A DNA stretch of 63,262 bases, counting the filler, from Streblomastix strix (Eukaryota): NCBI GenBank assembly GCA_008636045.1. It is 3 parts of 3 records of this genome, joined end to end, with 100 filler letters (N's around TTAATTAATTAA, not from the genome) between each part and the next. Parts side by side here need not be neighbours in the genome. Positions count along the whole stretch, not along the records: positions 21,176 to 42,185 come from SNRW01000401.1; 2 more parts are not named here. The stretch is one strand, 5' to 3'. The position numbers were made by a program, and so were the translations under genes. Below are positions 1 to 63,262 of this stretch, piece by piece; position 1 is the first letter of the stretch, and the number at the start of each line of letters is the position of its first letter. The notes beneath the pieces were generated by a model. That model made no database searches. It was not told where the DNA came from and was given only the letters and a program-made list of their open reading frames with translations.

Positions 1-13779: not shown

Positions 13780-14548
13780 TATCATGAAGTAAGACGCACA
13801 AATAGATTAGCATATGCTGAGAAACAATAAGCTTTTTAGTATTGTTTCAGCGTAAATCAACCGCAGAATGATTATTAAGAATTCATCATATCTATCGAAA
13901 GATTGTAGAAATTGTGTATTAATGCAGAAATGTAGTACTACCCCCGGCCCGCATCAAAGCTCTCTTAAATTCGAGAACAGCAGCATTAAAATTTTTTTAA
14001 AACGAACCCAAGATCATAATGAAGGGTGTACAGCAATAAATATGCCTCTTAAAGCCAAAACCTTACTAATAAATTTATTCAGATGTGCAAATTCACGAAT
14101 TACATATCCCGAATGTACATTTATAACCTTTTATTCCGTTTAATACATGAATGAGTTAAAAATTTATTAACAATTTCTAATACTACTTTCAGTAGAACTA
14201 TTTAAACATCAATTTTCAACAACCTATTCAGTAATTCGGATTTCAATATTAGCAAATATATCCTCAGCCACAACTATGAATCGTCACTACACATTAGGCT
14301 CGCATTGATTATCACAATCAGTTATCAATTCGGTAAGATGATGATTCAAATGGTAGTGAGAACAATTCTGAGAATGATAAGGTAAACCATGAACCAAGAA
14401 TCAACTCTGAAGTACAACTTGAGTAATATGATGGTAATAGAGGAACAATCAGACTATCTTTCCGAACTGAATAAGAGTAGAGGCATCTCATTGATTCCGA
14501 ATGGTGCTCTCTCAGCTTGGATATCAGATGCAGATATTACGCCTTTTG
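13780..14548 (+). pseudogene. Coding-like relic of unknown family (possibly TE-derived)
   Basis: GC-richer than flanks. One frame reads RKIVEIVYQCRNVVLPPARIKALLNSR...RHLIDSEWCSLSLDIRCRYYAF with two internal TGA; no recognised motif. Confidence 0.3.
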
Positions 14549-17500
14549 ACTCTTTTCTTGAAATTTATTTATTTTTTAATTTTTTTTATATAAGATTTTC
14601 TAAATTTTGAGTTTTATACTTAAGATTTAATTTAGTGGCTAAAATTTTCTTAAATTCAAAGAAATACTCTAGAAGATTCAATAAATGCATCTAAAATTTG
14701 TTAAGTTTCTCGTGCAGTTTATTGTGATAAATATATCATCTCAAAATTTTTATATAATTATGCTATATTTTTATTTTTTTTTTGCATTTCATATTTTAAT
14801 TTTCGTCATATATATCGGATTTTGCAAGTTCATCCTGTTTACTATGTATTTCTTTATATTTGAAATAAGTACATAAACTCATTTGTTCTGCAGATAATTC
14901 ATTTTTTTACATTCAATAACAAAATCATCAAATTAAATAAGTTCGGAAACGATAAAAGTAAATTGATTACAAAATGATGAAATTAAATTATTTGATTCAT
15001 CAATATTCTAGAACGATGTGTTTAGACTAATAATATAGTTTTGAATTACAGTCGATTAATCATAGCTCTAACAAGTTAAACCAATAAAGTAAATATCTTA
15101 TATTAATCCTTTGATAATTTTCAATAAAGATGAAATAAATAATACACTTTATACAACACAATCCAATAATACATTAATACGATAATTGCATGCAATAATA
15201 GTGAAAATGTAATTTATTTTGAAAAAATAATTAAAATCTTTATGGTAGATTAAACTGAAATATAACTGTGACTTCAATTTTTTTCAGAATTCTTAATAAT
15301 TACTTTAACTTTAAAAAAATGATTTAAATATTAATTCAGAGTTATGGATATATATATGCTTAATTTGAAAAAAGTCAGAATTTGCCTTAAATTTAAATAT
15401 TACTTTTAAGAATTTATTAACTGATTTTTTTTATTATAATTTAAATTGTTTTGCAAAAATATATTTTTAAAAAATTAATTTTTTAACGTTCAAATTTTTA
15501 AAATTTTGAAATATTTATTTATATTTTTATTTAAAATTAAATTTTTAAAATAAAAATTTCGAAATATGTTTAAATTTTTAAAAAAAATTAATACAATTTT
15601 AATTCAATTTCTATCTTATAACAAGCAATTCTATTATTTTGTCTTATATTTTTTGTAAGAACACATGCAATACTTGTATTTGTGACAAATTTGATACATA
15701 TAACATATATTTATAATCAAAGACTCGTCTTCTTAAGAATAAGAGCTGTTATTTTTCATAAAGGTAATTTTATTTATTTTGAAAAATATTTCTTTATAAA
15801 ATAACATCTTCAAGTTCTCGTAAGCTAATTATCTGTAAATTAGACTAATCCGATGAAAATATGTTTCTCTCGATTCGGATCTGGTTTAAATTGCATGACT
15901 TCAACTGATGCTGATTGTGAAAGATTCTTCCCATATGCTAAAAGATTTTTAGGATCTTAATATTAACTCTCATCTCATCAAACCATATTCGGACGATTTG
16001 CCTGATTTAAATTAATTCATTAGATTTGAATTTAGTTTTTAATTTAGTTATTAAATATTAATAATTACCGTTTAACAAAATAAAGCAGAAGCATTAATAA
16101 TTGGACAATCCTACTATTTGTTTAATTAATTAATTATTGTTTCATTCTCAAATCTCGTTCGTTTCTTTCATCACATTATGAAATATTAAAAACATCTCTA
16201 ATTATGAATAAGGGGATTGACCTTTGCTAAACTGCTCAGCGAGAATCAAACATAGCTGCAATTCTTAACTATTGGGAATAAATGCATTAAACAGATAAAG
16301 ACACTTTTATTTATTTTATATCTCCACGAACATGCATACCATCAGTAAGCTTTTTTCTATGATCTTTATTAATATCAATAAAGAAAAGTAAAATAAATTT
16401 TAATATTCTACTTTCATTTATTCTAAAATATTTCTTTATTTCATTCATTTAATAATAATATGAGGTAATATTAAACCTCCAAATAATTAACATTCAATAA
16501 TTCTCTTAATATTTTTCTTTTCATATAGTTCAGATTCAATTGAATTGCAATCTATTAATATTTTTGATGATTTTGAATTAAACATTAGTAAAAACGCAAT
16601 AAAAATAAAAAGATACATTAAAATGCATATTAAAATAATTCATTTTAATACATCATATTCATACCCCTTCATATAAAGTCATTTCACCCTGTACTATTCC
16701 TACTGAAGAATGTAGCGCAACTTATAAAAAATTTTCTATAATGTTAATATACAATAAATAATTTAATAAATATTGTTTTAATAAAGGGAGTTTTTTACTG
16801 ATAAATCTTCCGCTTTTGAACCTCCGTCCTATAAAAACAATGTATATATCATTATTTATAATTTTCATATTTGGCGAAATTTGTATACCTTGGAGCTGGA
16901 TTTTACGCATTTTAATATTAAAACGGCGTTTGAAAAAGGCAAGCAAAGCTCAATGTTTCTAGACTCTAACCCGTCTTTAGAAAAGGCACGCAAAGCTCAT
17001 TCTACCTAGATATTTATCATAATTATTAAAGAAATACATTTGATAAGTAAAATTAAACTAAAATAAGCAAATACTACTTAAAAACCGGTAAGTAAAAATA
17101 TATACCTAAAAATATCAAAATTTATCTTACCAGAGTGTTATAAATAACATTATGGCAATGTACTTATATCACATCGTTCAATTGCTCCACCTCTTTATTA
17201 CGAGACTGCCATACTCGGCCGTAGGGACTGGATTCTCCCACGAGCTGTCCATCGCTATGGGTCGGCCATCTAAAAACAAAGAAAGCAGGAAAGGACGCAA
17301 CTCATGACCATTTCAAAAATGCACGTTAGTTCATTGGACTAGGTACGCTACAAACGCATACATAAGGCACCATCTCGAGCCACGCAATCAACGTGCCTGT
17401 CGTGCAACTGGATTTAAACGTTTTTCAATCCGATCGACAGTTAGCACACACTGCAGCCACTAACACACATATACGACGAACTACACCGCCTCCACTCATT

Positions 17501-18447
17501 TAAGGATAGCTAGTGCAAATACTGAAAGGCATCACCAGAACGTCGGTGCAGGAAACTTACTTTTACGCAACAAATTATACAGTCCATATCTTCTGGGCTA
17601 AGCATTTTCAACTAAGACGATAGTAATATACAATGATATACAAGTCAAGAGCTATCCAATAACATACAAAAAAATAGGCTAAACTAACTACCGGCTAATT
17701 ATGATCTCGCCGGAATTTCGACATTAGGACTCATATTTCTGCCTGATGTATTCTACCACACATTATTAAAATCACTTTAATTTAATAAATATAATTTTTA
17801 TTAGATTTTAATATTCAATTATACATTTTTAATTATTGTTCATTGACAAATTTGACTTACAAGAAAAAAATCGCACACCGATCAATACAAATTAGTAAAA
17901 CTATTTATTAATTCCTTTTTGCATTTATTGATGCAGTTAACAACCAATATAAGTGAATACTAACAAATTATTTGCACTTTTATAAATCGAGCTGTTTTTT
18001 CTAATTTTCTGTTCGAACTTCGCTCTTGGTAGTATTATAATTAAACCGTAAATATTTTCTTTCATTCGCCTCAAATTAAATTAATCTTCCAGAAAATTGA
18101 ATACTTTTAAACAATTAGATAAGCCATAAAACTTCTTTTTTTTTCTAACAATTCCGACATTAATGATTATTTTCCTACCCTAAATTACCTAAATTCAGGG
18201 GACTTATCACTTATTTTCTGAATCATTTTGACAGTTTCTATCTAATTGAATATTTCAAAATTTTTACTCATTAACTTTTAACCAACCTTTTCAATAACTT
18301 CCATTCATATAAATATTGATTAATTCATGCATTTTTATTTATTTTATATCTCAGAACAACTGATTTCAAGCTGAAGAAGAGCTATAGTATTAAATTAACT
18401 TTGGCTAGTGTCCACATTTTGACAAATTTATTTTTATTTTTACAGGC

Positions 18448-19730
18448 CGTGTTGTTCGTGCTCTTGATCATGACTCATTTGGAGCTGCATTTTTAATAAC
18501 TGAGATAGCTTCAGGTAAACAACTGGTTTGGGAAAGGATGACAATTGTTAGTAAAGATTACAGAAAAATGGCATTATCTGAAACAGAAATACTTAAAAAT
18601 AGTAAAAGCGAATTCTTAGTTGAATATTACGGATCATTTGAAGACTTAGAAAATTAGGAGCAGTTATTAGTGAAGATGTTTTATTTAATTTTTAATATAA
18701 ATTATATAATTTTTATATAAAAATTTTATATATAATTTTATTTGCTTATTTTATTTATTATATTGAAATTATTAGATACTTTTGAATATATTTGCGTAAC
18801 TTACAGAAGCTATAAATAGTTTCCATTCAATGAACATAATTCACGTTGATTTAAGAATCTTCAGTTTCATTATTTCTAAATATATGACTAAAACAACAGG
18901 AAATACAGAATTTCGAATCTTTCTTAATATCGATTCTATTAAACACTATAAAGATCTTATTAATTCCATCGCATTCTTTCATTGATTAATAATGTGGAAG
19001 TTATAATTATGATGTTGTATTTGATCCAGCAATGAGGATATTTGAGATGGAGAGAATATCTTCATTAACAATATCAATATTTTGATGATTAAGTAATTTG
19101 AGTAAAGAAGAATAAGGTTATTAATTGAAAAGAATAAATTTAATTTCATCATTTGGTGATATTTGTCTTCTTCTTTTCAATAAATAATTATATCCTTCTT
19201 TAATAAAATTGTTAACTCATGAAAACATTGAATTTGTTAATTATACAATTCTCTCAATTCATAATATCCTCTTTGGTGGATCAAATTCAATATCATTATA
19301 TTCTTAACATCATCATTATTAAATTATTCCAGAATGCGATTGTATTAGTAAGATCTGTATAATGTATAAAAGAGATAATATTAATCAATATTCAAAATTG
19401 GTTGCAGCTCAATTTATTATGCATATATTTAGAAATTATGGAATTGAAGATTCTTAAATGATAAAAGAAATAATATTAATATTAATATTAATAATAACTG
19501 ATCCCGAGAATAATGAAAATGATAAAGATGATACTAAACTTGCATTCGAAATACTTGAATTAAATTAAGGTTTATAATTAGTTAATTTATTAATTTTATA
19601 AATATATTAATTATTTTATAAATTGTAAAATTTATTTAATTTATTTTATATTTTAATATTTTTAATATTATATTTAGCAAACGGAACTTAAACGATTAAA
19701 TAAATTTAAGATTCTTGATGATTGATTATG
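18448..19730 (+). pseudogene. Degenerate NEK-like kinase plus ARM-like repeat gene (expanded oxymonad-type family)
   Basis: RVVRALDHDSFGAAFL (Gly loop GxG mutated to DxD), LVWERM (catalytic K to E), ETEILK, IIHVDL, with internal deletions. Downstream ARM-like unit: LTHENIEFVNYTILSIHNILFGGS...ECDCISKI...YSKLVAAQFIMHIFR. Contains TGA and frameshifts. Confidence 0.7.
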
Positions 19731-20074
19731 AAAATTAATATATTTTTTTTCAAATTCTTAAATTTTTAAATATTTTAATATTTTTATTATTATATAATTT
19801 TGTATTATTAAGTTTATACTTTATTAATAATATTTTAGTAAATTTTCACATATTTAAATTTTCATTTTATTTATCTTTATAACGTTCATTTATTCAATTT
19901 TAACATTTTAATTATCAATTATTCTTAACAAACATTCTTTCATCTTATACATATAAACATCACAATTCGGATCATATAATTCATCTTCTCAATTGAATTC
20001 TCCTTCTCAAATCGCAAATAATCCAACATCTTATACTCATTGCCAATCGCCAAATCTCATCAAATAAATCTATA

Positions 20075-20077
<3 letters not shown>

Positions 20078-20110
<33 letters not shown>

Positions 20111-20181
20111 GATAATAATAATAGATAATAATAATAGATAATAATAATAGATAATAATAATAGATAATAATAATAGATAAT
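20078..20181 (+). repeat. (TAA)n / TAATAATAATAGA microsatellite (poly-Gln-like in this code)
   Basis: Direct observation of tandem TAA triplets with periodic TAGA interruptions. Confidence 0.9.
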
Positions 20182-20246
20182 ATAGAATAAAATATTCACT
20201 TCAAATTCAATTAATAATAATAATTAAACTTTAATTTCAATAACTT

Positions 20247-21075
20247 TTGATGAACTTGATCAAATCCATCGTATCCATGCTGTATTAATGAGATTATCAA
20301 ATGAACTTATCTCCAATTTCAAACAATTAGCTCATATGGACTTCAATTTCCCAAGTAACTGAAGGAGCTTAGTTAAAAAGACTTTTGAAGAATGCATTAA
20401 CTGAACAAACAGACTTACTGACACATATGCCATGATATGATCCAGATGATAGTTTCAATGCTCATCAATGCCTGAATCATCCATATTTCTGTGAATTGAG
20501 AGAAGCTGACCGTAGATCAATAACAGATCTTATCTGAATCATCTGAAACAAATCCTCAGACTCTAATATCTATATCAGTGAATTCAATTCAATCTTTCTA
20601 ATCAACATAATCTCATTGATTGAATGTTAGCTTGAATGAATCTGAAAGTACAATTTCACGTTCTGAAAGTCTAGAGAATATTCAACAGCCACAAGCAAAC
20701 ATTATTACTCTTCCTAGAACCATAATTTGCCAATCTTTTAAATAGAAACAAGATTAATCACATACTGATATCCATTCACTTCCTCCATTATCCAATGCAG
20801 TATCAGCTGAAAACTATTCCAAACAATAAAATGATTCATTGAATACCAACTTTATGTGATTCAAACAGATCACCAAAATTCACAACTTCCTTCACTGAAT
20901 GATACTCGTTCCTCATTCTCTGGTAATCAATCTGATTAAATTAATGAATAACAATCTTTTAAGAATCTAGCGAAGCAGAAACATAAAAATCTATTACTTC
21001 AATAAATACAAACTCCAATATCAAAATCAAATTCATTTATAACTTCCTTAACTTTGAACATAGTCATCTGTATCA
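20247..21075 (+). pseudogene. MOK/MAK-like CMGC kinase C-lobe fragment with S/Q-rich tail, degenerate, runs to contig end
   Basis: DELDQIHRIHAVL...FKQLAHMDFNFP...DLLTHMP*YDPDDSFNAHQCLNHPYFCELREADRR resembles MOK subdomains X-XI; contains TGA and frameshifts. Confidence 0.65.
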
Positions 21076-21175
21076 NNNNNNNNNNNNNNNNNNNNNNNNN
21101 NNNNNNNNNNNNNNNNNNNTTAATTAATTAANNNNNNNNNNNNNNNNNNNNNNNNNNNNNNNNNNNNNNNNNNNN
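21076..21175. other. Artificial contig-joining spacer (44 N + TTAATTAATTAA + 44 N)
   Basis: Exactly 100 nt with a six-frame-stop 12-mer in the middle; identical structure at 42186-42285. Confidence 0.97.
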
Positions 21176-21997
21176 TCAACTTAGTTCAGATGAATTATTC
21201 CATCTGGTCTCAACATTGTCCATTTCCCTCCAGCAGGAATGCGAATTATATCAGCTGTAACAGGAAGAGCAAATTTATCAAGATCTCTTTCATCAAATTA
21301 GAGAAGTTTCTTAATTGTTTCACTTCTGAGCTCTCCAGGTTTAGTTTAACTAGTCATTTATTTCACTCCTGGTGTTTATGATCTCTTCTTTTGCATTTCC
21401 CTTTTCTGTTTCTACATCGCAATAATCTCACTTATATCAATTCTTACATCAAATCCTCCATTCTCATTCCCCCTTACTCTGATTTCTGAGGTACTTCTCC
21501 CATTTTGACTGTTTGACTTCATCTCATTTATGTCCTTCTTTCTCCCTTTTCCTTTTTTGATTGCATTCTCTTCAGCAAGAATTTGTTATGACCTGTCATT
21601 GGCTTATTAAAATGGGCTTTAAACCTTCTTCCTGTCGTTTTGGGCTAGATGAAGCGCTGACGAGCTTGCTCTCATTTGATTGGATTGTTGTGCAACCCAA
21701 AGTGCTGGATTTTCAATTATGGATGCTGATCCCTTTGTAAAATAGTAGCAATAAAGAAATTTTTAGTACAAAATTATAAAATCTGAATACCTAAAGTCTA
21801 TTTGGATCAGCCAAAATATCCCTCAAAGCCATTTTATATAACGGATTTAGGTTATCATTTCCTAGTAGGAACGAAAATCGTTCACGATTTGCTAAATATA
21901 GCTTTTCCTCAATGTATTTATCGCTCCCCCACTTTTATGTTACGTATTTTGCTGTTTCGAGAATTAGATTTTTTGTTTCGTCTGAGAGAGTTTCCAT
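21176..21997 (-). CDS. SURP (SWAP) domain protein, 3'-truncated at contig edge
   Basis: ATG 21997: METLSDETKNLILETAKYVTQKWGSDKYIEEKLYLANRERFSFLLGNDNLNPLYKMAL fits the SURP pattern (I..TA.fV......fe........F.FL.....h.yY). One GT-AG intron at about 21733-21790; the frame stays open to the gap. Confidence 0.7.
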
Positions 21998-22492
21998 CGC
22001 TAATCTGTCTATAATAAAGAAAAATAATTAATTATTGAAATATTATTCCAAAACAGCCAGAATTTTTGATTTTAAATTCATTTTGTAAATTTTGCTAAAG
22101 AAATGTGTTAAATATAACAAAATATTATTTCAAGGTATGATATGTAAATTTTAATATAAAAAATAGAATAGAATTCAAAATAGAAACAGCAAATAGCCGA
22201 GAAAATTTCAAAACATTATTTTTTGAATTCTAATATTATATATTTGTATGGTATCTTCGAATTTGTATTCATTATAATATTTTATATCAATTACATTATA
22301 TGAACCAAGAAAACTGAAGAAAACTGTTAAAATTTGTAATTTTTTTATAACGCTAAATAAAGAATGTTTTAATATACTTTATTATATAATTTTGATACGA
22401 CATATTTATTTAAATATATTTAAAATATATTTATATATTACTTCATTTGTCTTGCTGCAAAAACAGTCCAAATATTTTAAATTCAAAAAATC

Positions 22493-25263
22493 ATGTTTTT
22501 AGAACTAACCAAATTATAAATCTTGTTATAAATGACTAAATATTAATAATTAATATCATAAAACATTTTTCATATAATTATTTTGATATTTTATTTGCAT
22601 CTATAGTCATCAGCGATACGAAATGAAAAGAAATTACATTGATACCCCTATCCGAAATACTTGCTCTGTAAAAAGACATGAAGGAATCGTAACATCAATT
22701 AAATTTTCTTCTGATGGAAGCTTTTTGGCAAGTTCAGGGAATGATGCTTCTCTTTGTATATATGATGGACGAACAGCTCAATTCATGTTTGAGCTCTAAG
22801 ATATTCCTGACGCGCACAAGCAGGCTATTTCTGATTTTTCCATTTCATCTGATGGCAGGTATATATTTATTATTCATTATTGCCTAAACTTAGAATTATT
22901 TAAATGCCTTTTCTATATTTACTATTCAATTTCAAGATACATTTGCACAGCATCAGAAGATAGAACATCTAAATTATACGATCTATGTGAAGGTTCAGTA
23001 ATCAGAACACTTCGTGGGAACAGGAATGGTCTATAGGGACATGCAAGTGGACTTATGAGTTGTGATCTTAGTGCTTCTGGAGGCCTCTGCTTAACAGGTG
23101 GTGCAGATTCCTGTGTTTGTATGTGGGATGTTCTTAGAGAGATTTGTTTGGCTAAAATACATTCAAGTGAATTACCTGTTACTGCTGTTGAATTTGGAGG
23201 ATCTGGATGCTCTGGAAAGACAAGTGAAAACTTCCTTACTGCTGGATTTGATGGATTTTGGTGTGCATACATTATTATATTATATTTCATTACATCTTCA
23301 TATATCATTTACATTCATCTTCATATATCATTTACATTCATCTTCATATATCATTTACATTCATCATCAGTCGTGTTTGGGATTCGAATACCTTGTAATG
23401 CACACATACACTTCTTGAACCCACTTCTCCATCTCCAATTGGTGGCTGTATATTCTCTCCTGATTCCAGAACTATTCTCACTGCAAATCTGGATGGTTCA
23501 TTAAGACTGTGGGACCCTTTTGGAAGTATTCAATATTATATTATATTTATTATTATTATTATTATTTATTATTATTTTGAAGGTGGTCGTTGCATTAAGA
23601 TGTTCTTTGGTCATTCAAACAGAAATTATTGTCTTCGTCCTGCTTTTATGCCTGCAAGTTGTTCAGATGCAAATTAGAAAGACTTGGACCATTGGATGAA
23701 AATTGGTGAAAACAACAACAACAATAATAATAATAGTTATGATATGGTTAATAAAGAAAATCCAATTGAATATAATAGATATAATGAATTATCTGAACCT
23801 CTTACTTGTATGAATACTTTTGTTGCTTGTGGGAGTGAGGATGGAAGTATTTGTTTATGGGACTTACGATCATAAATGTTAACAACAAGACTCAATGCAC
23901 ACAAAGGTTGAATAATAATTATTTATTATAATTTTAATTTCATTTTTTCATATTTATTATTGAAGCTCCTGTAAATTCATTAGCAATGCATCCCCATCGA
24001 AGAATTCTTGCTTCTTCTTCTTATGATGGTTGTGTGAAGTTATGGGAACACAGTGATAGATGCCTTTGTATGATAAATGAAACAACAACTGAGACTTAAT
24101 CTGAATAATAGAGATAAACAACATATGATCACTCAATAGATAATACTCTAAACATTTCTCAGTAAGATGTAATATAATCTTCTTCTTTGAAAAGTGAACC
24201 TAATAATTGTAAATGTGTTCTTATGCATGTGCCTCTTTCAGTTACGGGTACTTTTATTGACAATTTCACATTTCGCAGACAAAGATCTCGAGTAAATGAA
24301 GATGAATGGATTCTTGCAAAACGATTAAGGAAAGCTTAAAATGAGATTCATGCCTAAAATCTTTCGGATATTCGATTTAATTAGAAACATGATGAATCAT
24401 TAATTGAGAGATCCGAATCTGATATAATTGAATAGCAATAATTTTAGAATTCTGAATAATATTAAGAACTAAAATAATAACAGGAATAATTACAAAAAGA
24501 AAAAGAGCATTTCACACTTCGCGAACATCTTCGTGCAGTCGAAAAGAAACGTAATTTAATTCTTCAACATAAATGGATAAGGGACCAAAGAATCCAAGAA
24601 TAGAATGTTTATAAATTGAAGACTGCAAAAGTTAAAGTTTAATTACCACGAATTACTAAGCCAAAACCAAGAGCTACTAAAGTAGCATAATAATAAAGAG
24701 CTAAACACAGATAGCAATCAAATATAAATACTGGATTTACTCCATAACCTACTTCATAAGGTGATAATATTGCTAGATTAGGAAAAGGTAAAACATAGCA
24801 GAATTATTTTACTCCACAGAATAACATTCAATCAACAAATTTAGCATATACAAACCAAGGTATCTAATTATAGAATGCATAAAAAGTAATTGGAACTGGA
24901 GGATTGAGTTCCTAAGTTGGAATATCATCTTTATCTTTGAATCTGAAAAATAAGAAGAAGAAAACCCCTAAAAAGAGTGTAGGTCGAAAAGCATAAGGGA
25001 GAAAACGTATCGATACAAATGCACTTACCCCTTATAATGTGGATTAGTTTCAGCTTTATCCTGGAGAATAGGAAATGTTTAATTCATATGGAGATATCTA
25101 AAATCCTACAAATGAAGATGATAATGAAAGTAAGAAGTTAATAAAGGATGAAATAATTGATAATGATTATTTAGATGATTTATTTTCATAGGAAGAAGAT
25201 GATCCGCCTGTTGCTAGTCCGCTTGTTTAAGAAACAACTCCGCCAATTATAAGTGTTGAATGA
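22493..25263 (+). CDS. WDR5: WDR5/Swd3-like WD40 protein (COMPASS-type) with about 400-aa C-terminal extension
   Basis: HEGIVTSIKFSSDGSFLASSGND; HKQAISDFSISSDGRYICTASED; GFDGFCRVWD; FSPDSRTILTANLDGSLRLWD; GRCIKMFFGHSNRNYCL; CGSEDGSICLWDL; MHPHRRILASSSYDGCVKLW. GT-AG introns; TGA 25261-25263. Start uncertain (ATG 22493 via an intron, or ATG 22623). Confidence 0.8.
23293..23366 (+). repeat. Intronic 23-nt tandem repeat (CATCTTCATATATCATTTACATT x3+)
   Basis: Three exact copies ending just before the CAG acceptor at 23368-23370. Confidence 0.9.
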
Positions 25264-25808
25264 CTTTTACATAATATTTCCAACTTCATCATTTCAACTA
25301 CAAATCAGATATATTTATATGTGTTTCTTTTACTCTAATTTAATATAAAATTCTAATTCTTTTTATTTTAGTTATTCATTTGCTTCAACAGTATTCTATC
25401 CCATATAAGATATATTTATACAAATTATCCTAACTTTTCCAATAAAATTTTAACAAGTTATGAACAGTATAAATTAGAAAAATGAATCTATTTGTTTGGT
25501 TGGCGATTTCTCTATAAATAAAAGCTCAAACTGTTCGAATACAATTATTTTACACATAAATAATAATAATAAACGAAATATAATAATTTAGTTGCAATTA
25601 ATTTATTATTTGCAGAGTTTGATGATTTAAACTTTAAACATGATTTTTTTTTATCTAAACGTACTCATATTTTAATTTTAATAGTCAATTTTTATTATTA
25701 AATTATACAATTTTATTGTTATTAATATAAGCAATCGCAAACATCTAATAATTATTTTGTTTTTTTACTTTTTTCATTTTCATTTTTTCTTTTTAGTAAA
25801 AAGACAAA

Positions 25809-28800
25809 ATGAATACTTAAAACGATTAAGATTGGCAGATTCCAGTTGAAGATTAATAATTAACAGATATTGTAGAAAACTGTCAACTAGATTCTATACA
25901 TTAATATTTTGAAGAAAGAAGTAGTACATTGAATGAAAGCTAATTTATTAAATGTTTTAAAACAATTCTAGCAGATTATTTATTTGATGAAATGAAATTG
26001 TGATAATATTTCCATTAAATTGATGGTGAGAATTAAAAATCTGGTTTGTTTATTAATAAAGAAATAACATTTATTGCATTTGATGTTTATTTTCCTTTAA
26101 TTAGTTTCATGGAATGATTTCACTCGATATTTTACTTAACAATTTAGACTTCTATCAGGAGAAGAAGATAACAATGTATTATATCATTTTTTTATTTACA
26201 ATATTCTTTCCTTTACGATTATATTCAAAAGGTTGAACCACTTTATGAACCAATAGATGCATCATTTGTGCATGATATAAAGCAAAATGATTTTCACAAA
26301 AATTATATCTCATCATTAAATTATCTTCCACTCTAAAATGTCTTTATCACAACGGGGTATGATTTATGTTTATAATTAGTATATTCATGCTATTTCCTAA
26401 TTTTATTTATTATAGAACAGATGGACTTGCAAAAATATGGTCTGGAGATCTTAGTACTAGTTAAGTAATATGTACTATAGATCATGTCCAATCTTTATAG
26501 ACTTAAGCAACACGAGGTGAAGTAGATATAATTGAATAGATAAAAGCAAATGATGATGAAGAGAGGGCTAAGAATATACGATCATAAATTGGCATCAACT
26601 CTGATTAATATTAAAATGCATCAATATCTATCAATTCATCGAAATAGTAAAATGACAAGAATATTAGCGAATCAATCCCGAAATAAAAATCTCAACAATC
26701 AAATATAGCAATGCATCTAGGACGTCCACGTCCTGGCTAAAATATATCATAAACTGTTGAAAAAGAATAAACTTAAGAAGATACTAAAGACAAAACATAG
26801 AAGAACTTAACATTCGAGAATTATCGACTTAAAAAAGCAAGTTAAACTAAAGATAATCGTATGGCTAATTATGCGAATGCGATTAAAGGAGCATTTGACA
26901 TGAAGGATCATGCAATACTATATAAACTATATGCAGATACACCAGCTACGAGTAATACTATACTTAAGAAATTCTTTTCACCAGGAGTTAATATAAGTCA
27001 TTCAAAAAAATACTCTTTGCCAACTTTTGAATGAAGAGTTGAAGCTGAGCACAATAATCGTGGTTATATAAATACTCCTGCAGATGCTCGGCTTTAATTG
27101 GAAAATAAACGCAAGAGAGAATCAGGAATTATTTCTACTAAGAAAAACGATAATGAATTTTTCAATGAAGAAGTTGAAGATGAAGATTAATTTGATAATA
27201 GAATGCATAATGTTATGATGAATGCTATGAATAGACCTCTTGTAAAAATGCTTACTTAAAAGAAATCAGAAAATTCAATTGCGACACAAAGATTAATTAA
27301 TTCGGCACAGCTAACATTTAGAAATAAAACTTTCCTTTAAAGTTAAACAAATTAACAAAATTATTTAATCAATACGTAATCTCCTTTATATAATTCACGG
27401 ACATCGTTTAACTTTAGATAAAATAGAAATAGTCTAACATCACGTGGTTAAGCTGCTGATAATATTAAAATTAATTAGTAATCAATACCCTAATAAACAA
27501 AATATGTAAAATAACAAATAATACCCATTTCGTAACAAACAAACTCCATTTCATAGTAAAATATCAATATTTCAAATATATCAACTCCAAGTTAACAATA
27601 ATAAATTAATATTTAAATTTCAGATCAAATCTCTGGCATATCCGATGAAAATAGAGAAAATTAAAATAAAATATCTATAAATAACGATGAAATTATATCT
27701 ATTACCAATACGGATAATATAACTTAAAGAACGTTTAATGATAAGCCTTGTATAAAATCGATATTGGACTAATAATCTAGCATTGGACTATCTCCTGGAG
27801 AACCTTCAATTATTTAATCTAAAACAAGTGCATTGATTCAAAATGAAAAAAGATTCCTTAATCGATTAACTAATCATCACATTGTTAAACCACAAAAGAA
27901 AAGTAATTTAGGTAATTAGTATACTCAGAATTAGGGAATGATGATTGAACATGTAACTTCTGACAAGATATGGATTATTTCTGTTGTTGTATTTCCTTCA
28001 AATGGCTGGTTTGGATTAATAAGCAGGTATAATAATGTAATTAATATTGACTATTTCTGAATATATTTTTTTGATTTTCGAATTTAAATTTTATTTAATA
28101 TATTTTGTATATAATTCTTCATTATATTTTCTTTCATTTCTAAATAAGCGATCGATCAATTTCATTTTATTAACCAGATCGCTACTTACCCAAAGGAAGA
28201 TTACGCAATTTGGATTCAATGCCTCAATGTGCTTGTGTGATAGGAAGCAAAGAATCATGGAATAAAAGAGAAATGCTTTTAATAGGTAGAAAAGATGGAG
28301 TAATCGATATTATATCAATTACTGAGGGAATTATGACAATGACAGCAGATCTTTCATCAAGAAAAGATCGAAGTTTATTAAATGCTAAATTGAAAGAGAA
28401 AAATGATTATATAAATTTACCAGATTAAGAAGAAGAAAATATTGATGAAGATGAAAGAAGAAAACGAAGATTGAATGCGATTAAAATTCTAGAAAAAGAA
28501 TAAAGAAAATTAATTGATGAAGAAGAAGAGGATGAAGATGAAGATTAAGATGAAGAACAAAAAGAAAGATAATTGACTCCTTCTTCAAGATATAATGATG
28601 ATAAGACTAATACTTAAATAAAATCTATTAAACATTCAAGTAGTATAATTTTATCACATTCATAAAATAATAATATAGAACAATAATAAATTTAATTTTA
28701 AAAGCATCAATTAAATGATAAAGGGACAAAATTAAAATTAGATATTAACAAAATTTAATCATTAGAAATTTGTCCTCCATCATCATCATCAGAATCTTTA

Positions 28801-31800
28801 TCATCAAATGAATATTTATTATAAAATGAATTTTCTTTCCAAAAATCAAATTCATAATTTCTCCAAAAATCAAATTCATAATTTCTCCAAAAATCAAATT
28901 CATAATTTCTCCAAAAATCAAATTCATAATTTCTCCAAAAACAAACATTGAGTAGTAAGCGAAAGAGATGGAAATGGATGTTATTTAATGAAGATATATA
29001 GAAGACAATTATATTCACACCTCGTGTATTGATGAAATTTAATTAGCAAAACAAAATAAAAGCTCGAGTAAATAGTAGAAATGATAATAAAAAGCGTCAA
29101 ATTAAAGCATATAATCTCATTTCTGGCATGAATGCAGATGAAACTAAAGAACTTGAAAAATATAATGATGAAGATCGAGATATGATAATGAAGGAATAAT
29201 TGATTCGCCTGAGACATAAAGGTGAAATTAGTGCTCTCCGAGCTCACAATTCAAATATTACTCGTATTATGAATATAATTGAATTAAATTAAGTGCTTAC
29301 TTGTTCATTAGATTCTGTTCTTCGTCTTTGGGATCTTGATCATATGGAAGCAAAATGGACAATGAAAGGAGGTCATAATAACAAAGGAATTACATGTTGC
29401 TGTTGGAGCTCTAATTATAAAGTTGTTGTAAGTGGAGGTATTGATTATAATCTTTGCATATGGGATGCATTACAACACAAAAAAATAGTTATTCTTCATG
29501 GACATACAAGTATTGTAATTGACATTTGTATCGATGACCATTCAGGAATGATAATTTCAGTTGGAAATGATGGAATGATTCGCATTTGGGACTTATTAAC
29601 AAACTTATGTGTCTAGAAACTTAGCTCATATGACATTAGTTGTGGTTTCACTTTCAGAAAGATAAGCTATTTCAAACCATCAGGAGATATACTTCTCGCA
29701 AGTAAGCGTTTAAATGGATGGCGTCATACATCGATGATGGGAAAGAATATTTCAGCTCATAAAGATGATGTTATAATTCTTTTATTCAATCCTGTATTCG
29801 AATAACTGATCAGCATAGACTTACTAAATGTGATTAATGTTTGGGGAGTAAGATCAGGTCGTAATATATTCCGTTTCAAAGCTAAAAGCAGTGGTTCAAT
29901 AACTTGTGCCTGTTTTGATTTGATGGGACGCAAATTATTTACAGGAGATACAAATGGTATTATATAGATGTATAATCCAAGTTAAGGAAAACTTCTGAAG
30001 GAATTCTCATAAAAAGGTGAATAAGCAAGACGTACAACATTGAGTAAAGATATGAATAATAACTCATTGGATAATAATATTGATTAAGAAACCGATTTAA
30101 AATATTCACATACTAGTAATTTTACTGATAAAATAAAAAATGCTTAATCTAAAGTTGATTCAACTGGATTAATTATTTCATTGGGGATTTAAGAAAATAA
30201 AGTTAAGAATTAAGATTCTGATTTAAATAGGAATTAATCAAATGATTATCCGAATCTTAATGTAATTAACCATCTTTGCGTTGGTTCAACGAGATTTGTT
30301 TAAGAATAAATAATGTCTGTTGGATCAAATAAATAAATTAGAGCAATTGACAATGCAAATAATTCAAGTTTTTAAAATTCTTCAGAAAAAGTATTTCATG
30401 GGCCTTATCATTCGTATCATGGATAAAATATACGTTGTGCTGCATTTTAACCACCGGATAATCTTGCTGTATGTGATGATGATGGTAATCTAATTCTTTG
30501 GAATTCAGAAACTGGTTATATAAAATAATCCTTACGTTAAGGTGAAGATTAAAAGTAAGAAAATGATGATAAGAATGGAAATGGTATCATTAATGAAAGA
30601 CGCATCAATGAAAAATAATACTAGAATGATAATTTAAAACCTTCTAAGAAACATATGAGTAAAAGAGAAATATTATTAAATATTAAAAAATAAAGTATGC
30701 AAAAATCACCATAGAATCATTCTCAATTATAAGAGAAATAGAATGCTTTAAAAACAGAAGCAACAAAAAAAGAATCATTGGATATTGAAATGATGTTAAA
30801 TCCCAAAGCCATTGTGATGTAAGTTGTGTTTGTAGCAGAATATCGGGGTCTTCTTCTTACGCACAGTTTAGATGGATGTATAAGAGTCTGGTCTTTAAAA
30901 CATGCAAGTGAACTTCTTTCACTACAAACTGGACATAAACAAGGAATAATGTGTGTAAATTCTTGGAATTAAAATGAAGCTGAAGTACAAAAATGGCATG
31001 ATAGCTATGAATGGGAAAAAGCTTAAGAATAAAGATTACTTGAAAGAAAAGTTGAAGGATTTGATGAAAATTACTTAAAAGAAACAGAAGAATGGGAGAA
31101 TGAATGTTATTTTAATAATCAGATTATTTCATAAATGAAGACAAATAATGGCGAATTACATGAAGATTACATTCAATAATAAAATTAACAGCATGAAAGT
31201 TTGAATTATTGGGTTTAAAATGGAATGGGACCTGGAATTGGAGATGCTGCTACAGCTGCATATTTGGCATTTGCAGGAGCTTATTCAGAAGTTATGATTC
31301 TAGATTTGAAGTAACTGATGTAAATTGCAAGAAAATAGGAGTAAAAACTTAATATTTTTTAATAGAACTTAAATAATGAAGAATAAACAGCAATAGAATC
31401 TCATGGTTCAAATACATTGAAAAGTAGTTAATTGGTTATGAATTCATTTACTGATACAACTAATTTTAGTTCCAAAACTTTGAATGATTAAATTAATCCT
31501 TTGCAGATGCATTTTTCTCAAATATTATTGCACTACTGGCGAGCTAAAACATAGAAAGATCATATATCTTCAATTACGTTTATAAAGATAAATGGATTAT
31601 CAATGTAGAAAAAGAAAATCGAGGAAAGATTAAAAAAGAAAAGTGAAAATAATATTTCTTTAATTCTTAATCAACAAAATCTCATTTCGGAGAATTAATC
31701 TGTAGGCAAGCTTCTACTTCCAGCTCATCTTTGCTATCCACCATCAGCATAAGAAGTCTTTTATGATTAATCTCAAACATTAAGAAATGAAAAAGAGATA

Positions 31801-33735
31801 GAAAAATAATAATAGATGATAGATAAAGAATTTGAAAAATAATTGACATGTCCCATAGATAATAATTCATTATTTTTAGCTTGTGCGATTGATAAATTTA
31901 TTATGCTTTTCTCATTAGATGGAGCACTTCTTGGATCTTATGGCGCTCGAGTTCTTAATAAACCGTCATCCATAAAACAAAAACTTACAAACGATTAAAC
32001 AACTTCTGATAATTCTAAAGAATAAGAAATAAATGAAGCAACAAATAATAATCAGGATAAAGAAGGTGAAAAAATAAAAGAATTATAGAATAATGATATA
32101 AATATGAAACAATTAAATGAAATTTAAGCTCCTACAAATTAAGAAACAATAAATGAAAAGTAGTTACCTAAATCATCTTCACAAATCGACTTAAAACGCA
32201 AAATAAATACTCTTTAAGTGAATCCCAAAGATTATATAGTACAACCACCTCTCTGGTAAGTATTAAATAATATTCCCATAATTCCGTTAGATGATAGAAA
32301 ACTTATTCGTTTAAAGGAAGAAGACCTTCCTGAATATTTATAAACGATCCATATTAGACTTCCACAAAATTAAAATCTAAAGGGATCAACATCATAAGAA
32401 AGATATTTATCAAGGATTAATACCAATCATAGTTTGAATTTAGGAAAGATAAGCAATTATAATACTCTTCGCAAAATGTCATAAACATTAAATTTTCATG
32501 ATTTAAAAGAATAAAACAATATGATACAAAATGATGAAATAGAAACAATTAAAGAAGAAAAGTAAGCGAAGACAAAAAATAAAAATTAAATAAAAGATAC
32601 TAAATTGATTCAAAATAGTAATATTGAAAATAAAGAGAACTAAGATAACATCAAACAGTAAATCCACAATTTAGGCACAATGAAATTGATGGAAAGCAAA
32701 CAATTAGATGAATTTTTTGAAGATAATTCTTTATAGAATCATAAATTGCTCTAACCATAAATTCAGTATAATCGATATGAAAATAATATTAATTTCAAAT
32801 AATAATAGAAATTTGATCCGGCAAAAATAATAGAAAAACGGCGTGAGAAAATGCGTTATATTGTAATAAAATAAAAATTTGATAATGCAACTTTTAATGA
32901 TTAGTAAGATAGAGATTAGTAAAACAATCGTTCCGTATCTCCAATGCCACCTGTTTCTATTTCGAGGAACGAATCACCTGAATTAATCCGATTTCAAAGT
33001 TCTCCATTTTAATTGAATTAATAAACATAATAAAATTTAAACCCATCACTTATTCCGTAAAATTTTCATAAATACATTTAACAGAATCAGAATGTTAGTT
33101 CCTCACAAGATGGAAGTGAAAGTCCAGATTGGGAAAATGATTCAAATTTACTGAAAAGTTTTGATATTAGTTCTTCACTACTAATGCAGAGTGATAGATG
33201 CTTTTAAATACCAAAATCATAGCGATAAGCAGAAGAAGATAGAATGATTCGTGAAAATTAAAGATAATTAAATTCTCATGATTAATCCTAAAATGCATAA
33301 TAAATTACTTAAAAATGGACTCCATAATCTACAAGAAGTATAACTCATTCCTTTTAATCCAAAAAAAATGATAATCCAATTTATGAATAAAAATCCATCA
33401 CACCAGAAAAATAATCAACTTCACCTTCACTTCAATAAAATCTTATTTAGTAGCTCTCATAATTACAACATTTAAGACTTGACTTGAATGATGGTGTATT
33501 ATTAAGCTCTATTCATCATTCTGTTCCTTCTCTTTCTCCAAAATTATAATAGCTATTCATTAAGTAGAAGATCGAAGATCAATATACCAGAATGAATGTA
33601 TTTAAACCAAATAATTCAAATTTGTATGATGAAAATGAATAATTTTCATATATTAATGGGACAAATTAAGAATCGACTGGATAAGAAACTAATATCAGCA
33701 GTTCATCAAACTGGGATCAAAATGAGTAATTCTGA
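25809..33735 (+). CDS. Giant EF-hand-like + WD40 protein (WDR49/WDR64/EFCAB8-type architecture), about 2500 aa, with two internal in-frame TGA
   Basis: ATG 25809. N-terminal LNESQFIKCF...KL*QYFHQIDGENQKSVSWNDF; WD repeats LTCSLDSVLRLWD, SGGIDYNLCIWD, GHTSIVIDI..SVGNDGMIRIWD. Introns at 26044-26104, about 26176-26231, about 26358-26416 and about 28027-28148. Internal TGA at 26001 and 27032; terminal TGA 33733 with a second at 33742. Confidence 0.8.
28839..28941 (+). repeat. Coding 24-nt tandem repeat (CCAAAAATCAAATTCATAATTTCT x4+) encoding QKSNSQFL
   Basis: Four exact copies with no spacers, in frame within the EF-hand/WD40 gene. Confidence 0.9.
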
Positions 33736-33946
33736 AATAGATGATAATGTTTAATAATTGAAATCAACATTATAAAAGTGAATTAAATTTATATCAACTT
33801 TTTATTGTTTATTATTGTTAAATAAAAAACTTTTACTTTTAGAATTATTTATAAAATAAAGTTATTAAGTAAATTGAAATAATCTCATTCTAAGTGTTAA
33901 TTTATAGTAATATTCAAATGAAACTTTGATCTTTTTTGTTGTATCA

Positions 33947-36900
33947 TCAACTTTAATTTTATGAGGTGAAAGAATTTAATGTACTAGAATTTGGTTAATA
34001 ATATTAAATAGCTGGAGAACGAGAAGGAATTTTTGGTGAACGCGATCTCCTGTTTGATTGAAATGAATTATTTTGTAAGAATGCTTACTGTTAAGTTTAA
34101 ATGAGAGATGGTTATTGGTCATATAACAACTATTGAGGTGATCTACTGCTTCTAATATTATTGAAGTAAGAATTAGGAGGTGGAGGAGGTGCCTAAATTT
34201 ATTAAATAGGTTAAATACCATATTGAGATTAACTCAAATTTGTGTGCTGAAGGATTTGGGGATGGACGAAAGTACTTGACATTGTATTGATTGGCTAAAT
34301 ACCATATTATGGATATTGAGGAAGAAGAATATTAAAATCTGATGTATTATTGTTAATTACATTTCCATCTTAACTTCTGTTTCGTCTTATCTTATTCTAT
34401 TAATTGTTTGTTTATCTATTAATGTTCTATTGTCTATTAAGATTAAAGTGAACTTACTCATCATTCTAACTTTCTTCAAAGTTATTTCCATAATTATTTA
34501 AATTATTTTTAATAATATTCCTGATTATTGGCCCATCATCCGGCTCGTTTTTTTTATTGTTTTAAATTCGAAAATTGAACCAATCTATAAAGACAGTCAA
34601 TAAACATTGCATAAGAACACCAACACTAAATAGAAGAAAAATTGTAAGATTGTGTCTAGAATTAATTTCAATGTTTCCACTTGCTTTGCATCCTGTTATT
34701 ATGCCGCATAAATTATTTTAGTACTGTTATTTCGTTAATTAACTTCGAATTTTCAAATTCATAATTTGTTGCTGAATGATGAACTATTTTCGGTATGAAC
34801 ATCCATGATATAATAAGAGAATCCCAACTGCAGAAGTTATGATGCATGCCCATAAGTTAATCTAAGTGATTGATTCAAGAAAAGAAAATTTCAACAACAT
34901 TTTTTCAGATCCATCTTCAGATACAATCAATCTTCCACTTTATCTCCGAAGTTTGTGAATGTCTTTGGTTGTTTTTCTTGAATATACCCAACTTGTGAAG
35001 TAGATTACGCATAGTGGGATACCAATTTCAACAAAAAGGTTAATTGGAATTACAGAATAAGAAGAAAGAGCAGCAGAAAGAGGAGTAAAAGATTTGAATG
35101 CCTCCTCGTATCTTTGCTTTTCCTCAATATTGTCGTGAATTTTAGCTTCAAGTTACTTATCACTAAGTTTTCCAAAAATAAAGGTCATATATTATGCTGC
35201 TTTATGAACAACATTCAAATAATTCAGATTATAGTTATTTGAAGTATATGTAGCATGCATAGCTAAAACAAGTCCGAGCATGCCAATAAGACGCATAATA
35301 GACATAAATATTTCTAAAAATTACTTAGAACTATTATTTCTTCTATTTCTTATAATATCTGAAATTTCATTAATTTATAAAGATTGAGAGAAAGGTTATT
35401 ACTAACCATATTATTCAATATTTGATCCTAATATATTTCTTACAGTACCACTACTTTGAAATGCTCCCCATAAATTACGTTATGCTTACAAATTGAATTA
35501 TTCTTTTTATTGAGAGAAATAAACTCTTATTAGTGAGATTGAGATGAAGATAATTGTACATATGGATGTGAGAGAAATTACTGTTATTTTATATTTCCCA
35601 TCTTACAAGTTGTTGTTATCTTTATTTGATTAATCTGATTATTTTTGACTATTCTTATCTTATTCGAATTTTTTTAGGTTAAAATAGCCAAACCCAGAAT
35701 CTAATGAATCAGAATCATCATTTCCAATTTCATTACTGTATCCTTTCCTTTAATCTTTACCATAATCAGTGTTTGTATAAAGAGTAACATCAGTAATGAG
35801 TCTCGGGATGATAATTGTCTTCCCTCCAACAGTGGTCCCATTCTGAAATGGAGATTAGGAGAGAGAAGTGACCCAGAATGGAGAGGATCTCAGTGGAGAC
35901 TGTGCTGTGTATGAAGATGTAGAACCTGGTCTGGCATCTAAAGTTGGATCAAAGACTGATGATGAGTCTCCTAAGAAAATGATCAGAAGAAGGAGGAGTA
36001 TTAGGAATGATTGTGTATTGAGAGAGTGTAGAGCTTTTTAAAAGTCTATAATTGCATGGTTATGTTGTTCCTTTCCAAAGATAGAAATTAAATTTCTAAT
36101 ATTATCTGAGTTCTTTTCTGAATCGTTTTTCTTGCCAAACAACTTTCTGCCCTTCAAGCTCTCAAATATACTTTACTCCAAGTCAAAATTTGAATTTTCA
36201 GAATTTGAGTATATGTTCACATGTGTTAATATTGATATTGATATTAAATATATAGTCAAAATAATTGATATAAATACTTCAAGTCTCATAATCTTTATGT
36301 CCTCATAGCTGACAGATGTTTATTTTCCCAATTCTGTTTAAATCCATTACTAATTTTTTGATACAACGATGAATTCTAAGAATTGAATAATTTTCTTTAA
36401 AAATGTGAGTAAAGAATGTACTATAGTTAATTTCTGATACATTTATTCATCTTATGACCAAGCAAATAAAATTCCTGAACTAAAGCATAAAAGTAGCAAA
36501 ATGTAGGGAACTGAATCTACACTTATGCGACCATTAAAAAGATTCTACGAGAGAATTTTGTCTTATTCCCATCTTGCTATCTTTTCATTTCTTTTTTGCT
36601 CTTTCAGAAATTTAAGCATGTAAGAATTCTAATCAATTCCGGGATGATCAGTAATTTCTGATGGTATTTCATGTGTAAAGATCCAATTGAAAAATGATCC
36701 TATAATACGGTTGATTAATTAAGATGCAGAACGACAAGCTGTATTATGAAATAGCAAATAGATTGAAATAACAAATATAATGATCACGATTATGAATGTT
36801 ATGTCGAGTTACGCAGCAAATAGATTTATAAATTTGCTATTTGAAGCTCCAATGTTATTATTACTTGATTAAGACACAAGAAATATTTATTCAGATATTT

Positions 36901-38251
36901 TTGAAATTAAGTCATGGCCTGATCTAAAAGCAAAAACATGACATTAAACATGAGTGTAGAAAATTACAAAGAGAAGAAGTGGTGTTAGCAAAATCCCATT
37001 GTGATAAATTGCAAATCCAAAAAATAAGAAAACAATTCCAAGGAAGATCATAGCAGTGAATAAAATGAGAGGTTAGTAGATTTTAGATATAAATTATTAC
37101 ATCCTGTGACCTTTTCTTCCATTATTTTAATTAATGAAAAGTGTTTATTCATCTTTTTATTTGTCTTCTTCAATAATATTGAGACTTTTTTGCTTCACAC
37201 TTTTGAATTATAAACTATTTTCTAAATGCAACAATGCAAATTTCTAAGACCATTCACTTACTGATCTTATAGGTCCTCTGATTGAGAACAACCAAATAAA
37301 GAGCCTCCAACCTTCCTTGATTAATGAAGTTAATGTTGTATATATAAGTTGAATAATCTGAATTAAGAGCGGTTTTGAGTCAAAATTTGATTCCTAACTA
37401 AACTGAGAAGAATTTAGTTACTATTTAGATGATGATTATGGTTTTGATAGAAAAAGTGCTAATAAAATATCTTTTACCATATTGTAATACCATAGAATCA
37501 ATTCTTTGAATGAATTCCATATTTTAGATTATATCATTTGCAAATTGGATTAAATTATACGATCTTTTTCCAAATTAATTTGTTAGGTAAAAAATTCAAC
37601 TGGTGATGGATTTGTTTACTGAATCACAGGACTTGGTGAAAATGACATGAAAGTAAGAAGAGCAATCAAAATTGCATATGTAATATATCTCTAAATAGTA
37701 CTAAGTATAATATTTTTTCCAAGATTGACAGCTGTTGTTAATATAAATATCCTGGGGTATAAAAAATAATGATAAAATTGTATTTAATTTATATAAATAT
37801 CAAACCATATCACAAAAGGTACGCAAATTATTATGCCAAGAATAAGTGAAATAGGCCATTTGTAGATATTGCGTTGGTAAAATGTAATTTTGGAATTATA
37901 TGTTGGTAGAGAGCAATTACGGCGGCTAATTTTCAGTGTACGAAGATTGAACAATTCAAATTTATCTTCCTACATGCCTGGACCAGAGGTAGAAAAAACA
38001 TGCTCAGTCATATTTCCATATGCATCGCATAAGCTGTAGAATGATGCAGAAAATCCATCCAAAGTCCCTCCATTATCACCTGGCGAGATTTCAACAACAG
38101 AAAAAGCTGGAATTTCACAGTCCCATTCATCCAAGCCAACAATAGGGCCACGAACTGAGCAAATCTCATCATAGGAAATGCTTTACATCCGATTGAGTTA
38201 CTCTCGAGATATGAATAATACCAAGACCAAGATTAATATTTGAACTATCAT
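33947..38251 (-). CDS. Large multi-pass membrane protein with predicted signal peptide, 1416 aa, unknown family
   Basis: ATG 38251 MIVQILILVLVLFISR; one intron at 37752-37805; frame open with TAR=Gln to TGA 33947-33949 (followed immediately by a second TGA). Many hydrophobic helices separated by Q/N-rich loops. Confidence 0.8.
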
Positions 38252-38970
38252 AGCTTTCAATAAAACTCAATATAAAAATAGAATAAATAAAGTTTATTAT
38301 TCAAATGTAGCAGGTTATAACAATATAATCAATAAAAATTTAATGCTATATAATATTATTTACACATATATCAACTTTATTAGAATAAATATTATTAAAG
38401 AGCGCGTGTAAAAAATTGTTTTATTAATCACACTTAAACTCGGCAAATAATAAATGAATTACAACTCAATTATTAAAATTCGTTTAAAACTATTATTTAA
38501 GTGTAAAATGTTTGTATTTGAGCAATTTAAGTTTTTAATGCTTGAGAAATCGTCTACCAAGCTAATAGTTTCATACTTCTCATTCATATTGTATGCAATT
38601 TGTTATATTTTATTAGTCTGGTTAAAATAATTTGTTCAAATAGAATTGAAAGCTTCTTATTAGGGTTTTAGAATTTCTAGGGAATAGTCTGAATTTGATT
38701 GTTAAACATAAAAATTATAAATGGAAAAATAATTATATAAATTTTGAGGAAGAATTTGCATAATATTTACTAATCTATAGGCTAAAAACCGCTTTATTGT
38801 TTCAATTACAAAAATCGCCTTATTTACTTTATAATTATACAGTATCATTGTTTTATTACCTGAACAGACATTATATAATTTCATTTTTATTAACTACTAT
38901 TATTTTTATTTTTGATTTTATCATTAAATTACAAATTTTTTTCTTAACTAAAACTTTTCCAGATTCCAGC

Positions 38971-40977
38971 ATGACAGTTACATAACTCTGTGTGCATCAT
39001 AGTTATTCCAATATTACATATACTTATTATTTATTCAGTTTAATTACCTGACTGTATTCTAGGACAGTTTGTATTCATTTATTATTACGATTATTTTAAT
39101 TTCATTCATTTCAATTTGCAGAATATTTTCTTAATGTGATGGGAATACTCTTATCGCTGTAAAAAATACATGTAAGAGCTTATTTGATTCTCTTAATGAT
39201 AATGAGTATTTTCTTTTCATTTTTACTCACTCAAAGTGAAATTTTTTTTATTTTAAGTTTATTTTGGAGAAATGCATACTTAGATGAATTCAAAAATGTC
39301 TTAAGTTAGAAGATAATAGACACTAAATTGGTTCGTAATTCATATATATATGAAGATAAGATTGTGTAAATCAATCGGAGAGGTTCAAAAAATCATGAAA
39401 TTCTGTTACCTCATGATCAGTAGTCAAAATTCATGTATGAATTATTATATCTATTTATATACTAAATATATTATTTATCTGTTTATATTTTAATCAAAAT
39501 TTTACTTTACTCAGATCGTACAAGTCAATGTAGTATCCAAAATATTATTCTTTGCAACAGGAATTTCAAAGAAGGAAGATTTTTAAAATTAAATTTATAT
39601 AATTAATTAAGATAATTTCTTGGATTGTCATTATGTGTCTATATATCTTATCAATTGCTTTAGTTCCTCTTGCAGTCCATGATACAACTAATGGAGTGAA
39701 TACTTTTGCATTCTTTACACGTGGCTTCACAGTTAGTTCTATCCTATTTATTGGAGCAGTTATTTTACATGTAATAATGATTAGATATTACACTACAGGA
39801 TTTACTCATACTGATGAACAATACCTATAATTAACATTTATTGATTAAATTAAAGGAGAAAAAGATAAATTTATTGCAGATACTTGTTTATTTAAGAGAG
39901 AAATTGGAATCACAATAATTAATATTGTTACATAGATAATTCTTGGGATACTTATGGATCTCCCATTACTTACAGATTTATCAGCACAGTTTGAAGATAT
40001 TTCGTTTATTATTGGGATCCAGCACTTAATTTAAGTAATGATTCTTTTATTGTTATTGAATATAATTCATTATGTGGAAAAATTCAAATTCATAATAAGT
40101 AGTTTAATCTAGATATTATTCTTGAATGGAAATTTTGATAATATTGACTAAAATGAAACTCCACATGTTAATAACAACAACAATAATAATAATTTAAATG
40201 CTGATCATATTAAGAAATATTTCTTTATGTGGGATAGTCCACATTTCATTCGTGATATTTGGTTTGGATATAGACTTGTATTATGTGGTGCTGTATTTTG
40301 CTAAATAATGGGAAGCAGAACAGATGTTGGTATACACATATATAATTCTTTGATATAATTAAATATAATTCATTTATTCATAATTTATTTATTCGTAATT
40401 TATTTTTTTATAATCAGTCTATAATCCCATACCTGACCTATTAACTATTCCAATCTTCGTTATCTTATTGTTTGAAGTTGTTATTCACTTTATTTCATCA
40501 GTTTTAATCCTTGCATTAATATTAGTTTAAAAGTATAGGACTAGCAAAAAGAAGATTATTTTAATAATAAAAATTTTCTCATCAGCAGTTGGAATCTTGC
40601 TAATATGGGCAGCCATTTAGATATCAGTAATATGTATTGAAATGATTAATATAGAATACTTAAAAAACGATATTGTTCTAATTGATAGCTTTAAGATATA
40701 TTGTCTTCTATTGCTCCCATCACTAGTTATATTTGCAATTTGGACCTTGTATTGGATCTTGAGAAGTGTATATTATATAAATAGAAGAAGAAATAGATTT
40801 TTGCATCTAAAGGAAAGATAATGGAATTCATAGTGGTTAATAAAGTAACTTAAATTAGCCAAAAAAACTCATAGTATTGAAAATTAGTAAAATTAGAATA
40901 TATGAGTTTAAATTAATTCAGATAAGAGAAGTTATTATGAATAAATAGATTTAAATCTTAATAAATTGGTCGTTTGA
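38971..40977 (+). CDS. F-box domain multi-pass membrane protein
   Basis: Spliced N-terminus MTVTQLFQLPDCILGQIFSQCDGNTLIAVKNTCKSLFDSLNDNDLFWR is an F-box. It is followed by several TM helices. First TGA at 40903; coding-like sequence continues to TGA 40975-40977, so the end is ambiguous. Confidence 0.75.
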
Positions 40978-41219
40978 AGACGTAATATAATGTTTTTTTC
41001 TTTTTTGTTAATCTTAAGTTATATATATGTATTTTCTTTGATTTCTTATATTTTATAATTATTAATATTTTATTGAACAACTTTTTATCTTTTTTTTCTT
41101 TATTGAGACAAATCTCAACATATTTGATTCATATTTTTATATTTCATCCTATTTTTTCTTTTTTATAATTTTGAATCACGTTAAATGTAGTCTTACACAT
41201 TTTCTGTTTACGATTAATA

Positions 41220-42185
41220 CAGGCGGACAAAATAGGCATAATTTAATAAAAAGTCGCATAATTATGGCAAATTTTGGTTATGGGTTTTTAAAAAATTCAT
41301 TCAAGTAATTTTTATTACAATAATGGTTATGTAAACACGATCGAAAAATTCAAAACAAGGTAGTTAAAGGAGACAACAGGGCTTTGGACTTATGGAACTA
41401 TTAGTTGCTTACCTTTTACTTCATCCAGGCCAAACTACCATCACATCAAGAGAATTTGGGATCACAACACAATAAACTTATACAATTGTACGTTGTTATT
41501 GCAGATAAACAAGTTTTAAGATCGATAGTTTGCGCATGCCGTCGTACATTACTCGGGAAAAGGAATTGCGTTTAGCGCAGAGTATTCATCAGAGGATTCT
41601 AAATCGCGAAGCTCTAACTGTTGATGATGTTCGTTAGGAGATAATAAACCAACATATACAAGAAAGAAGAAATGCTTCTGCAAGAGCAGAAAAATTGGGG
41701 CTGTTTTCATTAGTCAATGAATTTCGTTCATGCCTTCCAGACCCTTCATCGCAGTACGTATTTAACTTCGTTCATAGGCACAACATAACGTTCTCATTGT
41801 AGCAATGTTAAGATTTGAGAAGATTTGAAGCTTCTTTTTCTTCGAATATAGATTAATGGTTCCGTTGTGTGTATTAACCAGCAATTTCAACTGGAGTTAG
41901 AGCTCGTTCAGTCTTTGACATGAATGAGACAAGTGTAAATTGGGACATATAGTAAAGAACAGCAAAATAAGTTGGTACTAGAATAGGAATTTGCATACCT
42001 TCCGATAATGTTGCAGGTCATATATCTATGGTTCCAACTATTTCCCCTGGTTCACATTAACCTCCAACTCTATTTATTATAGGTTTACTGAAGAAGGTTC
42101 CTGATACTCTTCTCCAATTACCGGCTGCAGAGGATTGTTAGTTTGAAGTATCTGACAGCGGATTCATGAATATGCAACTGTTCAG
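41220..42185 (+). mobile_element. pogo/Tc5-like (DDE_1) DNA transposon, left end and 5' part of transposase, truncated by gap
   Basis: TA-CAGGCGGACAAAA candidate terminus at 41218-41232. ORF from ATG 41323 stays open with TAR=Gln to the gap: YVFNFVHRHNITF, VFDMNETSV, HISMVPTISPGSHQPPTLFI, SDSGFMNMQLF. Confidence 0.8.
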
Positions 42186-42285
42186 NNNNNNNNNNNNNNN
42201 NNNNNNNNNNNNNNNNNNNNNNNNNNNNNTTAATTAATTAANNNNNNNNNNNNNNNNNNNNNNNNNNNNNNNNNNNNNNNNNNNN
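42186..42285. other. Artificial contig-joining spacer (44 N + TTAATTAATTAA + 44 N)
   Basis: Same 100-nt structure as 21076-21175. Confidence 0.97.
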
Positions 42286-42558
42286 CAATTAAACCAATGA
42301 TTACTACACCAGCATCACTCTTAATTCTGATATTATTCTTTATTCTAAAACTATCAATCTTTAAAGCACAGTTCTTATTAATATTACTAATTATTGATCC
42401 ATATTAAAGCCACAATTTTTTACCTAAATTTCTTTAATTAAATATGAATTTTTTTATCAATACTATTTTTTTAAAAAAATAATTTACTTTTTATTTAATT
42501 CATTACTGCATTTATATTGTATCTAAATTATAATTTCTAAACATCAATCCAAGATTCA

Positions 42559-49183
<6,625 letters not shown>

Positions 49184-49345
49184 TTTGTTAATTATGTATA
49201 TCTATATATAAATTTTTAATGCATTTATTCAATAACCTGTTATTGTCAAAATAAAATATTTCCAATTTTTCATTATAAAATAGAAATATTATTTTAAATA
49301 TATGATGTTTATTATTATACCAACTGAAAAATAAATGAAGTTATA

Positions 49346-52300
49346 TCAATTATTAAAATTTGCTTTGAATGTTTCAGTCTAACCTATATCACTGCAATCT
49401 TATAAATCTTAACTCATTGGTTATCTTGATGTTGCTCTAGAATTTGCCGCTACAATCTTTTCAGCTTCTGATTTTACTACTGCAATTAATACTACCTATT
49501 TTGCATTAATCAATTCTTACATTTATGAAGATATTTTACCAATTTCTGAAAGATGGGAAGGAACAGGGATTATGAATATTATGCATATTAAGAATATGAC
49601 TGCAGCTATCATAATAAACAATATAAGGATAGTATCTATGCTATTTTGTCTGAACTCATCTAGAACTTATTGGAAATAATCCCCTATCTCTACAAGTCCA
49701 GCTGAAATATCATATGCTCCAGCCTTTTCATTAAAAAAAATATATAAAGCATTGAAAAATATGTGATAATTTATAAAACATTCATTCTACTAAAAAATAT
49801 ATAATAATTTTTATATTGTAAACCATTGCAACATATTCAAAAGCTTTCGGAAAATCATCATCAGTGAAATCTTCAATCCTTGTCATCCTCATTGTCATGT
49901 CTATATAACGTTGAAGTAGTTCTACAAGGCCAAAGAAAGGCATACTTATCCCTGGAAGACGGCTGTCATCTGAGCAAACTTCATTTATATCATCATCTTC
50001 AGATGCACCTGACACATCAATGAATATAATATTTGGTGATTTTGCACTTTTTTCTTAATAAAATTATTTCTAATCTTTTCTTATTAACATTCGTTTAGCT
50101 CCTTTCCTTATATATTTAATTTACTGCTCATTAGATTAACTCAAATATTCACCTTTATTTCTTTAACTTTACTTCATTTTAGATTAAGCAATTTCTTATG
50201 GGCTTTATCCACTTTTCAATTTTTTTAATGTATCCTCCCTTGTTTATTCTAAATCCATTAGACAATTTGTTTCCCCAGTTAATATCATTTAAATATATGG
50301 CTAATTGCCTTATACCCTTCTATTATTCAATCCATCTAACATTTCATCTCCAATAATAACTCCAGACTATTATCCTCCATGAAACACCTATGTTTGTGCA
50401 TTTAACATTTAAATTAATCTTCCTAATGTATCTCTCAAGCACTCTCTATCACTTATATATGATGAATTTATAATGGCTGGAGTTGTATAGTTTTATGATA
50501 TAAATAGATTTGGAGATCTGTTAAATTCATCTTTCCAAGCATTTTAAATAAATTTGTGAGGTTATTATTAATTGACTTATGATTAAAAGTTTCTATCAAA
50601 ATTTGATTAAGAAAATTCTTCTTGTAAGGGATATAGTTCATTAGTCATAAAGAGTGTACCTAGTTCAGATATTTATATAAGGACAATCTATCTAAATCCA
50701 TTTGCAATTATTAACGCAGAATATGTTGGAAGTTATTCGAGGTAAACTATTGTTAATATAAAAAATGTTGATACAGAAATAATAATAATAAATATTCCCC
50801 AGATCAATCTGCATTATACAGTTCTTGGTATTATACCATTCAGATGCTTCAATCGTTATTTAAGATCTTCTATTCGTTATTCTCTCTATAAATGTTGAGC
50901 TGTGCTCTCTGCTTTAAGAAAAGCATGTGAATATGTCACTTTAATTCCATTTGATTATGTTTCCGATTGAAAATTCTGTAGTCCTGTTTCTGGAATTTAA
51001 TCAACTAATTCAAATTATGAAGCTTAACTAAACTAATTATTTATTAATTACTTTCCGACAAGATTTTCGTCAACATTTAATTATCTAGAAATTGGAATAT
51101 ATGGATATGCAGGATGTTCTGTTGGGGCAAATATTTGTGGAGTTGCATTCTTATTTCCAAAACTCAAAGAAGATTATTATGTTTAAGGAGAAGAAATTTA
51201 ATTCTGATTTAAATTATTTATATCAACAATAAGTTATTGAAATGGAAGAATATTTTTTTATTCTTAATGTAATTAATTTTACTATTATGATTAATCAGTT
51301 TCGGGTTATTCTGTATCTTAATTTAATCCAACATTTTTAATATTAGATGTTTATACATCTTATGATAAAGATGGAGACATTTCTTTTTCGTATTCTTAGC
51401 TTCTTTTCGTATATTATTAATTTGAAGAAATACTTACTTCATCATCTTATTTTAAATCAGGTTGATGTTTTGTAGAATAAAATTATTCGAGTTCAGAAAT
51501 TTCATTATCCTTTTCTTTTCCTTTTAATCTATCTTTCTCTAATTCTCTTCTCATCTTCTCCTTATATCTTCTTTCTCTCTCTAATGTTATTCCCTCAACT
51601 TAATCATATATCTTTTATGCTTCATCTGGAGAAGTTATGCAGAGTTTTAATAGTTTACTCTTACGATTTTTTATTATTTTCATCATTTAATATATCATTG
51701 GAACACACGATGTTAGAATCATTGTAAGTATACACCCAAGAAAACACATACTGAGAATAAGAATACCCAAAGACGCATTTTTTTCCACTATAAATTGAGT
51801 TTAATATATTTTTAATAAATAAATAAAGTAAATAATAATAATAATAATAATAATATATGTCTGAAAGTATAACAAGATACAACAAATTAATAAACCAAGC
51901 AAAGCATACAATTGTTATGAAATATTCTAACTATCATCTTAAGTTCTTCAGCAACAATATATGGGAAGTTAACAGTTGCAGATGATGCAAGTCTATTTAC
52001 ATATGCATCTGAGTGAATACCTTTAATTTAGTCAATCAATTGACTTTCATCAGGAACTATTGTACTTTCTGGATCAAATTCACCAACTCTATGCTCTTCT
52101 AAATATTTAACATATAAAGACAAAGAGTTACTTACTAATTCATATCCAAGGTCTCTACACCAATTAATATGTGTGATTAAATCAAATGATCGAATATGCA
52201 TTTTTCTAATTATTAAATCATCAGATTGTCCTAAATTCAATTATTTTTTAAAATTGTTATTTTATATAAAATTTGTACTTGATTATAATTATGGTTTATT

Positions 52301-55300
52301 TTATGGATTAATAATCTATTAATTATAATATTAATTGTCATTATTTAACTATTAAATATTTATTTTATCATCTTAATTATTATTTTTTGTTTCATTTTCA
52401 TCATTTATAATATTTCTAATATCTCCATATAATAAGTAATCTGATTTCATCCAATACATTAAGAAAGGAGATGAATGAGACATCCAAACATCATCCTATC
52501 CAGAATTTAAATATAATTCTGTTATGTCTTCAGTTGCAATTTAAAGAAATTCATCAGCTTCAGACCAAGATGACTCCATTACTTCAATTCCATTTGCAAT
52601 TACTTTTGATTTGGTTAATATTGCACAATATCTTCCCCAATAATATATATCTAACACTGAATTTAAGTTCTTTCCAACAGATATGGAATCTCTTTCATTA
52701 ATCAGCATATTTACACAAAATTAAAATCTTTAATTTACAAATATAAATGCAAAGATAAAAACACCTGAAATAATTATAAGCCCAATTGTAAGTTATATAA
52801 TTGTTGCCGTCATTGATTAAGATGAATTTTAATCTTAAAAGTTTGAGGATAATTAACTTGCTGTTACTATCCCAGTGCTTGTATATTTACGTTTCTTTAT
52901 TTTGTCTTACATTTATGATTCATTATCTGGATCTAAATTTGTAGATAATTTTGGCAATTAATTTGTTTGAATATCATTTGGATTATTTTAAGGGGTAGTT
53001 TCATTTATAAAAGTTTATTATGATGATTGATATATTTAGTTGATTTCTTTTTTATTTATATTATTTTGAGAAGGATTTATTAATTAATATTAATCTATTA
53101 GTTAAATATTTTCTGATTCTTTATTTCTATTAATTTAATTTTTATCTTATTTTGTTTAGTAGAATTGGGAAAGTGGTTCTTTAGTATTTTTCATACTTGG
53201 TGAAGGAGGAGCTGTTGACTAAGCACTATTTATGGCATCATTATTATTCTTATTCTTATTATCTTCTTTTCCTAAAAAAGGTTTTACATCATCATTTTCA
53301 TTATCATGGATATCTTCAAGAGAATCAGCTTCTTTAAAAAGCAAAGAAGCCATTTCTTCATCACAATATATAAATCTTAATAATGTTGCATATTATCTAA
53401 TTGCAGTTGGATTATCACTATGGTTCTCAAGAACAGCAGAATAGATATCTCTGCTAAGTCCAGCATTCACAACTGTTAATGATGCATGCTACATCACTCG
53501 AGCAACATCAACATTTCTTCTAGTAAGTAATGACCACATCATACTTGCATTTCCACGAGCTATCTCAAAATATCTTTCAGCTTTAGCAAGTTGTGTATGA
53601 ACATAGTATGCATTAAGCATTGGATTAGATCCTTAATTTGTTTATGTATATTAATCTTCTCCACTAAATATTCCTCCTCCATCATCTTCTACATTCTGAT
53701 TATTAGCTTCTATATCTTTAACACTCTGAGCTGCTGCTTCTTTCTCTCCTCCATTTATTATCTTCACTAGTTTAGCCATTTAATCATATTCACTTATTAT
53801 CTTGATTCCTGCACTACTCGCTAACTTCTCTAAAGCTGCTCTTGTTTCATTGAATGTTCCTTAATATTGTTGACTTTATTTTTATTTATTCTTCCATTTA
53901 GAATATTTAATTTTATTATTTTTAATTTCAGATGAATTTGTGTTTAGTTTATTTTAATTAGAATTATTGGATTTTGCATTATCACCTTACCATCCCTAGT
54001 TATGCATCGAGTTCTTATGTGCAACAACAAGTCTCTCAAGTTCTTTCATTGACAAATAAGATATCCATCTATTTGTCCAGCTGGGCTACATCTCATTTGC
54101 ATGAGTCAGTTCAACAGACATCTTAACTGCATCTCCCTGAAAGTCATGAAGAAATAAGCTATAATTTATTCTTTCTTCAGATGAATACATGAATCTTTCT
54201 CTTCTTATAATAGATTAATGAAGTTATGCAACAAAATCAATGATCTCTTAATGAAAGCTGATCTCTGGACAAGTTAGAAATCTAAGCGATGGTTCAATCT
54301 CATCTACTGAATTCCAATGTTTCACAATGTCGTGTATTATTAATGGTGTGTCTGCAACAAAGTCTTCCATATAATAAATAATTTTCTCTGATTATTAATG
54401 AGAATTGCCATCAAGTTATTGTTATTAAATTTAAGTTGAAATTTGGTTATTAGTATAAGTTGATTCTTAGTTCATTTAATTATTAATATTAACACTATCA
54501 AAAATCTAATTATTGAGAGAAATTGATTATTAAAGTGTTTTTATATTATTTTATTAATCGTTTTATTCTGTTGTATTCTGTTAATCAAATTTAGATAATT
54601 CATTTGCAATATTTTCTTTTTTAATGTTAATTTAATCTGTGAAAGAATCCAATTAAGACAACGATTCGAATGGATGTTTAATATTAATATTCTTTTATTA
54701 AAAGTCTTATTTATTTGAATTGTAATCAATAAATTAATTTGGAGCATTTTTCTTAGTAGGAATTTCAGGTATTATATAGGGCGGACGAGGTTTGAATGAA
54801 TATTCTTTGGTATATAATTTATTTATATTATTTAAAGAATATTAAGGTTGTTATTGTTATAATAAAAATGGAATATGATGATCTGAAATTGGAATATTAA
54901 TTTCTTATTGAAAGAAAGGAAATATTGCATTATTAATATTTTGATTTATTCCTCCTTTATTTATTCCAGTTAATATTTTATTTGAATTATTTATAGCTTC
55001 ATTTGAATTAATTTAGTCTTTCTTTTATTCCTTTTGAATGAAATGAGATTATACTTGTTCAATTGGAAGTTGATTGTGAGTAGTTATTTGAAATGATCTT
55101 ATTATTTCCTCTTTTTCAATCCATTCTTTCTTTTTATCATTTTTATTTAATTAATTGTTTGTTTATATACTTTCTTTTCCAAGTATCTTTTAAATACTTA
55201 AACCATACTAAGGTGATAAATTAATTAATGATTTTGTCATGTTCATAGATTAATCTTTAGATAACTAATGTTACATGTTTAAATTTAAATTAGATTTTTA

Positions 55301-56717
55301 CTAGGATATGTTCTTCTCCTTTCTAAAATTATTGTAATTATTTCTTAAATCTTCGTTTTCAATTTATTGAATAATTTCTTTATGATTAATTTTGTCATTT
55401 TCATCATTGTCATCTGGAACATCTTCAAAGGCCAACTAATATTATTAGTATTGTTTTTATCCCAATGATTATTATAATTAAATAATTGGATCTAATTCTA
55501 AATTAAGAGTTTTATTTTCATTCCATCGAGTAATTTTCTTTTGCACTACAGTTCTCACTGGTTTCAGAATCCATTACCTTTCAAATAGAGCTTTTTCAAG
55601 TATATAGCATCCAATAAAAGAAACTATAGGCAGAGAAAGAGCTAATACAGCCATTAATACTATAGCAAGGGGTTTAAGTGGTCCAGCAAAGTATATTGTT
55701 TATCCATCATCATCTTATTATTCAGATCCATTTAATAAAGAAAGTTTCTGAAGTAATTGAAGAAGCAATCCTAATATAGCACCTGATCCACCTGCTCCAA
55801 TACTTCCAGCAGTTATTTAACTTGAATGTTTCTTATACAATGGTTGATAGATGAGGAATGATAATAAAAGAATAGAAAATAGAGTGATATGTATAACGCA
55901 TGTTATAATAGGCTATATATCAATTAATAGGGTGCACAATAATGCATCGACAGATGTTATAGAGAAGGAAAATACATTAAAAAGTCCTTTGCGGCTGTTG
56001 GTTGGGTTGGGAGAACGAATTTATGGCTCAAAGCTAAAGACTGAATAAAAATATCCGAATATTAGCAAGAAAATGAGAGTAATTATGCATAATATCTGTA
56101 ATGCTACTGTGAAGTTATTGTTACAATAAACATGAATAGACTTGCTACGAGGGATAAAGCAAGTAATAGGCTTTGTAAAAAGTACGACTATTGAAGTATT
56201 AATTACATTTGTAATTAAAAATGCCAATATTTATACAATTCTTCGAGCAAGCTTTGGTATTCTCATCTAATTGCGTTATATCACAAAAATAAGAATTGAG
56301 CTTATAATTGTACCAAATACAAGAATTATAATAAGTATTACAAATATAAGCATTGATATTACTGAAGGAGTGAAAAATGAAGGATCAAAGTAAAGTCCAA
56401 TTGTCCGGTATACTTCATAAAATCCTGTATCTTGTATGTCAGTTCTTCGAGATGGTATGAAAAACCAGATAAAAGCAGAAAGAATGCTTATAAAATTATG
56501 CAAAAATTATGGCTGCTAAATTTTCCCCTAATATTATAATGTAAATATATAATTTAAGGAAGTAAAATCAACGTATACAATTTGGAAAACAGAAAAAAAT
56601 GAGAAAATGCTGAGATTGTGTGAAAAATAGAATTATAATTTGTTAAAATTAAATACATTAAGCATACAATTCATCAATCTTATCAAATCTTGCGTAAGAC
56701 AAAGCTTTTTCAGTCAT
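49346..56717 (-). CDS. Large TmcB/TmcC-like membrane protein (N-terminal TM bundle, TPR-like segment, further TM pairs), about 2300 aa
   Basis: ATG 56717, two short 5' introns, TM helices, then QLAKAERYFEIARGNASMMWSLL...RDIYSAVLENHSDNPTAIRQYATLLRFIYCDEEMA (pattern typical of TmcB/C-type proteins, recalled). Further introns at about 51790-51909 and about 49724-49823. No internal TGA; stop TGA at 49346-49348. Confidence 0.75.
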
Positions 56718-57513
56718 AAGAAACAATCTAAATGAGAAATATAGTTAAAAAAGAAAATAGAATATTTCTCTTCGTAGAATTAGTTAATAACGAAAATATG
56801 ATAAAAATTTGTACATATATAATTATAATTTATTGATTTATTATAAAAATATGATTTAACAATCTGTATTAGAAGATATTTGTAAAATAAAACAAATATA
56901 ACTGTAGGATAAGAATTATAAGGAAATTGCATGTTTAATTTATATGGATTTCATTTTACTGTAATATATTTAAATAAATTTTATTTTTTGAAAGATAATA
57001 AAATATGAAGAATAATTTGAATGTTTAAGGTAATAATTCACATTTTTAAAATAAAAATAACCTTGGATTTGAATTTATGTATGATGCTACTTGATAGTCG
57101 TTGATCTTTATTGTGAAAACTATTAAGCATGATGGGGCCTCGGATATTTTGAAACTGTGCTTTTATCGTGTTTTTGTTTCATTTTCCAAATTTTTACAAT
57201 AATACAGTAGGTTTTATAATACATTGGCATCTTACATAAAGTTGTGTGCAGCGTTGGAGCTACACTTCCAAAAAACATGATTTCCAATTGAACATCAATC
57301 TCGAATACTTAAAATTATATTTAGTCTGTTTTTATTTCTAAATTTATGAAATATTTACCAAATCAAACATCTTTTTTTCTGAGAGAGAATATGATAATTT
57401 TTTATTTTTTATTTTGGTAATGCTGCGCTTTGAATTCCTACTATTTTATCATAATTTAATTAAATAATATTTATATTATTTTAATAATGGTATTAATTGT
57501 ATTAGATTACCAA

Positions 57514-59388
57514 ATGAATCTACCGGCAGTGATAATTGGTGCGATATTTTATGCAGGACTTGCTGTTGCGCTTGGCTTTCTATTTGTTTTCTTTATCCGC
57601 TACTTTATTGACAAAGAGGATGCTGGAGATTGCTTTACAACATTCATAACAGTTTGTTCTGATTATTTTTGAACAGACATAGTTTAATTTTAAATTTTTT
57701 CCATAACAATTTTGAGTGGCTAACTTTTGTGTTAACATCAGTAATCATTTTAATGCTTCCATTTGATGTTATTTGTGCACCAGATAGTAAATTATACATG
57801 CCAATTGTATGGCAAATATTTATGATAGCACTTGCAGTCTTGGTTTGAGAATTTAGATTAATTCAAAAAATAAATTTTCTATGATTTTTTTGCCATTTCA
57901 TTATGGATTAGGTTATAATATTGATCCCATTCACAATCTGTTTCTATGAATAAGATGGCGGGTATTTTTCCATTTATAATATTTAGTTAAACATGATTTT
58001 CTCATTATTAATTGTATTTTTTTAGTCTTCTGAAACGTGTTGGCACTGGTTTAATTTGGGCATTCTTCTCCATTGTTGTTTGGCTTGTTCTTATAATCGT
58101 ACTTTGGGCAGTGATAGGCACAGCAGAAGTATCGTTGATAACAAAGAGTAGTTTTGCTGTAGAAGAAGCTGCTAATATTGAAGATTTAATTATTAAAGCT
58201 TCAGAAGTATGTATTTTGTGCGCTATATATACATCTAATTTACTTTTTTATAAATTATGCATATGATTTTCACTTAAAGATGGATACTGAAGTTCCCCAT
58301 AAGCTAATAATCAAAATAAAGACCACACTTCCTGTGTATGCAGTATGTTTCATATCACTGATAGGATGGATCTTATTCTTAATATGGGGAGGATGTGGAA
58401 TGTTTACTCTTCCTCTTGATTTGATTCTAGACTTTGTTTATAGACCAAAGAAATTGACTGCTGCTTAGTATGTATTCTATCTTTATTAGTAATATATTAT
58501 TTACTTGATTAATATATATAAAGTACTTTTATTATTATTTATTCTTTCATTCATTCTATTAGGTATTTATTGTACAAACGTTAATTACTGAATAAAGCTT
58601 AATAGTTGAAAGAATAAGTAGCAATAATGAAAACTGCAGTATCAGAAGAAGCTGCATCATAATCAGAGAAGAAAGAAGGTGTTGTAAAAGAGCTTATTTC
58701 AAGTAGAAGAATGAAACTTACTGCTGATCAAAAGAAATAATTGAGAATATTCCATGAAGATCTTGATGAGATATCTTCAGCTTATGATTAAGTTCGATAT
58801 GTTGAAGACGCAGAACATTATAATGTATTCATTCCCTGGCTTAAATTAATACTTGGTTGTGTATTCCTTCTTTTTGCATTACTCTGGTTACTACAAGTCA
58901 TTCTCTGTTCAGTGCTGTAGAAATATCACTTCGTATCAGATCTCCTTGTTTGGTTGGATAAATATGTACTATTCCTTGGAGCAGGATTATATGCAGCAAT
59001 GATTCTATATATGACACTATCAATATTGAAGGGCAATATTCTTATTGGAACTAAATTCTTCCTCATTTCTCTATATCCAATGAAGAAAGGTGCAACACTT
59101 CCTAATGCTCTACTCTTCAATGGAATGCTATTTGGACTTGCTGCCTTCGCCTTAATCTAGTTCTCTGCTACTGCCTTTGATGAGTATGTGCATAACAGTG
59201 CTGTCAAAGGCCTTTTTGTTACTTAGCTGAGAAACATGATGGGAGTAAAATACGTATTCGAATATGTTAATTACGTATTTCTTGGCATTGTTGTGTTGGG
59301 TATAGTTTTTGCACTAGTAATCTCTGTTTGTCTCAAAAAACACAGAAAACACAAGATAGAGCGCGATACTCGCCTCAAAAGAATCTGA
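57514..59388 (+). CDS. LMBR1/LIMR-family membrane protein, 6 exons
   Basis: IILMLPFDV; IILIPFTICFYE; GWILFLIWGGCGMFTLPLDLILDFVYRPK; ILKGNILIGTKFFLISLYPMKKGATLPNALLFN; IQFSATAFDEY; TGA 59386-59388. Confidence 0.9.
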
Positions 59389-59755
59389 TCGATACAATGG
59401 TTTATTGTCATATTAAATTTTTCTTATCATATCATGGAGATTACAGAAATAAAAACTTAAAAAATATCTTAACCAATCTTTTATATTTTTATGAAGAATT
59501 ATTACCAAGTGAAATCCTTGAATTAAGTAATCTAAGTCTCAAAATCAAAGAATTTGAATTAAATCGATTTATGAGGAAATTTGATGAAATATTTAAAGAT
59601 AAATTTATGCATGCCTTAAATATTTATGATTATGTTATTATTTTTGTACAACTTAAACTTATTTATATCTCTCTAGCTCATCCTTAAATTATTTTATTTT
59701 TTCTTTCTTATTATAATAAATTCGTGTTTTTATATCTGTTTATTTTTAATAGACT

Positions 59756-63262: not shown

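Follow-up and report, generated by a model that had tools for sequence, protein, structure and literature searches.

The window, i.e. the whole stretch of 63,262 nucleotides analysed here, is composed of three contigs of Streblomastix strix of ~21 kb each, separated by N spacers. Its GC content is ~27%, compared to a published value of 26.6% for this organism (PMC10703272). Two long genes of the window contain in-frame TGA codons: one encodes an EF-hand-like/WD40 protein (positions 25809-33735, hereafter the WD40 gene), the other a RecQ/SGS1-like helicase. Their features are collected in Table 1.

The WD40 gene could be modelled with five exons and four GT..AG introns of 56 to 122 nt, the introns being placed from frame and homology. 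This gives 2,542 codons (CDS of 7,629 nt) without any frameshift, and stops at codons 65, 350 and 2543 only. A first-pass annotation of the sequence had placed the TGA at 26001 in frame in the first exon, within an EF-hand-like helix-loop, and the model agrees with this. Exon 1 aligned to the N-terminal parts of Monocercomonoides and Blattamonas homologues (E-values from 4e-23 to 2e-16); the Pfam EF-hand profile gave no match for this exon. The same annotation had counted more than 2000 clean codons with WD repeats after the TGA at 27032. Downstream of this position we found 2,192 more sense codons, running across the intron at 28027-28148, and WD40 domains in exon 5 (Pfam PF00400, E-value 5.9e-24). 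A 24-nt unit encoding QKSNSQFL is present in exon 5 as four near-perfect in-frame copies (around 28850-28945).

The encoded polypeptide combines an N-terminal EF-hand-like region with WD40 repeats, as in the WDR64/WDR49-like family, whose proteins also have an N-terminal helix-loop followed by WD40 propellers. It differs from them by very long low-complexity insertions, and the likeness considered here is one of domain order. WDR64 was among the names of 8 matches in a first search, with 24-25% identity to WDR64. The best 150 HMMER matches included colinear oxymonad homologues from Monocercomonoides, Blattamonas and Streblomastix. For P0134 (Monocercomonoides), P0137 and P0151 (both Blattamonas), the N-terminus and the WD regions were both matched, in order. 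P0134 matched model residues 15-192, 645-749 and 1035-1477 in one chain, which means that the flanks of both TGA codons belong to one protein in relatives using the standard code. P0151 is named pyrophosphatase PpaX, yet it belongs for the most part to the EF-hand/WD40 family, and may be two gene models merged. The Streblomastix paralogues P0136, P0152, P0258 and P0283 had no usable split site at their ends.

The first-pass annotation had described the WD40 gene as an independent repeat of what was seen in RecQ, a gene on a different contig. The RecQ gene has three internal TGA, no frameshift, and its helicase motifs are intact. Its alignment to SGS1 of Blattamonas, 549 columns long and including codon 570, shows 54% identity. 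Blattamonas was also the closest named relative for RecQ among the matches listed (62%), and has R at codon 570. When short RecQ fragments were used as queries, no protein named as oxymonad was found among the best 120 matches. Altogether, no frameshift was found across the ~4,500 codons of the two genes.

Table 1. Coordinates of the features discussed, along the window.
Feature	Position	Strand	Remarks
Exon 1, WD40 gene	25809..26043	+	ATG at 25809; N-terminal EF-hand-like helix-loop
Internal TGA 1, codon 65	26001..26003	+	context FDEMKL*QYFHQID; homologues K, R, K; TGA kept in relative
Intron 1	26044..26104	+	GTTTGT..TTAG, 61 nt
Exon 2	26105..26175	+	
Exon 3	26232..26356	+	start of first WD-like repeat
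Exon 4	26416..28026	+	long insertion within first propeller
Internal TGA 2, codon 350	27032..27034	+	context PTFE*RVEAE; AGA (Arg) in relative
Exon 5	28149..33735	+	WD40 repeats, low-complexity tail; terminal TGA 33733-33735
RecQ/SGS1-like helicase gene	42845..49183	+	on a separate contig; 1,976 codons in five exons, with three internal TGA
RecQ internal TGA, codon 321	43805..43807	+	low-complexity region, without comparable homologue
RecQ internal TGA, codon 570	44552..44554	+	within helicase core; R in Blattamonas
RecQ internal TGA, codon 1296	47138..47140	+	low-complexity region, without comparable homologue
TGA after CaaX-like end CCVIL, kinase gene	62384..62386	+	TGA as probable true stop

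Codon usage in the window

With the standard code, a single open frame of at least 150 codons is found in the window, while frames reach 1,886 codons when TGA is the only stop. The genes of the window read TAA and TAG as Gln, as in NCBI table 6, and conserved Gln positions of the RecQ motifs carry TAA or TAG. Like the described Streblomastix code, the sequence has TAA/TAG in frame throughout (190 in the WD40 gene) and comes from a termite gut. The closest named homologues of the window proteins, among the matches listed, are from the oxymonads Blattamonas, Monocercomonoides and Streblomastix, for which reason we discarded the idea that the sequence comes from a ciliate. Published work has treated Streblomastix as a plain TAR=Gln organism (PMC13002328). 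In table 6, TGA is a stop only; here, five TGA are internal to two frameshift-free genes, and these genes need TGA as a sense codon. All three canonical stops are thus found in frame, with 159 TAA, 31 TAG and 2 internal TGA in the WD40 gene, next to 27 TGG and 104 ordinary Arg codons, and 3 internal TGA in RecQ. In the two genes taken together, TGA makes up 5 of the 183 Arg-or-TGA codons (~3%), and TGG is used 39 times.

A rate of 5-6 internal TGA per 12-13 thousand codons had been estimated by hand in the first-pass annotation. Our own tally is in line with it, with 5 in 12,458 codons of 11 host genes; this is a rough figure, as 9 of the 11 gene lengths are estimates, and TGA codons outside the two modelled genes were sought by reading open frames, without full gene models. 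One additional, near-terminal candidate had been mentioned in another gene. It could not be identified with certainty; what we did find is a second in-frame TGA three codons past the end of the WD40 gene. The suggested enrichment in long genes fits weakly: the five sites fall in 2 of the 11 genes, with P ~0.04 by length, again with rough lengths.

A decayed retroelement at 7900-11200 (minus strand), judged DIRS-like by eye, has pieces resembling reverse transcriptase and tyrosine recombinase. It contains frame changes and TGA codons and was excluded from the tally; a scan of viral contigs with this element as query gave no match. At 41128-42185 (plus strand) lies an open frame, transposase-like by eye, truncated by the contig end. 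No tRNA gene was found in the window.

TGA at gene ends

All seven gene ends inspected have TGA, followed by sequence of 15-25% GC. One is that of an intron-rich protein kinase gene, CaMKK-like by eye (59839-62386, plus strand), whose product ends in the CaaX-like CCVIL just before the TGA: a CaaX box must be C-terminal. TGA at gene ends therefore likely still terminates translation, as far as sequence comparison can tell. The last internal TGA lies 2,192 codons before the end in the WD40 gene and 680 codons in RecQ, five sites being too few for a trend.

The WD40 gene and its convergent neighbour end ~210 nt apart (33733-33744 on the plus strand, 33949-33944 on the minus strand). In both genes a second in-frame TGA is found soon after the first, three codons on in one case and adjacent in the other. 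These paired TGA may act as backup stops, which a leaky UGA would lead one to expect.

TGA codons in contigs of sequencing runs

We looked at 26001 and 27032 in contigs assembled from sequencing runs. Of the sequence words of the window, a fraction of 0.99 was present in the termite-gut run X1, and 0.06 in run X2, from another study. In X1 contigs, both TGA of the WD40 gene were present, with no other letter at a depth of 24-33. X1 is possibly the source of the assembly, so that this support is not independent. The X1 contigs break at 26001-26030 with a 30-base overlap, and depth goes from 32.7 to 24.4; the graph branch is beside the TGA and not in it.

In X2 we found a diverged relative. Its record 8 (depth 2.5) aligns over 121 bases with 16 differences, i.e. 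~87% identity. It differs at 25992, 25998, 26000 and 26012, and codons 62 and 64 are altered, while 26001-26003 are unchanged: the TGA at 26001 is common to a clearly diverged relative or paralogue. Position 26000 is an A in this relative, so that the GT donor is lost and the TGA retained. Record 13 (130 bases, 22 differences, depth 3.7) has an A at 27032, giving AGA. Among its 10 other listed codon changes, 8 are synonymous, compared to ~20% expected (P 6e-5), and for this reason a synonymous exchange between TGA and AGA at 27032 fits. Over all 27 other listed codon changes of the relative, 13 are synonymous against ~20% expected (P 0.001). The distribution is uneven. Apart from the 8 of 10 in record 13, the stretch downstream of site 2 has 3 synonymous changes out of 5, the one around site 1 has 2 out of 8, and record 12 has 0 out of 4; selection is not evident throughout the aligned stretches. 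The records in question are contigs of 151-223 nt, of depth 2.5-3.7, one per site, they may come from a paralogue, and the differences listed are restricted to those away from contig ends.

On 25800-27400, X2 matches fall into two divergence classes, ~96-98% and ~83-87% alike, which reflect either two related oxymonads or a paralogue. Neither TGA was covered by the closer class (95-99%) among the records listed. Nothing in run X4 aligned to the WD40-gene stretch, and one short piece did in run X3. JGI metagenome scans with the exon-4 protein or with a TAR-bearing RecQ motif gave no match. By exact look-up, one of eight TGA-bounded fragments was found (one Logan ORF), and none of three exon proteins.

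These data bear on the possibility that the TGA codons are true nonsense mutations, favoured at CGA or AGA codons, in recent pseudogenes or null alleles or through amplification or assembly errors, in genes that are not fully translated. The assembly is fragmented, elements decayed by stops and frameshifts exist elsewhere in the window, the sites are clustered in two genes, and some stop codons of protist assemblies may be artefactual, as reported for viral inserts (PMC10120064). CpG is moderately depleted, so that CGA-to-TGA mutation may be favoured: the observed/expected ratio is 0.63 over the whole window and 0.74 for the WD40 gene, but contig 1 reaches 0.97 where it is poor in genes. Against this stand the presence of TGA 1 in a relative with 16 differences over 121 bases, the uniform letters of the source contigs and the synonymous excess downstream of TGA 1. 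Moreover, only ~2.3-2.6% of single-base changes produce TGA: five of them imply ~200 substitutions, with zero frameshifts. We regard nonsense mutation as unlikely.

Splicing out of the TGA codons, through alternative donors or small in-frame introns, was also considered. On paper, in-frame routes skipping the TGA exist for 4 of the 5 sites: 21 donor/acceptor pairs at TGA 1, some with plausible donors (GTACAT at 25924), and GT..AG pairs flanking 27032, 44552 and 47138. Every route at site 1, however, removes 29-75 residues of a region that aligns to homologues. The GT at 26000, singled out earlier as a potential donor, is an unlikely one, given the relative with an A at 26000 and yet a TGA; its sole in-frame use removes 29 residues of the conserved helix-loop. 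The candidates at 27032, 44552 and 47138 have 26-41% GC, compared to 7-18% in the 8 modelled introns, and no in-frame GT..AG pair exists within 150 nt at 43805. Finally, the relative lacks both G26000 and G26997, and its changes there are of the codon type. Splicing is thus very improbable as the explanation.

The first-pass annotation had proposed that TGA is a rare, tolerated codon. The TGA kept in the relative, the exchange with AGA, and the continuity of the domains in standard-code oxymonads all support this.

The residue at internal TGA codons

The amino acid had not been named in the first-pass annotation. Three sites can be compared with homologues, codons 65 and 350 of the WD40 gene and codon 570 of RecQ, and the assignment of a residue rests on them. 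Relatives carry Arg or Lys at all three. At codon 65, the Streblomastix motif L*QYF corresponds to LKMIF, LRLIF and LKTLF, with L64, F68 and D72 invariant: the three oxymonad homologues reaching the N-terminus have K, R and K, and none has W or C (0/3). In the column of RecQ codon 570, the 240 homologues listed have Q (82), R (33), K (25), D (22), E (21), T (15), A (12), S (8), N (8) and others (14), and none has W or C (0/240). When near-identical rows were collapsed to 71, R was the commonest residue (14/71).

No residue other than Arg occurs at every one of the three comparable sites. A naive product of BLOSUM62 scores over these sites with a flat prior, to be taken as a rough guide only, gave R 0.79, K 0.14 and Q 0.03, and R 0.96 among the residues one base away from TGA. 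Of the codons of the two genes that are one base away from TGA, 124 out of 985 are Arg codons, and three Arg-like sites are therefore improbable under random nonsense mutation. Some observations go against Arg: each comparable site is variable, 2 of the 3 homologues have K at codon 65, and the raw count at codon 570 is highest for Q. Homologues show the ancestral codon, and not the residue that is inserted today. The evidence points to Arg rather than Trp or Cys. We conclude that internal UGA is probably translated as Arg while terminal UGA stops translation, i.e. that the code would be ambiguous.

UGA is decoded as Trp in the ambiguous-code ciliates. Read-through by insertion of Trp, Cys or a mixture, tolerated at exposed positions, would agree with the position of the five sites, which are all variable or of low complexity. 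Trp is also the main readthrough residue at UGA in yeast, with 82% (PMC4150775), and the one used in Blastocrithidia (PMC12153298). In Streblomastix, however, the Trp reading of the described ambiguous codes is not found: W and C are missing from all 240 RecQ and 3 WD40 homologues listed, the exchange seen in the relative is with AGA and not TGG, and the 39 TGG codons gave no sign of a TGG/TGA exchange. We hold this reading to be quite unlikely. Near-cognate readthrough of UGA in yeast yields Arg as well as Trp and Cys, the Arg being brought in by tRNA-Arg(UCU) with a first-position mismatch (PMC4150775, PMC5866558).

Two other routes were weighed. Editing of U to C in the mRNA, restoring CGA, would yield the same protein, so that all the evidence for Arg fits it equally. 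Repair of stops by such editing occurs in plant organelles; we know of no nuclear precedent of this sort, and no common sequence or structure was found around the five sites. It is in our opinion a very unlikely explanation. Selenocysteine insertion is the least credible: no Cys is present at the homologous positions (0/240 listed, 0/3), there is no redox motif, and to our knowledge neither the EF-hand/WD40 nor the RecQ family is a selenoprotein family. An Rfam search of the window gave no match, and the sequence past the two gene ends showed no stable fold (z +0.8 and +1.0), with the reservation that divergent SECIS elements can be missed. Monocercomonoides does have the Sec machinery (PMC6759080, PMC10703272).

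Turning back to Arg, no unusual fold of the readthrough stem-loop kind was seen at the five internal sites (z from -1.41 to +0.22), which have no flanking sequence in common. As the sites share no context, fold or Rfam match, they are better accounted for by some general property of translation than by signals of individual genes.

A possible mechanism

At a distance from the mRNA 3′ end, a weakened release factor would compete poorly for UGA, and an Arg tRNA would win. This could be tRNA-Arg(UCG/UCU) reading UGA with a first-position mismatch, by the sort of wobble that lets Gln tRNAs read UAR, or else a tRNA-Arg(UCA) that arose by mutation. Termination at UGA would prevail close to the poly(A) tail. 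Decoding of UGA is probably inefficient or costly, which would keep the codon rare, at 5 in ~12,500 codons. Ciliates whose stops have two meanings are reported to show fewer of these codons than expected near the true stop (PMC11687900), and a termination tied to the 3′ end is consistent with this depletion.

The codons TAA, TAG and TGA would then be decoded as though they were CAA, CAG and CGA. We lean, if slightly, towards the view that Streblomastix-type oxymonads have a nuclear code without a dedicated stop, where UAA and UAG are Gln and UGA is Arg inside genes and stop at their ends, all three stops being read as if their first U were a C, by one first-position wobble, in a process that would still be early and of low frequency. 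Judging by the Gln/Gln/Arg pattern, a single first-position U:G wobble may be able to capture all three stops.

Comparison with known systems

Streblomastix shares with Condylostoma, Karyorelictea, Plagiopyla, Blastocrithidia and Amoebophrya the presence of all three stops in frame, with one that is also used at gene ends (PMC11687900, PMC12153298, PMC6394959). It differs from these hosts in being a metamonad. In Blastocrithidia, UGA is Trp (PMC12153298). UGA is not rare in these hosts, whereas in Streblomastix it is rare and aligns to Arg or Lys. Since the described ambiguous codes read UGA as Trp, a different tRNA route would be needed here.

UGA as Arg has been proposed in organelles, for the Craticula vanensis mitogenome, and suspected for Trentepohliales plastids and Oikopleuridae mitochondria, from alignments without protein data (PMC13672107). 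In Craticula, UGA is organellar, accounts for almost a third of the Arg residues, and has no need for a dual stop role (PMC13672107); in Streblomastix, by contrast, the codon is nuclear, seldom used inside genes, and the one stop that is left. In the insect SPS1-UGA gene, too, a conserved in-frame UGA alternates with Arg codons and Arg is a candidate residue, but a hexanucleotide and a stem-loop signal are present there, in one gene (PMC4561486), compared to five sites in two unrelated genes in Streblomastix, with no shared signal.

Neither internal UGA in oxymonads nor a nuclear UGA=Arg code was found in the literature searched, a set that leaves aside most subscription papers, supplements and the original papers on the Streblomastix code and genome. 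UGA=Arg in Streblomastix is a likely addition to the ambiguous-stop codes. If true, no nuclear UGA=Arg code would precede it, as far as the literature searched shows, and it would be the first stop-less ambiguous code in metamonads. With ~1 dual codon per 2,500 codons, it resembles a code in the 'ambiguous intermediate' stage, a step of code change that is seldom observed. A practical consequence is that annotation of such genomes with table 6 would cut long genes, RecQ among them, into pieces or shorten them, so that gene completeness is understated.
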